Source: Candidatus Heimdallarchaeota archaeon
Lineage (GTDB): Archaea > Asgardarchaeota > Heimdallarchaeia > Hodarchaeales > Hodarchaeaceae
DNA: 64,000 nucleotides
Assembly (NCBI GenBank): GCA_020353515.1
Contig: CP070695.1
Coordinates: 2,610,155 to 2,674,154, forward strand
Reading direction: 5' to 3'
Part shown: piece after piece, positions 1-64,000 of the stretch
Position numbering within the stretch: position 1 is the first letter of the stretch
Layout of the letters: each line of letters starts with the position of its first letter
Notes under the pieces: model-generated
Seen by the model: the letters and a program-made list of their open reading frames with translations, nothing else
The model's database searches: none
What the model was told of the DNA's origin: nothing
Program-made: the position numbers and the translations under genes

Positions 1-135
1 CTTTAAATTCACTTCACACCTCGAGAGATTATATTTTGCAAGATATTGAGCTGCAAACATCCGCTCGAATTTATCAGGGTCCTCATGTAGTTTTTTTATC
101 AGTATTTCAACGTTTTTTCGATTTTGTTTTGTCAA
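1..135 (-). CDS. HEAT-repeat-like protein, N-terminal part (runs off window)
   Basis: Own translation from TTG at 135, preceded by GGTGA: MTKQNRKNVEILIKKLHEDPDKFERMFAAQYLAKY..., a PBS-lyase HEAT-like pattern (L..D.D...R..AA..L). Confidence 0.5.
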   Translation of the reverse strand, partial: MTKQNRKNVEILIKKLHEDPDKFERMFAAQYLAKYNLSRCEVNLK

Positions 136-277
136 TTCACCATTTAAATTTGATCATACTAGAACATAATAAGTTCTGTCTTATGAAGAGAATAAGAATA
201 CCATTTCATACAGGGGGAAATAGATTTATCATCTGACATCTCTCCCTGTTATCGATCCAATATCTAGGGATAAAATA

Positions 278-988
278 GTGAACTCGAAAATTACTTCCGC
301 CCTAAGCTCGGAAAGAATAGATGCTATTCTAACAAGTTTGTCACATGGCTCTAAAGAGCTAAATGATCCTCTAGTGACCAAGATTTCTAAAACTCGGAAA
401 GATCCTTTTCGTATTTTAATTGCTACAATTTTAAGTCTAAGAACCAAAGATGAAATGACGTTCAAGGCTAGTCAACGTCTTTTTGCTCGAGCCGTAACTC
501 CTTCTGATATTCTTGCTATTCCACTTGAAGAGCTTGAAGAGATAATTTTTTCTGTAGGTTTTTACAGACAAAAAGCAAGAACTATACATGATATCTGTAA
601 ACGATTAATTGAGGAATATGCTGGTAATGTTCCAGATTCTTTAGACGAACTACTCAAATTTAAGGGTGTAGGGCGTAAAACTGCAAATTTAGTTATTACA
701 AAAGGATTTAACAAACCAGGGATATGTGTTGATGTTCATGTTGCTCGTATAACACAAAGGATTGGTATTGTACCGATCAAAGGGGAAAATGACAATAAAC
801 CTATCTTTTATGACGCAGATCGGGTTGAAATGATATTGAGAGAGATTCTACCAAAGAAATGGTGGATTCCAATCAATGACATTCTAGTTCGATGGGGGCA
901 AAATATTTGTACACCAATCAGTCCCAAATGCACTCAATGTGTCATTAATGATTCTTGTTTAAAAATTGGTGTTCAAAAACACCGTTAA
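278..988 (+). CDS. nth: Endonuclease III (HhH-GPD glycosylase, 4Fe-4S)
   Basis: HhH LLKFKGVGRKTAN, VDVHV, C-terminal CTPISPKCTQCVINDSC cluster motif. Confidence 0.95.
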   Translation: MNSKITSALSSERIDAILTSLSHGSKELNDPLVTKISKTRKDPFRILIATILSLRTKDEMTFKASQRLFARAVTPSDILAIPLEELEEIIFSVGFYRQKARTIHDICKRLIEEYAGNVPDSLDELLKFKGVGRKTANLVITKGFNKPGICVDVHVARITQRIGIVPIKGENDNKPIFYDADRVEMILREILPKKWWIPINDILVRWGQNICTPISPKCTQCVINDSCLKIGVQKHR

Positions 989-2154
989 TAATATATTTTA
1001 GATTGCCTAATGGTTCGGTAAGAGCCTGAAACATACTTTTCAGTGTCTTGACCTCCACGGAACTGATTTGTATCGAATCCATTACTCTTAGCAATGGAAT
1101 AAGTCAAAAATTCAATTGGTATGGTATATACCAAAGGAGACAATACGTCGTTCTTAGGTGTTTCAATGAGTACATAATGAGGATCGATCTTAGTCTCTCT
1201 ATATATATCTGGATTCACTAAAACAATTGTCTTTGAACCAATTACATCTCGAATCACAGGTTCTACTTCCCTTATACGTTCAAATGTTGGAAAATCTGGG
1301 GCTATGAATATCACAAGACTGTTTTCAGTTGTAATAAAATAATTTGTGTGACAATACTCTTCTATATCACAAGCATATCCATTCAAGGAGAATTCAAACA
1401 TTTTATAAGATCCAAATAACCCAGTTGGACCATTAGCCCCTGATGATACAAAAATAACTTTATCTACCGTCCGGCCGAGGTCATTACCTAGTTTAAGAAA
1501 ACTACTTCGCTGATTTATAGTTATCTTAACTAATTGAAAGGTTTCTCGGATATGCGAAAATACGACTGCTTTTTGTGAAGAAAAATACGCTACTAGTAAG
1601 CTTTGAACAGCCAGATTTGCTAAGTAAGTTTTGGTTTGCGCTACATCGTGGTGATACCCCGTATATTCTTTTGCACCTTCGGTAACATAGGAGGAAGTTT
1701 CTAATGTTTCTGGAGGGGAAGCATGGATAAACAACGTGTGGTCGGTTTCCGCAGCGACTTGTCCTTGAGGATTATCAGTTATCCCTATTGTTTTAGCTCC
1801 AAACTTATTTGCAAAACGGAGCGCTTCAACTACTCTTGGTGTGTTTCCAGAAACAGAAAGACCAATAACAACGCTTTTTGGTAAAAATTGGGGATCAGAA
1901 TAATTCACAAATTCAAATGGAGCATAATATCGAATATCAAGGTCAGGTCGCCATCTTTGCCCAATGTGCGCCCCATACCAAGCAGCACAATAACTATCAC
2001 CTGATCCAGTGAAAATAATCCGTTCAATATCGCTTTGGATTATGAATTTTCCAATATTCTTTATATTCGTATCATCATATAGCGAATCAAGGATTCTAGG
2101 TTGTTCTAACATTTCTGAAAGCATGAAGTCTGGATTTTTAACTGTTTCTGACAT
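985..2154 (-). CDS. Double SIS-domain sugar-phosphate isomerase (GlmS/AgaS/FrlB-like)
   Basis: MLSEMLEQP, GSGDSY, SVSGNT motifs; no glutaminase domain; likely ATG at 2154 rather than 2247. Confidence 0.85.
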   Translation of the reverse strand: MSETVKNPDFMLSEMLEQPRILDSLYDDTNIKNIGKFIIQSDIERIIFTGSGDSYCAAWYGAHIGQRWRPDLDIRYYAPFEFVNYSDPQFLPKSVVIGLSVSGNTPRVVEALRFANKFGAKTIGITDNPQGQVAAETDHTLFIHASPPETLETSSYVTEGAKEYTGYHHDVAQTKTYLANLAVQSLLVAYFSSQKAVVFSHIRETFQLVKITINQRSSFLKLGNDLGRTVDKVIFVSSGANGPTGLFGSYKMFEFSLNGYACDIEEYCHTNYFITTENSLVIFIAPDFPTFERIREVEPVIRDVIGSKTIVLVNPDIYRETKIDPHYVLIETPKNDVLSPLVYTIPIEFLTYSIAKSNGFDTNQFRGGQDTEKYVSGSYRTIRQSKIYY

Positions 2155-2325
2155 GGATTCAGTCCTCTCAAAAGAAAATTTGCCCTTATAATAGTAATCC
2201 ACGAAAATTCGTTTTGCAAAAAGAAGTTTATTATCCAATATTCCCAATTTAAAGAGAGATTAGAAACTCAACCTCCCCTCACTGTGATCTTTCTCCAGAT
2301 CGTTTAGGTCACTTTGAGGCAGAAA

Positions 2326-3294
2326 TTAATCATTTTTTCTTCTGTACACAAATAATAACAATGGAACTATCAGAACCAAGCTTAGGACAGAAAAACCTGG
2401 AGTAGATAGTGCAGTGGGACCTTCAAATGTAATATCCTCTTCATAAACAGGTACCCACCTATATCGTATGTTACCGTCTGGCGACCAATTTATTAATATC
2501 CCTAGGTTGCAGGTTACATTTTCATATACTGTGATAGCACAGGAAAATGTAACTTCCTCATCTGAATCAATTTCAAATGCTTGAGCGGGCACCACATACA
2601 GAGTAACATTTGTTTCGTAATCCAATCCCCATTCTACTACTTTTCTCGTGAAATCTCTTTCAACAGACTTTCCATTAACTACGAAATCATCAACATGCAA
2701 TTTGTGTGAGTACAGAACAAGTTCAATATTTGGGCTAGGGTGTTTTCTAAGAGCAGTAACACTCATTCCGATTTGTGCTGAGTCACTATCAGCCATGTAG
2801 AGAAAGTGGGTTTCGCTGCCCAATGTAAATGTTTTGGGTTTTCCATTGATATAATATGTTCGATTGAAAAATGGCGCATCAACATGGTCGCTTAGTGCGT
2901 AAACATAAGTACCATCGATTGTTGCATCCCATGGACGAGAGGGACTAGGAGTCCAAGTCACAGTAAAAGAATCTGTTTTATCTCCATCACCATTTAGATC
3001 GAAATCTACGTTATTTTCTTTTAGAGTTCCATTTCCTTCATCAAGTTCAAGTTCGTAAAAAGTAGTTTCCCAAAAAATAGGTACTTCTCCTGTGGTTGCG
3101 GGATCACCTGTGTTTTTAAATGTTACATTTAACTGAGTAACACCATTTCCTATTACTGTGAAGGATGGTTCGTTCGCTAAATCCGCAAAATCTGGCATAT
3201 TAATTGATTGGAGCTTGTTAGGATGAGAAGTAACCACCCCATTACTCATAATAAATATTATAGCCAATCCTATCAACATTATTTCTCGTTTCAT
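2326..3294 (-). CDS. Secreted/surface protein with PGF-CTERM-like anchor
   Basis: N-terminal signal peptide, DLNGDGDKTD Ca-binding-type loop, C-terminal TPGF + TM helix + RRK. Confidence 0.7.
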   Translation of the reverse strand: MKREIMLIGLAIIFIMSNGVVTSHPNKLQSINMPDFADLANEPSFTVIGNGVTQLNVTFKNTGDPATTGEVPIFWETTFYELELDEGNGTLKENNVDFDLNGDGDKTDSFTVTWTPSPSRPWDATIDGTYVYALSDHVDAPFFNRTYYINGKPKTFTLGSETHFLYMADSDSAQIGMSVTALRKHPSPNIELVLYSHKLHVDDFVVNGKSVERDFTRKVVEWGLDYETNVTLYVVPAQAFEIDSDEEVTFSCAITVYENVTCNLGILINWSPDGNIRYRWVPVYEEDITFEGPTALSTPGFSVLSLVLIVPLLLFVYRRKND

Positions 3295-3397
3295 TCTTTT
3301 TTCCCTTCTTACTCATAAATAAATTTGATGAGAAGTATAAGACATAATAGAGACCGAATAACTATTTTAAGTTTTCTTCGGAAGAAAAATTCAATAT

Positions 3398-5626
3398 TTA
3401 ATCGAAAAAGTTTTCTAAATCAACCCCAAGCCTACTTTCAGTTCTAGTAGACTCCGTTAATTCTTTTGCTAATTCCAGCGTAGTTTTTGCCAGTTCTGTT
3501 CCAAAACCTGACATCTGGCTCAGTTCAGAAACACTAAGATTTAATAACATATGGATGTCACGAATACCGTGCTCTAATAAAATACGGGCTCTTTTCCTCC
3601 CTATTCCTTTAATTCGGGTCAAACTTACAGCATCACTCTTTATTCCATATTTAACCCTATCACTTAAGGAATAAGCAGCTTTCATATAAATTTCATATTT
3701 CTCATTTTTTCTTCTCTTCAATTGAGCAATTTCAGCTGCTGCGGATATAATCCACGTTGCTGTTTCTACGATCCTTTGGATATCACCCGAACCTATCTTG
3801 TACCGCATGATTAGGCGTTCAACTGGCAATTCTTTTATCCAATCCCATAGAAAAAGCACTGTACGGAAATCACGTAAGCGAAACTCATATTCAATATCTA
3901 TTGGCTCGGGAACATCTTCAATCAGTCTAGAAGTGAATCGATCAAATCTTTTTACAGTGATTTTCTCATCACTCTTACGAAATGACAGTGTAACCATATC
4001 AGGGGTGCCCATAATCAGATCAAGAATTGCTACTGGATGAATCTTTGACATGGATTTTTCTATGGCTTTAGCAAGGCCATCTGCAATAGTTGCTGCTGTT
4101 TCAGGATCTAGATAGAGCTGACTTACACGAAGACCGTAGAGAGTAGCCTCAAGAGTTTCATTGGTATCGAGAGGTTTAATCATCTCCCATCCTATGAGAA
4201 GATCAATTACTTCTCTGATTTTTCCCTCCAGAAATACTGCTTCAAATTGAAAACCATAAAATGTTTTTTCAAAGAATTGTAATAAATCATGAACTGTCGG
4301 AACAACCTTTGATGCAATCAATCCTAAAACCGCTCGTCGTAATGCAGGTCTGGCTGCTAATTTTGAATATACTGCTTCTGGGTCACGGAGGATATACCGA
4401 TCCATCAACCAATTTACAGCTCTATCCTGTTTAGCTAATAGTAGTGCTTCTCCTTCACTGTCAAATTGAGGTCTACCAGCTCTACCGCTCATCTGTTTGT
4501 ATTCTAGGGTCTTGATAGGATGAGATCCTTCCTCAATAGAGTATCTATAGACACTAGAAACCACTACACGTTTAGCAGGCAAATTGACGCCTGCAGCAAG
4601 TGTGGGGGTGGCGCAAAGGACTTTAATCAACCCTTTTTTGAACGCTTGTTCAACCAGATCTCGCTGTCGAGAATTTAGTCCTGCATGATGGAATGTCACT
4701 CCGCGTTTAGTTGTTTCTGCAAGCTTCAAAGAGAGAGGGTCAGAAAGATTTCGTACAATATGAGAAGAAAGATCAGCTAGGTGTTTTGCCTCCCTTGGTT
4801 CAATCAGAGGCTCAACATTTATTCCAATTCTTTCTGCAGTTGAAACTGCGGATCTTCTAGAAGGAGTAAAAATCAATATTTGTTCCTGGGAATGAACAGA
4901 ATCAAGGGCAATATTCGTTAGCTGATCTTTCCGCCTGAAAGGTACTTCCCTTGAAGTAAAATCTGCATAGGTAATTTGATCCTCAAAGTATATTCCTTCT
5001 TTTAAGGGGACTGGTCTCCAATCACTTTGAACTAACTTCGCTTCCAACCATTCTGCCAAATCATCCGCATTTCCAATAGTTGCGCTTAAAGCGAGTATTT
5101 GAGAGTGAGCATTTTCAGTCAACAATCTAGCCATTAATATTTCTAAAGTTGGTCCTCTATGCTGATCATTTAATAAATGACATTCATCAATGACAATAAG
5201 GCTTACCTGATCTCTTATCCAACTGACTTGATGCCGTAAAAGCGCATCCATTTTTTCATTCGTTGAAACAATGATATCGTATCTAGGAAGATAACTATCA
5301 GCTGAATCATAGTCTCCAGAAGTGACAGCGATACGAATTCCAAGAGTTTCGAATCGCTTCAGATTGTTAAACTTCTCTGATGCTAATGCTCGTAGTGGAC
5401 ATAGATATATTACTTTCCCACCAAGTTCAATCACATGTTTTAATGCTGCCAGTTCCGCTAGTAGTGTTTTCCCAGCAGCTGTTGGGATAGAAATAACGAG
5501 ATTCTCCCCAGTTAATAATCCTTGGTTTATAGCTTCAACTTGTGGAGGAAAAAGCTCTCTAATGCCATCTTGCTCTATTATCACCTTTTTAATTCGATCA
5601 TCCAGAGCAAGTGACTCAATAAGCAT
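3398..5626 (-). CDS. hel308: Ski2-like SF2 DNA helicase Hel308/Hjm
   Basis: Q motif LFPPQ, PTAAGKT, DECH, TLAAGVNLPA, QMSGRAGRP, C-terminal HhH. Confidence 0.95.
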   Translation of the reverse strand: MLIESLALDDRIKKVIIEQDGIRELFPPQVEAINQGLLTGENLVISIPTAAGKTLLAELAALKHVIELGGKVIYLCPLRALASEKFNNLKRFETLGIRIAVTSGDYDSADSYLPRYDIIVSTNEKMDALLRHQVSWIRDQVSLIVIDECHLLNDQHRGPTLEILMARLLTENAHSQILALSATIGNADDLAEWLEAKLVQSDWRPVPLKEGIYFEDQITYADFTSREVPFRRKDQLTNIALDSVHSQEQILIFTPSRRSAVSTAERIGINVEPLIEPREAKHLADLSSHIVRNLSDPLSLKLAETTKRGVTFHHAGLNSRQRDLVEQAFKKGLIKVLCATPTLAAGVNLPAKRVVVSSVYRYSIEEGSHPIKTLEYKQMSGRAGRPQFDSEGEALLLAKQDRAVNWLMDRYILRDPEAVYSKLAARPALRRAVLGLIASKVVPTVHDLLQFFEKTFYGFQFEAVFLEGKIREVIDLLIGWEMIKPLDTNETLEATLYGLRVSQLYLDPETAATIADGLAKAIEKSMSKIHPVAILDLIMGTPDMVTLSFRKSDEKITVKRFDRFTSRLIEDVPEPIDIEYEFRLRDFRTVLFLWDWIKELPVERLIMRYKIGSGDIQRIVETATWIISAAAEIAQLKRRKNEKYEIYMKAAYSLSDRVKYGIKSDAVSLTRIKGIGRKRARILLEHGIRDIHMLLNLSVSELSQMSGFGTELAKTTLELAKELTESTRTESRLGVDLENFFD

Positions 5627-5649
5627 AAATAACCCATATTAAGCTATTA

Positions 5650-8600
5650 TTAAGGGCGTTTGACAAAACCTTGCTGGGGTTCAAACAAAATCCCACGACG
5701 TGTCATTTCATCGATTGCTTTTACGACTTGATTCTTATTGAGACCTTCCTCCATCGCTCGATCAATAATGTCTTTAATCGCTACTGGTTCATCCTCCTCA
5801 ACCTCTCCCAGCATCTTATCAATCAAGGCATCTATCCGATCCAATTGCCTTCTTGATCTCGCACTTATCCCAGAAGCATATTTATCAATGTCTAATTTAC
5901 CAGTCTCCGTATCCTTTGCCAATTTTTCTAGTGTTGCATTCATCAAATTAACAGCACCAGAGGCATCATCGTACGTCACCTCATTACTAAGCCGCATTTT
6001 AGCTCGTGCTTCAGCCAATCGTACTAATGATTCTAATTGCCGAGGAGTGATGGCAATTGGTTCAAGCTGACCCTCCTCCACCTTCCCACTTGATCGGCGT
6101 AGTTCTTTGTAATATTCTAATAAACGTTCTTCAGCTTCGTCTGAAAGACGAGGATGAATTTCTCGTCTTGCATAAGCAATATACTTTCGTAATAAATCCT
6201 GTTCAATTGGAGGACTTGTAGTAAGAGTTTGGGATTTGTGTAACTTTAGAACATGAGTAGCTAAATCATGGTCTTCTTTCAAATCAGGTTTATCCTCCAA
6301 GACAAAAATCAAATCAAATCGGGATAGGATTGTTGGAGGAAGATTTAAATTGTCCGCAGTTGCTTTGAAGGGATTCCATCTTCCTCTTCGAGGGTTAGCA
6401 GCAGCTAAAATTGATGTTCGCGCATTAAGGGTAGCTACTATCCCTGCTTTTGCTATAGATATCGTGTTATGAAGAACAATCCCTTGATTGATGAAAGTCT
6501 GCGTAGGACTAACAGTGACATCATAGACCCAATTCGTCTTGTTTTGACCAGTATTCCGAATTCGTCGTATTTCATTAACCCGTAACCAACGAAATTGTTT
6601 TAGCTTTTCAATATACAGTAATGCTTTCTGAACGTTTTTGATTTCTTCTGTGAAGGCCTCTTTCGCTTGTAATAAGACTTGATTTCTCCTTTCAAGAACA
6701 TATCCCCCCCTTTCAATGTAATCAATAGAGCCACGACCATTTCCAGTTATTTGACCTATTCTTTGCTGAGAATAATTAGTAATATGCCGAAACTCTTGAA
6801 TATTTGTAACATATGTTATTTCATTCTTCAACTCATTAATTCTAGTATTCAAGAGATCTAGGTAGCGATCAATAACTGGTATAATTATTCCACAATTTTC
6901 TTTAAATGCTTGTTGGAAATATCCATTATAAGGAATACCTAATTTCTTCATACATCGCTTAATTATATGACCAACGCCTGATGGGAGGACATCATGCCCC
7001 CTAGTCTTAAGACTTCGTTTTAGTAGATATTTTATTTTTTGATGGTTCACTTCAGGTATTATTAATTCAGAAAATGATTTTAGACTATCTCCTCTAATAT
7101 AAACTTTGTATCGCGTTCTCCTTTGCTTACTTTTTGGTGTAAGATATTCACTTGAGATAATTCTTGTCTGAATACCTAAACTCAAGAGAAGATCCTGATA
7201 ATCTTCAGCTAATTTCTTAGAAGAGGTTGAATATGCTGCAGCCTCACTCTCAATTGCTCCATCCCCATGAAAGGCTGTATTTAGAAAGGCTATCTTTTTG
7301 TCTTCACCTGAACTGAAAATTTTATGTGGAATACTCTTCTCTAAACTCTTTTTCATCAATTCAGAAAAATTTTTTTGCATATAATTGAAAACAGATTTAG
7401 ATATAATGCGTAAAACGCGTCCCTGTTTAATGTTATCGATGGGTTCAACGTTGAAAGTTTCTAGAATACATTTTTTCATATCTAAAGTTATTTTGGGGTC
7501 AGTGTTACTTAGACCAACTTCTAGGGATGATCCCTCATAGGAATACCCTTCTGCTACAAAATATCCCAAGAATCGTGCGAGAGGTATCTCCATTTTCGAG
7601 GGTAACCTGACTTTTTTCCTACCTTGGTCTATTGATGAATATAATGACTCATCTGTCTGAAAATTCACCATTCTGACAGCAGGGATAAAAACTTTTTCTT
7701 TTACTTCCTCAGCTGAAACCTCATCAACATACTCACCAGAAAACACAAAAATAGGATGCTCTGGTGTAACAGTAATCTCCCTGCCGTTAGAATATTTGAT
7801 TTTTATGAAATAATTTGGTGCGTTATGCCGACTAACATGACTTGGTTTTAAAGGAAAGATACTATCAAAATCGGTTGAAAGCAAAGTGCCAACTGTATTG
7901 TTATCTGACTGAAGAGGGAGAATTTCACAGTTTGTCCCATTGATCACTTTTTCTTTATTACTGTCAAATAAATTGTCAACAAACTGACCAATAGGATATT
8001 TCTTGCCATTAGAAAAAGTTATTTCAAAAGATGGGTGATAAGAATGCTGCTCCATCGCTTCATGAATAGCAGCCCGATCTTCCGCTCGCATTTTATCGAA
8101 TTCATCAACCATCGCGATTCCTTGATCTGCTAGAACTAAAGCTCCTGCTTCAAGGGTGATTTCTCCTGTATCTTGATCCCTTATCACAGCTGCTGTAAGG
8201 CCTGCTGCTGTACTCCCTTTCCCTGTTGTATACAACGCTCGCGGCGCTAATTGTGATACGAACTTAAGAATTTGAGATTTTCCTGTCCCAGGGTCCCCCA
8301 CAATGAGAATATTTGATTCCCCCCTTAACTTCATCCCATCAGGAGTTTCTTTCGGTGTTCCACCAAATAGTAGCGATGCAATTGCCTCTTTTACAAGATC
8401 ATGTCCATAAATTGAGGGAGCCAAAGAATCCCGTATCTTTTCAATGATATAGGGCGATTTAGAGAGATCAATGATTTTCAATTCATCTTCTTCTGAAATT
8501 TGAATATCTACGTATTCTTCAGTTTCTCTCGAAATCGAAACACCATGAAAAAATTTCCCATAGGTAGCTAACTGTCCCCTTTTTAAAAGACGAGTTGCTC

Positions 8601-9309
8601 TTGCCTTGAGAATTCCCACAATCTCCACACGATCCCCAGGTCTAGCGTGATCTACTAAATCATCAAGAACATGGATGGATGTACTTTGAGGTAACTGTCC
8701 TGGTGGCAGTTCCTCTGGTTTCTCTTGTAGGGTTATCTTTTGCCAATCAATGAAAACACTCCGATCTAGCTGCAGTTGAAGAGAGCCCTTTCGCTGACAC
8801 TGTTCATTACGGCATTGATAAGGTGGAATGTAGATGCCTTCCGGAAAATCCACAATTTGGTTTTCACCACAAGAGGCACATCTAAAATGGGCACTTATCA
8901 TCAGAGGTTTGGCTTCTGTAACTCCAATGACAATACCTTCGAAACACGTGAGAATATCTAAATGCTCAGTCTTTAGAGAACGTAACATTAATCTTTCAGA
9001 TAAATCCGTTATCCTTACATGTACTTGTTTTAATCGTTCTAAATAGCCAGGACTCATTTCAGTTATTTTTGACTTTAAAATCTCCTCACCTGCAATTATA
9101 CTTACCTCTGGATTAACAAGAATTTCCTTGGCCAGTTTCGGATCTTGGATCAGTAAATCATTATAAGAAATATACAAACTCCTAGCCCCCATTGTCTCCA
9201 TCTCACGAATTTTTTCTTGATAACGTAACTGTCCTTCTTCATCTGCGAAATCTTCAATGAAGGACTCAAACCGACCTCTTATATCAAACGTAAACCCCAT
9301 GTATAGCAC
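5650..9309 (-). CDS. mcm: MCM replicative helicase with one intein
   Basis: Zn finger, GDPGTGKSQ Walker A, VDEFDKM Walker B, ILAAANP, SRFD Arg finger; intein between AMEQH and TISIAKAG; true start may be ATG 9300. Confidence 0.97.
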   Translation of the reverse strand: MLYMGFTFDIRGRFESFIEDFADEEGQLRYQEKIREMETMGARSLYISYNDLLIQDPKLAKEILVNPEVSIIAGEEILKSKITEMSPGYLERLKQVHVRITDLSERLMLRSLKTEHLDILTCFEGIVIGVTEAKPLMISAHFRCASCGENQIVDFPEGIYIPPYQCRNEQCQRKGSLQLQLDRSVFIDWQKITLQEKPEELPPGQLPQSTSIHVLDDLVDHARPGDRVEIVGILKARATRLLKRGQLATYGKFFHGVSISRETEEYVDIQISEEDELKIIDLSKSPYIIEKIRDSLAPSIYGHDLVKEAIASLLFGGTPKETPDGMKLRGESNILIVGDPGTGKSQILKFVSQLAPRALYTTGKGSTAAGLTAAVIRDQDTGEITLEAGALVLADQGIAMVDEFDKMRAEDRAAIHEAMEQHSYHPSFEITFSNGKKYPIGQFVDNLFDSNKEKVINGTNCEILPLQSDNNTVGTLLSTDFDSIFPLKPSHVSRHNAPNYFIKIKYSNGREITVTPEHPIFVFSGEYVDEVSAEEVKEKVFIPAVRMVNFQTDESLYSSIDQGRKKVRLPSKMEIPLARFLGYFVAEGYSYEGSSLEVGLSNTDPKITLDMKKCILETFNVEPIDNIKQGRVLRIISKSVFNYMQKNFSELMKKSLEKSIPHKIFSSGEDKKIAFLNTAFHGDGAIESEAAAYSTSSKKLAEDYQDLLLSLGIQTRIISSEYLTPKSKQRRTRYKVYIRGDSLKSFSELIIPEVNHQKIKYLLKRSLKTRGHDVLPSGVGHIIKRCMKKLGIPYNGYFQQAFKENCGIIIPVIDRYLDLLNTRINELKNEITYVTNIQEFRHITNYSQQRIGQITGNGRGSIDYIERGGYVLERRNQVLLQAKEAFTEEIKNVQKALLYIEKLKQFRWLRVNEIRRIRNTGQNKTNWVYDVTVSPTQTFINQGIVLHNTISIAKAGIVATLNARTSILAAANPRRGRWNPFKATADNLNLPPTILSRFDLIFVLEDKPDLKEDHDLATHVLKLHKSQTLTTSPPIEQDLLRKYIAYARREIHPRLSDEAEERLLEYYKELRRSSGKVEEGQLEPIAITPRQLESLVRLAEARAKMRLSNEVTYDDASGAVNLMNATLEKLAKDTETGKLDIDKYASGISARSRRQLDRIDALIDKMLGEVEEDEPVAIKDIIDRAMEEGLNKNQVVKAIDEMTRRGILFEPQQGFVKRP
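6466..8043 (-). mobile_element. Intein (526 aa) with LAGLIDADG homing endonuclease and HTH insertion
   Basis: Starts SYHPSFEI, block B TPEHP, LAGLIDADG-like LGYFVAEG and LNTAFHGDG, block F VYDVTV, ends LHN before +1 Thr. Confidence 0.93.
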
Positions 9310-9315
9310 TTCTTT

Positions 9316-9897
9316 TTATTCTTGAATAAATTCCGCTTTCCAATTCTGAATCCAATCTACGATCTTATCGAACAAAATTTGCTCGGTTGACGTCAAATTC
9401 CTTTTTCTCTGAGCAAGTACCTGTCTACTATCGGTCATTTTGACTAGTTTTGAGATTCTTTCCTGAATCAACTGGTTAAATTTTGTTTTTTGTCTTTTCT
9501 GCTCTAATTCACTGAATTGCGACTCCTTTTCCTCCATCGCAAGAAAATGATCCTTCAACAAGACATTAAAGTATGGATGAAGAGGCTGTAATTCACCCAC
9601 ACGAACTTCTTTACGAACTGATCCTTCTAATTCGGGCAAACTAATGGGAAAATTAGATTTAAAGTCTTCAATCATTGAGCTTTCATGTAATATTTCCGCA
9701 ATGAAATATGGAACCTCAATTTGACTTCCTTGTGAGGAAGCTGGAATATTAATATGTTCAAATGAAAATCCAGAAAAATTTTGTAAAAATTTCACAGAAA
9801 CATTACTTTCAGTGAGCTCGAATCGTATTCTTTCCAGCTCTTTCATCATTTCTATTTGTTTACCCGTTTTTATTGTTGATCCAGAGACTTTTGGCAA
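9316..9897 (-). CDS. gins23: GINS subunit, Gins23 (Psf2/3-like, B-A domain order)
   Basis: N-terminal beta B-domain (G..IEVPYFIAEIL), helical A-domain (LQPLHPYF...ERISKL...NLT..E); directly upstream of mcm. Confidence 0.8.
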   Translation of the reverse strand: MPKVSGSTIKTGKQIEMMKELERIRFELTESNVSVKFLQNFSGFSFEHINIPASSQGSQIEVPYFIAEILHESSMIEDFKSNFPISLPELEGSVRKEVRVGELQPLHPYFNVLLKDHFLAMEEKESQFSELEQKRQKTKFNQLIQERISKLVKMTDSRQVLAQRKRNLTSTEQILFDKIVDWIQNWKAEFIQE

Positions 9898-10256
9898 AAA
9901 ATCACTTCTTATAAGCGGGTTGAGGAATGCAATATTTTAACTTAATCAAAACCTCAATTAAGAATGTCATTATAATCTCTTTGTTGTCCTATATACTCTA
10001 TATTCAGTATTGTAGCGCCTATAACAACAAGTATGATTCGTCAATCCTAGAATAAAAGAGCTTTCTCCTCTTATTAAAAAGAAATTATTCTTCTAGATTA
10101 AATTTAACCTGATTAAATAGTTGTAATCATATAAAAACGTAAAATTTTCTTTCGAGATTAACTGATAAATCTATTGAATACTAATATATTCAAAACAAAT
10201 TCCTTATTGAACCTGTGTGTTTATTTCATTCCGAAATATCAGTGTATTGACGTCAA

Positions 10257-11477
10257 CTAGCTTTTTTGGAACCGCCTGGAAAGAAATACTTCAATACGTT
10301 CAATTAGTACTGCTGCGGGTACATCATGAATTGTTAAGCGTGCACGAACCCCCTTTCGTCCCTTTACTCCCTTGGTCACTTTTCCCAATATCCCGATAGC
10401 CTCTAATGTGGATAAGTAATTTCGGAAAGCCGCCTCAGCATTTGGTCGTACATCCCATTCTTCACAAATTATTCGGTAGTTTTTGAATGAGTGTTCTATT
10501 GTTGTTGCTGTAATCCCTTTATGATGTAATCTCCTCGCAATACTTAATGCTGCAAACAGTTCGTGGGTTTTTAGCTCTTCTAGGATGTCCGCGCGTAATT
10601 CAGGGAATACATCATTCTTAGCTTTTCTAATTAACTCTGGTGCAAGCTCGTCAAATCTTTGTTGATCTGCTTCTCGGCCTGCCCTATAGAGGATCTCAAT
10701 TCCATGGCGTAAATTCTTTGTTTGATCTGCGATTTCTGCTACCATTGTAAGAATGTCATCTGAGAGAGCTGTCGTTTTAAACGCTAATTGGGCTCGATAT
10801 TCAAGTATCCTTTTTGTTTCTTCTAACGAATATGTATTAAATTGTATTACATCAGCAATTCGTTGTGAAACCATTGAGGATAATGTTACTTTCCACTCTG
10901 TTGGACGACTAATCATTATTAATGAAATACGATGTTCAGCTCCGAACTCTTCGGGAAGATGGATGAATCCACGAATATCCTTTTGAGGTAATACACTCAC
11001 TTCATCTAGTATTAGTACTAGATAAGCTTGTTCAGAGTTTAATCGTCGAATTAAGATGTCTGTAGATTCCTCATCACTAAACCCTCTACTAGCTACTCCA
11101 AACTGATCTCGAAGAAAGCTTCTTAGAATGGAAGTCTTCGTGCGTGTCGTCCAGCAATTCTTGTAATCAGTGTATAACTTAATATGATAGCGATCAGCCA
11201 TTGTTCGAAGATGATCTACCGTGTATCTTGCTGTAACTGTTTTTCCAACACCTGCAGGGCCAGTTAGAGCAACATTGGTTGAAAAACCTTCGATTCCTCT
11301 ATTTTCAGTTAAAAATAAAGGTCTGAAGTTTTGACTTAAACGACGGATATCATCCTCCCTATATCTCAGTTCTTCAGGAATGTAGGCTTGATTAAGTGTT
11401 TTTTCTCCTCCTTCCTTGAAAATAGATGACGAAAAAACTGCATCCCGAATTATATCAACTGATTTCTTATCATTCAT
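10257..11477 (-). CDS. cdc6: Orc1/Cdc6 replication initiator
   Basis: YIPEEL..RE, GPAGVGKT, LILDE, FNTYS..E...IL..R, C-terminal wHTH (YLSTLEAIGIL). Confidence 0.95.
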   Translation of the reverse strand: MNDKKSVDIIRDAVFSSSIFKEGGEKTLNQAYIPEELRYREDDIRRLSQNFRPLFLTENRGIEGFSTNVALTGPAGVGKTVTARYTVDHLRTMADRYHIKLYTDYKNCWTTRTKTSILRSFLRDQFGVASRGFSDEESTDILIRRLNSEQAYLVLILDEVSVLPQKDIRGFIHLPEEFGAEHRISLIMISRPTEWKVTLSSMVSQRIADVIQFNTYSLEETKRILEYRAQLAFKTTALSDDILTMVAEIADQTKNLRHGIEILYRAGREADQQRFDELAPELIRKAKNDVFPELRADILEELKTHELFAALSIARRLHHKGITATTIEHSFKNYRIICEEWDVRPNAEAAFRNYLSTLEAIGILGKVTKGVKGRKGVRARLTIHDVPAAVLIERIEVFLSRRFQKS

Positions 11478-11659
11478 GTTTTATAGAAGCCTCCTCCAAT
11501 TTCTTGGAGCATTACGTAAAAACATGCATTGCTAAAGCAGTAGGGTATGTTTTACTTGAAAATGTTCCCTAATAAATATGCCTTGTTGTTATAAATAGAC
11601 CTGAAAATTGAATCCATGTCTCAGGAAAACTTTAGAAAATTAGTCATGAAAAGGACACT

Positions 11660-12162
11660 TTATTGGAAAAACTTATCACAACTTTTCAAATCAGGAATAT
11701 CGCTCAAAACCTTTTTTAGATACCGTATAGATTCATGGGTAGCTTCTAAGATTTCATCTTCAATGAAGGGATAACCATCAAGTTTCTTAGGTTCAAGGGG
11801 AGTATCTATTAGAATGGGACTCACTTCCATATCGAATTTGTCTAGACAGAAATCAACCCAATCAGGAGGGGAGTCTGTTGGAATTGAAATTTCCGCGATA
11901 CCTGCTAAAATCGCCAGCCAGACACGAGTAACTGAATCAGGATTATAGCCGCCATCTCCTAATAGCAATAACCGACCCTGGGCACTACCCTGCCGACTTA
12001 ATTCAGCTATCCTTTTCCCTAGGTAGGAATATACATTCGTGGTTAATGCAAGGTGCCCTAGAAAGTCACGATAGTGGCCATCTGCACCACACTGCCAAAT
12101 AACGAATTCAGGATCAAATTGTTCCCAGATACAAGGTATAATGTTCTCGAAAGTCATTATAT
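11660..12162 (-). pseudogene. 5'-truncated diverged duplicate of the HDAC/AcuC C-terminal half
   Basis: Collinear with about 12757-13262; lacks the N-terminal catalytic HH and DxH motifs; GGGGY has become GDGGY. Confidence 0.85.
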
Positions 12163-12190
12163 ATGTATCTTAAGGATACCCCGACTTCAT

Positions 12191-12709
12191 GTGAAAAATT
12201 CATTAAAGAAAAATAAATTTAAGAATTATGATAGAATTTTAGAGGACGCTTTGAAAACTCTTTTCTCAATTGATGATGAATCTGATACCGTTTTTCTACA
12301 GGTCACAGTGTATCATCCCGATGAAGTAGCTATCTCAGGATGTAGAATGTTCAATAAGGAAGTTTTAACAACAATTCGTAAACTTGGTGGGGGTGTTGGA
12401 GTAATTAATTTTGGTGTCTTATGCAGCGGGAATGGAACAAGAAAATTGGGTGAAATTTATGAGGCCATTAAATGGGCAAAGACTCATCCTAGTGCCATCT
12501 CTCTCCCAGTAGGCTATGATAGAGTTATCTATGATGCAGAAGAACGATTAAAGAATCTAGAAATATAAGGCGTGACTAGAATCCAGCTCAAGGAGATGAA
12601 AGAGGTTTTTGGTGATGTTGATAATCCAAGAACAACTAATTGGGATGAATTCACAAAATTTTTGATTCGGTTTCTTGATTATTATCACAGCAAATTCATT
12701 TTTCAGTAG
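12191..12709 (+). pseudogene. Hypothetical ORF with in-frame premature stop
   Basis: Frame stays open for 46 codons past TAA 12566-12568 (GVTRIQLKEMKEVFGDVDNP...) to TAG 12707-12709. Confidence 0.45.
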
Positions 12710-12756
12710 CTTTTTAGTTCTTCCTACCTTCCCATTAAGAGATTAAAGCATAATGA

Positions 12757-13956
12757 TTAAATCTGTAGGAATTGTTTACAACCTTTCCAATCAGGAATGT
12801 CGCTTAAAACCTTTTTCAAATAGCGAATGGATTCGTGGGTCGCTTCTAAAATCTCATCCTCAATAAAGGGATAACCATCAAGTTTTCTCCAATCAAGTTC
12901 TGGATCTTCTAAACTGGGACTGACCTCAAAATTAAACTCTTGTAAACAATAGTCAATCCATTCAGGAGGAGACATTTTGGGTATCTCTACACCTGTAATA
13001 CTAGCCAAAATTGCTAACCAAACCCGAGCAACAGAATCAGGATTGTATCCTCCCCCTCCTAATAACAATAATCGCCCTTGTGCACTTCCCAGCCGACTTA
13101 ATTCAGCAATCCTCTTGCCCAAGTAGGAATATACTTTCGTGGTTAATGCAAGGTGCCCTAGAAAGTCACGATAATGACCATCTGCGCCACACTGCCAAAT
13201 AACGAATTCGGGGTCAAATTCCTCCCAAATACACGGAACAATATTCTCGAAAGTCATGATATACAGGTTATCCCACGTTCCTGGAAAGAATGGGATATTT
13301 ATTGTGTAACCAAGTCCTTCATTTTCCCCGATTTCATCATGGTGTCCTGTGCCTGGAAACAAGTAGCGTCCTGATTCGTGAGTAGAAATGGCTAGAACTT
13401 TTTTATCCCTATAAAAAGCATGTAATACTCCATCACCATGATGAACATCCGTATCAATATAAAGTACCCGCTTAATTCCATATTCTTGCTGGAGATACTT
13501 GATTGCAATAACTACATCGTTATAATAACAAAATCCAGCTGCTCTATCCTCAAAAGCGTGATGTAATCCCCCAAGAATTGCAAAAGCTTGTTGTACATCT
13601 CCATTTTGAATTCGTTTCACACCCTCAAGGGCTCCTCCCACCACTAAGCGAGCTGCTTCATGCATTTCTGGAAATACGGGACAATCACCAGTTCCCAACC
13701 CCATTCTCAATCGAGCTCCTCCTCCAGCTTCTGATAATGCCTTCATGGCTTTTAAATAGGGAAGAGAATGATAGAGAAGGATGTCTGAATCTGTAGCTGG
13801 AGAAGGGGTAAGAATTTGGATTTCGGGCAATTCGAACAGTTCAAGACTCTTAAATAATTGATAAGGGATAGTTAAACGTTTAGGATTCATAGGATGCCCT
13901 TCTCCTAAATTGTATTCAAGATATTGGTCTGACCATATAATCCCCGTTTTCACCAT
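12757..13956 (-). CDS. acuC: Zn-dependent histone deacetylase family / acetoin utilization AcuC
   Basis: HPMNPKR, GGLHHA, GFC, DTDVHHGDG, QCGADGH, GGGGY; ATG 13956 follows AGGTGA. Confidence 0.93.
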   Translation of the reverse strand: MVKTGIIWSDQYLEYNLGEGHPMNPKRLTIPYQLFKSLELFELPEIQILTPSPATDSDILLYHSLPYLKAMKALSEAGGGARLRMGLGTGDCPVFPEMHEAARLVVGGALEGVKRIQNGDVQQAFAILGGLHHAFEDRAAGFCYYNDVVIAIKYLQQEYGIKRVLYIDTDVHHGDGVLHAFYRDKKVLAISTHESGRYLFPGTGHHDEIGENEGLGYTINIPFFPGTWDNLYIMTFENIVPCIWEEFDPEFVIWQCGADGHYRDFLGHLALTTKVYSYLGKRIAELSRLGSAQGRLLLLGGGGYNPDSVARVWLAILASITGVEIPKMSPPEWIDYCLQEFNFEVSPSLEDPELDWRKLDGYPFIEDEILEATHESIRYLKKVLSDIPDWKGCKQFLQI

Positions 13957-14157
13957 ACTTTCTATCACCTTGATTACATTTTATCCCTTTTTATTGTTGA
14001 TAACTGTTCCTATTAGACTTATAGAGTAGCTTAAAATCCGTTCTATTACGATAACCAACAAATTCCCTAGGTAATCGTTAATCTTTTAAATTACCAGTAT
14101 AAATGTTGAATTGTCATTGACAATACTTGAAATTTAAATCACGGGGACAAAGTAAGA

Positions 14158-14757
14158 ATGTCTAAAAAAAATGCTAAGATTAGTGTCCTAGGATTAGATA
14201 GAGCTGGAAAAACTACTATGCTTCAAAGATTGAAGACTGGTCGCTGGATACCAGATACAACCCCCACAATAGGTATGAACGCAGAAACAATACAAATTGG
14301 TGATGTCACTTTCTCAGCCTGGGATCTTGGAGGGCAACTGCAGTTCAGAAGAGCGCTTTGGGAAATGTATACCAAAAACTCTGCAGGATTAATTTATGTA
14401 GTTGATGTAAGTGACCCAGCACGTTATCCTGAGGCTAGGAGCAATCTGTGGCGTATGTTGAAAATGAACCACTTGAAGGATATCCCATTAGCGATTTTTG
14501 CGAACAAGGTTGATCTTCTTGAAAGAAATAAAACAGAGTTAAATGAAGAAGACCTAGCTAATTTTATGGGAATTAATAAAAAAATGAGTCGGGTTTTGAA
14601 TATTTTCAGGACAAGTGCAAAAACAGGAGAAGGGATCCATAAGGGAATTTATTGGCTAGCAGATGCAATACAAGAAGGAAGACAGGTTTCCATGGATTTG
14701 TATCAGATTAAATCCCTGTTTGGCCGATCTTCAACTCTCCAAAGCATGACTGGATAA
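14158..14757 (+). CDS. Arf/Arl-family small GTPase
   Basis: GLDRAGKT, PTIGMN, WDLGGQ..FR..W, ANKVD, SAK; no Gly2 myristoylation site. Confidence 0.92.
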   Translation: MSKKNAKISVLGLDRAGKTTMLQRLKTGRWIPDTTPTIGMNAETIQIGDVTFSAWDLGGQLQFRRALWEMYTKNSAGLIYVVDVSDPARYPEARSNLWRMLKMNHLKDIPLAIFANKVDLLERNKTELNEEDLANFMGINKKMSRVLNIFRTSAKTGEGIHKGIYWLADAIQEGRQVSMDLYQIKSLFGRSSTLQSMTG

Positions 14758-14768
14758 AATCAAGCTGG

Positions 14769-15446
14769 TCAGAAATTTGTTTCGGCTTGACGTAAAGCAC
14801 GACGAATAAGATCAATATCCTCGTTATATAAATGATCAATTTCTTTCAGAAGCCAGTTCTCCGCTTGAGCTATGGATGAGGCGTTTTTAAGTAGAATTCC
14901 TTTTAACAATAACCTTGCTCCTTGAAAGAAATAGCTATTAACAATGGAAGGAGGCAACACCAATGCTAATTCAGACATTAAATGAGCTGCTGTAAAAACA
15001 TCCTTCCCTAAATACATACTGAGAATAGCACACGAATAGTTCATTGCAGCATTCTCATAGAAATTCAGTTCAAGATGTTTTTTGCCTGCTGCTAAATATG
15101 CATCTTTAGCTGCTAAAAATCTTGGGCCTTCTATCTCATCTAAAGTGAGTGGACGTTTTACTGGAACATGTTGGAGTAAAGATCCGAAATCTCCCCGACG
15201 TAATTCTTTGAGGATATCACTTGTAATATTATCCTCAATGATAAGGGAATCTGGTTCTTGGAGTGATGGTTTTGCAGGAGATTCAGGAAGGGGAGGACGC
15301 GATAAAATATCTTGCGATTCTGAAAGAGGAGGAGGAAGATCAGAGGGAGGAGAAGGGGGATGATTAAACACCGAAGGAGGTGTAGGAAGATCTCTAACGT
15401 CAGTTTTTGTGTCCTTTCTTCTGTATGGACGCTTTGAGGGTGACAT
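14769..15446 (-). CDS. Proline-rich linker plus helical (TPR/SNAP-like) domain protein
   Basis: ATG 15446 after GGAGAGG; PPxP-rich N-half; C-half of amphipathic helices with TPR-like pattern. Confidence 0.65.
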   Translation of the reverse strand: MSPSKRPYRRKDTKTDVRDLPTPPSVFNHPPSPPSDLPPPLSESQDILSRPPLPESPAKPSLQEPDSLIIEDNITSDILKELRRGDFGSLLQHVPVKRPLTLDEIEGPRFLAAKDAYLAAGKKHLELNFYENAAMNYSCAILSMYLGKDVFTAAHLMSELALVLPPSIVNSYFFQGARLLLKGILLKNASSIAQAENWLLKEIDHLYNEDIDLIRRALRQAETNF

Positions 15447-15579
15447 AAAGCCTCTCCGTAAAAATAATTGGCTTAGTTTTTCTAGGTATTTGTACTGCAA
15501 AGGCCTATAAAAATACTTGCAGGTCTTCTGTTTAATAGATACTTTTTATCGAATTCGGGTACTTTTCGGAAGGTATTAC

Positions 15580-16158
15580 ATGGAAATTGAAATGAAAATT
15601 CCTTTAAAAGCACAGTATTCCCCTGAAAATGTAATGTCAAACCTTTTAAATGAATTTGGTAGCACTTCTGAAGAAATTAGTCAAACAGATTATTATTTTT
15701 CGAGTCCAATCCATAATTTCGCGATTACAGATGAAGCTCTTCGAGTGCGGCAAATTCGAGGTAAATCAGGAAAAAAAGAGACTGAAATCACCTATAAAGG
15801 TCCAAAACAGGGCAAAAGTATGAAAATCAGAGAAGAGATAACAATTTTAACATATAGCAACAATGTACAAAAATTCCTACAATGTCTAGGTTTTTCTCTC
15901 TTTGGTGTTGTGAAAAAGAAGAGAATGAATTGGTTTGTCGATGATCTAGTGATTTCACTTGATGAAGTAGAAGATCTAGGTTTTTTTATGGAGATTGAAA
16001 TAACTACACTCTCTGAAAATTCAGAGAATATTTTTAACAGTAAGGAAAGAATCATTCGAATTGTAAAAAAGCTTATTCCTGATTGGGCTGGGGAAGATGA
16101 AAGGAAATCATATTTGGAACTAAAAATAGCTAAGCAGTTCAATGCCCAAGGAACTTAG
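15580..16158 (+). CDS. cyaB: CYTH-family class IV adenylate cyclase-like protein
   Basis: MEIEMK, Q.DYYF, LRVR, TYKGPK, REE, V.KKR, LDEV..LG.F.EIE. Confidence 0.9.
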   Translation: MEIEMKIPLKAQYSPENVMSNLLNEFGSTSEEISQTDYYFSSPIHNFAITDEALRVRQIRGKSGKKETEITYKGPKQGKSMKIREEITILTYSNNVQKFLQCLGFSLFGVVKKKRMNWFVDDLVISLDEVEDLGFFMEIEITTLSENSENIFNSKERIIRIVKKLIPDWAGEDERKSYLELKIAKQFNAQGT

Positions 16159-16161
16159 ATT

Positions 16162-17094
16162 ATGAGAGAAAATATAATTCCAGAGGAATTTATTAACCGA
16201 TGGGAGAGATTTTATGGAACATCTCGAACCAAAACTATCGTTACCAATCTTAAACAAACTGATCCCAGATTTATTGTTCATAATTCACTGAAAACTGAAT
16301 TAAATTATTTAAAGTCACAATTAGAGAAAAAAGGATTTGAATTTGAGAAGGTAAAAGATTTTAATGGGCTATTTGTGAAGTTTGAACCTTTTAATATAGT
16401 TTCCACCCCTGAATATTTGGCAGGAATGTTTTCTATTCAAGCTATCTCTTCGTTAATCCCTCCATTAAGCATTAATCCTTCTCCAAACAATATTGTGGTG
16501 GATTTAACTGCCTCTCCAGGCATAAAGACTTGTTTATTGGCTCAACAGATGACCAATCAAGGCACGATTATTGCTATTGAAATATCAAAACAAAGAATAC
16601 CAGCATTAAAATCAAATGTTGCTAGAATGGGTGTTACAAACACCATTATTTTTAATTTTGACGCTTTATTGTTCCCTAAATTAGATATTACTGTGGATTA
16701 TATTCTTTTAGACGCTCCCTGTTCAGGATCTGGGCTTAGTCTTTCCAAAAATAAGCGATTAGAACCTAGAATATTAGATGACATACCTAGGCAATCACAA
16801 CGACAAAAAGATCTACTAGAAGCTGCTTGGAGACAACTAAACCCAGAAGGAACCCTTGTTTATTCTACCTGCAGCTTAGAACCTGAAGAGGGGGAAGTGC
16901 AGATCAGTAACTTTCTTGAACAACATGAAGAGGAAGTATTCCTTCTTCCTATTCCATTCAACATTGGTATGCCAGGTAATAAAACAAATTGGACACACTC
17001 TCTCCATCCTCAATTATCAAAAACCAAACGGATCTTTCCTAAACAAGGATATGACGGATTTTTCACAGCTCTGCTGAAAAAAGTGATTTTATGA
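16162..17094 (+). CDS. RsmB/Nop2/NSUN RNA m5C methyltransferase
   Basis: TPEYLAG, DLTASPGIKT, DAPCSG, YSTCS, DGFF. Confidence 0.92.
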   Translation: MRENIIPEEFINRWERFYGTSRTKTIVTNLKQTDPRFIVHNSLKTELNYLKSQLEKKGFEFEKVKDFNGLFVKFEPFNIVSTPEYLAGMFSIQAISSLIPPLSINPSPNNIVVDLTASPGIKTCLLAQQMTNQGTIIAIEISKQRIPALKSNVARMGVTNTIIFNFDALLFPKLDITVDYILLDAPCSGSGLSLSKNKRLEPRILDDIPRQSQRQKDLLEAAWRQLNPEGTLVYSTCSLEPEEGEVQISNFLEQHEEEVFLLPIPFNIGMPGNKTNWTHSLHPQLSKTKRIFPKQGYDGFFTALLKKVIL

Positions 17095-17636
17095 GATTTT
17101 ACAAGAAATTAGTAAATGAAGAGAAAAATTTGGTTGAGACAACCATCAATCATATTCTCGACTTTAATATCTCCAATATTATTGCAGGAAAAGAGCTTAT
17201 AAAAATTATTGGCCATAGATTCGATATATATCTAATTCAGCAGGAAGATTTGTCTCTATTCAATCTTTTCTCCACTCAGTTTCTTCAAACAAATTTTAAC
17301 ATTGTACATGCTAGAATAAAACTAGGCTTTTTCATTCATGAGAAATTCCTAATTGGTATTGAGTCACTCACGTTTCTTGCTCCTTATGCACGAAGAAGAA
17401 TTCAATTAGATGCACGTAATACAAATAATTTTATTTATGGTAAAGATGTTGATATTGACACTCTTTCATTAAAACAACAAATAAAACATCTTGATGATGG
17501 CCCCACTGTCATGATTTTTTCTAATACAGACATTCCAATTGGATATGCAAAGATTAGATCTAATGGAACAAATAAATGGCTGCAGAATTTGATAGATATC
17601 GGAATTTACATACGTTCAGAAAAAAGCGCATTTTAA
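17091..17636 (+). CDS. nip7: Nip7-like ribosome biogenesis factor (PUA domain)
   Basis: FIYGKDV, PIGYA, DIGIYIRSE; coupled to the NSUN gene. Confidence 0.75.
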   Translation: MRFYKKLVNEEKNLVETTINHILDFNISNIIAGKELIKIIGHRFDIYLIQQEDLSLFNLFSTQFLQTNFNIVHARIKLGFFIHEKFLIGIESLTFLAPYARRRIQLDARNTNNFIYGKDVDIDTLSLKQQIKHLDDGPTVMIFSNTDIPIGYAKIRSNGTNKWLQNLIDIGIYIRSEKSAF

Positions 17637-17645
17637 CGTTTGATC

Positions 17646-18674
17646 TTAGATCCTTAATGGAGAACGGCAGTTTTTGCAGAGAGTATCCTTACCTTCTAGG
17701 ATTTTGTTGGTTGTGTTGCATTTGTGGCAGTTAATGAAGATCATCTTCTCTCCAAAGTTGCCTAAGGTGCCTTGGCCAGCCAGAACAGATTTTTCAGCTT
17801 GTTTTTTCATTTTTAGAAATAGCGGGCTATCCACTCCACTTAAATTTCTCAATGAGTTTTTGAAATCGTCTAATTTTGTCGCTTGTTCTTGTTCTTTCTT
17901 CTTCTTTTTGAAATACTCCTTTCTTTGTTTCGGTGTCATCTTACTAATTAGCTTCAATTCCCTTAAGCGAGTATTATACTGATTACGTAATGAAAGAGGT
18001 AATTCAGAGAGAAATTCAGGTGAAAATTGTTTTAATTCTTCGAGGGGCATTTGAGAGAAATTAATTTCAATATTATTTTGCTTATGTAGGTTTTGGCCTG
18101 CATTTGAAGGAGGAGGGGGAGGGGGAGCGTTTTGAGATGAAGATAAATTGCTTTTTATTGATTTCAGATCAGATTCAATGTGTTTTCGGATTGTTATGAG
18201 GATCTCATCGATAATATCACTCATATAATCTCGCGATGAAGTGTTGTTAATTTTGGACTCCATATTCCGAATTTGTTGCTCTAATTCACCTATTTTTTTA
18301 TTTTGAGCAATAATTACTTCCCCTTTACGATAACAATCTAAGCAAACACCTGAAACTAACTCATTTTCCAAGGTCCCCTTACCACAAATCCCACAAACTT
18401 TAAACATTTCACCAAGATCGTATAATACCTTAGTTAAACTTTCACTTGAAGAATTTAATTCTTCTTCAACTGTAAGGACTGCTTTTCGCACTTCTTTACC
18501 AAGGGCGGTGAACATGAGTTCTCCTTCGTGCTCTATTTCTCTATCAAATTGTTTAGTTTCGTCTAATTTTCCGAGCTGAGTGAGAATGTCTTCTAAGTTT
18601 GTAAAAGGATTCTTTAGAACGCTCCCAACAGAAGTAAGCTTCTTAATTGTTTCTTGTTCTAATTTATCAGACAC
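17646..18674 (-). CDS. Hypothetical protein: Zn finger, coiled coil, polyproline, C-terminal Zn ribbon
   Basis: CGIC...CLDC, heptad segment KKIGELEQQIRNMESKI, APPPPPP, CHKC...CKNC. Confidence 0.75.
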   Translation of the reverse strand: MSDKLEQETIKKLTSVGSVLKNPFTNLEDILTQLGKLDETKQFDREIEHEGELMFTALGKEVRKAVLTVEEELNSSSESLTKVLYDLGEMFKVCGICGKGTLENELVSGVCLDCYRKGEVIIAQNKKIGELEQQIRNMESKINNTSSRDYMSDIIDEILITIRKHIESDLKSIKSNLSSSQNAPPPPPPSNAGQNLHKQNNIEINFSQMPLEELKQFSPEFLSELPLSLRNQYNTRLRELKLISKMTPKQRKEYFKKKKKEQEQATKLDDFKNSLRNLSGVDSPLFLKMKKQAEKSVLAGQGTLGNFGEKMIFINCHKCNTTNKILEGKDTLCKNCRSPLRI

Positions 18675-18684
18675 TTTGCTTACC

Positions 18685-19428
18685 TCATCTACGTTCTAAA
18701 GTCTGAGCTCGTCGGAGGAATGTTCGTGCGACCGTTCGTTCAATTGAATCAACCTCGGATCGACTTTCATTAATCACTACTGTAACAATCTTAGTAATTA
18801 AATCGAAATTTGGATCTGCAATTTGAGGAATACTCGATTTGAGGAGTTCAGCAGAGGTAATACCTCTTTGATTTGCTGCTGTTGTAATCAGATCTTGTTG
18901 CTCCTTAAGCACCTGAATTATCGAGGGATCAATATCAGAGCTAATATCTAAAGCTTGCTTTTTGAGAAATTCAATTTGTAATTCTCGATCTTTTAGGGTA
19001 CGGTAAAGATTATCCACGGTTTTTTGAAGTTCTTCAACCAGAGAAGACTGAAGGGGATTTATTTGAGACACTGTATCTTTAAAAACTCCAAGAGGATCAT
19101 TGATAAGGATATTCTTTTCTTGAACAATAATTTGTTGATAAAATTGCTCCCAGTAGGTTTTATGGGGCAAACCAATATATCTTCGACGCTGACCTTTCGG
19201 TAATGAAACTTTAACAGTAGCTACTTCTTTTTTTTCTTGTAAACGATTAATAGAACCATCGATCTTTCCCCTACTCCAATTCAAACGCGATGCCAACTCA
19301 TTGATTGTGATTGGACGCTCAAATGTTTCGATTCTTGAACGAAGGATTTGGTCTGTAACTTCTGCATTACCTTTTGGCAAATCTATAGCATCCAAGTATT
19401 TGGCTTTCTTGTTTAATATTGATATCAA
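18685..19428 (-). CDS. Winged-helix DNA-binding protein with coiled coil
   Basis: ITINELASRLNWSRGKIDGSINRL plus beta wing; coiled coil LVEELQKTVDNLYRTLKDRELQIEFLKK. Confidence 0.75.
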   Translation of the reverse strand: MISILNKKAKYLDAIDLPKGNAEVTDQILRSRIETFERPITINELASRLNWSRGKIDGSINRLQEKKEVATVKVSLPKGQRRRYIGLPHKTYWEQFYQQIIVQEKNILINDPLGVFKDTVSQINPLQSSLVEELQKTVDNLYRTLKDRELQIEFLKKQALDISSDIDPSIIQVLKEQQDLITTAANQRGITSAELLKSSIPQIADPNFDLITKIVTVVINESRSEVDSIERTVARTFLRRAQTLERR

Positions 19429-19435
19429 TGTGTTA

Positions 19436-19672
19436 TAGGCAAGTCTAAATCAAAATAGATTCCACTTTCTCAAAGTATCAAGAGTTACTTAATTTTAAGT
19501 AATTGAAACTGATATAATCATGTCTATATAAATTTATTTATATTGAAAAATCCGTTTTGGTATTATTAGATCGATAAAATATATATAGACATGTCTAAAG
19601 ATGTCTTTTTTATTAAGAATTATTCTAGGTTAATTTAGTGTAGAACTGATTATAGGATAAAAGGCGTGCCTA
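19436..19672. promoter_or_regulatory. Array of four related 12-bp palindromic boxes (consensus TAGRCATGYCTA)
   Basis: TAGGCAAGTCTA 19436, TAATCATGTCTA 19515, TAGACATGTCTA 19586 (perfect), AAGGCGTGCCTA 19661. Confidence 0.55.
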
Positions 19673-19768
19673 TATGACATAATTGAGTCTTTGCATAGAC
19701 TTAAGAGGTATATGAAGTCAAAAGCACAATAATTCGTAGCACATTTTCAGGTTCTTGATGTGTCATTT

Positions 19769-20591
19769 ATGATTTACATGATAAGGAACGGTCTTTTTGC
19801 TATTGATTATGAAATGAAATTAGTTCTAGCTATTATTGGGATCTCTCTGTGTATTTTATTCATTATCTTTTCTAAAAAACCGATTATCTCTATGTTTTTA
19901 TCACAGGAGTAGTTGTTTGGTCAATATTTGAACTAATGATTACCATTCTAGGTATCAGATCCAGTGTTGAACCCTCTATTTTTGGAATTGAATTGCACTG
20001 GTTGTTAGCGGGCATTATAAGGGGATCCTCTGAAGGTGCTGTGGTTGCAATTGTTGGGATTATCTTTGGCGACTACATTTCGAGTCGAAATCACATAAAA
20101 ATCGCCCTTCCAGCAGCCATCCTAATTCTTGCTTACTTTGTATCACGAACGCTTATCAATGGGCTTCCAAGCAAAGAAATTGGAGGGGCTGTCCTTTCTC
20201 GTAGAGAAATTTTCGCTTGGCCTTCTGTGCTCTTCTTTCTGTTCTTTATTTCCTTGTTATGATTTGGTATGTCTCTCAAAAGGATCCCCAAATTAAGAAA
20301 CGAGCTCGAAATATGTTCATTTCAACTGTGGTATTTTCTTCCATTTGGTCAGTTGCTCAATATGTCGCAAATACTCGTTGGATAGAAGTGAAAACAAATA
20401 CAACATTCATACAAGCTCCCCCTGTTGTTGAATTCTTGGCGTTTACGTGGGATATAATCTTTGAAATTTCTCTCTGTTATATGGCTTTTCTAGTTATTCC
20501 GGTAATGTTAAATTTGATCAAAAATCCCCAAGAGCTCTCTTCATCCATAACGGCCAGCTTCAAGCAGGAGATAGAGGAGGGTTATAACTAA
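19769..20591 (+). pseudogene. Multi-pass membrane protein broken by two frameshifts
   Basis: ATG 19769 frame (MIYMIRNG...IFSKK) joins the 19936 ORF frame at the A-run near 19874-19879, then the 20217 ORF frame near 20230. Confidence 0.6.
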
Positions 20592-21062
20592 AGCAGAGAT
20601 AATAAACCCAAAAAACCACCAAATTGAATAAATTGTACCAAACATTGAATTTATGGCATTGAGATTGAACGGATCTTGGACTACAGGAAAAGAGGGAAGT
20701 ACGAGTATATATAATCCTATAGCAGCTCCTATCACTAGTACAAAACTGAGTACAAAAAGGAGATTTATTATCCAATCAGTTTCTTTGTCCTCATCCCAGT
20801 TGAATATCCGTTTCGCAATCATTGGAAGCCCTAGAGACAGAACTAAGATTAAGATTATCACACAAATAAATACGATGACCGTGATAATCCCTAGAAATAT
20901 TAAATTATCTAAATATTCACGATTTAGAATAACTGCACCAATGGATACAAGAATAACAATTCCAAGATTGATCAATAGCCCGATAAAAACTATATCAATC
21001 CAAGTGGTTTTTATCGGTGTTTGTTCGTCAGAAATTGGTTCAGATAATGTATCAGAATCCAA
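20541..21062 (-). CDS. Four-TM membrane protein, hypothetical
   Basis: Four hydrophobic segments; TTG start after GGAG. Confidence 0.65.
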   Translation of the reverse strand: MDSDTLSEPISDEQTPIKTTWIDIVFIGLLINLGIVILVSIGAVILNREYLDNLIFLGIITVIVFICVIILILVLSLGLPMIAKRIFNWDEDKETDWIINLLFVLSFVLVIGAAIGLYILVLPSFPVVQDPFNLNAINSMFGTIYSIWWFFGFIISALVITLLYLLLEAGRYG

Positions 21063-21225
21063 AAAATCTCAGCTCCATCTATTAGATGAATAATAGTTAA
21101 TTCTAATGTTGTTTGTTAGCTACATTATATAACATCTTGCTAAGCGGACCATATTCTTTCACATTTAATAGATTAGTAATGAACCCTTTTTCAAAAAATC
21201 AAGTGGAAAAAATGAATAGAATTAG

Positions 21226-21277
21226 AGGGCATCGCTCCAGAGAGTAATCCAGCTTCTGTTGGCTCGTTAGGGCTACC
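21226..21277. repeat. Displaced copy of the RNase P RNA 3' end (att-like direct repeat, copy 1)
   Basis: 51/52 identity to 23508-23559 (single mismatch at 21273 vs 23555). Confidence 0.95.
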
Positions 21278-21390
21278 AATACAAATTTTTGATGTTATTT
21301 TACGCTTAAGGAAAAAACCTCAAGATTTAAGGGTTATTCTAAATACTAAACTGATTGAATTTTCTATTAAAATAAACTATCAAGATAATA

Positions 21391-21420
21391 ACATCTAGGA
21401 GTAGGACATCTAGGAGTAGG
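21391..21420. repeat. Perfect 15-bp tandem duplication ACATCTAGGAGTAGG x2
   Basis: Read directly at 21391-21405 and 21406-21420. Confidence 0.9.
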
Positions 21421-21516
21421 AAGATAAGGACTTTTAAACCTCAATAATATCAAGGAAATTTTAGAAGAATTTTGTTTTAGGCTCAAAATTCAAAATATAT
21501 TTCTTTTTGGAGGCGT

Positions 21517-23463
21517 ATATCAACGAGTAAAGGATTTTTAAAGGATTTAACAGAAGAAAATAATAGAATTGACAGAATTAAAACGTATTTATGGGAACAA
21601 AGTAAAAAACTCCCTCTTTTAGTTAAATTAAATGTACTTGCAATTGGAGTGGGTATAATAGGAGGATTAGGCTCATGGGTCTTTCGATTAGCGATTAACC
21701 TCATTTATGAGGCCTTTTTTTTCTTACCAATGCAAATTTTGAATTCTTTAGGATTATCTACCATTATTTGGGTACCTTTTCTTCTTACACCTATTATTGG
21801 GGGTTTAATCGTTGGTTATCTCACCTCTAAAGTCTCAAAAGAAACAAAAGGTCATGGTGTTCCCGAAGTTTTAGAGTCAGTTGCTTTAAACAACGGGAAA
21901 ATGAATTTAAGGATTCCTTTCATCAAGATTATTGCTTCTGCAACAACTATTGGATCTGGCGGATCAGCAGGCCGAGAAGGGCCGATTGCTCAAATAGGAG
22001 CTGGGTTTGCTTCATTAATAGGACAGAAATTGAATCTGTCTTCAAAAGAACTTCGGACTTTAGTTGTTTCAGGAGTCGCCGCAGGAATCGCTGCTACTTT
22101 TAATGCTCCGATTGGGGGATCTTTATTTGCTTTAGAAGTATTAATGGGAGAAGGGGGTACAACAGGGCTATTAATTCCAATTATTGTCGCAGCTGTTGTT
22201 GGTGTTGTAGTAGGACAACTTTTACTCGGCACTGACCCAGCTTTCATTGGATTCCCGGCTTTGGAATATCACGAGCCATATTTAATCCCTCTTTTTGTGA
22301 TTCTAGGGCTAGTTTGTGGAGCCGGTTCAGCTTTTTGGATTAAATTCTTTTACAAACTAGAAGATATTTTTGATAATATATTTGAGAAGTTCAAAATTCC
22401 TGGTATCTTGCAACCAGCTTTTGGGGGTGTATTTGTGGGTTTAACATTAGTTATAACATATTTTTTTGTTGGTGAACAGTGGGAAACAGTCACTATAATG
22501 GGACGTTCCTATCTTCCCATGGATGCTGTTTTTCAGGGTTCACTATTACAGGGATCGGTTTTGCTAGTTCTACTTACATTAATTTTATTATTTGTTTTGA
22601 AAGCCCTTAATACTGTATTTACAATTGGTACTGGTGGTTCAGGAGGTGTATTTGCTCCCACTTTATTTTTAGGGGTTATGTTAGGAGCAATCTTTGGTAT
22701 AATTGTAGACGATATTATCATTATAACCAATGTTCCGATACCTCTCCTCGCTTTATTGGGAATGGCTGCATTTTTCGCAGGGACAGGTCGTGCACCGTTA
22801 ACAGCGGTTATCATGACTGCAGAAATGACCAAGGATTATTTTTTAACCATTCCCCTTATGATAGTCGTTTCAATCAGCTGGATTGTTTCCATTCTTCTTG
22901 AAAAAGACAATATTTATACTTTGAAACTTATTCGGAGAGGAGTTGTCTTAAAGGAACCTACTGCTGATATCCTTGAAACAATCACTGTCATAGAAGCGAT
23001 GACCCCAAGGGATAAGTTGGTCGTAGTAGATACAAAAACAAGATTAGAAACAGTAATGGAGCTTGTACGAACTACTCGTCACGAGGGATTTCCAGTAGTT
23101 GAACAAGATATGTTCATTGGAGTAATCACTCTAAGTGATGTCCAAAAAGCGATGCATAGTTCTCCGAAAGATTGGAATGTATTTGATGTCTTAATAACGA
23201 AGAAGAGACCTCTTATTTGCATACACAAGGAGGCGACATTAATGCATGCTGTTCATATCATGGAAAGTAAGGATATTTCACGCCTTCCAGTGGTAGAAAA
23301 ATTTCCTAGTCAGAAAAACGAGTTTCCTAAGCTAATCGGTTGGATAACACACCATGATATCACAAGAGTCTACATTTCAGAAAAGGCACTTTCAACACTT
23401 CAAGCATCTGAAGAGCATATTTTTTCTTATCAAAATGGTCCTTCGGAAAACAAGAGCTCATAG
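21517..23463 (+). CDS. clc: CLC chloride channel/antiporter with two CBS domains
   Basis: GHGVPE, GREGP, F.AP, GGVFAP, EMT motifs and a CBS pair; frame is open from 21481, so the start (here ATA 21517) is uncertain; ORF track uses 21649. Confidence 0.93.
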   Translation: MSTSKGFLKDLTEENNRIDRIKTYLWEQSKKLPLLVKLNVLAIGVGIIGGLGSWVFRLAINLIYEAFFFLPMQILNSLGLSTIIWVPFLLTPIIGGLIVGYLTSKVSKETKGHGVPEVLESVALNNGKMNLRIPFIKIIASATTIGSGGSAGREGPIAQIGAGFASLIGQKLNLSSKELRTLVVSGVAAGIAATFNAPIGGSLFALEVLMGEGGTTGLLIPIIVAAVVGVVVGQLLLGTDPAFIGFPALEYHEPYLIPLFVILGLVCGAGSAFWIKFFYKLEDIFDNIFEKFKIPGILQPAFGGVFVGLTLVITYFFVGEQWETVTIMGRSYLPMDAVFQGSLLQGSVLLVLLTLILLFVLKALNTVFTIGTGGSGGVFAPTLFLGVMLGAIFGIIVDDIIIITNVPIPLLALLGMAAFFAGTGRAPLTAVIMTAEMTKDYFLTIPLMIVVSISWIVSILLEKDNIYTLKLIRRGVVLKEPTADILETITVIEAMTPRDKLVVVDTKTRLETVMELVRTTRHEGFPVVEQDMFIGVITLSDVQKAMHSSPKDWNVFDVLITKKRPLICIHKEATLMHAVHIMESKDISRLPVVEKFPSQKNEFPKLIGWITHHDITRVYISEKALSTLQASEEHIFSYQNGPSENKSS

Positions 23464-23507
23464 TTTTTTCACAATTACTGTGTTGGAGATTTTATTGATG
23501 AAAGAAC

Positions 23508-23559
23508 AGGGCATCGCTCCAGAGAGTAATCCAGCTTCTGTTGGCTCGTTAGGGTTACC
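23508..23559. repeat. att-like direct repeat, copy 2 (3' end of intact rnpB)
   Basis: Matches 21226-21277. Confidence 0.95.
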
Positions 23560-23882
23560 CCATCAGAGTTTCTGACATCAACCTAAGCGCTGCTCTCCAC
23601 GATCTCCGAAGAGATCATTATTTCAGCTTGCATTCACTGAGGATGCTCGTTTCACCGATACCCTACTCGTCCTCAGGAGATTAACTCGTCGATTGTTACC
23701 AGCGACTTCACTCCATCATAGCCATAAGAGTAGGGGCGTGTCGTTTCTGTAGCAGAGCCCAATCTCTCGATTGACAGCGAATAGCCACCAACAGGCACTA
23801 CCCGACTGTTCAGCGTACATGAATGGCTGGAATTTCCTCAGGTTTCAGGAGAAACCCGGAGTCAGACTTCTGCTTCGATGCC
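23510..23882 (-). ncRNA. rnpB: Archaeal RNase P RNA
   Basis: P1 GGCAUCG/CGAUGCC; conserved segments GAGGAAAUUCCAGC, ACAGAAACG, GUGAAACG, GCAAG, GCGCUUAG..GAUG, AACAGAAGCUGGAUUA; P4 pairing UCCAGC/GCUGGA. Confidence 0.93.
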
Positions 23883-24326
23883 GTGGTTATTAGGTTCCCT
23901 CTAGTTTATTAATCTTTTGAGGGTTTCACGTTCTAATCCTCTTGCCCAAACCTCTGGCCCTACAACCGTCATACGATTTGGATCCTATTTGCCTTATTGA
24001 ACAGATTTTTCGACAAGTGACTGAACTTATTCAATTTTTAATTTGGTTTCAACCAAATCTATTCACTTCATATGACCCTCACGTATCTTGACAATTTCTT
24101 TCACTTTTGGGCAAACATAAAATAGCATGAGATTGGATAATCGTTAAGTATGGTAAATAAGTCAATCCATCAGATGTATTCTTTTTTAAGCACCTTAAAA
24201 ATCCTTAAATACCCTTTTTAAACTTAAATAACAGGAAAATTTTAAATATGTTATGTGTACATAAATAATTATCCGATTATCTTAACCATAAGGATTCTGG
24301 AGGGTTAAGGCAAGGAGTGAAAAGAA

Positions 24327-24543
24327 ATGATTAAAGTCGCGTTGGTGGATTTTCTGGAGTAATTATGATCCTGATGAAATGAAAAGAGCAACCCTTCATG
24401 AGATATTCCATACCTATGATGCAAAACATGTAAGTGGTTATTATATTATGCGGCATGAGATTCAATATGGTGGGTGGGTTCTCCACAGTAATACAGATTC
24501 CACCGTCAGTAGTAACGATGTTCACTTCGATGGCCCGCCTTAA
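24327..24543 (+). pseudogene. Metzincin-type Zn metalloprotease C-terminal remnant
   Basis: HEIFHTYDAKH (24397-24429) followed by YIM Met-turn; upstream SD+ATG (24327) is out of frame. Confidence 0.55.
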
Positions 24544-24566
24544 AGAACAAGAATGGCTGTGAGAAA

Positions 24567-25259
24567 ATGAGTGGCTACGCCCATTTTGTTATAATAACTT
24601 TGACTTTACTCCTCTTAGCTTCTCCTACTATATCTATTGAGGGTGTGCAATCTGAGTGGTCTTCTTCTATAACAGTCAAGCGTTTTCGCTGGAAAGCGTT
24701 GAAATCTGAGTTACGGGATCTAGATACCCAGGAACAATATCGTGAGAATTATTTAATTGGGGGAATAAACATTCCAGGCGGAATCAATACAATTGCCCTC
24801 CGTGCAATCCCCCCAAATGATTTCGATTTTTTCAATGGTAGTAGACTCGACTTAAGTGTAACGATTGAAGGCGATATATCTCTTGACCCATTGCCCCAAA
24901 ACGGCTCAGATTACCATTTACTCCTACTTCCAATAAAAATTGATAATAAATCATTCTTTGAGGTGTTATTTGCAAAGACAGGCCTCTTAGAAAATCTCAC
25001 TCACTCTATTTTCCTGAATTCTTCGATTACTGACACAATCGCACGATCTTCCTTAAAATATAATGGTGTTCTTGATATTCTGTATGAGTGGGACATTACT
25101 ACAGGATTATTAGTTCGAAAGGAAGTTACAGCTCCCTCAGGATTGCAACTCATAATTGTACCCACAAGTGAAATCTCAGTTCCAGGATGGAACTTACCAA
25201 TAGTCCTCCTAACCGTTTTGATAATTAATTGGTGGCATAAGAAAAGAAAGAAGGATTAA
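24567..25259 (+). CDS. Secreted protein with PGW-CTERM-like anchor
   Basis: Signal peptide; YEWDITTGLL; C-terminal VPGW + TM + KKRKK. Confidence 0.7.
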   Translation: MSGYAHFVIITLTLLLLASPTISIEGVQSEWSSSITVKRFRWKALKSELRDLDTQEQYRENYLIGGINIPGGINTIALRAIPPNDFDFFNGSRLDLSVTIEGDISLDPLPQNGSDYHLLLLPIKIDNKSFFEVLFAKTGLLENLTHSIFLNSSITDTIARSSLKYNGVLDILYEWDITTGLLVRKEVTAPSGLQLIIVPTSEISVPGWNLPIVLLTVLIINWWHKKRKKD

Positions 25260-25393
25260 TTGTCTGATAGGGAATCAGATGTATAGGTCTCGAAGTTCAG
25301 TAATTTACAGGATCAAATGGATTAATGATGACGCCAAGAAAAAGAGAATTTCGTTATTTGCTTAACATCAATAAGACAGGGTGAGATTGAACA

Positions 25394-25807
25394 ATGCGAA
25401 AACAGGATTATTTAGCGCTCCTCCCAATTTTTCTTCTCTTTACCGTCTTGTTCTTGATCATTATAGTAATCCCAGTTGGGAGTCTACTCATAGTGATGTT
25501 TACTGCTAGCTATCGCCAAGATGTAATTATGATAACTCGTGCGAACGAGATGGAAAACATCACAGGGTCAATAGGGAATTTAACAGCAAAGAATCTATCA
25601 TCTGCCCCGAAACTCCTATCAGCATTACAGCAGATGGTTCAGGATGACAAAATAAACCAGAAGATAGTGGAAATCACTGTTAAAGAGCGGGATCACTTAG
25701 TTCAATTGTTTGAGGAGCTTAACTTTCCTTTGTCTTGTAATAATCCAATACATGTATATTTTGAAAATATATTACTTGAAATCATTCTTGCTGAAACTGT
25801 TTCATAG
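25394..25807 (+). CDS. Membrane-anchored hypothetical protein
   Basis: GGTGAG SD, N-terminal TM, soluble C-terminus. Confidence 0.6.
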   Translation: MRKQDYLALLPIFLLFTVLFLIIIVIPVGSLLIVMFTASYRQDVIMITRANEMENITGSIGNLTAKNLSSAPKLLSALQQMVQDDKINQKIVEITVKERDHLVQLFEELNFPLSCNNPIHVYFENILLEIILAETVS

Positions 25808-26003
25808 TTCTCTTTCCAGTGAAGGAAGCACGTTTTTGATAGGAGAAGCATTAGTGTTCTTTGGTAGCTCGGGTGAACCGAATGACCTAGAAAAATTGAT
25901 TAATTTGCTTACATTTAGATGTCTTTGGTTGACTGTGGAATCTTGAAGGCTTATACTGGGATCTCTAGTTAAGGAAAGCTAATTTTGAACATCGACTTGG
26001 CCG

Positions 26004-27392
26004 TTAAATAGGGATTTCAATCAAAAACTCTGATCCCTCATCGATTTTTGAGCTGACTGACATTTTCCCTCCATGTCGTTCAACTATTGTTTTTGTAATG
26101 TACAATCCTAGTCCCATCCCTTGTTTGTAGTATGAAGTTGATTGAGAAAAGAACGGTTCAAAGATTCTATCCATCTTATCATCAGGGATTCCAACACCCT
26201 GGTCTAGTATTGAGATGTTGAGACCTTTTCTGTCAAGTGTAATTCTTGCCTCAACCTCCGTAGCCTTTGGACTGTGGTGACAGGCATTTTCGATTAGATT
26301 GTAGATTGCTTGCGTCAAACGATCAAGATCCAACGAAAAAAGTGAATTCACCTCACGATCATTCTTAAATTCCAGTTTAATTCGTGTTTTTTCTTTCATA
26401 AGATTAATATCATATTCTAACGCAGTTTGTAGCTCATTGAAACGAATCAATCCTTTATCAATTGAAAATATTCCCTTATTTACATTTTCGACATCTTTAA
26501 TGGCTGTTATTTGGCGTTCCAGCTTTCTTGTGTTTCGTAAAAGCGCATCTATGATATTTTGGTCGTATCCGTCCTTTTCGCTATATTTTTTAGGTAATAA
26601 CTCTATAAATCCTTTAAGCAAAGTGATTGGGGTTCCCATCTCGTGAACAGTAATCTGTAAAAATTCGTTTAGTGCTTTTTCCCGCCTTAGACGACTCGAT
26701 GGCAACCATGAGACATCAGCGATAACACCAACCGAAGCAGGTTTTTGTGTTTGAGAAACCACTGGATCTACGCTAATGAGAACATCTTTGTTCTTCCCAT
26801 CCATCTGATAGATCTTCATTAGTACAAATTGATCCAATGACAGTAAAAATTCGTAAGTCATAATGAATTTAGTAATATCATGTCCAATTAACTGTGTGGG
26901 TGAGTTGAATCCCACAAGATCTGCAAACGCTTGGTTTGAAAATACTATTTGTCCCTCTGGGTTGGTTACGGTCATTCCAGCTCTTGTTGCTTCTATCAAT
27001 GATCTTAATCTTTTGTCTGAAGCCCGTAATGCGTTAAAGGCTCTCTTCTCTGTCGTAATATCCCGAACTACCCCATAAAGATATTTATCATCAACTGTAC
27101 CCACAGAAAGCTGTATGTTTACCTCAATATCAAGGTTTTTTCCTTTGGTTTCAATTATTTTTGGGTTATAATCTCTGAATGAGGTTAAAAACATTTGACC
27201 TTTTTTATCGAAAAAGGATCGAATATCGTAGCCAATAATTTCTGATAGTTCCACCTCTAGGATTTCACTCAATTTATCATTACCCCAAAGTATCTCCCAT
27301 TTATCGAGCTCCTGGATCCAAAAACCAATTTCTGCTTCCTTGAGCATTTTAAGTATAAAAGGGCTGTCTAATATGTTAGGAAACTGTTTCAA
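26004..27392 (-). CDS. PAS-PAS sensor histidine kinase
   Basis: Two PAS folds, H-box HEMGTP, N-box NLIENA, DQGVG, FEPFF, GMGLGL. Confidence 0.92.
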   Translation of the reverse strand: MKQFPNILDSPFILKMLKEAEIGFWIQELDKWEILWGNDKLSEILEVELSEIIGYDIRSFFDKKGQMFLTSFRDYNPKIIETKGKNLDIEVNIQLSVGTVDDKYLYGVVRDITTEKRAFNALRASDKRLRSLIEATRAGMTVTNPEGQIVFSNQAFADLVGFNSPTQLIGHDITKFIMTYEFLLSLDQFVLMKIYQMDGKNKDVLISVDPVVSQTQKPASVGVIADVSWLPSSRLRREKALNEFLQITVHEMGTPITLLKGFIELLPKKYSEKDGYDQNIIDALLRNTRKLERQITAIKDVENVNKGIFSIDKGLIRFNELQTALEYDINLMKEKTRIKLEFKNDREVNSLFSLDLDRLTQAIYNLIENACHHSPKATEVEARITLDRKGLNISILDQGVGIPDDKMDRIFEPFFSQSTSYYKQGMGLGLYITKTIVERHGGKMSVSSKIDEGSEFLIEIPI

Positions 27393-27720
27393 AGATCAAT
27401 TCTCCTTATTCCTGTCTTTCTAAATCTTTTGAAATTTTATAAAGATTCGTAATTAGAACGTGAAAGTATTTGTTCAATCCCCGAGTAATCTCTATATTGA
27501 TGAAGTGGCGAGGTTTAATGAAGAAATTCAACTGTTAACGGAGCCAAAAAGGGATAGACTTAGTAATAACAATTAATAGTGTTATTTTCGTCATTATTTT
27601 TTTAAGGAAAGAGGGGATGTTATCAAAGATCCATAATTTCGAAACATAATTCTGAAAATTCTTTAAGAGAAAATAATGCAAGGAAAACTGAACCAGAATT
27701 AAATGGAGTAACCTTAGAAA

Positions 27721-29553
27721 ATGCGTATTGTTGTTTTGGATACCGATAAGTGTAAACCCAAGAGATGTGTGAAGGAATGCCGTGGTTCCTGTCCAGTTGT
27801 CCGCTCAGGAACCGAAATGTTCGAATTTGAAACGCCTGTTTCCCAACCAATCATCTATGAACAGTTTTGTACTGGATGTGGAATTTGTCCAAAAGCGTGT
27901 CGATTTCATGCTCTCTCAATTATTAACACTCCTGAACGATTAGACAAAGACTTAACTCATAGATTCGGGAGAAATGGGTTCACATTATTTCGATTACCTG
28001 TTATCAAACCAAAAAAGGTGAATGGTTTAGTTGGTCAGAATGGAGTGGGTAAATCAACGGCATTAAAGATCCTATCTGGGGATATCATACCTAATTTTGG
28101 AGTTCATGAGGAGAAACCTACTTGGGAGCGTGTCCACGAGTATTACAAGGGAACTGAGCTCCAGAATTATTTCCAAAAAATGATTGAAAACAAAATTAAA
28201 TGTGTTCGTAAACCACAATACATTGATACCATTGCTAAACACGTTAAGGGAACTGTAAAGGATGTTATAACCCGATTTGATGAAAGAAACGTCCTTGATG
28301 AAATCCAAGAAGATTTAGCTCTTCAAGAAATCTGGAATCGTAACATTAAACTCCTCTCAGGTGGAGAACTTCAGAAACTAGCTGTCGCTGTAGCAATGGT
28401 TCGTGATATGGATATCTATCTATTTGATGAGCCTTCTTCCTTTCTTGATATTAACGAGCGTCTTCGGGTCGGAGTAGCTATTAGAAGCCTAAACGATCAT
28501 GGAAAGACTGTAGTTATTGTTGAACATGATTTAGCTGTGTTAGATTACCTTTCTGATTATGTTACTACTTTTTATGGCACTCCATCATCCTATGGTATAA
28601 TTTCCCAACCATATACCGAAAAAGAAGGAATAAATGTATTTCTTGATGGCTTTATCCCTTCAGAAAACATGAGATTCCGTGATTACTCTATTATCATTCA
28701 AAAATCGTCAGTAAGAGAGAAAAGTATTGTTTCTGACGAAATACTATCTTACCAGGATCTTTCAAAAATCTTTAAACAGAGTAATTTCTCTTTAGACGTT
28801 AGAAAAGGAATGATTCATCAAAATGAGATCATTGGAATATTAGGTCCAAATGGAATTGGAAAAACTACCTTTATAAAGATGTTAGCGGGCCTAGAATCCC
28901 CTACTTCAGGAACAGTAGATCGGGTAATTCTGGATAACCAACCAGATAATGAAAATGCTAATTCGACTGATGTTCTCCGAGTAGCGTATAAACCTCAATA
29001 TATATCTTTAAATGGAGACCAAACGGTAGAAGCTTTTCTCTTGGAAACAGGAGGAGCAATTGTCGCCACGTCCCAATTTCAAAGCGAGTTTATCCGTCCT
29101 TTTCAATTGACAGAGCTATTTGATCAATCACTTAAGTATTTGAGTGGAGGGGAACTACAAAAAGTCGCTATTGTAAGCACTTTAGCCAAAGATGCCGATT
29201 TATACTTATTTGACGAACCATCAGCGTTTTTGTCAATTGAGGACAGATTAACTGCAGCTAAGATCATCCGAAGACTAATTAAGAGTCGGAAGGCTGCAAG
29301 TTTTATTGTAGAGCACGATATCGTTTTCCAAGATTATGCAAGTGATCGGATAATTGTTTTTCTTGGACAATCAGGCGTTTATGGGAAAGCTTATTCCCCA
29401 TCTCCCGTTAGAACAGGGATGAACCGATTTCTTGGAAATTTAAAAATCACTTTTCGACGTGATCCTAAGAGTGGGCGTCCCCGAGTAAATAAAACTGATT
29501 CTAAGCTTGATCGCCTCCAGAAAAACCAAGGCGAATATTATTATGAGAAGTGA
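27721..29553 (+). CDS. rli1: ABCE1/RLI1 ribosome recycling ATPase
   Basis: N-terminal 4Fe-4S (CKPKRC, CTGCGIC), two ABC cassettes with LSGGELQ, GRPRVNK. Confidence 0.97.
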   Translation: MRIVVLDTDKCKPKRCVKECRGSCPVVRSGTEMFEFETPVSQPIIYEQFCTGCGICPKACRFHALSIINTPERLDKDLTHRFGRNGFTLFRLPVIKPKKVNGLVGQNGVGKSTALKILSGDIIPNFGVHEEKPTWERVHEYYKGTELQNYFQKMIENKIKCVRKPQYIDTIAKHVKGTVKDVITRFDERNVLDEIQEDLALQEIWNRNIKLLSGGELQKLAVAVAMVRDMDIYLFDEPSSFLDINERLRVGVAIRSLNDHGKTVVIVEHDLAVLDYLSDYVTTFYGTPSSYGIISQPYTEKEGINVFLDGFIPSENMRFRDYSIIIQKSSVREKSIVSDEILSYQDLSKIFKQSNFSLDVRKGMIHQNEIIGILGPNGIGKTTFIKMLAGLESPTSGTVDRVILDNQPDNENANSTDVLRVAYKPQYISLNGDQTVEAFLLETGGAIVATSQFQSEFIRPFQLTELFDQSLKYLSGGELQKVAIVSTLAKDADLYLFDEPSAFLSIEDRLTAAKIIRRLIKSRKAASFIVEHDIVFQDYASDRIIVFLGQSGVYGKAYSPSPVRTGMNRFLGNLKITFRRDPKSGRPRVNKTDSKLDRLQKNQGEYYYEK

Positions 29554-30091
29554 TCCACGTACTCGGTCTGTAGTTACGATCTATCATGCAGATCAATGTG
29601 ACAGAAAGAAATGCACTGGAATTAAGACTTGGCTTGCTTTTAAACAGAGCAAGTTTCCTTCCATTACTCATATGAGATTCATTAAGCGATTACCTCAAAT
29701 TCCTCGCTATTCCTTAATTTTAAATCCATCAGCAGAAGATATTTTGTGCTATACAGATCTTGATGTATTCACAAAATCTGGATTAACCGTCCTAGACTGC
29801 TCCTGGAATCATACAGAAGAGATTTTTGCTAAACATTTTCCACATCCAAGGAGGCTCCCCTATTTAATCGCAGCAAATCCAACTAATTATGGAAAACCAA
29901 CAAAACTTAGCAGTGTTGAGGCTCTTGCGGCAGCGTTTTTTCTTTTAAGAAGTGAAAGAACGGCGAATGAGTTAATGTCGGTCTTTAATTGGGGAAAACA
30001 GTTCTTAACTCTGAATTCTAATTTACTCCATGATTATGCGGCAAGTAACAGTACGGATGAGATAAAAAAAATCGAACTTGAATATTTTTGA
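29543..30091 (+). CDS. tsr3: rRNA aminocarboxypropyltransferase Tsr3
   Basis: QCDRKKCTG, LDCSW, RRLPYLIAANPTNYG, LSSVEALAA, FNWG..F. Confidence 0.93.
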   Translation: MRSDPRTRSVVTIYHADQCDRKKCTGIKTWLAFKQSKFPSITHMRFIKRLPQIPRYSLILNPSAEDILCYTDLDVFTKSGLTVLDCSWNHTEEIFAKHFPHPRRLPYLIAANPTNYGKPTKLSSVEALAAAFFLLRSERTANELMSVFNWGKQFLTLNSNLLHDYAASNSTDEIKKIELEYF

Positions 30092-30228
30092 ACCTAGAAT
30101 TTTTTAATGTAGTGTTTTAGATTCTGATTTCGAAAGGAAAGGGAAGAAAAAAATTAAGTTAAAAAGTAAATCTTCTCTTATAACCGTAAATCCTAAAATA
30201 AAATGATTTAAATGGAGCAAAAATCCTC

Positions 30229-30693
30229 GTGACTGCAGATAAGCCTTTGAAAATTACCTTACTGGGTGTGAAGCAGTCGAAACCAGGGAACAAGTTCATT
30301 TTCATGGGTGAGACTGAATATTGTTCTGAATGTCGGCTTCGTGGGGTTTGTTTAAAACTCGAAGAAAACAGAGTCTATGAGGTTGCCAGTGTAAAAGACA
30401 CAATTCATCCCTGTGAGGTTTTTGTGCAAGGAGTTCAAACAGTCGAAATATTTGAACCGTCATATGTAGTCACAACAGGAGCAAAACTCGCAGTGGAAGG
30501 AGCAACTATTACTTTTAATCATCGAGAGTGCACCTTAATCGAGTGTCCCCACTATTATCATCATTGTTGCCCAACCTATCTTAATGAAGGGGAAAAACTT
30601 AGGATTATAGATATCTCAAATGAATCTGTCGAGTGCAAGCAAGGATATCAATTAAAATTGATCACTGTTGATCGTAATAGTGAGTACGATTAA
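30229..30693 (+). CDS. UPF0179 family protein
   Basis: ITLLG, C..CRL..VC, YEV, HPCEV..GV..VE. Confidence 0.85.
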   Translation: MTADKPLKITLLGVKQSKPGNKFIFMGETEYCSECRLRGVCLKLEENRVYEVASVKDTIHPCEVFVQGVQTVEIFEPSYVVTTGAKLAVEGATITFNHRECTLIECPHYYHHCCPTYLNEGEKLRIIDISNESVECKQGYQLKLITVDRNSEYD

Positions 30694-30720
30694 TGGAATT
30701 TTTGTTGAGGAATTAAAAAA

Positions 30721-31476
30721 ATGCCGATTGCTGAAAATGATTGGATAAAAATTGACTACACAGGCCGTCTAAAGGAGAACTCTAAAGCTTTTGATACAAC
30801 ATTAGAGGATATAGCGCGTTCTGAACGTATTTTTGATGAGAAACGGGGATATAACCCCCTATTATGTCGAGCTGGGGATGAGAAGTTCTTAATCCCTGGA
30901 TTGGCTAAAAACCTAATCGGATTAGAATTAAATTCTCCTCAAACCTTTGAAATTCCATCTGAAGATGCATATGGAGAAAGGGATAGCAAAAAAATCGAAA
31001 TGGTTCCTACAAAACGTCTGCGAAAAGCCAATCTCGATCCAAGGGTTGGCAATCGTGTACAATTAGCTGGTAGAAGTGGAACCATAATTTGGGTAGGTGG
31101 AGGTAGATCACGGATCGATTTTAACCATCCCCTAGCGGGAAAGGATCTAATCTTCGATGTTACAATCGTTGAACATCTAGAAGATGAAGAACAAATTCGA
31201 AAAGAAATTGTATCTCGCCGATTTCCTGGAATTAACATTGATGAACTTGAGATCGAGATTTCAGAGGATCCAGATACTATATCCATTTCATTACCAAATT
31301 ATCTGATCTTCATGGAGGGTCTTGCAATTGCCAAATATTCGTTAGCAACAGAGCTTCGTGATTTTCTAGAGTTTAAAGTCGTTAAATTCGTTGATGTTTT
31401 TGATTATCAAGAAACACCACCTTCAGATGAAGAAGTAGAGCCTCAGGAAGAAGAAGGTTCCGAAGAAGAGGAGTAA
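30721..31476 (+). CDS. Long-type FKBP peptidyl-prolyl isomerase (SlyD-like)
   Basis: DYTG, FDTT, AYGERD, DFNHPLAGK, acidic tail. Confidence 0.93.
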   Translation: MPIAENDWIKIDYTGRLKENSKAFDTTLEDIARSERIFDEKRGYNPLLCRAGDEKFLIPGLAKNLIGLELNSPQTFEIPSEDAYGERDSKKIEMVPTKRLRKANLDPRVGNRVQLAGRSGTIIWVGGGRSRIDFNHPLAGKDLIFDVTIVEHLEDEEQIRKEIVSRRFPGINIDELEIEISEDPDTISISLPNYLIFMEGLAIAKYSLATELRDFLEFKVVKFVDVFDYQETPPSDEEVEPQEEEGSEEEE

Positions 31477-31536
31477 TCCTTAATCTAAATACTATCATTT
31501 GATTCTATTATTGAACAAATTCAATAACAATGATGT

Positions 31537-31740
31537 TCATTCTTCAGATACCGCTCGCATCTTGGGTGTATATTTCTTAGTCCATTTAAACTTTCTAGGA
31601 TCCCGCTTAAAATCCAATAAAGATCTACGACATTTGCGACTGCAAAATCGAAGTAATTGTCCACTTCTTCGTACAAATGAGATCCCCGTCCCAGCCTCAA
31701 TATCATGTCCACAAAAGGCACAAGGGAAAATTCTGACCAT
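31537..31740 (-). CDS. rpl24e: 50S ribosomal protein L24e
   Basis: CAFCG..I..GTG...V...G....FCSRKC, PRKFKWT. Confidence 0.96.
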   Translation of the reverse strand: MVRIFPCAFCGHDIEAGTGISFVRRSGQLLRFCSRKCRRSLLDFKRDPRKFKWTKKYTPKMRAVSEE

Positions 31741-31767
31741 TGTTTTCACCAATCAATATACTGCGAC

Positions 31768-31983
31768 TCAGGGACGTTTCAAGTTTCGAGCTTCTCGTTC
31801 TGTTTCTCTTAAAAGGAGAACGTCACTTTTACGGATCGGGCCTTTAACATTACGTACAATAATTCGACCTCGATCTCTTCCTTCTAGTACTCGAACACGT
31901 ACTTGAGTAATTTCACCTGTTACACCAGTACGTCCAATAATCTGAAGAACTTCGGCTGGAATAGAGATTTCTTCCTCACTCAT
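31768..31983 (-). CDS. rps28e: 30S ribosomal protein S28e
   Basis: [22 protein letters not shown]. Confidence 0.97.
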
Positions 31984-31995
31984 TTAGATGCCTCC

Positions 31996-32373
31996 TTATA
32001 TTCCAGCTAATTCTTTTATTCGAACAGCAAGATTGTCGATTTTGGCTTTGACTTCGCCTTCGTTTATAATTGAGCAGCTCGCTGTCTTTACTCCAAGATT
32101 ACAGGCTTTTCCTAGCTCATCTTTGCTAATAACATAAAGATAAGGGATTTTCTTATCCTTGCAAAGAAGGGGTAGATGTGCAACAATCTCTGGTGGATCT
32201 ACATCTAACGCAATAAAAACTAATTTAGCTTCACCACGTTCGATACTTTTTGTGGTTTCGTTCGTCCCCTTACGGATATTCGCTGGTTCAGTGCTGACGT
32301 TTTCGAGTAACGCCAAAGCATCGCTGTCCAGCCCTTCAGGTTGTTCATAATTCACATAGAATGGTTTACTCAT
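31996..32373 (-). CDS. rpl7ae: 50S ribosomal protein L7Ae
   Basis: RKGTNETTK.IERG.AKLV.IA.DV.P.EIV.HLP.LC. Confidence 0.97.
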   Translation of the reverse strand: MSKPFYVNYEQPEGLDSDALALLENVSTEPANIRKGTNETTKSIERGEAKLVFIALDVDPPEIVAHLPLLCKDKKIPYLYVISKDELGKACNLGVKTASCSIINEGEVKAKIDNLAVRIKELAGI

Positions 32374-32389
32374 TTTTTTTGCGACCTCC

Positions 32390-32447
32390 AGGGTCTTATT
32401 TCAGTAAGAATAGTCATACCCAATCCTTGGTCGGGCAGTCAACCCCG
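32390..32447 (-). promoter_or_regulatory. Structured 5' leader of rpl7ae (candidate autoregulatory element)
   Basis: Stems UGCCCGA/UUGGGUA and UCUUA/UAAGA closed by GGGU/ACCC next to the GGAGG SD; contains AUGA and CUGA. Confidence 0.4.
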
Positions 32448-32539
32448 CTTTTTGAAGAATTAAATATTTTACTTTTTTTGTGAAAGGTTTCCAACCTTTT
32501 TCTTCTTAAATAACCCTTAGATATCGCCAAAATTTGTAA

Positions 32540-32809
32540 TTATCTCTGATCCAACCAGTAGACTCTCCATTCAGAGACACGTCTATCTCGTATTTTAGCA
32601 GTCCACATGCTTGGACCATTTAATCGTCTCTCATTAGAGCAGATGGAATAACCAATCATAACAACAACATTATCAGCGACAGTAACAGAGGTGAATATGT
32701 TTCTGTAGTCAGGATAATTCGCAAAGAATTGTCTCCACCCCTCTTTCATATTATTATCAACGTCTCCAGAGTTATCTATGAACATATGATCCTCAGTCAT
32801 TAACTTCAC
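32540..32809 (-). pseudogene. SnoaL/NTF2-like protein, 5'-truncated
   Basis: LMTEDH.FID, W..FF...PDY, W.A......V.EWRVY; first helix missing, in-frame stop just upstream. Confidence 0.65.
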
Positions 32810-33659
32810 TAAACCAGAATCGTTCCATCATAGAAACCAGAGTTATGTATACATAATATTTCTATGCTATTGGATTCTTATTCACTTTAGAAAGAAAAAG
32901 AACCATAGTTACCTCACATGATTATGCCATTACCAGATTGGTACTTGAGATCAACCATTGGAGAGACAAATCAGGAGTTAAAAGAGCAAGTTGGTATATC
33001 TGCAATACCCAAGCCTGTATATCATGTGTAAAACTCTCATATAAAAGGTATTGAAGTATTAACCAACCATTAGAGAGATTTATTTGCGAAAGGGGCCCTG
33101 AATTTCACTTTAATATAAGATATAATCATTTTAATAAATTATTTTCTAAATAAAACCATTTCTAGAGTTTAATCAGAGTTTATGCACAGAAACAGGGGAA
33201 TTATTCTTTAATCAATAGTACTTCTTTTTTGATAAGTCTTAGAACTCGTATTTCTGGTAGTTGGTGACGTCAGTTCTTTTTTTACATTGAAAGAAAGCAT
33301 AATATGTAATTTTTTCAGACAAAATGCTATAATTACTGGAAGCAATGTAGGGCACATAATTCAGGAAAACAAGAGATATAAATTTCTGTATATATTAACA
33401 AAGGTTCGAGACGCTTAATTACTAGCGTATCTAATTACTATAGACTATTTATCAAGAAATCTGGTTGAGGGAGTAAGATGTGAATGGTTAAATTCAAAGT
33501 TAAAATGAATAGCTTTATTAATATGATATGTTACGCCGAGATTAACATTATTGAAAAAAATTTCAGGTTATAGGACTGACAATACGATTATGAGGGTCAC
33601 AGTACCCTTCCTCGGGTAATATAAATCCTCCTAAGGTCATTTGAAACAATTCTATAACT

Positions 33660-34577
33660 TTGAAAAATCCTACCACAATGTTATGGATGATTTTTGCAAG
33701 TCTATCGGCTATTTTTGAGTCCTTTCGGTACATTCTGCTTAAAAAGAGTGTCATTACTAATATACATCAATTTACCTGTCATATGTATTTTTTGTCTGGT
33801 ACTTTGATGTTATTTTTCAGCTGGTTAATTGGTTTTCCTAGTTTGAATTCATACTTCTGGATGACTTTTATTATTGTACTTCTTCTTAATACTCTAGCTG
33901 TTCCCATGTATTTGAAGGCTATTCAGCTCTCAGAAGTTTCTCTTGTCGTACCATTATTCTCATTTGGGGCTATATTCTCTATCTTCTTAAGTTTTTTATT
34001 GATACAAGAGATACCTTCCTTGATTGGGATGATAGGAGTATTATTGATCTGTTTAGGTTCTTACGTTCTGAACTCGCCCTCAGGAAAAAACTCGTGGTTA
34101 GAACCCTTAAGGCAACTTTTGGTATCAAAAACAAATATACTTATGTTGATAAGTGTGTTGCTAACTAGTATAGTAACAATTTACTCAAAGGTATTAGTTC
34201 AACAATCAGACGTCATATTTGGTACCGCTTTAGTTTATCTTGGTTTAGGCTTATTTTTTTATTCATTTGGTTTCAGGAACTCATCCCATAGAGGCTATTT
34301 ATTTGATAATAGAGAAGAACTAATCCTAGAAGAAAATATTCCTAAGAAAACCTTTCAGGTGATTTTTTTTCTAAGTGTTTTACTTGTTTTGAGTGTGATT
34401 ACTAGGAATCTTGCTTTAATCTTGCAAAAGGTATCTTATGTGATGGCATTCCGATCAATTAGTATTATTTTTTCAATATTGCTTGGAGTAATATTGCTAA
34501 AAGAAGTTAAAACCCAAGGAAAGGGCTTTGCAATACCAATAATGGGACTAGGTTTAGTTCTAGTAGCCTTTGTGTAA
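33660..34577 (+). CDS. EamA/DMT family transporter
   Basis: About 10 TMs in two EamA repeats; KAIQLSEVSLVVPL, L.QE, LKE. Confidence 0.88.
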   Translation: MKNPTTMLWMIFASLSAIFESFRYILLKKSVITNIHQFTCHMYFLSGTLMLFFSWLIGFPSLNSYFWMTFIIVLLLNTLAVPMYLKAIQLSEVSLVVPLFSFGAIFSIFLSFLLIQEIPSLIGMIGVLLICLGSYVLNSPSGKNSWLEPLRQLLVSKTNILMLISVLLTSIVTIYSKVLVQQSDVIFGTALVYLGLGLFFYSFGFRNSSHRGYLFDNREELILEENIPKKTFQVIFFLSVLLVLSVITRNLALILQKVSYVMAFRSISIIFSILLGVILLKEVKTQGKGFAIPIMGLGLVLVAFV

Positions 34578-34639
34578 AAAGATATGATAATCTAGTCATT
34601 CTAAAAATGTTAATATGTAACTTATTTTCTTGATTTTTA

Positions 34640-35143
34640 TTATTCTTCTTTGTCAATAAAGTGTTCAGAACGAACAATAATACTCATGATATATTTTTCT
34701 GCTTCTAGTGTTAATCTAGCTTTTATTATGGGATACTTTAAGAATTCTTTCTGTGAGGTATCAATCACTAATTTAGATTTAATCCGCTTATTAATTGTTG
34801 CAATTGAAACAACTACCTCCTCATTTGATGATGATGAAATGCTTAACAATCTATTATCTAAATCAATACTCAACCTTTTGAACACATGCAATTTTTTCCT
34901 ATTTTTCTTGTATGTGAGAACTACTTTATCTCTAGCTCTTACTACAAAGTTTGCTGGAATATCATATTTTATTCTAACCTCTTTATAGGTTAAATGATGA
35001 AGTGCAACTGAATTAAAACACCCTTCATCATATGCAATAGTGCTAATATAGTTACAGACCTCTCTATAGATTCTTATTGTATTTTTCAACTTTGAAGAAT
35101 CTTCGACAGTAGGCTCCAGTATACCTAGGATGGTAAAATTCAT
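34640..35143 (-). mobile_element. TnpB (IS200/IS605 OrfB)-derived N-terminal REC/WED half, no RuvC
   Basis: LEPT, YREVCNYIS, LHHLTYKEVR.KY.IPA..V.RA..KV, D.RL.S, VSIAT...R, A.L......Y....V; stops before the GVDLG RuvC-I motif. Confidence 0.75.
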
Positions 35144-35282
35144 TCTTCATCAAACAACTTTCAGATTAAATGATCCAAGTAAATGTGTGGATCAATCATA
35201 TTTTTAGTAAGTTCAATCCTTAGTGATAATAAGATTTCCATATTGATCTGAATCCTGAGATTGACGAAACATTATTTAGAAA

Positions 35283-37007
35283 TTACTTGAGGGGTAACAT
35301 TGCTGATCTTCTTGAGAATTGTTTAGCTCCATAATTTTCTAGCTGTTTTTCTAAAAGTGGGTAACCATTGTCTTCTAAAATTCTATTTAAACGATCTAAT
35401 TCAGATAATATAGAAAATAAATTTGGATCAATAGCTAAACATCTTCCGTCAACAATGGCAGTTTGGATCTCTCCACGTGCTATATCAGATCCCTTCAAAT
35501 GTGGTGCATCAAAAATTCCTAACTTAACTGCTTTTGTTAATGTTAATGGATCAATAAATGGATCTTTCACAGATTCTCCTGAGATTTTTTGAATTGCTTG
35601 AAGAATCAGATAACTGTCAGAAATAAGCTTTAATTTATAAGCCTCAAGCTTTCGATCTAAGTTGATTGAAGGTAATCCCCTTATAGAATTTGAAATCACT
35701 TTATGAGCTATTTTGGCACTTTCTATCACGTCTTCAGATGTTGCTGCATGATCAGCCTCACAATAACTGACCACATGGACAATATGTGGTTTAATAAACA
35801 TAGCCATTTGAATAGAAGATGCCAATTGCCCTTTTGCGAGATGAGGATCCTCGGGAAAACTCATGAGTCCAGTACGAACCTGACGATATGTAGTAAAGGT
35901 TTCAGAATGTAAACTTTCAATTAATTCCGTCTTAGCTAGCATTTTTGCTAAGTCATATCTAGGAGCTAGACCAATAGGAGTATTAAACATCATTTGAGAA
36001 ATATAATTATGCACTCCAGCCTTTTTTGAATTGTATGCACCTAAGAAGGCAGCTGCGACCGCTATAGCATCTGGAGCTGAACGAAGACTCCAATGATGCG
36101 CCTCATTTGCTTCAAATGGTATGTTATGTTCACCATGCCAAGTCATATTAGCAATATTCTCTTTAATTGCTTCCTGTAATACTCTATCACTTCTACCATC
36201 CAATTCAGAGTACCAGAAAAGAGGAGTAGCCCCCCAAGCATTATCAATAGTATTTCTAAGCATTCTTGATATTTTTATTAAATTTCTTGTACCTGAATAA
36301 CAACGTAATAAAGGATAATTTCCACGTCGAGAAACCTTATAAAAACTAATTAGATCTTCTTCCGAACGAATTGGAACTCCACCTGCTCCCTGTTCTGACT
36401 TTTTCATCTTGATAGGATTGAAAAAGTGTTCTTGAAAATTTTGATCTGGCCCTATTGAGATTATATCAATGATTTTTGCTGCTGCTACAGTTTTGATGCC
36501 TTTCTGGGTCTCTTCAACAGAAGGAACCCCATAATGGGCACGTAATAAGGGATAAGGATAATAAAATTCTATTCGGCCGATTAAACTCGTGGGAAAAGAA
36601 TTCTTTTCCTTTGAGGAGGAGAGTGAATCTCTCAAATATTCAATAACGTCCTTTTCTGTTGTGTTTCCACTAAAAAGACGATCAAATATTCCCAAGCGTC
36701 CAATTGCATTACATACAGGACTAGTACCCCCGAAGATCCACTTTTTCTTTCTTATCTTAGGGGTCATTCTGTTATTAAGTTCCTTCACAAGCTCAACACA
36801 GGCTTCTGGGGTTAAACGATAACTTAAAGCAATGATATCAGGATCCAATTTTTTGATTTCTGCAATAATATCTTCAATTGTGTTTGGAGGACGTAAGAAA
36901 GATGTTTTATACCCTTGTTGCTGTGCAATTCCCATGAAATTAAACACACCAGCAACATGAACACAGGAACCTAAAGTAGCACAAAATATGTGATTACTAT
37001 CTGTCAT
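35283..37007 (-). CDS. Cobalamin-binding domain fused to a TIM-barrel (glutamate-mutase-like) domain
   Basis: N-terminal GSCVHVAG (variant of DxHxxG), ALSY, FGG Rossmann B12 motifs; about 430-aa C-terminal domain; ATGA overlap with upstream gene. Confidence 0.8.
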   Translation of the reverse strand: MTDSNHIFCATLGSCVHVAGVFNFMGIAQQQGYKTSFLRPPNTIEDIIAEIKKLDPDIIALSYRLTPEACVELVKELNNRMTPKIRKKKWIFGGTSPVCNAIGRLGIFDRLFSGNTTEKDVIEYLRDSLSSSKEKNSFPTSLIGRIEFYYPYPLLRAHYGVPSVEETQKGIKTVAAAKIIDIISIGPDQNFQEHFFNPIKMKKSEQGAGGVPIRSEEDLISFYKVSRRGNYPLLRCYSGTRNLIKISRMLRNTIDNAWGATPLFWYSELDGRSDRVLQEAIKENIANMTWHGEHNIPFEANEAHHWSLRSAPDAIAVAAAFLGAYNSKKAGVHNYISQMMFNTPIGLAPRYDLAKMLAKTELIESLHSETFTTYRQVRTGLMSFPEDPHLAKGQLASSIQMAMFIKPHIVHVVSYCEADHAATSEDVIESAKIAHKVISNSIRGLPSINLDRKLEAYKLKLISDSYLILQAIQKISGESVKDPFIDPLTLTKAVKLGIFDAPHLKGSDIARGEIQTAIVDGRCLAIDPNLFSILSELDRLNRILEDNGYPLLEKQLENYGAKQFSRRSAMLPLK

Positions 37008-38152
37008 TCCTCTAATACACTCTCCTGTTTCTTTATTTCGATATAGAATTCATCACCCAGAGTCATGTATTCTTTCAGTAAGTAAAATGGAATTTTATCA
37101 AGTTCCAGTGACTCAACAGTCCTCCCAAGAGATCTATAATCTTTATTGAACATACAATTGGCTAAATTAATTATTGCATCTATGAAAGGGGTTGGAACTT
37201 CAGCTACCTCTCCAAAACTAGAAAGGGGAATTAATCCAGTTGGAATATCTTCAAAGATATACCGGACATTTAAGGTTGAAGGTGCCATAACATTTTGATA
37301 TTCTTTTGTATTATGAATGGTTTCACATAAACTACCTCCACTACTTCCATAAACAGAATTCAACCATTTTTGTAGAGTAATTGCCTGTACTCCGAACGCG
37401 TCTGCTACAGCAACTCGTTCTTTATCCATTTTTTCTAAGAAAGAAGCAACAGAAGGAGATACTCCATCAATGTAATGTCGGTAGTTAACCTTTGGATCCT
37501 CACATCTAGCAATATTAAGTAATAAAGGGGTAGGGTGAAAAATAGCACCAATGTTATCGAAAGAAGTATTCAAAACAGATTCAGTTTCCCAAAAAGCACC
37601 ATTAAGATCCTTCAAAAACGGGACAACTTCCTCATTTTCACAGGAAGGAAATGCTGAAATTGGGACTCTTCTCTTTATCCCGGAAATTGTTACTTGACCA
37701 GGTTTTGAACATCGAGACACAAATAGAAGAGATTGAGCTTCTACAACATGTGGTTTGAAAGGGCCATTATTGTTCCGAATGGAATTTCTCACTTCAATTG
37801 CGCCTCCAGTTCTCCCTGGATTTAAAACAACGATTTGATTGCCATCTAAATAAGGAGTAATTCTTGCAGCTACATCTTTATGCGCATTAGCGGTCGTTAC
37901 GACCATTATTAACCTACTTTGTTTAATAACCTTGTGAATTGATGAAGAAATAAAATCAACGTCATAATGTCCTTCTAATAGTCCTGAGGAAGTAATACCT
38001 TTATTTTCTTTTATCGATTCAAGGACTGCTCTTGACCGATTCCAAATTTTTACTTTATAACCTTGTGATTTCGCATACGCAGCAAACGCATGTCCTCCAT
38101 TTCCTAACCCGAGAATAGATATAGAATCGTCTTGAATCTTATTATTTTTCAT
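37004..38152 (-). CDS. NAD(P)-dependent opine (octopine/nopaline) dehydrogenase family
   Basis: GLGNGG Rossmann, NPGRTGG, N.GAIFHP, D.ER..VA, RYIFEDIPTGL, GRT. Confidence 0.92.
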   Translation of the reverse strand: MKNNKIQDDSISILGLGNGGHAFAAYAKSQGYKVKIWNRSRAVLESIKENKGITSSGLLEGHYDVDFISSSIHKVIKQSRLIMVVTTANAHKDVAARITPYLDGNQIVVLNPGRTGGAIEVRNSIRNNNGPFKPHVVEAQSLLFVSRCSKPGQVTISGIKRRVPISAFPSCENEEVVPFLKDLNGAFWETESVLNTSFDNIGAIFHPTPLLLNIARCEDPKVNYRHYIDGVSPSVASFLEKMDKERVAVADAFGVQAITLQKWLNSVYGSSGGSLCETIHNTKEYQNVMAPSTLNVRYIFEDIPTGLIPLSSFGEVAEVPTPFIDAIINLANCMFNKDYRSLGRTVESLELDKIPFYLLKEYMTLGDEFYIEIKKQESVLEE

Positions 38153-38313
38153 ATATAATCTTCCTGTTAGTTTTAAATAATTCTCGTCTATTAAATGCTA
38201 TTTTAATGAGTGTTCTCTCATTTATTTGCTGATTATCCTATTAAAAAAAGAAAGTCTAACTAAAATGAGAATTTCTTAGGAAATCAGATCTATTATCTCT
38301 TTTTACTGAATTT

Positions 38314-38540
38314 ATTCATATGAATGAACAAAGAGGAAATTTTAATGTTCTTTACACAAGTAATTCTTACAAAATTTCTTTATTAGCTTTTCGGATGTAT
38401 AAAACGTGATATTTATAAACAATACAACTATAGGCATAACAAATTACTATAAAATACCCATATTCATATATGAATATAGCTTAATTTCGATATTAAACTA
38501 TTACTTATGTTTTTTAGGGATAGTATATTCATAAATGACT
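38314..38540. promoter_or_regulatory. Three related palindromes ATTCAT(N0-2)ATGAAT upstream of the opine dehydrogenase operon
   Basis: ATTCATATGAAT 38314-38325, ATATTCATATATGAATAT 38460-38477, ATATTCATAAATGACT 38525-38540. Confidence 0.5.
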
Positions 38541-38739
38541 TATTTTTTATTGTAAAAAGACCAATTACAGTTATACTCGAATTGATAGACTTCCTTATAC
38601 TCGGAAGAAGTACATTATTGAGGGAAACCATGAATTTAAAATCAGTTAGTCCCCAGTATTGGCTAGGTCCATCAAAAGAGGAGTAAATTTAAATCTCCAA
38701 ACCTTGAAGAAGATTCTAGAAAATTAATTACTATTTCTT

Positions 38740-39273
38740 TTAATACTCATTGGGTATGCGTTCCATTAAACAGTCAAAACCTATTCCTTTCATTTCAGAG
38801 TTCTCTTTAAATCCGAATCGATGATAATAGTTTTTTAATTTTAAGATCTCTTCGTCAGTTGGTTTTTTCTCTGGACTAATGAAGGGCATTGCATGCAGAG
38901 TTAAAGTAATTCCTAATTCATCTGCAATTTCCGTTAATTCTTCGAAGATATAAGTGGACAATCCATTTCCTCGAAATTCTGGTTCAATCCAAAGAGTGCC
39001 TATATAGCATTCATTTTTTTTAGCTTTCCATGCTAGTGAAAAGCTCCCTATCCTAAGAAAATCGTCTTTAATTTCTTCACCAATGTCTATAAAACAATTT
39101 ATTGTCTTTTTTTGGTCTATTACTCTTTTTAACGAGATAGGTTCTCCCATAAATACTTCTTCTAAGCTATTAATGTTGAAATGACAAAACTGACTATTTG
39201 TTTGGAATTCAACCTGGAAATCCCAATAATCAAGGTTTGCACAATCTTGATTAGTTTCGGTCACAGAATACAT
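38740..39273 (-). CDS. GNAT family N-acetyltransferase
   Basis: LWIEPEFRGNGLS motif A; L..YY.RFGF. Confidence 0.85.
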   Translation of the reverse strand: MYSVTETNQDCANLDYWDFQVEFQTNSQFCHFNINSLEEVFMGEPISLKRVIDQKKTINCFIDIGEEIKDDFLRIGSFSLAWKAKKNECYIGTLWIEPEFRGNGLSTYIFEELTEIADELGITLTLHAMPFISPEKKPTDEEILKLKNYYHRFGFKENSEMKGIGFDCLMERIPNEY

Positions 39274-40291
39274 TAGTCGTCTCCTTTAATAGCTTTTATT
39301 ATTTTATTCTACCCTATTTAAGATTTAAGATGGTCTACATAAATCAAAAAGCATTCATGAACTTAAGATCTCCAATGGTATCATCACACACGAGAAAAAC
39401 GAATATTTTCAGGTTTTAAACCCAATAAACTATTTCTCTTAATTTCATGATGAATGTGAAAAGGATTGAGGCTTCTTTCTGATTCTATCTCATTATTCAT
39501 GTATTGATCATTCATAAGAAAATATCTTAATGCAATTAATCATGCTTGTTTTCGATTTATTATATAAAAATTCAGCTATTTAAGGTTTTTGGTATTCTAT
39601 CACTTTTATTCTTAAGGTATTAGACATATATTTCTTCAAGCGATCTCATGAGAGTAGAACGGCTAAAGTATGATGAGAGGCGGAAAATTAAGCCCATAAT
39701 GAGAGGATAAAGGATGAATTTTCTTTTTTTATAATATAGTATTGTAAGATAATCTAGGATTCAAACAGATTTTTGGAACAAAATTCTTTGAAAATTCGAG
39801 TCAATGATTGTTTCAGAGGAAATTCGTCTTATAATATATTGTAATAACCTCTTAGATTAGGTATTAACACAAATATCGGCCAATGGTGCTAATTTTTCAG
39901 TTGGTCAGAAGAACTCAAGAAAGCTAGATGCGATTCTCCTCCACTCAAAATATGAGATTTGCCTTATTTTAATGGATACTATGATAAGATTAGGTTATAT
40001 CTTTGAATTGTGTGACTCAGGACATTTAATTGATTGAAACGCGAAAGAATAATTAAAATCATCATTTCACTTTAGTATATATGAATTTAACATATATAAG
40101 TGATATTCAAGTCAATGGATTAAACATATATCGTTGATGCCTAAAAGGGACTTAGCTAGTTATCTAGGAATTTAGATGTGATTGAATTTTAATAACAAAT
40201 CATTAATGGGTTTAATACTAAAAAGTAAGGGATTTGATGTAGAAATATATTGAATCTGTTATTAGATGTGCAAGGATTTTTTTGTTATTCA

Positions 40292-41422
40292 TTATCTAGA
40301 ATAATAGGCGGAGAGGTCAAGTCCATGGATTTTTAGAAGTCCGGCCGTTTTACCAGTAATTATTAGAGGTACTTTTTTTAACTCTGAAATATTCCGAGAA
40401 CCAGTAAGGAAACAAGCCACTCTTAGCTGATAGGTGATTTCTTCGATTTTCTGCACAACTGCTTCTGCAGAGTGTTGTTGAACTGTGAAAAGAAATGGAA
40501 TCGCAATCCCGGCTGCATCCGCTCCGAGAGCAATTAATTTTGCAATATCTAATCCACTTCTTACCCCCCCAGATCCAATAATTATTCCATCGAAATTTCT
40601 TTTGGCTAGGATTGTACTTAACACTGTAGGAATTCCCCAATCCCAATAAACTTCCCCAGTGTTCTTAAACTTGGGCAGGCTTGTCCTAATCGCCTCTACC
40701 CCTGCCCATGACGTTCCTCCCGCTCCTTGCACATCAATTGCTTGAAATCCCATCTTCTTAATTACTCTAATATCATGAAGACTAAATCCTGCACCAACTT
40801 CCTTGGCGATAACAGGGACAGAATGAGCTTGAATTAACTGTCTCGTTTTTTCATGGAGTCCTTTTAATTCCGTGTCACCTTCAGGTTGAATTGCCTCTTG
40901 AAGGGGATTAAAATGCACTGCAATGGCATCAGCTTTAATCATGTCAATGAGTTCTTGAAATTGATTATTAGTAAGCCCCTGAGCTATTTGACCCGCTCCT
41001 ATATTTCCAATAATCAGGGAATTGGGTGCTTTTTCTCTCACAATATTAAATGATTCTTTAACCTCATCATTTTCTAGAGCTGCTCTCTGACTTCCTACTC
41101 CCATACCGATATTGGTTTGTTCAACAGCTTGAGATAAAAACGCATTTAATTTGTGGGTAAAATCATGTCCTCCTGTCATCCCTGATATAATTAAGGGAAT
41201 GGAGAGCTTTTTATTAAAAATCTCACATGATAAATCAATCTCGTTAAGATTTAAATCAGTGGTTGCGTGATGCACAAATGAGATATCCTCTAATCCTGTT
41301 GTTATAGCTCGGCCTTGAACATCATGTTCCAAGCAAATTTGGATATGTGCTAGCTTCCTATCGGATGTCAAATTATTTTTTTTCTCAATTTTATCAGTTA
41401 ATACTTTATATTCTGTTTCCAT
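40292..41422 (-). CDS. fni: Type 2 isopentenyl-diphosphate isomerase
   Basis: RKLAH, MTGG, GVGSQR, H.NPLQE..QPEG, KEVG.G, GGTSW, WGIPT. Confidence 0.97.
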   Translation of the reverse strand: METEYKVLTDKIEKKNNLTSDRKLAHIQICLEHDVQGRAITTGLEDISFVHHATTDLNLNEIDLSCEIFNKKLSIPLIISGMTGGHDFTHKLNAFLSQAVEQTNIGMGVGSQRAALENDEVKESFNIVREKAPNSLIIGNIGAGQIAQGLTNNQFQELIDMIKADAIAVHFNPLQEAIQPEGDTELKGLHEKTRQLIQAHSVPVIAKEVGAGFSLHDIRVIKKMGFQAIDVQGAGGTSWAGVEAIRTSLPKFKNTGEVYWDWGIPTVLSTILAKRNFDGIIIGSGGVRSGLDIAKLIALGADAAGIAIPFLFTVQQHSAEAVVQKIEEITYQLRVACFLTGSRNISELKKVPLIITGKTAGLLKIHGLDLSAYYSR

Positions 41423-41434
41423 GTTGGGATTCTC

Positions 41435-42019
41435 TCACTTTACTACTTGCTGTTCACTTTTTTTCCATCGTCTATATTTCTCATTTGGAATATTTAAACA
41501 GTCTAAAACTTTCCCAGTAATGAAATTAAATAAATCTTGGATGTTTTGTGGTTTATGATAGAATCCTGGACTTAATGGGAGAATTATCGCACCATATGTG
41601 GCGAGTTTGTTTAAATTGTGGATGCAGGGGGGACTTAAAGGAGTTTCACGTATTCCTATGATCAAAGGTCGTCGCATCTTGAGCATTATATCAGCTGCCC
41701 GCGAAATAAGATTTTCAGTATTTGCATTGGCGATGTTACTAACTGTTTTTACTGTAGCTGGTATAACAACCATCCCATCTATCAATGTTGAGCTACTGGA
41801 AAGGGGTGCATCCATTTCTTTGCTATCATATACTCGAAAAGCTATTTCTTTGATTTTCGAAACGTCTATCCCTACTTCATCTTGTAGTACATATTCTGCC
41901 CATTCGCTCAAGATAACATGAGTCTCTATTCTGCTTTCTACTAAAGCTTGGAGTACCTCTATTCCATATTGGATTCCAGAAGCCCCTGTTAAAGCAACAA
42001 TTATACGCTTCGATTTCAC
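41435..42019 (-). CDS. ubiX: Flavin prenyltransferase UbiX
   Basis: ALTGASG, RAAD..LK..R.L, RETPL, PGFYH.P. Confidence 0.95.
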   Translation of the reverse strand: MKSKRIIVALTGASGIQYGIEVLQALVESRIETHVILSEWAEYVLQDEVGIDVSKIKEIAFRVYDSKEMDAPLSSSSTLIDGMVVIPATVKTVSNIANANTENLISRAADIMLKMRRPLIIGIRETPLSPPCIHNLNKLATYGAIILPLSPGFYHKPQNIQDLFNFITGKVLDCLNIPNEKYRRWKKSEQQVVK

Positions 42020-42101
42020 GAGATTTCACATCTATTGAGCGCTCTTAACCATCTCTTGTACTAGAAAGAATGAATAGCGGAAAAAGAAAGAATGGAAACT
42101 A

Positions 42102-42491
42102 TTATTCCACTTCAACTACTCCTGCACCAGCATCAATGATTACTTTTGATCCAGTTGTTATTTGACTGGTATCGATTTGATCTACACAGGGGATTTCCCC
42201 AATAATGCACCCAACAGCTACAATCGCTTCGCATTCTTGAAGGATTAGTGCCTTAGGTCCTTTTCCAGTCTTGGCCATTTGATAAATTACATAAGATCCG
42301 ACCGTTGACCCTTTACCTGTCGGAAACACCAGTATTTTATCGGTGGTGTCGACACCTTCTAATTCATGGCCTTTCTCGACTACTATTCCAGTCTCGGGGT
42401 CAACTCCGCCATAAAACGAGATACTATCTTTTGTCACTAGGGCTTCCCCTTCGGTCTTTCCTTGGTAAATTCGTCTACCTGTCAATTTCAT
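42102..42491 (-). CDS. Phosphomevalonate dehydratase small subunit (AcnX, DUF126)
   Basis: ISFYGGVDPETG, GKGSTVGSY; ATG 42491 overlaps upstream stop (ATGA). Confidence 0.92.
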   Translation of the reverse strand: MKLTGRRIYQGKTEGEALVTKDSISFYGGVDPETGIVVEKGHELEGVDTTDKILVFPTGKGSTVGSYVIYQMAKTGKGPKALILQECEAIVAVGCIIGEIPCVDQIDTSQITTGSKVIIDAGAGVVEVE

Positions 42492-43669
42492 TTTAAGGCC
42501 TCCTCTATACATTCATCTACAGACATTAATTTCACTGAAAATTTATTCCTACCCGATCCATAATAACACATTTTAGCTGAATCGGATGCCAAGCCATGAA
42601 ATCGTCCTTTGATTGGAGCGACGACACAACATGTGTCTGCAGCAACTTTTGCTCCTGAATCTTCAATCATTTTTGTAAAACCCATACGATCAGCGATTTG
42701 TTTAGTAGGACGAGCCGTTGTGACCCATACCTCTTTTTGGGGATTTGTTTTTTTACCTTCTAATTGTTTAGCAATGTATTCTAATTCCGCTAGAGAGGCG
42801 TGTGGACATCCTAAGCTTATAAAATCAATCTCTGTATCTTCATCAAGATCAGCCATTGCACCTTTAAGATCATCTTCGTTTACTTCTATAGTCTCAGAAG
42901 GGATCGTTTCAACTCTATCAGGGGTAATGCCTTCCATATGGAATAATGCTACTCCACCATAAGTCGCATATGATGCACAGAATGATTTGAGTTCTTCAAC
43001 AGAAGCTTTTGGAATACCAGTGATATAACTAATCTTCTTTCCCAGACGATCACCTAAGACTTTACCTAATGCTCCAAATTGGAATGTTCCCTCAACTTTT
43101 GTTTTCACTTCAACCTTTACACTTGGCTGCCTGTTTTCATCAAGGTGAAAACCATATTCAGGTGTCTTTCCGACAAGAGCTGCACTGAGAGCGCTGGGGC
43201 CGCCTTCTCGGTTCGTTCTAGCACCTAAGACTGAGTTTGCATAGCAGACCGCGCTACTTTCAGACCAAGCAATGTGTTGACCATAATGAGGCAAGTTACC
43301 ATATAGGTAGGGAGTGCAACTGCAAGTAGTAATCACACCCATCTTTCCAAACGCTTCAACAACCCGGTGTTGGTTTTCTGCGAAATCTTCACTGATGGCT
43401 AATTTTTTCCATTCTTCAAGGTCCATACCCGCAGGATTGAGAGTGGTAAAAACTCTTACTTTGCCATCAACAGCCATATCAGCTAACCATTCTAGGCCAG
43501 GTTCGTTTAAGTTAGCATAACTTACACCTGCAATTTGGACAGATGTGATATCAATCATCCGCTTGGCACCATAAATATCCCCAAGCGTGACTAATATTTC
43601 CATAGCTTTTTGTGTGGCTTTTCCATACTTGCCTGCAGCCATATCTTGTTCTTCATTAGTTAGTTCCAT
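42488..43669 (-). CDS. Phosphomevalonate dehydratase large subunit (AcnX, DUF521)
   Basis: GVSY, TTLNP, CSCTPY, WSESSA, GARTNREG, GCPH, DTC.VV, SAK. Confidence 0.93.
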   Translation of the reverse strand: MELTNEEQDMAAGKYGKATQKAMEILVTLGDIYGAKRMIDITSVQIAGVSYANLNEPGLEWLADMAVDGKVRVFTTLNPAGMDLEEWKKLAISEDFAENQHRVVEAFGKMGVITTCSCTPYLYGNLPHYGQHIAWSESSAVCYANSVLGARTNREGGPSALSAALVGKTPEYGFHLDENRQPSVKVEVKTKVEGTFQFGALGKVLGDRLGKKISYITGIPKASVEELKSFCASYATYGGVALFHMEGITPDRVETIPSETIEVNEDDLKGAMADLDEDTEIDFISLGCPHASLAELEYIAKQLEGKKTNPQKEVWVTTARPTKQIADRMGFTKMIEDSGAKVAADTCCVVAPIKGRFHGLASDSAKMCYYGSGRNKFSVKLMSVDECIEEALK

Positions 43670-43686
43670 ACTTCATCTCCTCATTT

Positions 43687-44999
43687 TCACATATAATCTT
43701 TTAAATCAACTTCGGGAAATTCAGCCCGAGTAAAACTTTTCCCCTTTGTCACCAAAGGGGCAGTAAAATCAAAACCAATTTTATTTGTGATTTTCGTCCC
43801 TGGTTCTGCACTCGGGTCTAAGCTAGAACCTGGTTCCTTTCCCATGTCTACTAAGTCTCTTTCAGCCTGAAAACGAGTTGCCATTGACCATTCCACTTCT
43901 AAGGGGTTATAGATATCAATATCTTTATCGACAACAAATACATGTTTACAGCTTCTATGTCCAGCGAAGGCAGCACGTATAGCTTTCTTTCCATCTTCTT
44001 CGTTCTGTTTATCGATCCTCACTATGGCATGAAGCCATGAGGAACCACCAGGGTTTACATTTACATCTAAACATTTTACCCCTGCTTCATTCACAGACTT
44101 GAATATTGTGGGCTCTCGAGGCATCCCCATAAGGACCTTATGTTCTAAGGCACCTGGGACAAGAGCTTGCCATACTGGGTTTTTCCTATGAGTGACCGTT
44201 TTCACTTCAAAAACAGGTTCATCACGTGTGATATCATATGTTTCAGTAAGATCGATGAATGGCCCTTCTTCCGCACGATCTTTCATGAATACTTTTCCTT
44301 CGAGTACTACCTCACACCCCGCAGGAATTAAGAGATCAACTGAATGGGCTTTTGTCACCTCCGTTTTTGCAAGAGCATTAGCAATCTCTAATTCGTTGAT
44401 TCCCGTTTTTACAGATGTTGCAGCAGCAACAAGTATGTTGGGGGTGTTTCCGACGCAATAAGCTGCCTCTACTTCTCCTGTTCTTTCAAGAAACTTGTAG
44501 AAATCACGTCCTTTAATTATCCGTGTACTCATTCGACTTTCTGAAAATTGCATAGCCCGATGAAAATCAAGGTTTTGACCAAATTCAGGATCTTTGGTCA
44601 CAACAACAGCGGAAGAAATGTATCTACCACCGTCTCGTTCATTATGTTTTAATATTGGAAGTTTATCCAGATTAACTCCATCCATAACAACTTCTTGACA
44701 TGGCGCACCGCTGATTTCCTCGGGTTTCGATTGTCAATCGCTGCTGTCAGTTTAGGAATTAAATCTGCTGTAGTGATTTTAAAATAATCTGCAATGCTTT
44801 CCTTTGTACAAAAAACGTTACCTGAGACCTGAAAATCAGAATATCCTTTTACATTTTCAAATAAAAGGGGGGTTGGTTCTGCTGCCTTTAAGACTGCCGC
44901 TGCTTCTATATCTATGCTAACTTCTTTCTTTATGCTAGTAATTTTTCCACTTTTTTTAAGTTCATTTAGATATTCCCGAAAGTACATTTTATTTTCCAC
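43687..44999 (-). pseudogene. ubiD: UbiD-family (anhydromevalonate phosphate) decarboxylase split by one frameshift
   Basis: 44649-44999 ORF gives the N-terminus; the -1 frame near 44725 gives KPEEISGAPCQEVV, continuous with the 43687-44685 ORF (DGGRY, EEGPF, EH, VD.DIDI, ATRF, SLDPS); may be an assembly indel. Confidence 0.85.
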
Positions 45000-45014
45000 C
45001 TTCTATACTAGAGC

Positions 45015-45956
45015 TTATACTCCAATTAGAGTTTTCCATGCGGGATGTCCCGCGTCTTTTAATGCGTTGTATACTTTATCTTGAAGTTCTGATCCAGGGG
45101 TTAAAGCGATTATATTTCCTCCTCTTCCAGTTCCAGTTACTTTGGCTCCTAAAGCTCCGTTATCTCTTGCAAGCTTGACCATTTTATCCAAAACATCATT
45201 AGATACAGTGACCTTTTGAAGCAGTTCATGATTTGTGTTCATGAGTTTCCCCACTTGCTCTAATTCCATGTTTTCTAGTGCTTCTCGCCCTTCTTTAATT
45301 ACTTCTTGATATTCTTTAACTATCCCTTCAAACCACTCAGGGTTCTCCTCCTTCTTTTTCCGAACATCTCCAACAACAACTGCTGTATTAGCTGTCATTC
45401 CTGAGCTTGCAATCACTAATTCAATTGGTTTTTCTAGTTTTATTGTTTCTATTGTATTGGGGCCCCCCTTGAGATTTCGAATGAAATAAACTAATCCACC
45501 AAATGTTGAAGCAGTATTATCAATTCCACTAGGAGTACCATGATATCCCTTTTCACCTTCATAAGCAGCATTATTTATTTTCTCATTATCCCATCCTAGG
45601 TTAAATTCATCATTGATTGCTCTCGCAAGTGAAACACAGTTTGCTGCAGATGCTCCAACACCACTAGCACAAACAAGATCTCCACCGAATGTTATCTTCA
45701 GGGAGGTTCCTTCTAGGTTAACTCCCATAAACTCCAAAACATTTTTTATGGCTACTTTTTGCTCGTTAAACTTCTTTTCCTTATATCCAGGGATTTCTGG
45801 TCGGTTATCATTCAATTCATACCCTTTTCCTTCTTTAGATTCAACAACACATGTAGTAGTATCACCTATTGCGGATGCAAGCGCAGGTACACCATATACA
45901 ACAAAATGTTCTCCAAATAAAATGGTTTTTCCATAGCCAGATCCTTTACCAGCCAT
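45015..45956 (-). CDS. mvk: Mevalonate kinase (GHMP)
   Basis: GKTILFGEHFVVYG, GVGASAA, HGTPSGID, GAKVTGTGRGG. Confidence 0.95.
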   Translation of the reverse strand: MAGKGSGYGKTILFGEHFVVYGVPALASAIGDTTTCVVESKEGKGYELNDNRPEIPGYKEKKFNEQKVAIKNVLEFMGVNLEGTSLKITFGGDLVCASGVGASAANCVSLARAINDEFNLGWDNEKINNAAYEGEKGYHGTPSGIDNTASTFGGLVYFIRNLKGGPNTIETIKLEKPIELVIASSGMTANTAVVVGDVRKKKEENPEWFEGIVKEYQEVIKEGREALENMELEQVGKLMNTNHELLQKVTVSNDVLDKMVKLARDNGALGAKVTGTGRGGNIIALTPGSELQDKVYNALKDAGHPAWKTLIGV

Positions 45957-46262
45957 TTTTATCACCTAATATTTTCTTCCATAAAATTCTCAAAAAACTG
46001 ATTACTTTTTATCAATTTGTAAGTGGAGCTAAAAAATACTTCTGACTGAAAGTAACGAAAAGAAACCCGTTACGTCATTTCCTGATACCCTTACACCCCT
46101 ATATTGAATTTTTATGGCTTACTGTTAATAATGCTTTTCAATAAATTCATAGATTTCTTAAAGGGATAATGTATTTTTACAATCTTGAAAAATTTCTCCT
46201 TTCCACTTATTATGGCCCATTTTGAGAAAGATTGATATAATTAAGAATTAATACTTATAGAT

Positions 46263-47459
46263 ATGAAAACCCTTTCAGATATTGATGTAAAAGGAAAGGT
46301 TTGCTTAACTCGCGTTGATTTCAATTCTCCATTAGATGAGAATAATAACCTCCTTGATACGACGAGAATTAAGGCTCATGCCAAAACAATCAAACGTATT
46401 TCTGACAATAAAGGGAAAGTTGTAGTTATAGCCCACCAAGGACGACCAGGCAGTTCTGATTTTACCAAACTCAAACTTCATGCTGAAAATCTACAAGAAA
46501 TCCTAGGAAAGAATTATAATATAAGTTATAGTCCCTTTACTCACGGACCAGAAGCAGAAATCCTCATAAATTCCTTGAATTCGGGAAATATCCTTGTTTT
46601 GGAAAATGTGCGAATGGTAGAAAATGAGATGAAGAATAGACCAGCAGAGGAACACGCTAAGGATCCTTATATCAAGAGTTTAGCCAAAGTTGGGGATATT
46701 TTTGTGAATGATGCCTTTTCAGCAGCGCATCGTTCTCATGCAAGTTTAGTTGGGTTTACTACACTTATGCCTTCTGTTGCTGGATTAATCATGGAACATG
46801 AGGTTGTTAATCTTCAACGAGTCGTCGATAATCCAGAAAAGCCTTGTATTTTTATTTTAGGTGGAATAAAACCCGAAGACTCGTTTAAAGTGGGAGAATA
46901 TGTTCTAGAAAATAATATCGCTGATTCTGTTTTAACTGGTGGTACGATTTCTCAACTTCTTTTACTTGCCATGGAAAAACCATTGGGCGAATCTACAATG
47001 AATTTTTTAGAGAAGAAAAAGCTTCTCCAATTTCTTGAGACTGCTAAAAATCTCTACAGGCGATTTGGTGAGCAAATCAAGACTCAGTTTGATTTTGCTG
47101 TTGATGAAGGAGGACGTAAACTTTATTCACTTGGAGATCTTCCTCTTGACTCACCAATTTTAGATATTGGTGACCAAACAATTGAAGAGTACGCAAGAAT
47201 TATAGAACGAGCTTCTACAATAGTTTTAAATGGCCCTATGGGAAAATTTGAACAGTCAGGGTTTGAAAACGGAACTTTAGCTGTTTTTAAGGCAATGGAA
47301 AAATCGAATGGGTTTTCTTTAGCGGGTGGAGGTCATAGCGTATCAATTATTGAGAAAAATGACATTAAACTCTCATATGTGAGTACTGCTGGTGGTGCCA
47401 TGATCCAGTTCTTGATGGGAAAACCTCTCCCTGCCATAATAGCTTTGAATGCAAACTAG
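46263..47459 (+). CDS. pgk: Phosphoglycerate kinase
   Basis: RVDFNSP, HQGRPG, LENVR, NDAF..AHR, NGPMG.FE, GGGH, STAGGA. Confidence 0.97.
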   Translation: MKTLSDIDVKGKVCLTRVDFNSPLDENNNLLDTTRIKAHAKTIKRISDNKGKVVVIAHQGRPGSSDFTKLKLHAENLQEILGKNYNISYSPFTHGPEAEILINSLNSGNILVLENVRMVENEMKNRPAEEHAKDPYIKSLAKVGDIFVNDAFSAAHRSHASLVGFTTLMPSVAGLIMEHEVVNLQRVVDNPEKPCIFILGGIKPEDSFKVGEYVLENNIADSVLTGGTISQLLLLAMEKPLGESTMNFLEKKKLLQFLETAKNLYRRFGEQIKTQFDFAVDEGGRKLYSLGDLPLDSPILDIGDQTIEEYARIIERASTIVLNGPMGKFEQSGFENGTLAVFKAMEKSNGFSLAGGGHSVSIIEKNDIKLSYVSTAGGAMIQFLMGKPLPAIIALNAN

Positions 47460-47554
47460 ATGATTTTTATGATTTATTAGCTTTTATAGAATCGGAAGAA
47501 ATAAAAAGTAAATTAGAGGAAAAAAATTCGAAGTATGTAATAGTTGGTTTGAAC

Positions 47555-48049
47555 ATGACTGATTCTAAAGATATTGAGCAGCTTAAAGCAGATCTAGAAC
47601 TAGTTACTAAAACAGCTAAAGTTCTTGCAAATAAGCTGGAAAAAATTTCTCAAAGATTTGAACAACTGTTCATAACCGTGGAAGGAATATCAACCATCCC
47701 GCAAGCGCCGTCTCAAAAAATTGAAGAAATTCAACCAACTCCCAAGCCAGCACCAGCCCCAACACCCTCAGCACAGGCTGTTAGCTCTGGAGGAAGCACA
47801 AAAGCGGGACGATTACTGGATTCTTTTTTAGGTCAGGTTCAGACTATGACTAAGGGAAAAGAGATATCTAAATTGTTATCACGGTTACGAGATCAAGTTA
47901 TGCAGTCTGCAGAGGTGGGTTTTCATCCTGCTTTTCATGAAATGGGAAGATATGCAGATCAAATTAAAAATATTAGTGAAATTACCGCAGCAGAAAAGGA
48001 ACAGCTTTTTGAAAAAATTTATGATTGGAAAGCACGGTTAACTGGGTGA
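47555..48049 (+). CDS. Coiled coil, Pro-rich linker and four-helix bundle protein (Vps28-CTD-like?)
   Basis: N-terminal heptads, PTPKPAPAPTP linker, four amphipathic helices; family call is tentative. Confidence 0.6.
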   Translation: MTDSKDIEQLKADLELVTKTAKVLANKLEKISQRFEQLFITVEGISTIPQAPSQKIEEIQPTPKPAPAPTPSAQAVSSGGSTKAGRLLDSFLGQVQTMTKGKEISKLLSRLRDQVMQSAEVGFHPAFHEMGRYADQIKNISEITAAEKEQLFEKIYDWKARLTG

Positions 48050-48091
48050 CCACGTCTCATCCATTAAAAAAGAAATACTAATGTAAGGAAT

Positions 48092-48619
48092 TCACCCTGA
48101 TCTCACGTGATTCCCGCATTTATTACAGAAAAATGCGTTTTGGGGGATAGTTGCTCCGCAAGATGGACATTTCTGGCGATTCTCGTAGAAGCTGTTGCTA
48201 ACGCTAAAAAATTGGTCTTTTTCTTCTTCATCATCTTTCGATTGAAAAAGAGATGAATTAAAAGGTGAAAAAGATGGTTGTACTGGGTTATCTGGTTTAG
48301 ATGACGGAAAAGAGCTATTTGATGGTGGAAAACTGGAATCTTTGTGTTGATCATTTAGTCGAGCTGTTAAATCCTCAAGTTGGGTTGTGATCTGAGACAT
48401 ATATGGAATAAAAGGACAACTATTGTCTGTATTTCCTTCAACCGTATTTTGATAAGATGTTGACTCTGGTGGAAAGAGCTTGAATCCGATTTTTAGTCCT
48501 TCAGAACCCTCAGTTATTGCTATTCCTTGTTCTAACAACCCTCTTATGACTTCTTTGGCCGAATAAACCCGTCCCTTAATGATGATCTGGCCTGAAATCT
48601 GATCGAAAGGATTATTCAT
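48092..48619 (-). CDS. Protein with Ser/Pro/Phe-rich disordered region and C-terminal zinc ribbon
   Basis: CPSCG.......FCNKCG. Confidence 0.75.
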   Translation of the reverse strand: MNNPFDQISGQIIIKGRVYSAKEVIRGLLEQGIAITEGSEGLKIGFKLFPPESTSYQNTVEGNTDNSCPFIPYMSQITTQLEDLTARLNDQHKDSSFPPSNSSFPSSKPDNPVQPSFSPFNSSLFQSKDDEEEKDQFFSVSNSFYENRQKCPSCGATIPQNAFFCNKCGNHVRSG

Positions 48620-48922
48620 ACCTAAGAGTCCTCGAATATAAAGGATCGCTGATGAATTATAGAATTCGTAACATTAACGTATCATCATGTAGATCTTTCT
48701 AAACCCTAAAAAGCTCTCTTTGGACTTTTTATCATTATTTATCTGATTTTAAAAACCTAAAGCGAATCTATTGAGAGGAGATCAAGGAAATTTTTTGACA
48801 AATCAACTAGTAATCAAACCACATTGCAATTTATCAACAAATTTTTAGGAGGTTTTTTAAACTAATAAGTGGAGAAGAATAATAGTAACCAATATAATCA
48901 TAGTTAATTTAGAGGTGAAAGA

Positions 48923-49165
48923 ATGCCTGCAGCTTTTGTGTTAGTAAATGCTGAGATTGGATCAGAAGATGAAGTCCTTGAGGACTTAAAATCCACTAAA
49001 GGGGTCGTGGGTGCGTGGATTGTTTATGGTGTTTATGACATTGTCGCTAAAGTTGAAGCCGATACCATGGACGAATTGAAAGAAATCATTACGAGTAACA
49101 TTCGAGGATTGGACAACGTTCGGTCAACCTTAACCATGATTGTAGTCGAAGGAGCAAATGAATAG
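48923..49165 (+). CDS. Stand-alone Lrp/AsnC ligand-binding (RAM) domain protein
   Basis: AFVLVN, VYGVYDI..KVE, IR....VRSTLT; GAGGTGA SD. Confidence 0.92.
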   Translation: MPAAFVLVNAEIGSEDEVLEDLKSTKGVVGAWIVYGVYDIVAKVEADTMDELKEIITSNIRGLDNVRSTLTMIVVEGANE

Positions 49166-49182
49166 ACTTCATTTCCCTTCTT

Positions 49183-49235
49183 GACTGGACCTTATTGATA
49201 GTAATTAAAACACTACGTCCAGTCTTTCTTTTTTT
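49183..49235 (+). terminator. Stem-loop plus T-tract after the RAM-domain gene
   Basis: GACTGGAC/GTCCAGTC 8-bp stem followed by TTTCTTTTTTT. Confidence 0.5.
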
Positions 49236-49333
49236 AATACTGTTTTTCGAAGCGAAGACTAAATTATCTTCTGAACTCTAGCTTTTTTTGATAATTTCTT
49301 CTATGAAAAGCACAAATTATTGAGGGATCATTC

Positions 49334-50026
49334 CTGAAAGAGCTATTAAAAGGTATAACTTGGCTACTTGGCCAGGGTTTAGATTGTAATGTGTTTATTA
49401 TCGAATCCAAAGGCGAATCCTTGATGATTGATTCAGGCCTAGGTCTTGGTTTTGGAGGCCAAAAAAATAGCACTGAAATTTTAAAGGATACTATTTCTAG
49501 TAAGGGCCTTTCTCAAATTTTGTTAACTCATGGGCATATAGACCATGTTGGTGGTCTTATGGCCCTCCAATCCAAGATTGAGCTAGAGGTAATAGCGTCA
49601 GAAATCGAAGCTCAACATTTGAAGTCGGGAGACAGCTCCTATATCGAACCATTTATGGGATCCCAATGCTCCCCCATCGAAATCACTAAAGAAGTAGTTG
49701 AAGGAGATGTCTTTTATGTTGGTAATTTTTCGTTTGATGTATTGCACACTCCTGGCCACACTCATGGATCAATTTCCTTGTGGGATGAAAAAAATAGAAT
49801 CTTAATCAGTGGGGATACAGTTTTTCCTCAAGGATCCTTTGGCAGAACTGATTTACGTACGGGAAATAGTAATGATATGGTGGAATCACTAAAACGCTTA
49901 TCAAGTTTAGATATTCGAGTTCTACTTCCAGGACACATGCCTCCAGTAATTTCCGCTAGTGGATCTCCTCTTAATTCAGTAAAGCAGTCATTCCAAAATG
50001 CTCGGATGATGTTGTCGTACTATTGA
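49334..50026 (+). CDS. Metallo-beta-lactamase fold hydrolase
   Basis: THGHIDHVGG, HTPGHT, SGDT.F, GRTD, PGH; probable CTG start at 49334 after GAGGGA. Confidence 0.9.
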   Translation: MKELLKGITWLLGQGLDCNVFIIESKGESLMIDSGLGLGFGGQKNSTEILKDTISSKGLSQILLTHGHIDHVGGLMALQSKIELEVIASEIEAQHLKSGDSSYIEPFMGSQCSPIEITKEVVEGDVFYVGNFSFDVLHTPGHTHGSISLWDEKNRILISGDTVFPQGSFGRTDLRTGNSNDMVESLKRLSSLDIRVLLPGHMPPVISASGSPLNSVKQSFQNARMMLSYY

Positions 50027-50509
50027 GACAATTTGATTACATGTTTCATCAATTGTAATATTATCGTTATAAATTTCAACAATCTCTTGACCTGGAAAAA
50101 ATTCAACAGCCTCATAATATACGATATTCATTATTTCAGCTTCAAGATTAGATTCGATTTTGTCTTTGGGATAATTTCGGGAAGTTAATCGTTGTTTGAG
50201 GATGTTGACACCGCAACGTAAGACAATAATAAGATCAATAACGTTTTTCAGAGGAATTATTCCTCCAACTAAGCATAACCGCTTTTTATCAGTTATTATT
50301 GACTCTATATGAGAAATTAATAGCTCGTCATCAATGATTACAGAATCTCGATTAATATCATACCCTAGATAGAATCCTTTCTCAAGGACAAGTGTGTTTA
50401 TCTCTAAATAATCAAGAGATAATTGTTTGCTAAGCTTCTTTGCTACACTTGTCTTTCCTGTTCCAGTTACTCCGGTAATATACAAGCAAAACGGAGAAAG
50501 ATCAACCAT
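49988..50509 (-). CDS. Adenylate kinase 6/Fap7-like NMP kinase
   Basis: ITGVTGTGKT, VLRC....L..RL..R.Y...KI..N.EAE. Confidence 0.88.
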   Translation of the reverse strand: MVDLSPFCLYITGVTGTGKTSVAKKLSKQLSLDYLEINTLVLEKGFYLGYDINRDSVIIDDELLISHIESIITDKKRLCLVGGIIPLKNVIDLIIVLRCGVNILKQRLTSRNYPKDKIESNLEAEIMNIVYYEAVEFFPGQEIVEIYNDNITIDETCNQIVSIVRQHHPSILE

Positions 50510-50606
50510 ATGATATACCCAGAAAGAGGAGTATATTTCTTTATCTTTAAAACTTTGATTTAATTTGTTGAATAATGAAGTGAAAATAATTATTTGGGTT
50601 TGAATC

Positions 50607-53084
50607 GTGGGCGCTATTATTTCAATTTTTGCCGAGAAACCTTCTATTGCGCGTGCTCTCGTTAAAGCCTTTTCTATTGTTTATAAACTGAAATTTAAAA
50701 GCCGAAAAGGCAAAACAAGATATAATTATGTCTTCGAAAGCACGATATCTAATCATGCAATCCGTTTCAAAATAGAAAAAGATGAATATCGCCTTCGTAA
50801 AGACGATCAGCTCCTCATATCTAGTGTTACTGGACATATCCTCAATTATGATTATCCTCCACCTTTTGATAAAGATACCAACTGGCATAATTCAGATCCT
50901 CTTAATATGATAGAGCTTGTACCGATAGAGATCCCAATTCAAAAGAACATGGTTTCGCATATTGAGGAGATAGGGACAGCTTCTGATGTGATTGTTATTG
51001 CTACTGATTGGGATGGTCATGGTGAATCTATCGGCCGTCAGATTCTTGAAATAGCTGCTAGAAGTAACAAGAAAATTCGTCACGGACGGATGCATTTTAC
51101 TAGTACTAATCCAAACTCCTTGAAAAAAGCGTTTGAAACTCAGACAGATCTCAACTGGGATTGGATTAAACAGGTTGATTCTCTTAGAAAACAAGATTTA
51201 CGAATGGGGTCATCAATAACTCGATTTTTAACTGTTGGAATCCAAAACCAAGGAATTAAAAATCGAATGATTTCATATGGTCCTTGTCAGACGAGTGTTT
51301 TATGGTTAATTACAAATAGGTTTCTTGAGAATAGCAACTTCACTCCTACGAAATTTTGGAAAGTTTCTGTTAAAATTGCCACATTAGAAGGGCCATTATT
51401 TCTGGATTGGAAAGAAAATCCTGTAAAAGAGGAAGCTATCGTTGACTCCTTAATAACCAAATTAAAGAAAGTTGCAGAAGGTATCATAACAGAATATAAT
51501 GAGGAGTCTGCATCTATCAAGCGTCCACTACCATTAGACACTGATACTCTTGAATCAGAGTGTGCCCAGTTCTTCAGAATTAGTCCAAAACAAGTAGCAG
51601 ATATTGCTGAAAGATTGTACAACAATGGTTATATTACCTATCCACGAACAGAGAGTTCATTCTACCTTGAAAAAGACCTTACTAGCTTAGCTGAAAAGTT
51701 TACATCTCATGATGAATTTGGTCTTGTAGCAAAAGAGTGTATTGCCTTAGAAGGTGTACTTAATCCCAGTAAAGGCAGATTTACAAAAGATCACGAGCCA
51801 ATCAAACCTGTAAAAGCAGCCACACAATCTGAAATCAAAAAATCCTTTAAAAAAACACCTGCGTTGGCCAATCAAGCGTGGAATATCTATTCTTATATTG
51901 TATGGAGATTTTTGGCTACTATTCACTCTGAAGCTACTGTTGTGAATCAATATATTATTCTTAATGCTGCACAAGAGGAATTCATTGCAAAAGGAAGAAA
52001 AATAATTGATCTAGGCTTTCTCAAATTTTATAAATTCAGAAGCTTAAAGGGAAAAGAATTACCTCGGTTTGAGAAGGGAAGTACTCACTTAATTGAAGCC
52101 TTTAAACATCAGGGATTTACAACTCCACCCCCTTTATGGAGTGAATCTCAGTTAATCCGAGAAATGGCAAGACTTAATCTTGGAACTGATGCCACACGAT
52201 CAACGCATATTGAAACAGTTCAGAAACGGATGTACACCATAAGTCAAGGACCACGGAGAATGCTAGTACCAACAGCTCTCGGAATGGCATTATATCAGAT
52301 ATTTACTCAAAATTCAGAAGACCTTATTTTACCTGAAATTCGAGGGAAAGTTGAATCTTGGACCATGCAAATTCGAGAACATGAAAAAACTCCCGAAGAT
52401 GTCGATAAACTTGTCATCGAATTGACAACTCGTGGTTTGCAGAGAATGAAAGCTAACCATGAGGAGATCTTCTCAACACTTGTTCAAAGTATCGAATTAA
52501 TGACTGGAATAGGGAAAATTTTGGGTCAATGCCCCGATTGTCAAGGAAATCTTATTCTCCATCAGGGAAAACGAGATTCACGATTCTTAAAGTGTTCTAA
52601 TCCTCTTTGTGAGGTGAGCCTTCCGCTCCCAAAAAAAGGTGAATTAACGGCAATATATAATGAGAACTGTCGCATTTGTAACGGAACTCCACTCCTGATC
52701 TCAACAAAATCTTATACTTGGATTATGTGTCCTATCTGCTGGACAAGAAAGGCCGAGGAAGATCGTCCATGGTTTTGTACTGATTGTAATAGAACAGATT
52801 GCCCTTTTTCAGGGTCATGGGAGGTTCCTTCTCCTGAACAACATCTTGGGAATTGTCCTGAATGCGGAGGAGACGTTCTTTTAAAATTTGACCAACAAAA
52901 CACCCAAGTAATATGTAGCAAATGTAACCGTACTTGGAAAGCACCAAATCTCCGTAAAGGAACAGCTATCACCCTTAGTGATCCCTGTGAGAAATGCGGA
53001 CGTCAAACCTTGTCTGTTATAAAAAGAGGAAAAAAGCCGTACCGTATATGTGTATTTTGTTCACTTTTCTTTTTCCAGGAATAG
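50607..53084 (+). CDS. topA: DNA topoisomerase IA (archaeal TopoIII-like) with C-terminal Zn ribbons
   Basis: AEKPS, SVTGH, TOPRIM ATDWD..GE, ITYPRT (catalytic Tyr), H.PI.P, LGT.ATR, repeated CxxC. Confidence 0.95.
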   Translation: MGAIISIFAEKPSIARALVKAFSIVYKLKFKSRKGKTRYNYVFESTISNHAIRFKIEKDEYRLRKDDQLLISSVTGHILNYDYPPPFDKDTNWHNSDPLNMIELVPIEIPIQKNMVSHIEEIGTASDVIVIATDWDGHGESIGRQILEIAARSNKKIRHGRMHFTSTNPNSLKKAFETQTDLNWDWIKQVDSLRKQDLRMGSSITRFLTVGIQNQGIKNRMISYGPCQTSVLWLITNRFLENSNFTPTKFWKVSVKIATLEGPLFLDWKENPVKEEAIVDSLITKLKKVAEGIITEYNEESASIKRPLPLDTDTLESECAQFFRISPKQVADIAERLYNNGYITYPRTESSFYLEKDLTSLAEKFTSHDEFGLVAKECIALEGVLNPSKGRFTKDHEPIKPVKAATQSEIKKSFKKTPALANQAWNIYSYIVWRFLATIHSEATVVNQYIILNAAQEEFIAKGRKIIDLGFLKFYKFRSLKGKELPRFEKGSTHLIEAFKHQGFTTPPPLWSESQLIREMARLNLGTDATRSTHIETVQKRMYTISQGPRRMLVPTALGMALYQIFTQNSEDLILPEIRGKVESWTMQIREHEKTPEDVDKLVIELTTRGLQRMKANHEEIFSTLVQSIELMTGIGKILGQCPDCQGNLILHQGKRDSRFLKCSNPLCEVSLPLPKKGELTAIYNENCRICNGTPLLISTKSYTWIMCPICWTRKAEEDRPWFCTDCNRTDCPFSGSWEVPSPEQHLGNCPECGGDVLLKFDQQNTQVICSKCNRTWKAPNLRKGTAITLSDPCEKCGRQTLSVIKRGKKPYRICVFCSLFFFQE

Positions 53085-53296
53085 TGGACGCCATCATTCT
53101 GTCGATTGTTGAATGAGAGAAAAGAAGTCGAATCTATTCCTCCACCAGAGCGTTTTTAGATTTATCATCTGGTTGGTGTAATGAAATACCACAATTTATA
53201 AGTTGTGAGAATAAAATGATATAAAATATTTTAATTTGTTCTTATGATAACTATCACTAAGATGACTTGATGTTGAGGCCCTTTTTGGTGAATTGA

Positions 53297-55750
53297 ATGA
53301 GCACAGAAAGGCTAGAGAAGGATCCTGCACCAGCAGCAATTAGATATCTTGTATTAACAAGCGCTTTCACATGTTTATTCACAGGATTATCCTTTGTTCT
53401 TGCTCGAGTAGGTACAAGTACTCAAGAAGATCAATTTTACCAAACTGCAATGACAGGATTCACTTTAGTTTTTGCTATGACGATGGTAGAGTGGTTTTTA
53501 CTTCGTCGTTCTCGAAGACTTATCGGGCCTTACGGTTTTGCTTTTGTACTTGAGATCATTAAGTATCTTCTATTCGGTTTTGCTACTGCTCAATATATTG
53601 AAGCGGTTCCAAGGGTATCCGCTTCTCCCTTTTTCCTTCACCAAATACTCTCATTAGGTATCGTTTTTCTACTTGCATTGACTAAAATTGCTCGTACTAG
53701 GATTGATCAACTCGCCCAAAAGGATATTAGCAGAAATGTCTTGAATCTTTTACCTACAGTACTTATTTTAGTTGTTTTTTTAGGAACATATGTCACAGAA
53801 ATAGTGGGACTAGGTACTCCAAGACAGCGTATTGAGTTTGAGGATTATGAAAAAAAGAATATTGACTGGAGCTTATTTCATACTCCAACTTGGGATGCGA
53901 CCTATCTCCTTGAGAATCTTCTTGACCAATTTACTGCGGGAATACAAAACCCCTACAAAGCTCTCTTTAATGTGTCAAACGAACTCGGTGCCGATCCAAC
54001 CTCACCACCCGCCTACTGGAGGGTTGGTAGTCTTGAAACATATGAATTGCACGATAAAGGAGAAGACCCCACAACAAGATGGACGTCCGTAGACCCATTG
54101 GGGTATCGGATACTGACTCCTAGTTCAGAAAGTGAAGGTACATCATATTCATCAGATATTGACCCGTCGGATAGAATAGCTGAATTTAAGGTCGAAGTTC
54201 CTCTAGACTATAGTACCGCGAGTGCAGATGTCAGTGTAAATCCAAATTTTCCAAATTATCTCCCTTCGCCTTGGAATGGCAAGAGTGGCGCGTATATAGA
54301 TGAGAACTCCTTCGTACTATATGACTCAAACGATAGGAGAATAAATACACTCACAACTCAAACAAAAGAAGTTTATCCAGGAGGATATAGCGATTCATTT
54401 GATGATCTATTAGGAATCCAAGCCTACATCACTACAGGCGAAAATTCTGCAAAAGAGGGGGTATTTGAATATACAATAAACTATAAAGATATAAGTGAGA
54501 CATTATATGATGCAGCACTGTTCTCAAAAACCAAAGATGATTATCAAAGCATTTTAGGATCATCAGACTGGATCGATATTCGAGATCTTTACTTACAGTA
54601 TCCTAATACTTCCTCAGAATTACCAAGTGATGCATATGTATATGGAACAGGTCCAGGAGTTACCCCAGATTATTATAGAGATTGGGCTCCTGAGGTGGTG
54701 GCAAGTACCATTGATCAATGTACTATTCCAGGTCAGAGTGTTTTTTCCCAAGCATATACAGAAATGCAGAGATTAGCCCCAAATTATTATATTAATACAA
54801 ACGAAGATGTAGCTGCGGAACTAGGAGGAACACTTCAATCTGATCCTGACCGTATTCCAGTACCTGGTTCAACTGGAGAATTTGAGCTTGCATTTGATTT
54901 TGATATGTGGTTAGGAGAGTACGCAACTATAGCTGCTATGACTGGAGAAGATGAGTATGATATGCCTCACCCTGAACCCTATGAAGATTATAATGAATGG
55001 TTCATAAATAATAAGCAAGGAACCGCACTTCACTTTGCTTCCCTTTTCGTGACTATGATGCGTTTACGGGGGATACCAAGTCGTGTAGTAATAGGTTATT
55101 TAGGAGGGTCGGAATCTACTGACAAAACAAAACTTGTAATTACAAATATGATGCTTCATGCTTGGGCTGAAGTACTGATACCCATCGAAGAGATTATTCC
55201 AGGACTCCCACCGACAATAGAACGACGAACTGAATGGGTCAGTTTTGATCCCCTTTTGAAATTCTTATCAGATATTCTTCAAACAGGCACTCCAATAGAC
55301 ATGCCAGTTATGTCAGAAGTATCAACTACCGTCTTAATTGGTTCCGATTATGATCACAGGGCTTTTGGACCCGCTACTGCCCCTATCGCGAATATTACTA
55401 CCACAGATGACTCTGATCAAACCTTAAACTTAGTACAAGACAATATTACCCTTTCTGCTCGTCTTATGATGGTCACTGGAGTGTCTACTTGGATGCCCTG
55501 GCAACCAGCCTGTGATTATCTTGGTACAAGAATGTCTTTTTATTGGAGTAACACTCGTACCTTTAGTGATGACTCACGCTATTTTATTGGTAATTCAACT
55601 ATTGATAGCGCTGGTTATGGCTCGGTTCAGTTTGACTATGATATTTTAGATTATGGTTCTCCAATTTGGTTTTTTGCACGAGTTGTTTTTAATCCAGGAG
55701 CTACTGATCAGCACATAGCAGGAGCTAGATCTCTTAGACACGAGATATAG
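53297..55750 (+). CDS. Membrane-anchored transglutaminase-like (TgpA-type) protein, catalytic Cys absent
   Basis: About 5 N-terminal TMs, YWR, GTALHFA...R..GIPSRVVIGY, HAWAEV, W..FDP. Confidence 0.85.
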   Translation: MSTERLEKDPAPAAIRYLVLTSAFTCLFTGLSFVLARVGTSTQEDQFYQTAMTGFTLVFAMTMVEWFLLRRSRRLIGPYGFAFVLEIIKYLLFGFATAQYIEAVPRVSASPFFLHQILSLGIVFLLALTKIARTRIDQLAQKDISRNVLNLLPTVLILVVFLGTYVTEIVGLGTPRQRIEFEDYEKKNIDWSLFHTPTWDATYLLENLLDQFTAGIQNPYKALFNVSNELGADPTSPPAYWRVGSLETYELHDKGEDPTTRWTSVDPLGYRILTPSSESEGTSYSSDIDPSDRIAEFKVEVPLDYSTASADVSVNPNFPNYLPSPWNGKSGAYIDENSFVLYDSNDRRINTLTTQTKEVYPGGYSDSFDDLLGIQAYITTGENSAKEGVFEYTINYKDISETLYDAALFSKTKDDYQSILGSSDWIDIRDLYLQYPNTSSELPSDAYVYGTGPGVTPDYYRDWAPEVVASTIDQCTIPGQSVFSQAYTEMQRLAPNYYINTNEDVAAELGGTLQSDPDRIPVPGSTGEFELAFDFDMWLGEYATIAAMTGEDEYDMPHPEPYEDYNEWFINNKQGTALHFASLFVTMMRLRGIPSRVVIGYLGGSESTDKTKLVITNMMLHAWAEVLIPIEEIIPGLPPTIERRTEWVSFDPLLKFLSDILQTGTPIDMPVMSEVSTTVLIGSDYDHRAFGPATAPIANITTTDDSDQTLNLVQDNITLSARLMMVTGVSTWMPWQPACDYLGTRMSFYWSNTRTFSDDSRYFIGNSTIDSAGYGSVQFDYDILDYGSPIWFFARVVFNPGATDQHIAGARSLRHEI

Positions 55751-55967
55751 GTCAAAATTACTCATCTATTACTGCAAATTAGCTGCTTTAGGCTTTAATC
55801 TGAATTTGTTCACCCAATGGATAGGTTTTATGGATGAACAAAAATAAAATAAATAGTTATAAAAACAAAGCCTACATATCCTTTTCACTCGATAAACGTC
55901 AATTCCTTACAAGTGTGAGTAGGAATACTGTAAAATTAGATTATTAATACTGGAGAATGGATAAAAA

Positions 55968-56282
55968 ATGGCAAAAGACAAGATTTATGGCTATGGAATC
56001 TTCTTTCTAACTATTATCTTCTTAATTATATACACATATTATGTACCAATCCAGTCTTGGATCGGAGCAGATCATGAATTAATGTTCAATCCTTTGAATT
56101 TGGCTGTCGCTGATTTAGTCATGGTACCTGTTTATCTTGCAACTTTGATGATCGGATTCATAATTGCCTGGATAGGTATCACAATGGCTACTACACCTCC
56201 TCCAGAACCCATTGACCTAGATGATCTGAATCTCGATGAGGAGGAGTTTGAGGAAGAGGAAGAAGAAGAAAAAGACGATTGA
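55968..56282 (+). CDS. Two-TM protein with acidic tail, DPM2-like
   Basis: D...G.G......I..YT pattern, H in loop, P in TM2, WIG.TMATTPPP, poly-E tail. Confidence 0.65.
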   Translation: MAKDKIYGYGIFFLTIIFLIIYTYYVPIQSWIGADHELMFNPLNLAVADLVMVPVYLATLMIGFIIAWIGITMATTPPPEPIDLDDLNLDEEEFEEEEEEEKDD

Positions 56283-56360
56283 GAACAGAAACATTATTTA
56301 TATCTGTTCATTTATTTCTCATTTTTTCTAGGTTTTTTTTTATTTTTATAATCTAAATCA

Positions 56361-57386
56361 TCAAGGAGGGTCTGGGATTCCCAATAGATTATCAAGAAAA
56401 TTAGGATAATAGATTGCGATAAAGAATAGTAGAAGAATGGTAATCCCAACTAATAAAAGTTGCTTATCAAAAAATAATCGTTCCGCTCTCCGTCCTACAA
56501 TGCTATTCCCTGAGACCAGAAATAAATAGCGGAAAATTGCAAAAGTAAATAAGGGAAGTGCGAGTACAATAAAAACTGTTTCATTAGGATGACGGTCTAC
56601 TAAGTAGATAAAGACTGCTAAAAGCTCAATTGCTGCACTAGTCGCCAAACTTTGATCCAAAAGCTCTGGGGTATATTTTTCAAAGACCTGCTTGTGTTGA
56701 ATGGCTTTTTCTTTTAATATAGAAAAATCCCCCTTCCGTTTAGCTAATGAAAGCATCATTGCTGTTATAAAGCAGAGAATTATAAGCCATGGAGAGACAT
56801 ATACATTGATGAGTACGGCACCTGCGATTGCTCGCCAAACATAGTTTACAGAAATCATAATTGTATCCGCGAAGACAACTCGTTTCAGAAAAAGAGAGTA
56901 GATCTGACTAGTGATAAAGAATCCACCTAAGACTAAAATAAACGCCGCTTTTGAGGGATTAGAAATACTTCCCTGCTCTATTACTTCATCATATGCACCA
57001 GAAGAGATAATAGGTGATGGGGGTAGGATTATTAAAATTATAACGATGAATAAAGATAAAAGAAGGGCAATAAGTAATCCAAAGAAATTAGATATAGTAC
57101 CCGAGGGGAAGGGACGGTTCTTTTTTTCTGGATGATGACGATCCTTTTCTCGATCACGAAAGTCGTTTATCAGATAGTTTAAGGAGGAAGTGAGACAGAG
57201 TACGATAAATGCCAAAACGATAGGAAACCAAAGCTCAGTTTTGAACAGATTTCTTGAAAAGAATAATCCAAAAAAAACTAGGAAATTTTTGTAATATTGG
57301 TGAGGCCTGAGAAGAAAGAAAATAGCCCGAAGGCGGTCATTCAAAGTGATCACTGGTTGATTTGATCTTGATAGCTCTGCTGGCAT
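56361..57386 (-). CDS. UbiA-superfamily prenyltransferase, decaprenyl-phosphate phosphoribosyltransferase-like
   Basis: LRPHQYYKN..VF, YLIND..D.E.DR.HP.K..RP, KR, YT. Confidence 0.88.
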   Translation of the reverse strand: MPAELSRSNQPVITLNDRLRAIFFLLRPHQYYKNFLVFFGLFFSRNLFKTELWFPIVLAFIVLCLTSSLNYLINDFRDREKDRHHPEKKNRPFPSGTISNFFGLLIALLLSLFIVIILIILPPSPIISSGAYDEVIEQGSISNPSKAAFILVLGGFFITSQIYSLFLKRVVFADTIMISVNYVWRAIAGAVLINVYVSPWLIILCFITAMMLSLAKRKGDFSILKEKAIQHKQVFEKYTPELLDQSLATSAAIELLAVFIYLVDRHPNETVFIVLALPLFTFAIFRYLFLVSGNSIVGRRAERLFFDKQLLLVGITILLLFFIAIYYPNFLDNLLGIPDPP

Positions 57387-57419
57387 TGAAATTTCAGCTC
57401 CTATTACCGTTACTTGTTT

Positions 57420-57818
57420 TCAACCAAAATGTTTGGCTGCACTTTTCTTGTAGTATTGTAAAAGTTCGAAGAGGATTATGCCTGGATCTAAATCATCTCC
57501 AATAGCTGCCAACACGTTGCTAGTATCCATTCGTAGAGCAATCATATAACGATTTGCTCGTCCTTCTTTAGCAACGATCCCTCTATCGTTACGTAAAATC
57601 ATTTCATAAATCTCATTATTAGAGAGGCGAATGGGCATGGGAGGCATATCAGACTGAAGGACAACGAGGAGATTTGAACTTGTAAGGGCATTACCAAGAG
57701 ATTCATCACCTGCATTTCCCATTAACCCCTCATTCATCTCGAGATGGACAAGTGTGTTTAGTTGAAGCTCTTTTAACATTTGATTCAGAGGGTACGGGGA
57801 TTTTTGCGTCATATTCAT
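57420..57818 (-). CDS. Profilin-like protein
   Basis: 132 aa; helix-beta-beta-helix-five strands-helix pattern; IRL...IYEMI, C-terminal PG.ILFELLQYYKK resembles Asgard profilin C-helix as recalled. Confidence 0.55.
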   Translation of the reverse strand: MNMTQKSPYPLNQMLKELQLNTLVHLEMNEGLMGNAGDESLGNALTSSNLLVVLQSDMPPMPIRLSNNEIYEMILRNDRGIVAKEGRANRYMIALRMDTSNVLAAIGDDLDPGIILFELLQYYKKSAAKHFG

Positions 57819-57866
57819 CCTTTTAATGGAATTTAAAGGGTTATAAAAAAATGTTTTATTAACTAA

Positions 57867-58355
57867 ATGAGATTTTTTTATATTGAAAAAAATGTGATTA
57901 ACTGTCTATCTTATGTTATAAGAATAGAGGATCTTTCTTTGGAAACCCTAACATCTCTTCAACAATTTGAGCTTGTTTTAATACCTTTTTGTTTTCTGTT
58001 TAGTCAGATTCTAATCCTGATATTCGGATTAAATTTCCTTGGTAATGAAACTTGGGTAATGATGGGCATTCCAGTACTGTTAGGCTCTATAATCAGTTTT
58101 ATATTCGGATATTTTTTAAATCACAAGAAATTAATTCAAGAATTTAAACAACTAGAGAAGCTATTTCGTATTTTGGTGTTAGCTGGAGGTGGAGCTTTAA
58201 TCCCACTATTGATAGCTCAAAATTTTCATTTTATGAACGTTTTTTTGATCTTTTTTATTCTATCACTCATTTTCTCAACATTAGGTGGAACAATGACAAT
58301 TTCGTGTATCCTTCTGGTCTGGCATTTTCGACTTATTCAGAAACCTTCAGAATGA
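57867..58355 (+). CDS. Four-TM membrane protein, hypothetical
   Basis: Four hydrophobic segments; start may be TTG near 57940. Confidence 0.6.
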   Translation: MRFFYIEKNVINCLSYVIRIEDLSLETLTSLQQFELVLIPFCFLFSQILILIFGLNFLGNETWVMMGIPVLLGSIISFIFGYFLNHKKLIQEFKQLEKLFRILVLAGGGALIPLLIAQNFHFMNVFLIFFILSLIFSTLGGTMTISCILLVWHFRLIQKPSE

Positions 58356-59034
58356 TTCGTGCGTCCACTACAGACACTCCATCCTCAGTAGCAAAGACTG
58401 GATTTAAATCCAGTTCTTCGATCTCTGGATGATGATCAACAAAAGTAGATGTTTTTATCAGTAAATCAACAAGTGCTTTTTTATTTATAGGAGGCTGTCC
58501 TCTGATTCCATCCAGTATTTTTGCTGCTTTAATCTCAGAAAGCATTTCTGTGGCGTCTTCACGTTCAATAGGGATTAATCGAAAAACAACATCCTTTAGA
58601 ACCTCGACATAAATCCCACCAAGGCCAAACGCCAAGATTGGCCCGAACATCTGATCTACTGTTGAACCCACAAGGAGTTCGATACCTGATTGCATTTTTT
58701 CTATGATGTATCCTTCGATTTTTGCATTGGGAACTTTTTGGGAGATTCTCTGTTGCATTTGCTCAAATCTTTCCTTGAGTTCGGTAGTACTTCTGATTTC
58801 AGTGACCACTCCTCCAACATCTGATTTATGAATTATATCATGAGAACTAACTTTGAGTACAACTGGGAATCCAATCTTCTCAGCTTCAGTTATAACTTCA
58901 TTTAGGTCGGTTCCAAAACCTGTTGGATTTATTGGGAAATTCTCTTGTAATAATATTTTTTTAGATTCCTGTACGGTGAGAACTTTCTTTTTTTGCTGTA
59001 TTGCCTTCTCCAAGAATTGTCGAGTCTCAGACAC
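58333..59034 (-). CDS. acdB: ADP-forming acetate/acyl-CoA ligase beta subunit (ATP-grasp)
   Basis: GFPVVLK.S....HKSDVGGV, FGP...FGLGG..VE..KDV, ELDLNP, VDARI. Confidence 0.92.
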   Translation of the reverse strand: MSETRQFLEKAIQQKKKVLTVQESKKILLQENFPINPTGFGTDLNEVITEAEKIGFPVVLKVSSHDIIHKSDVGGVVTEIRSTTELKERFEQMQQRISQKVPNAKIEGYIIEKMQSGIELLVGSTVDQMFGPILAFGLGGIYVEVLKDVVFRLIPIEREDATEMLSEIKAAKILDGIRGQPPINKKALVDLLIKTSTFVDHHPEIEELDLNPVFATEDGVSVVDARIILKVSE

Positions 59035-59141
59035 CCTTTTCTCATCTCTTTCTCATTATTTTTCTCGTAATAGGCCTTTTTTTTCTCTTATTTAAGGAAA
59101 AAATACTTAGTTTAACAACGTTTTGAAATTGAATAATCTAA

Positions 59142-60035
59142 TTATAGAGACTTAATTTCAATTTTTTTTACACCATTAATATGTAAACTATCTTTACTTT
59201 CGCCTAGTAAAATTGTTGCGAATTCCATTCCATCTCCTAATAAGTCACAGCAATCAGAAACAATTGCATAAATTGCTGCTTGGGTTCCTAAACTACGAAC
59301 ACCAGCTAGAATGAGAATCCAAAAATCGATTGCCTCGGGATTCTGAAACAAAGCTACCATCCCATGAGCAGGATGAGAAAAATCTTTAGAATTACTCCTG
59401 ATACTATTTTCGCTAAAATACATATCAAATTTAGATTTGAGAATTTCATTATAGTGAGCTGTTAGAGTATTGGTGATATGTCCTCCTATTAATATCAAAT
59501 TAGTTTTTTTATTACGCATCACTTTGTTATAAAGCAAATCTGTAGTGACATAATTAGGCACAAAACCTTTCTGTTTTGAAAGGTGATTTCCTAAATACCA
59601 ACATAACTCCCCTGTGAGAAATCCGTCACGAGAAATAGCATCATACCGCCCATGTGGTTCTGCACTCCCAACAACGATTTTGCCAATGAATCTCCCGTTT
59701 TTACAAAAAGCTCTTGAGATGACCTTGTTAAACGCGGTTTCCTCATTAGTTACTCCATACTTTGCTAAAGATAATACGAATTGATTTGCTACGGGTTTGA
59801 ACAGTTTAGCTCGTCCACGTTTTATCGGTTTAATGCCAATAGGTACGAGTAAACCAGCATCTCGTAATTTAGTTAAATGATAATGGACTTTTTGCTCAGA
59901 TAAATTTAGTTTTTTTGCAATACTTTTCGCATAAAGGGCATCATCACTTGATAGATGCTGCATGATCTCCCATCGGATATCATGAGCCAAAATCTGCGCT
60001 TTCTTAGGTGAGATTTCATATGTGTTCTGTACCAA
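59142..60035 (-). CDS. ArsR-like HTH transcription regulator with C-terminal effector domain
   Basis: R..I...L, IAKKL.LSEQKVHYHL..L..AGL; IVVGS.EPHG, NLILIGG..TN; divergent from glmS. Confidence 0.85.
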   Translation of the reverse strand: MVQNTYEISPKKAQILAHDIRWEIMQHLSSDDALYAKSIAKKLNLSEQKVHYHLTKLRDAGLLVPIGIKPIKRGRAKLFKPVANQFVLSLAKYGVTNEETAFNKVISRAFCKNGRFIGKIVVGSAEPHGRYDAISRDGFLTGELCWYLGNHLSKQKGFVPNYVTTDLLYNKVMRNKKTNLILIGGHITNTLTAHYNEILKSKFDMYFSENSIRSNSKDFSHPAHGMVALFQNPEAIDFWILILAGVRSLGTQAAIYAIVSDCCDLLGDGMEFATILLGESKDSLHINGVKKIEIKSL

Positions 60036-60378
60036 CTATATAACATCCCCTCGAAAGATATCTGAAGGCTTTTGGATTATTGTGATCCTTTTTATTCTTA
60101 CTGATCACATCATAACTAGATCAGTGAATTAGCAATATCAGTTCTGTCGTCTTCTTCTTGGATTTAAAATGGTTTGTGAAAAAAGAAAGGTAGAATAATC
60201 TTTTCAGGCTGTTCTAGAGTTCTTTTATTCGTCTTTTAGTAAAGTTAATTCTCTTTAACTTCAAGAAAAGTAAAAGCTAAAACATTTAAATTCTTACAAA
60301 GGTAAGTAATATGCTTTTACTGTTCTCTTCATTGGCATTCGTGTTATTCAAACTTAATTCAGGGTTGAAGCTAAGAAA

Positions 60379-62205
60379 ATGTGCGGAATCATTGCAATAA
60401 CTACTAGTTCAAAAACTAATGTTTCTAAGATGATCACTGATAGTTTAAAAAAACTTGAGTATCGCGGTTATGATAGCGTGGGAGTTGCTACCATAAATAA
60501 CGGGAAAATTGAAATCTTAAAAGATATTGGAATGATTGATAAAGTCAATAAGAGATTATCTTTGGAGAATCTTCGAGGAACTATCGGGATCGGCCACACT
60601 CGATGGGCTACTCACGGTGCGATTAACCAAGAAAACGCTCATCCACATTCAGATTGCAAGGGGAACATAATAGTTGTTCATAATGGGATAATTGAAAACT
60701 ATCTTGACCTGAAGAAAACCCTCAAAGAAAAGGGGCATTTTTTTTCATCAGAAACTGATTCAGAGGTTATTGCTCATCTTATGGAGGAAGAACTAAAACA
60801 AGATAATCCAAACTCATCAAAGATTAACGCATTCAAGAGAGTAATAAATAAAATAGAAGGAACTTATGCGATTACATTAATACACTCCAAAGATCCTGAA
60901 ACGATCTTTTTAGCCCGAAAAGATAGTCCTTTAGTTATTGGAGTTCGGGAGGATACGAAATTTGCTGCGAGTGATATCCCTGCGTTTTTAGAGTATACAA
61001 AACAAGTTATTGTTCTTAAAAATGGTGAAATTGCCACACTAACCCCTCAAGCTGTCTATATTGAAAAAAATGGCTTTAGGGTACAACCTAAACCTGTCAT
61101 TATCTCTTGGACAGCCGAAAGCGCACAAAAAAGTGGTTATCCCCATTTTATGTTGAAAGAAATTCATGAACAGCCAATTGCTCTTAAAAACACTTTGAAT
61201 ATTGACCCCCGTGTTATTGAGAAAGCCTCTAATAAAATTTTAGAAGCAGAACGAATTATTTTTTTGGCTTGTGGTACAAGTTACCATGCAGGATTATCTG
61301 GTTATCACCAGTTTCAACGTATTCTCAAAAAAAGACCTTTGTACAAAGTAATCGCTTCTGAATACGAAACATACTCACATCTAATTGATGAAGATACTTT
61401 AATCATTGCTGTCAGTCAATCTGGTGAAACATTAGATGTTATGAAAGGACTAGGGGCAGCTCGCAAAACTAGGGCTTCGATTATTTCAGTAGCCAATGTT
61501 ATTGATTCTTCTATTCCCCGATTGAGTCAGATCGCTCTTTATACTAAAGCAGGCCCAGAAATTGGTGTTGCTGCAACCAAAACTCATACTGCACAGGTTG
61601 CTCTCCTAGCACGATTAGCTCTTCAGATAGAACATGATGTCGGTCTTCTTAACACAACTGAGTTCAATGAAAATCTTGGTACTCTTGTTACAGAAGCACC
61701 TCAAATAACTCGTACAATTATCAATCAAAATGAATTCAAAGCAAAGGAATTAGCAGCAAAGATATCTAATCAAAATCATGCTTATTTTCTTGCCAGGGGA
61801 TATAATCTGCCCATTGCATTAGAAGGGGCATTGAAACTCAAAGAAATTTCATACATTCATGCTGAAGCATTTCCTGCAGGTGAAAGTAAACATGGACCTA
61901 TCGCAATTGTAGAACCAGATTTTCCAGTTGTTATAATTTCTCCAAATGATTGGACCGCAAAAAAGATGTTGAGCAGCACTGAAGAAATGCGTGCTCGAGG
62001 CGCATATATCATTTCAGTCACAGAAGAAGGTCATAATATTATCGAACGATCTGATTATCCATTTATTCTACCTACATCTCTTTCTTTACTCAGACCGATA
62101 ACTCATATCTTGCCTTTGCAAATGTTAGCCTATTATGCTGCAGTTAAAAGGGGTTTTGATCCTGATAAACCAAAAAATTTGGCTAAAACAGTGACAGTTG
62201 AATAA
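60379..62205 (+). CDS. glmS: Glutamine-fructose-6-phosphate transaminase (isomerizing)
   Basis: MCGI, LEYRGYDS, GHTRWATHG, SQSGET, ALKLKE, KHGP, KNLAKTVTVE. Confidence 0.98.
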   Translation: MCGIIAITTSSKTNVSKMITDSLKKLEYRGYDSVGVATINNGKIEILKDIGMIDKVNKRLSLENLRGTIGIGHTRWATHGAINQENAHPHSDCKGNIIVVHNGIIENYLDLKKTLKEKGHFFSSETDSEVIAHLMEEELKQDNPNSSKINAFKRVINKIEGTYAITLIHSKDPETIFLARKDSPLVIGVREDTKFAASDIPAFLEYTKQVIVLKNGEIATLTPQAVYIEKNGFRVQPKPVIISWTAESAQKSGYPHFMLKEIHEQPIALKNTLNIDPRVIEKASNKILEAERIIFLACGTSYHAGLSGYHQFQRILKKRPLYKVIASEYETYSHLIDEDTLIIAVSQSGETLDVMKGLGAARKTRASIISVANVIDSSIPRLSQIALYTKAGPEIGVAATKTHTAQVALLARLALQIEHDVGLLNTTEFNENLGTLVTEAPQITRTIINQNEFKAKELAAKISNQNHAYFLARGYNLPIALEGALKLKEISYIHAEAFPAGESKHGPIAIVEPDFPVVIISPNDWTAKKMLSSTEEMRARGAYIISVTEEGHNIIERSDYPFILPTSLSLLRPITHILPLQMLAYYAAVKRGFDPDKPKNLAKTVTVE

Positions 62206-62231
62206 AAGGGGAAAGTGACGACACTCTTCAA

Positions 62232-62552
62232 TTATACTTTAATTTCATAGGCATTAGATTGTTTTTCTTCTTCCTCCTCATCTACCGATATTCGATAAAA
62301 TTTATTTTCATTACCTACCTGTACACAGATAGCTCCAGGAAGATGATGTCGTGGATCTAATTTTTCAGAGAAATCGTGAAAATGTCGGACAATTTCGTCT
62401 CTAGTCTCTGAAACTGCAATTACTCGACTACCATATAACAACACCCACTTCCCCTTGCAAATTGCTTTCCTTAAAAGAGCCTGTATGCTCCAATAAGATT
62501 TTTCCTCTTGAAGATAATGATCTAGGAGTGTCAAACGATTTCTTCCGTACAA
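62232..62552 (-). CDS. Small hypothetical protein (DUF5678-like)
   Basis: GKWV......VIA......E pattern. Confidence 0.5.
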   Translation of the reverse strand: MYGRNRLTLLDHYLQEEKSYWSIQALLRKAICKGKWVLLYGSRVIAVSETRDEIVRHFHDFSEKLDPRHHLPGAICVQVGNENKFYRISVDEEEEEKQSNAYEIKV

Positions 62553-62778
62553 TTGATGACAATTGCATAGGCTGGAAAAAAATCATGTGACTACAAGATT
62601 AACTATTAAAAAAGCTTATGGTTGGCTATTTTTTCTACTAGAAAAAAGACCTACTATGATCATGAAATAATTTAATAACTACCAATGTGGAAATGAAAAG
62701 CCGAATTACTTTTTATATCTTGTTTTTTTCAGAGTAATTAGCGTTTTAATGTTCTATCCTAATAAATATTAAAAGAAA

Positions 62779-63327
62779 TTAAATTGGTTCGAAAAGAATC
62801 CAAAAATGAAGAGCTAAACCTAAAAATAAGCTCATTAGAATTAAACGAATTGCAGAGCCAAAGATCCGCTCACGAATTGTCCGTTCTTTACTAGTTTCCA
62901 CAAAGAATATCAGCCACAAGGTTGATAAAATTCCTAATACTGAAAAAATCAATGCGAGAGGATAATAAAGATTCTCATCAAAGTAGACAAGATTTCCAAA
63001 GAAATTTATATTTGGTTTCCAAGGAGGAAACTCCTCTGTTTCTGTTACATTTGTCCCCTCTGTTTCTTCGGCTGATGTTTGAGTTGGCGTTTCTGCTGTT
63101 GTATTTGTATCATCTTGTGCAATTACTCTTGGTACCTTGATTTTTATTGGTGAAATTTCTAGTTTAGATTTGTCTTCCTCTATATCTACCTGTGATATAT
63201 CCATTATCGAATTTTGAGAAGTGAAAACTATTGAGATCGAGATGACATTACTGAGGATAATCATTGAAATAATGGTGATAATTAGGCATTGGTTAAGTTT
63301 AGGGGACATTATTTTTCCTTTCTCCAA
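62779..63327 (-). CDS. Membrane protein: N-terminal TM, Thr/Glu-rich linker, two C-terminal TMs
   Basis: Hydrophobicity pattern, TTAETPTQTSAEETEGTN linker. Confidence 0.65.
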   Translation of the reverse strand: MEKGKIMSPKLNQCLIITIISMIILSNVISISIVFTSQNSIMDISQVDIEEDKSKLEISPIKIKVPRVIAQDDTNTTAETPTQTSAEETEGTNVTETEEFPPWKPNINFFGNLVYFDENLYYPLALIFSVLGILSTLWLIFFVETSKERTIRERIFGSAIRLILMSLFLGLALHFWILFEPI

Positions 63328-63529
63328 GGATAGGGCTTAAATTGAAGCCTTTTTAATCGAATTTGGCTTAAAAAGGGATCTTTAAAAAACGTTCCTTTAA
63401 AACAAGTTTCTTAGTCTTTTTTGAAAGGTTTCATTCAGAATAGTCTGAACTATCAAAAAGAATATAGTTAGAGTAAAAAAAGGATTTTTCAGCTCTACTG
63501 GAATTGTAGAGAAACCATTTGGAATTAAA

Positions 63530-63623
63530 GCGCTGATGGTCTAGTCTGGTCTAGGACTCCAGCCTTCCATTCTCATTGAAGAGAAGATAGCTGGCTACCC
63601 GGGTTCAAATCCCGGTCGGCGCA
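63530..63623 (+). tRNA. tRNA-Gly(TCC) with 19-nt intron (63570-63588) at position 37/38
   Basis: Acceptor GCGCTGA/TCGGCGC+A, anticodon stem CCAGC/GCTGG, T-arm CCGGG-TTCAAAT-CCCGG; bulge-helix-bulge with CUUC/GAAG helix and 3-nt bulges. Confidence 0.95.
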
Positions 63624-63643
63624 TTTTTTCTTTGTTATTAGCT

Positions 63644-64000
63644 TCATGAAGGGATATACCGTAAAATTGCACAAATCCCTCCAAAATTTTGTATTTGGCG
63701 TCCTTCTTCTGTTTGGGGATTGATTATTTCGATTGTGGCACCTGTTTTTTCGGCCATATCCCCCAAATCCATAATGAGGTCTTTTTGTTTAATTTCCCAC
63801 TTAATTACATTACACTGAGAACACTGTTGTTTTTGTAGCACAGATATATAATTTTCTACTTCATCTGGTTTTACTGTTTTCTCTTCTTTATAACCACAAT
63901 TCTGACATTCAGCTTCTATTCGTATTAAATCTATCCCTTTTGAGACTAACAAGATTTCAACAGCTCCCATCTGAAGGTTCTTTCGAACTTCCTTTTCTCC
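63644..64000 (-). CDS. prf1: Peptide chain release factor aRF1, C-terminal part (runs off window)
   Basis: GEKEV...L.MGAVE.LL.S, Zn-ribbon minidomain (CQNC...CSQC), TEEG.Q...FGGI.AILRY. Confidence 0.88.
   Translation of the reverse strand, partial: GEKEVRKNLQMGAVEILLVSKGIDLIRIEAECQNCGYKEEKTVKPDEVENYISVLQKQQCSQCNVIKWEIKQKDLIMDLGDMAEKTGATIEIINPQTEEGRQIQNFGGICAILRYIPS

Follow-up and report, generated by a model that had tools for sequence, protein, structure and literature searches.

The locus described here raises the question of how the 3′ end of rnpB, the gene for the essential RNase P RNA, came to stand a second time on the far side of a chloride channel gene, and what brought the intervening DNA there. 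The window that we analysed comprises 64,000 nucleotides of a closed 4.94-Mb Asgard genome (G000). An intact archaeal rnpB lies at 23515-23877 on the minus strand and matches the Rfam model RF00373 over its full length (model positions 1-288, 140.4 bits against a gathering score of 84, E 2e-39). The repeat search paired a proximal copy at 23508-23559 with a distal copy at 21226-21277, both on the minus strand, as a direct repeat of 52 bp with a start-to-start distance of 2282 bp; 51 of the 52 positions are identical, the sole mismatch being C at 21273 against T at 23555, which bears out the earlier note's statement that the rnpB tail recurs at this distance with one difference. Because the RF00373 match reaches its 3′ end at 23515, the repeat consists of the last 45 nt of rnpB and a 7 nt trailer. 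Its 47-nt core was matched twice in the 64-kb window and not at all in 100 shuffles, and the whole genome holds these two copies and no others. Weak rnpB homology extends beyond the distal copy to ~21292 (nhmmer match at 21224-21292, profile positions 303-372). In support of the earlier reading, what lies at 21226-21277 is the rnpB 3′ tail in displaced form. The inner repeat boundary and the mismatch had been said to fall in a small hairpin, and both are indeed contained in the small palindrome GGGGTAACCC, which we read at 23553-23562. The T-tract runs described after the displaced copy were also located, as A6 runs at 21193-21198 and 21207-21212 (T6 on the rnpB strand).

The DNA between the copies is part of a longer insertion. 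By synteny, the conserved left flank is a Nip7-like PUA (UPF0113) gene at 17091-17636 (plus strand), and the conserved right flank is an ABCE1/RLI-type ABC ATPase gene at 27721-29553 (plus strand). The cargo between the copies is a CLC chloride channel/antiporter with two CBS domains at 21649-23463 on the plus strand (Voltage_CLC PF00654, E 1e-88; CBS PF00571 in two stretches, E 9e-19), whose true start may lie upstream of 21649. It is the only ORF with family support between the two copies, and for such ORFs the claim that it is the sole gene there holds. Synteny, ORF clusters and translations delimit a distal part of the island at 17637-21225, which is missing from empty-site genomes. Its translations include a Zn-ribbon coiled-coil ORF (17646-18674, minus strand), a wHTH coiled-coil ORF (18685-19428, minus strand) and a split gene for a 270-aa membrane protein (19936-20591, plus strand). 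A gene for a predicted membrane protein of 173 aa (20541-21062, minus strand), recognised by synteny, lies distal to CLC in G000 and G011 and proximal to CLC in G017, and behaves like a small cargo gene in its own right. Synteny and Pfam matches define a variable stretch on the 5′ side of rnpB (23878-27720), with ORFs at 24567-25259 and 25394-25807 and, at 26004-27392, a gene for a PAS histidine kinase; the stretch is missing from G010, G013, G002 and G004, and the rnpB profile found no rnpB 5′ fragments accompanying it.

The earlier note had suggested looking for empty sites in relatives, and these were found in four same-genus genomes (G010, G013, G002 and G004), in which the Nip7-like gene, rnpB and the ABCE1 gene are directly adjacent; in G010 the Nip7-like gene directly adjoins the rnpB 3′ end. 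An insertion therefore did occur. At least 18 rnpB 3′ fragments, standing behind rnpB or in island-type contexts, are present in six genomes of the clade, a count made up of 16 detected with a genus rnpB profile and two added later (G014:C84 and G003:C204). There are five in G011, four in G008, two to four each in G003, G017 and G014, and one in G000, where the CLC packet alone remains between rnpB and a fragment. All of the rnpB-linked fragments are on the rnpB strand, and they separate small, varied cargo packets. Nearly all end at the gene end plus ~10 nt. Their lengths run from 37 to 228 nt and their 5′ ends are scattered from profile positions 152 to 328, giving at least 10 distinct boundaries over 180 nt. 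Some boundaries are shared by independent fragments, namely by G008_pre and G008_post at positions 289-292 and by G008 f1 and f2 at 185-190, the latter pair together with ~15 nt of common upstream junction; four boundaries cluster at a GGGGTRACCC hairpin, and those of G000 and G003_f2 lie in a near-palindromic hairpin.

The cargo of these islands, which is encoded on both strands and in some packets is multi-gene, includes radical SAM plus methyltransferase genes, a PIN toxin pair, NadA, a P-type ATPase, Mrp, an ABC transporter, NosD-like and GNAT proteins, and regulators. Packets are as small as 0.6-3.7 kb, and some, of only 0.6-1.4 kb, are too small to hold an integrase. Of the other cargo with integrases for which the earlier note had proposed to look behind rnpB, the packets are there, each closed by an rnpB 3′ fragment, and the ORFs scanned in them showed no integrase domain. 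Packet order differs among G000, G017, G008 and G011, and within G008 identity to rnpB is higher for the distal fragment f2 (97.8%) than for the proximal f1 (94.4%); judged by these identities and by packet order, position in the array does not follow age. We considered the radical-SAM packet common to G008 and G011 as a recent transfer and rejected this, since its identity of 86% (nucleotide) and 79-90% (amino acid) does not exceed that of core genes. What six same-genus Asgard species have in common at this locus is an additive island of gene cassettes with rnpB as its anchor, and the comparative data support the earlier inference that the rnpB 3′ end serves as an insertion site, one that has been used recurrently.

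CLC orthologs occur in 14 of 21 same-genus genomes with 72-92% amino acid identity, and the CLC locus differs in each outgroup lineage examined, which supports the view that CLC behaves as movable cargo. In G008 and G014, CLC and a distal fragment stand at the same position as in G000, the pre-CLC fragments of these two genomes have flanks orthologous to the outer flank of the G000 fragment, and CLC divergence tracks species divergence. By this sequence comparison the CLC packet is older than the split of G000, G008 and G014. The earlier note had proposed to check CLC for a horizontal origin; its divergence looks vertical and its position is conserved, and in place of a discrete, recent 2.3-kb element we have the innermost packet left of a 5.9-kb island. 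Identity to the rnpB of the same genome is 86-89% for the pre-CLC fragments of G008 and G014, as against 98% within the G000 pair, and G017 is without the distal rnpB copy. As the packet is old and yet the G000 copies are near-identical, recent gene conversion or re-recombination is to be concluded for G000.

Logan contigs from two studies cover both junction contexts, extending from the left flank as far as the distal copy and from there across the CLC gene to the copy in rnpB, as the earlier note had asked of the reads; the unitigs (four runs, two studies) end within the repeat, as was to be expected. In three Logan runs other sequences are joined at 21225-21228 and at 23510, which we attribute to further strains or species whose packets differ and do not regard as proof of mobility. 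One more Logan joint links 20497 to 21422 in a manner reminiscent of G017, but with one contig, depth 2 and side 31 it is too weak to use.

The search for a recombinase in the islands was negative. Pfam and PHROGs detected no recombinase domain in ~65 island ORFs (the main unnamed ones) from 8 genomes, which gives no support to the rnpB-associated integrase elements considered in the earlier note, and PHROGs gave nothing relevant for 10 unnamed cassette ORFs. The same Pfam/PHROGs comparison of island ORFs found no integrase with replication hallmark genes at the proximal island end. An integron at the rnpB locus is likewise not indicated, as there is no tyrosine recombinase, the repeats are rnpB fragments, and cargo occurs on both strands and partly in multi-gene packets. 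Tyrosine recombinases (PF00589) do occur, two or three each, in G000, G008, G011, G017 and G003, all at other loci, and one or two per genome among those five are non-Xer enzymes. We asked whether the conserved distal ORFs might be recombinases in disguise and rejected this, as they are a Zn-ribbon coiled-coil, a wHTH coiled-coil and a multi-pass membrane protein; a novel recombinase may be among the many island ORFs without a known family. The conserved 28-nt rnpB tail had no matches in viral contigs and one among metagenome contigs, an ordinary full rnpB, and a scan of genome contigs with the tail re-found same-genus MAGs only. The circular or attP-bearing form proposed for checking did not appear, nor did any excision junction or donor molecule, in viral and metagenome contigs or in Logan contigs; Logan unitigs cannot resolve a circle junction.

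The same layout is found across the genome at unrelated protein-gene tails and 5′ ends. In G013 a 95-nt tail of an Ldh_2 gene is duplicated around a NosD-like gene and CLC, at a site that is empty in G000, and the present window has a duplicated tail of 486 nt (11678-12163 and 12778-13263). When the 486-nt pair was compared for reciprocal mosaics, which a crossover within the duplicated stretch would leave, informative sites divided 26 to 26 in the 5′ part and 9 to 35 in the 3′ part, a weak gradient (best-cut p 0.003, without correction for how many cuts were tried). Over the whole genome, short repeats with a spacing of 0.5-20 kb are direct in 68 cases and inverted in 3, against 97 and 101 beyond 200 kb, an excess of direct repeats that partly reflects tandem paralogues. 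These repeats are not at tRNAs, according to an incomplete list of 15 tRNAs (aragorn without intron search).

Four explanations of the arrangement were weighed. That the repeat is a chance match or an assembly artefact, a concern with a metagenome-derived genome whose short-read unitigs break inside the repeat, is scarcely credible given the shuffles, the junction-spanning contigs from two studies, and the same arrangement with an orthologous flank in the independently assembled G008 and G014. It is also very improbable that there was no insertion and that the distal 52 nt were duplicated locally and kept for a function, as a terminator, promoter element or RNA motif. Such a role would fit an intergenic copy upstream of CLC, followed by T-runs on the rnpB strand and near-identical to the gene tail despite the age of the arrangement; against it, the orthologues at the same position in G008 and G014 show decay, G017 has no such copy at all, the fragments in relatives are of arbitrary length beside unrelated genes, and the empty sites make insertion evident.

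The remaining two readings both accept insertion and differ in what drove it. We favour, with about even confidence, homology-anchored (Campbell-type) insertion over the action of a site-specific recombinase as the best explanation of this rnpB-anchored additive cassette island. Incoming circular DNA carrying an rnpB tail and cargo would recombine with the chromosomal tail, most likely by a Campbell-type single crossover carried out by the host's own recombination system, and would thereby restore a complete rnpB and push the old tail and older cargo outwards. rnpB would be used as the best-conserved anchor sequence available between diverged relatives, and the G000 copies were later made near-identical, either by gene conversion or by a renewed cycle of excision and re-insertion. 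A direct duplication of arbitrary length flanking the insert, as in Campbell-type insertion, is present both at rnpB (5′ boundaries at 152-328) and at the 95- and 486-nt protein-gene tails. Several points count against homology-driven insertion: no circle, excision junction or donor molecule came to light, shared and clustered fragment boundaries would be expected of a site-specific crossover, tyrosine integrases classically leave behind displaced 3′ tails of stable RNA genes, and homologous recombination is inefficient between sequences only 78-90% identical. Site-specific recombination, in essence the reading of the earlier note, which we consider quite possible if somewhat doubtful, would make the rnpB 3′ end an attB used by integrase-bearing elements or by integrase-less packets mobilised in trans, like CIMEs or integron cassettes, with the fragments as att scars and the recombinase genes lost or never resident. 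The geometry is that of tRNA/tmRNA islands, i.e. an intact gene with co-oriented displaced 3′ fragments and stacked packets, several boundaries recur or cluster, in G000 and G003_f2 within the hairpin, and the non-Xer tyrosine recombinases could act in trans. Most tycheposon islands are likewise without a resident integrase (bioRxiv 10.1101/2020.12.28.424599), and archaeal integrases with relaxed activity are known, e.g. that of pTN3 in Thermococcus, which catalyses homology-dependent recombination (PMC8371274). Set against this are the lack of a recombinase domain or fragment in the ~65 island ORFs scanned and of viral-contig matches to the rnpB tail, the number of distinct 5′ boundaries, which would need many specificities, the fragments of up to 228 nt, which exceed usual att identity blocks, and the same layout at protein genes. 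Of the earlier reading, an integrase-less islet at rnpB, the recurrent insertion site, displaced tail, empty sites, other cargo and movable CLC are supported; a recombinase, a recent discrete element and a circle are not.

The closest known systems are the islands and prophages that tyrosine integrases place at tRNA/tmRNA 3′ ends (Williams 2002 model; Islander, PMC4383910), in which, as here, the stable-RNA gene is regenerated, a direct displaced 3′ fragment lies at the far end, relatives have empty sites and insertion recurs at one site. The rnpB island differs in its target, in having no integrase or mobility gene that we could find, in its packets of 0.6-3.7 kb and in its very variable fragment lengths. 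In the tycheposon islands of Prochlorococcus, which contain partial tRNA arrays, successive insertions similarly push older ones distally, partial target-gene copies are scattered in a cargo-rich flexible island and most islands have no resident element, whereas integrase-carrying elements define that family and the host here is an Asgard archaeon with rnpB as target (bioRxiv 10.1101/2020.12.28.424599). Arrays of partial target copies between cargo modules are present in the relatives, with a single fragment in G000. The packets also recall integron cassettes and CIMEs, the latter being att-flanked, integrase-less, cis-mobilisable elements, in that they consist of cargo alone between recombination sites, differ in order between relatives and could be mobilised by a recombinase whose gene lies elsewhere; in our case no cognate integrase, attI/attC structure or helper was identified and the repeats are pieces of a host gene. 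The prophages e14 and phage 21 at icd bring a diverged replacement for the 3′ end of their target gene, and attached and displaced tails are likewise diverged and both in frame at the G013 Ldh_2 gene and at 11678-12163/12778-13263 in the window, although e14 and phage 21 bear integrases and the inserts here are 0.6-7.5 kb of ordinary genes. Campbell-type insertion-duplication, with which the homology-dependent recombination by the pTN3 integrase may be grouped, shares with the rnpB island a homologous segment directly duplicated on both sides, at any length and with no need of a resident recombinase; most of what is known of it comes from laboratory use or from rearrangements, and we found no description of natural cassette arrays behind an RNA gene. 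Full-text literature searches and a review of archaeal recombinases (PMC8371274) yielded no description of rnpB as an integration target.

Islands behind tRNA and tmRNA genes are textbook, whereas an rnpB island of very small, recombinase-less cargo packets is not. In annotation, rnpB fragments of these genomes should be treated as scars left by insertion rather than as a second ribozyme gene that has become a pseudogene. Among archaea the group to which the hosts belong is the closest to eukaryotes, and gene acquisition is presumed to account for the growth of their large genomes. We tentatively suggest, and with more doubt than conviction, that gene gain in these Asgard archaea of the Heimdall/Hod group is commonly integrase-independent: diverged relatives would supply circles, and homologous recombination would place these on the best-conserved local sequence, whether the rnpB tail or the tails and heads of conserved protein genes, duplicating that sequence and building arrays whose packets may later be excised and re-inserted via the same repeats. 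If this is true, the rnpB island would be the clearest case of a genome-wide mechanism, the homology-anchored landing-pad route would offer a concrete, testable mechanism for Asgard genome growth, and duplicated gene tails would be a marker of recent acquisitions.

The direct repeat at rnpB is 52 nt long, with a distal copy at 21226-21277 and a proximal copy at 23508-23559, spaced by 2282 bp and differing by a single mismatch (C at 21273 versus T at 23555). Its 47-nt core has two matches in the window and none in 100 shuffles, and a whole-genome search of the closed 4.94-Mb genome that holds the window (G000) revealed no third copy. The Rfam model of archaeal RNase P RNA is matched over its full length at 23515-23877 (minus strand; 140 bits, cut-off 84); as this places the 3' end of rnpB at 23515, the proximal copy, on the same minus strand, comprises the final 45 nt of rnpB and a 7-nt trailer. 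A single gene with support lies between the copies; it encodes a CLC channel with two CBS domains (21649-23463, plus strand). The earlier note was therefore right to describe a repeated rnpB tail around a lone CLC-CBS gene; the small palindrome that it placed at the inner repeat boundary and the T6 runs that it placed behind the distal copy are also present in the sequence, and Logan contigs from two studies give read support for both junction contexts, although contigs of this kind cannot reveal circles or deletions. The rnpB gene itself carries an insert of ~25 nt beyond the Rfam consensus (23560-23590), which includes a GGGGTAACCC hairpin, has the genus-conserved form GGGGTGACCC and sits just ahead of the 3' strand of the terminal helices.

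The window ORFs were compared with same-genus genomes by tblastn to look at the empty site. Such a site is present in G010, G013, G002 and G004, where an RsmB/F-like methyltransferase gene, a Nip7-like PUA gene, rnpB, ABCE1 and a Tsr3-like gene occur in this order, rnpB lying within tens of bases of the gene on either side. In G000, 5.9 kb (17637-23507) separates the Nip7-like gene (17091-17636), which flanks the 3' side of rnpB, from the rnpB 3' end, and a further 3.8 kb lies on the 5' side, which is flanked by ABCE1 (27721-29553). The proposal that the CLC gene is an islet inserted at the end of rnpB thus holds for the insertion at the tail but not for its extent, as the distal copy lies inside the larger 5.9-kb insertion rather than at its edge; no rnpB remnant was found at the outer island edge (17636/17646). 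The rnpB 5' side (23878-27720) varies among species: here it holds a PAS histidine kinase gene and two ORFs without a name, whereas its gene content is different in G014 and G008. It contains no duplicated pieces of the rnpB 5' end, and the genus profile search found no rnpB 5' fragments. In addition, rnpB lies in both orientations between the same two flank genes (stretches L036, L037 and L038 versus L027 and the window), its 3' end pointing to ABCE1 in G013, G002 and G004 but to the Nip7-like gene in G010 and in the clade of G000, while in G016 and G001 the entire block 3' of rnpB is inverted. Rearrangements thus seem to have had their breakpoints at the ends of rnpB.

A profile built from 14 rnpB genes of the genus detected 16 partial copies in six genomes (G000, G003, G008, G011, G014 and G017), and two additional fragments were found (on contigs G014:C84 and G003:C204), although because of the kinship among these genomes the 18 fragments do not represent 18 independent events. 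All of the rnpB-linked fragments lie downstream of rnpB on the same strand, and nearly all terminate at the gene 3' end plus ~10 nt. Their 5' ends, taken from profile alignments with a possible error of a few bases, fall at profile positions 152, 169, 185, 189, 190, 211, 233, 238, 246, 262, 273, 289, 292, 292, 303, 312, 323 and 328. G011 has five fragments in 9 kb, and G008 has four across the 19 kb separating rnpB and CLC. The earlier note had suggested a search for other cargo behind rnpB in relatives, and varied packets separated by rnpB fragments were indeed present. These packets, mostly restricted to a single genome, are 0.6-10 kb in size and hold ordinary genes, including radical SAM/SPASM together with a methyltransferase, a PIN toxin pair, NadA, PadR and ArsR regulators, a P-type ATPase, an Mrp subunit, ABC transporter parts, NosD-like proteins, GNAT and DUF3267. 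The relatives are all MAGs, some of them fragmented, and G003 has no assembled full rnpB. One contig of G017 breaks off precisely where rnpB has its 3' end, which is to be expected where a sequence is repeated. DNA has been inserted at the rnpB tail with duplication of that tail, and the site has been used repeatedly.

The CLC packet is old. CLC occupies the distal array end in all six clade genomes, and its protein identity to G000 is 92% in G017, 84-85% in G003, G014 and G008, and 79% in G011; this divergence runs parallel to that of the flank gene ABCE1 (91-92% in G014 and G017, 72-77% in outgroups). In G008 and G014 an rnpB fragment lies upstream of CLC at the same place and the outer flanking sequence is alignable with that of G000, so the arrangement predates the split of these species. 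Identity of these pre-CLC fragments to the rnpB of their own genome is only 86-89%, compared with 51 of 52 matching positions in the G000 pair, and both G000 copies have changes missing from the rnpB genes of relatives. We read this recent homogenisation as the result, within the G000 lineage, of gene conversion between the two copies or of another round of excision and re-insertion. The packets are also arranged differently from genome to genome: the gene for a 173-aa membrane protein (20541-21062) lies on the far side of CLC from rnpB in G000 and G011 but on the rnpB side of CLC in G017, the radical-SAM packet adjoins rnpB in G008 but is fifth in G011, and a distal 180-nt fragment in G008 is 97.8% identical to rnpB while the proximal one is 94.4% identical. 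Judged from these arrangements, growth at the rnpB end alone cannot explain the differences in order, but recombination among copies can.

The layout is not confined to rnpB. CLC orthologues in outgroups (72-77% identity) occupy a different locus in each lineage examined, with mostly non-conserved neighbours. In G013, CLC and a NosD-like 1584-aa gene lie between two copies of the 3' tail of an Ldh_2-family gene, 95 nt long and 81% identical (L063 3877-3971 and 11359-11453), the second of which stays in frame up to and including the stop codon; the orthologous position in G000 (about 507,455 to 507,513) carries no insert. One cargo gene, CLC, thus shows this layout both at rnpB and at a protein-coding target. 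Within the window, the gene at 12757-13968 (minus strand) has its final 486 nt (165 codons; 12778-13263) repeated 1.1 kb downstream at 11678-12163 with 78.6% nucleotide identity, and an ORF (12074-12568) lies between the copies, overlapping the displaced one. The displaced copy has kept an open frame and is nearer the G017 orthologue than is the attached tail (84% versus 78% amino acid identity), and the tail is single copy in relatives; this is a clear case of the rnpB layout at a protein-coding gene. Self-comparison of G000 (repeats of 35-400 nt, 0.5-20 kb apart) gave 68 direct versus 3 inverted pairs, counts that overstate the effect as some direct pairs are tandem paralogues, compared with 97 direct versus 101 inverted for repeats >200 kb apart; many of the close direct pairs lie at gene ends and bracket unrelated ORFs. 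Elsewhere in G000, a 62-nt unit resembling a promoter and leader (AAAACCTTTAT box, GGAGG near the end) occurs in eight copies at 0.7-3.2 kb spacing, each before a different ORF (L083 2446-15710 i.e. G000:C1:3092445-3105709), some copies having longer versions of 111-159 nt in common; it has no Rfam match. A tRNA gene (63530-63623, Rfam) has a ~21-nt insert after the anticodon loop, probably an intron.

The earlier note had also proposed a search for integrases with other rnpB cargo. Among ~65 island ORFs (the main ones without a name, drawn from eight genomes), Pfam or PHROGs detected neither an integrase, a resolvase or a transposase nor any hallmark gene of viruses or plasmids, and a whole-genome search placed all of the PF00589 genes (two to three each in G000, G008, G011, G017 and G003) away from the island. 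The conserved distal ORFs, considered as candidate recombinases, proved instead to be a Zn-ribbon coiled-coil protein, a wHTH coiled-coil protein and a membrane protein. The ORFs at 19936-20262 and 20217-20591 jointly match a single 266-274-aa multi-pass membrane protein in G008, G014 and G017; as a Logan contig of sequencing run X1 has one additional C after 20248, which would rejoin the frame of 19936-20591, the split is probably an assembly indel or strain variant.

The incoming DNA would have been a circle bearing an rnpB tail and cargo. A site-specific enzyme that acts in trans or has since disappeared is a tentative explanation, whose chance we put at somewhat under even; it would explain both the recurrence of some fragment boundaries (289-292 twice independently, and 185-190 with a shared 15-nt junction) and the cluster of boundaries at the hairpin. 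The island has no recognisable recombinase domain, although with about half of its ORFs lacking a family assignment a novel recombinase is conceivable and may lie among them. Full-text literature searches, a review of archaeal tyrosine recombinases, the Atabeyarchaeia MGE paper and the Islander/TIGER papers contain no mention of rnpB as an insertion target. We consider there to be an even chance that insertion instead occurs by a homology-driven single crossover, which would account for fragments of arbitrary and sometimes great length, for packets of very small size, for the cases at protein-coding genes, and for both shuffling and conversion. Under homology-driven insertion the choice of rnpB would also be explained, as the gene is ~91% identical between these species and would therefore be a good anchor.

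Follow-up and report, generated by a model that had tools for sequence, protein, structure and literature searches.

An opine dehydrogenase (ODH) gene and a gene for a B12-dependent enzyme lie side by side in the genome of a Candidatus Heimdallarchaeota archaeon, between an EamA-family transporter gene and a GNAT acetyltransferase gene. Which of these genes belong together, and what does their product do? A preliminary description of the window, the 64,000-nucleotide stretch of contig CP070695.1 that was analysed, had joined all four into a small-molecule pathway in an AT-rich island, in which an unusual opine is made or rearranged for export or an amino acid is fermented by a new route.

The ODH/B12 gene pair and its surroundings

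The ODH gene (37004..38152, minus strand; ORF and Pfam Octopine_DH) encodes a 382-aa protein of the CENDH type, and the gene that follows it (35283..37007, minus strand; ORF and Pfam B12-binding) encodes a single-chain B12 enzyme of 574 aa. Both ORFs were confirmed at these positions, as was the reported ATGA stop/start overlap that couples them (37004..37007, minus strand; TCAT on the plus strand). The same 4-nt overlap recurs in 40 related loci. Among 73 loci with upstream DNA, sampled across archaea and bacteria, 68 have ODH immediately upstream of the B12 gene on the same strand, so the pair is strongly conserved. The B12 family is present in at least 563 GTDB species genomes in a scan of such genomes. 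Distant paralogs of the B12 enzyme (28-35% identity) likewise have an ODH gene immediately upstream, and this ODH is itself divergent (24% identity), indicating that the coupling is older than the subfamily split. The two genes form a conserved module that is coupled at translation.

The true unit is the two-gene ODH/B12 operon, and the EamA and GNAT genes, both adjacent as described, are bystanders. The EamA/DMT transporter gene (33660..34577, plus strand; Pfam EamA, 3.6e-16) lies on the strand opposite to the pair, and no homolog was found in any of 80 related loci, syntenic relatives L006 and L010 included. The GNAT acetyltransferase gene (38740..39273, minus strand; Pfam Acetyltransf_1, 2.4e-06) is a lineage-restricted neighbour with homologs only in two or three close relatives (79-80% identity in L006 and L009), and GNAT accounts for 2 of 63 upstream neighbours overall. 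It is uncertain whether the 167-aa ORF immediately downstream of the B12 gene (34640..35143, minus strand) is a member of the module. This ORF is conserved in close relatives, occupying the +1 position in L006, L008, L009 and L010 (72-90% identical) and occurring also in L007; it had no Pfam match, and its sole family match is a weak one to the N-terminal domain of IS605 OrfB/TnpB-type transposases (TIGR01765, E 1.3e-4).

The stretch is flanked, as previously noted, by an L7Ae gene (31996-32373) and by a mevalonate-side gene, that for type-2 IPP isomerase (40292-41422). The low GC and sparse coding attributed to it were borne out: region 32810-40291 has a GC content of 32.1% compared to 35.8% for the genome (0.9th percentile of 7.5-kb windows) and a coding fraction of only 64.5%. 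The idea of an acquired island was not. The AT-richness stems from long spacers, EamA, GNAT and the 167-aa ORF, whereas the ODH and B12 genes have genome-average GC (36%) and a vertical-looking phylogeny. Related genomes L006, L008 and L010 carry the pair at the same place, with the IPP isomerase block on one side and the L7Ae block on the other, and this conserved position shows that the two genes are not a foreign island.

Upstream of ODH is a conserved non-coding leader/promoter block (38240..38497, minus strand; nhmmer) that is unique in the genome; beyond the window it is kept only in L006-L010 (E 1e-54 to 1e-61). Inside it lies a perfect 18-bp palindrome (38460-38477), also unique in the 4.94-Mb genome (expected 0.002). 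A stable RNA structure in the leader was unsupported (z -0.40, with an unfavourable alifold covariation term), and the palindromic leader may serve as a DNA-level control site.

Enzyme class of the two products

The first product of the operon appears to be a genuine opine dehydrogenase. It matches Pfam Octopine_DH (3.5e-44) and is encoded by a single-copy gene. This reading rests on its full-length match to Arthrobacter N-(1-D-carboxyethyl)-L-norvaline dehydrogenase (CENDH, 1bg6; E 2.6e-79) and on the alignment of H206, R297 and D302 with the catalytic H202, R292 and D297 of that enzyme. Enzymes of this type join an amino acid and a 2-oxo acid reductively using NAD(P)H, or catalyse the reverse. 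Residue R114, invariant in 72 pair-linked ODHs, is opposite Ala111 of 1bg6, a hint that the substrate is more acidic than that of CENDH.

The B12 enzyme begins with a cobalamin-binding Rossmann domain (approximately residues 6-130; Pfam B12-binding, 3.2e-08) containing CxHxxG, followed by a GlmE-like TIM barrel (approximately residues 136-552). A Foldseek search with the AF2 model (pLDDT 86.7) matched 1cb7_B at E 1.8e-14. The top fold match of the barrel was GlmE (1cb7_B; Z 33.0, rmsd 3.1 over 379 residues), followed by KamD (Z 30.0) and OraE (Z 26.6), compared to a Z of only ~14 for methyltransferase barrels. Alignment of the enzyme with GlmE by hhalign gave 95.9% probability (E 5.5e-09, 383 columns). 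The preliminary assignment of the C-domain to a glutamate-mutase-E-like barrel thus held, as did that of a fused mutase, since an S-type B12 domain and an E-type barrel are naturally joined in the single chain.

The motifs reported earlier, SCVHVAG (residues 14-20) in place of DxHxxG together with PLLRAHYGV, GGVP and RCYSGT, are all present. C15, H17 and G20, the defining residues of CxHxxG, are invariant across the main family, and the canonical DxHxxG is retained in 16 of 20 sampled paralogs. A cysteine stands where an aspartate normally backs the cobalt-binding histidine. We know of no precedent for an invariant Cys-His dyad among AdoCbl isomerases, and it may give rise to different cobalt chemistry. 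In a profile alignment, as distinct from superposed coordinates, E417 is aligned with GlmE E330, which we take to be a contact to the adenosyl ribose, and H158, Q192, Y237, G259 and G271 are opposite GlmE R66, R100, R149, E171 and Y181. Two invariant arginines, R156 and R235, are new and lie two residues earlier on the GlmE-equivalent segments. The positions of all the glutamate-binding residues of GlmE thus seem to be replaced and the substrate pocket rebuilt.

Some paralogs are fused to the MutL/GlmL family, which accompanies glutamate mutase. Neither the B12 domain nor the superfamily alignment showed an invariant lysine able to bind PLP, which argues against a PLP aminomutase. The genome encodes a CobA-type adenosyltransferase. 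On the other side, neither CobS nor a MutL-type partner was found in it, and for want of CobS the cofactor must be salvaged. On balance, it is highly probable that the B12 protein is a His-on cobalamin enzyme of the AdoCbl isomerase superfamily, with glutamate mutase E as its nearest known relative; its cofactor would be adenosylcobalamin.

Regulation, neighbours and proposed role

In seven bacterial loci (L029, L030, L034, L037, L069, L072 and L041) a c-di-AMP riboswitch lies immediately upstream of ODH. Na+ riboswitches were found in two further settings, both bacterial and both with MscS channels. In a Planctomycetia locus, where ODH and the mutase gene are 8 kb apart, a separate Na+ (nhaA-I) riboswitch precedes each gene and an MscS-type channel gene follows each; in a Firestonebacteria locus, mutase-AsnB-ODH-MscS-like genes follow a single Na+ riboswitch. 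There was no riboswitch match in 9 of 18 bacterial loci tested, and the window and 8 archaeal loci yielded no Rfam element. AsnB is encoded within three genes of the pair in 8 loci from several phyla, and a Ddl-like ATP-grasp enzyme in 6. NadE-like and ATP-grasp enzymes are encoded near the pair in Theionarchaea, and one mutase-ATP-grasp fusion protein adjoins a class-I GATase. Such ATP-spending amidation and ligation genes lend the pair a biosynthetic flavour. Together, the riboswitches and the carboxylate-amidating neighbours point to a salt-stress pathway, whose product is probably a solute not yet described.

We propose that the mutase, by means of an adenosyl radical, would rearrange the carbon skeleton of an amino or imino acid that is rich in carboxylates but is not glutamate, and that the dehydrogenase would make or consume a secondary-amine (opine) linkage in the preceding or the following step. 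The product would then be tailored in many lineages by enzymes that amidate or ligate carboxylates. As the bacterial operon is turned on by salt or potassium stress signals, it would most likely serve to make a compatible solute or counter-ion not yet described. This Asgard archaeon possesses the core pair only, vertically inherited and behind its own conserved palindromic leader. The riboswitch link is bacterial and no diadenylate cyclase domain was found in this genome, so the salt-stress role would carry over to Asgard archaea by extension from bacteria. We give the whole explanation, a two-gene operon of ODH and AdoCbl mutase with a biosynthetic salt-stress role, a probability of about 0.45.

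ODH reactions are reversible, and the pair could instead be catabolic, with ODH oxidatively cleaving an imported opine-like or gamma-glutamyl compound to an amino acid and a 2-oxo acid and the mutase rearranging one fragment for fermentation, in the way that glutamate mutase acts in the methylaspartate pathway. The surroundings of the MutL-fused paralogs do look catabolic, with SBP_bac_5/OppBCDF (Opp-type) importers, Peptidase_C26, Amidohydro_3, a KamA-like radical-SAM enzyme and a GntR regulator; the carriers are mostly anaerobes that ferment peptides and amino acids, and the nearest folds, GlmE, KamD and OraE, all belong to fermentation enzymes. However, the main family has no conserved transporter, lyase or CoA-transferase beside the pair, its recurrent partners are amidating or ligating enzymes that consume ATP, and the Na+ and c-di-AMP switches with MscS channels suit solute synthesis better. 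We consider a catabolic role rather unlikely.

An enzyme without adenosyl-radical chemistry, in which the Cys-His dyad adapts the corrinoid to methyl transfer, redox chemistry or sensing, would fit the invariant Asp-to-Cys change and the lack of a MutL-type partner in the genome. Many database records label the family 'methionine synthase', but no NCBIfam methionine-synthase model matches the protein. The best sequence matches of the B12 domain include methyltransferase corrinoid proteins (4jgi, 7xcn), yet the B12-binding_2 cap is absent, because the domain begins at residue 6, and the fold scores favour mutases (Z 27-33). The paralogs with DxHxxG and MutL fusions also weigh against this reading, which we judge improbable. 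Least credible of all is the four-gene pathway, in which ODH, the B12 enzyme, EamA and GNAT of an acquired island make, acetylate and export an unusual opine. The four genes are adjacent, GNAT is retained in two close relatives, and the opine metallophore pseudopaline is produced and exported by an ODH (CntM) and a DMT exporter (CntI). The distribution of EamA and GNAT, a ground for rejection named in the preliminary description itself, and the composition, synteny and phylogeny of the pair nevertheless argue against it. The lack of a nicotianamine synthase noted earlier was confirmed for the whole genome, in which no NAS/CntL-like domain was found; with no conserved exporter either, the suggested parallel with the Cnt system is unsupported.

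Comparison with known systems

The pair has been in print since 2009 without a function, in agreement with the mention in the preliminary description of similar pairs in anaerobic bacteria. The 'novel B12-dependent protein family' of Zhang, Rodionov, Gelfand and Gladyshev (2009; PMC2667541), adjoining an octopine/nopaline dehydrogenase gene, is the same family, and the Halothermothrix orenii Hore_09740/09750 operon shows the same family and adjacency (PMC2626281). Nearby D-Ala-D-Ala-ligase-like and asparagine-synthase genes were likewise recorded, with function unknown (PMC2667541, PMC2626281). In the passages of these reports that concern the family, the scope is 11 bacteria or a small number of thermophilic genera, with no archaea, and the GlmE kinship, Cys-His motif, MutL-fused paralogs and riboswitch control do not appear. 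Our literature search found no paper assigning a function to the B12 family and no characterised member.

Glutamate mutase GlmS/GlmE (EC 5.4.99.1, Clostridium cochlearium; PDB 1cb7, 1ccw, 6h9e) shares with the B12 enzyme the best-matching TIM barrel, a Rossmann B12 domain with a His-on HxxG, the E330/E417 correspondence and paralogs fused to the GlmL/MutL family. Unlike its separate S and E subunits with DxHxxG, the window protein is one chain with an N-terminal B12 domain and CxHxxG, and its gene has an opine dehydrogenase as partner, with no methylaspartase or glmL gene nearby. Lysine 5,6-aminomutase KamDE (8t0v, 1xrs) and ornithine 4,5-aminomutase OraSE (3kow) rank second and third among the barrel matches, and OraE also matches the B12 domain by sequence (E 8.4e-4), but no invariant lysine of their PLP-holding type was found in the B12 family. 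CENDH (Arthrobacter sp. 1C) has the Rossmann motif, Octopine_DH domain and catalytic His/Arg/Asp in common with the window ODH and differs at Ala111; we know of no pairing of CENDH with a B12 enzyme.

In the osmolyte clusters asnO-ngg (NAGGN) and ect with mscS, genes for solute synthesis are accompanied by enzymes that amidate or ligate, or by a safety-valve channel. We know of no osmolyte pathway in which a B12 mutase or opine dehydrogenase takes part, and in the window none of such accessory genes adjoins the pair. Elsewhere, AsnB-type amidotransferases, ATP-grasp ligases and MscS recur beside the ODH/B12 pair, which in bacteria is under salt- and K+-responsive riboswitches.

The ODH-B12 gene pair and its surroundings

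The opine dehydrogenase (ODH) gene (37004-38152, 382 aa) and the B12-domain protein gene (35283-37007, 574 aa) lie on the minus strand and overlap by ATGA at 37004-37007. A preliminary description had joined them with an EamA exporter (33660-34577, plus strand) and a GNAT gene (38740-39273, minus strand) into one pathway on an AT-rich island. All of its open reading frames were recovered at their places, the overlap is real, and every motif quoted is present in the B12 protein. The flanking genes encode L7Ae (31996-32373) and a type-2 IPP isomerase (40292-41422), and ARAGORN found no tRNAs in the window. The host genome is a single 4.94-Mb contig that is 96% complete, and the closest relatives of the window proteins are from Promethearchaeota/Hodarchaeales/Heimdall-type Asgard archaea.

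To survey the family, each GTDB species was represented by one genome in a pattern scan. Relatives of the B12 protein were confirmed in at least 563 of these genomes, and one search returned more than 4,900 sequences at E<=1e-3. Identity is ~50% between Asgard archaea and Bacillota. ORFs were called and clustered in the 80 loci that were kept. The neighbourhood survey revealed that the pair is conserved: of the 73 loci having upstream DNA, 68 have ODH immediately upstream in the same orientation, and the identical 4-nt overlap occurs in 40 of the related loci. In six of the seven loci without ODH, the locus starts at a contig end. The genes flanking the pair varied. The commonest families at position +1, asparagine synthase and 4HBT thioesterase, were each found in 6/75 loci and the commonest at position -2 in 4/63 at most, so a conserved third gene was rejected. 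The IPP isomerase gene immediately precedes ODH in two close Asgard relatives (L008 and L010).

No homolog of the window EamA was detected in any of the 80 loci, including L006 and L010, two close relatives that are syntenic on both sides. GNAT homologs were confined to two of the close relatives, L006 and L009. The unit is therefore the ODH and B12 genes, with EamA and GNAT outside it, and annotation should describe a two-gene unit that does not include them. The island fared little better. A 7.5-kb stretch does have 32.1% GC compared to 35.8% for the genome (0.9th GC percentile; coding share 64.5%), but the ODH and B12 genes have average GC. In the ML tree, the window B12 protein falls within a well-supported clade of 11 Heimdall/Hodarchaeales sequences, nested in a mostly archaeal clade and apart from the Bacillota clade. 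By this placement, the pair has long been resident in the lineage and is not an island. The preliminary account is upheld in part, both in what it observed and in what it inferred; the ODH/B12 pair and the GlmE-type barrel described below stand.

Three further observations concern the spacers. The 167-aa ORF just 3' of the B12 gene (34640-35143, minus strand) is kept in five related Asgard genomes at 72-90% identity. Among protein families it matches only TIGR01765, weakly (E 1.3e-4), which represents the N-terminal domain of IS605 OrfB/TnpB-type transposases. The ORF may have originated as an N-terminal piece of TnpB that was domesticated or is decaying and has stayed at a fixed position. At 38554-38643 (plus strand), 30 residues match the start of ribosomal protein uL16/L10e with 63% identity; in the close relatives L007 and L009, the uL16/L10e gene lies next to ODH on its upstream side, in divergent orientation. 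The 30-residue stretch looks like a gene remnant within the long spacer. An 89-aa ORF between L7Ae and EamA (32540-32809, minus strand) corresponds to a SnoaL-like protein of 119 aa in L006 (82% identity over 92 residues) but is shorter at the N-terminus.

Class and active sites of the two enzymes

The ODH carries the Rossmann motif GLGNGGHA (residues 14-21), with NAD_Gly3P_dh_N, NAD_binding_2 and ApbA matches over residues 11-110. Residues 191-333 match Octopine_DH (PF02317; E 3.5e-44, 150.9 bits against a cut-off of 30). Over its full length it matches Arthrobacter N-(1-D-carboxyethyl)-L-norvaline dehydrogenase (CENDH, 1bg6) at E 2.6e-79. By alignment, H206, R297 and D302 correspond to the catalytic H202, R292 and D297 of 1bg6, and each of these residues is invariant among 72 pair-linked ODHs. 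Judged from these sequence features, the protein is an opine dehydrogenase of the CENDH type, predicted to use NAD(P)H to condense amino acids reductively with 2-oxo acids. The pair-linked ODHs have an invariant R114 where 1bg6 has Ala111, a weak hint that the substrate may bear an extra negative charge.

In the B12 protein, PF02310 covers residues 6-97, and the B12-binding_2 helical cap is absent in a Pfam domain search. H17 and G20 are conserved in the family and in its distant paralogs. An AlphaFold model built on 24 homologs (pLDDT 86.7, pTM 0.85) had glutamate mutase E (GlmE; 1cb7_B) as its top Foldseek match (E 1.8e-14). VIA gave Z 33.0 for GlmE (rmsd 3.1 over 379 residues), 30.0 for lysine 5,6-aminomutase and 26.6 for ornithine 4,5-aminomutase, compared to about 17-20 for acyl-CoA mutases and about 14 for methyltransferase and pterin barrels. 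All top barrel matches from Foldseek and VIA are AdoCbl isomerases. With hhalign, a 44-sequence profile of family and paralogs matched a GlmE profile taken from canonical glmL-glmE-mal clusters (95.9% probability, E 5.5e-09, 383 columns). A narrow alignment gave 64% over the C-terminal half only; with the paralogs included, the probability was 95.9% and the match spanned the entire barrel. Against the PDB, the single sequence had no match and a 24-sequence profile had B12-domain matches only. The fold scores and the profile match uphold the earlier suggestion that the C-domain is a GlmE-type barrel. The class I His-on isomerase architecture, a cap-less B12 Rossmann domain with a cobalt-binding His plus a TIM barrel over the corrin's upper face, is present. 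We put the probability at roughly 0.85 that the B12 protein is a predicted enzyme of the AdoCbl isomerase class, an uncharacterised variant coupled to opine dehydrogenase.

The other classes that such a domain combination could represent were weighed against this assignment. A methyltransferase of the MetH or MtaC/MtaB type was rejected on the missing cap and on the barrel scores (Z about 14 vs 27-33 for mutases). None of the NCBIfam methionine-synthase models match the B12 protein, and 'methionine synthase' is the wrong family name. The PLP-dependent aminomutases (KamDE, OraSE) score next to GlmE in VIA. Against them speaks the lack of an invariant, PLP-holding Lys: the B12 domain has none, and in the 44 sequences of family and paralogs no Lys is fully conserved, with Arg in place of K355 in three sequences. 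Glutamate mutase itself is the closest fold, and E417 aligns with GlmE E330. The GlmE residues R66, R100, R149, E171 and Y181, which we take to bind glutamate, would however be replaced by H158, Q192, Y237, G259 and G271. Two invariant arginines, R156 and R235, appear to be new and lie two residues before replaced GlmE positions in the same segments. The B12 protein is thus, as far as aligned residues can tell, not a glutamate mutase. MutL domains were absent from the host genome and from the surroundings of the pair in related loci, and a search of five carrier genomes for canonical GlmE found weak self-matches only.

The cobalt motif is a second departure from glutamate mutase. CxHxxG is invariant in the main family and DxHxxG is found in 16 of the 20 paralogs sampled; the Cys was therefore acquired secondarily on a canonical His-on framework. 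The rebuilt pocket and the Cys-for-Asp exchange at the cobalt-binding His suggest new chemistry. To our knowledge, few AdoCbl isomerase reactions have been described, and new ones are rare.

Regulation, cofactor supply and gene neighbours

In seven Bacillota loci, a c-di-AMP riboswitch (RF00379, 72-118 bits) is directly upstream of ODH, and an RF00379 or RF03057 aptamer was found in the leader of 9/18 bacterial loci tested. In a Planctomycetia locus (L073), 8 kb separate ODH from the mutase. Each lies behind its own Na+ (nhaA-I) riboswitch (684-743 and 9793-9852), with one MscS-type channel gene after ODH and another after the mutase. A Firestonebacteria locus has one Na+ riboswitch (L057:163-223), followed by mutase, AsnB, ODH and an MscS-like gene. 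Loci from different phyla repeatedly have carboxylate-amidating or -ligating enzymes close to the pair (AsnB, NadE-like, Ddl-like ATP-grasp, and ATP-grasp plus GATase), which agrees with the D-Ala-D-Ala ligase and asparagine synthase already noted near the family in a 2009 paper (PMC2667541). Together, riboswitches and neighbours favour an ATP-spending, salt- or K+-induced biosynthetic pathway, in which the product of the pair would most simply be a solute. A salt-stress solute as the physiological role can be inferred from the bacterial relatives with moderate strength. In bacteria, the riboswitch wiring suggests that the pair contributes to salt and potassium homeostasis in a way so far unrecognised.

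For the archaea, no Rfam elements were detected in window 31000-42000 at E<=1 or in eight archaeal loci, and no diadenylate cyclase (DAC, PF02457) domain was found in the host genome, although the control archaea have one. A ~260-nt block upstream of ODH (38240-38497) is conserved in the window and five close relatives only, and contains a perfect 18-bp palindrome at 38460-38477 (ATATTCATATATGAATAT). Block and palindrome are each unique in the 4.94-Mb genome; a whole-genome search for a regulon gave no further copies beyond chance. A structured RNA was rejected (single-sequence z -0.40 vs shuffles; alifold -8.8 kcal/mol with an unfavourable covariation term). Counts from a sigma-70 promoter scan were near the shuffled expectation, and the sigma-70 model is irrelevant to an archaeon. 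We infer that the block is a promoter plus operator, a site acting at the DNA level.

AdoCbl can be supplied in the organism by a CobA-type adenosyltransferase (G000:2278577-2279086 in the whole host genome), with a B12-binding protein of 137 aa encoded 2 kb away. The genome encodes 16 B12-binding domains. Neither CobS nor a PduO-type transferase was found in it, so corrinoid salvage by the host is likely.

Paralogs and comparison with known systems

The distant paralogs of 1,202-1,226 aa have 28-30% identity over 93-95% of the B12 protein query and carry a fusion to the MutL/GlmL family, which accompanies glutamate mutase. The fusions support radical AdoCbl chemistry. An ODH gene is directly upstream (24% identity to the window ODH), and the operons encode an Opp-type importer together with Peptidase_C26; one of them adds a KamA-like radical-SAM enzyme. 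The paralog stretches L094:1926-13298 and L096:1-11639 comprise an Opp-type ABC importer, Peptidase_C26, ODH, the mutase-MutL fusion and a KamA-like radical-SAM enzyme. Unfused 624-aa paralogs have ODH upstream as well, and a further relative carries a GshB/RimK-type ATP-grasp fusion and is located between ODH and a class-I GATase. A putative ODH-B12 fusion (P0135) was left out of the evidence, since translation of its locus with table 11 does not give that protein. Since ODH is upstream even of distant paralogs, the ODH-mutase partnership is older than the main family. The MutL-fused operons are probably a separate, catabolic pathway on the same enzyme pair, and they keep a catabolic reading of the window pair alive beside the biosynthetic one favoured by riboswitches and neighbours.

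Two papers of 2009 deal with the family and leave its function unassigned: Zhang et al. (PMC2667541), with a prediction for 11 bacteria in which it is 'always adjacent' to octopine/nopaline dehydrogenase, and Mavromatis et al. (PMC2626281), with an account of the Hore_09740/09750 operon. Our literature search found no published functional study of the family after 2009. The family is large and highly conserved, yet no reaction has been assigned to it since its first description. One tentative proposal, with the odds rather against it as a whole, is that the pair would be the core of an undescribed B12-dependent pathway whose product, a rearranged N-carboxyalkyl amino acid, would represent a new class of compatible solutes or counter-ions; some lineages would amidate it. 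The cobalamin enzyme would have a unique Cys-His cobalt ligand pair, and the pathway would be common to thermophilic and sediment anaerobes and to Heimdall/Hodarchaeales-type Asgard archaea, where a palindromic operator would replace the bacterial ion-sensing riboswitches.

The opine metallophore (Cnt) system, to which the locus had been likened, consists of a nicotianamine-synthase-like CntL, the ODH CntM and a dedicated exporter. The window, in contrast, has no CntL-like gene and EamA is not conserved with the pair; nicotianamine synthase (PF03059) was not found in the 96%-complete single-contig genome, and the parallel was dropped. The glutamate mutase operon includes glmL and methylaspartate ammonia-lyase (canonical glmL-glmE-mal), whereas no such genes are beside the pair. 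Glutamate mutase carries DxHxxG in a separate small S subunit, whereas the B12 protein has its CxHxxG domain fused N-terminally to the barrel.
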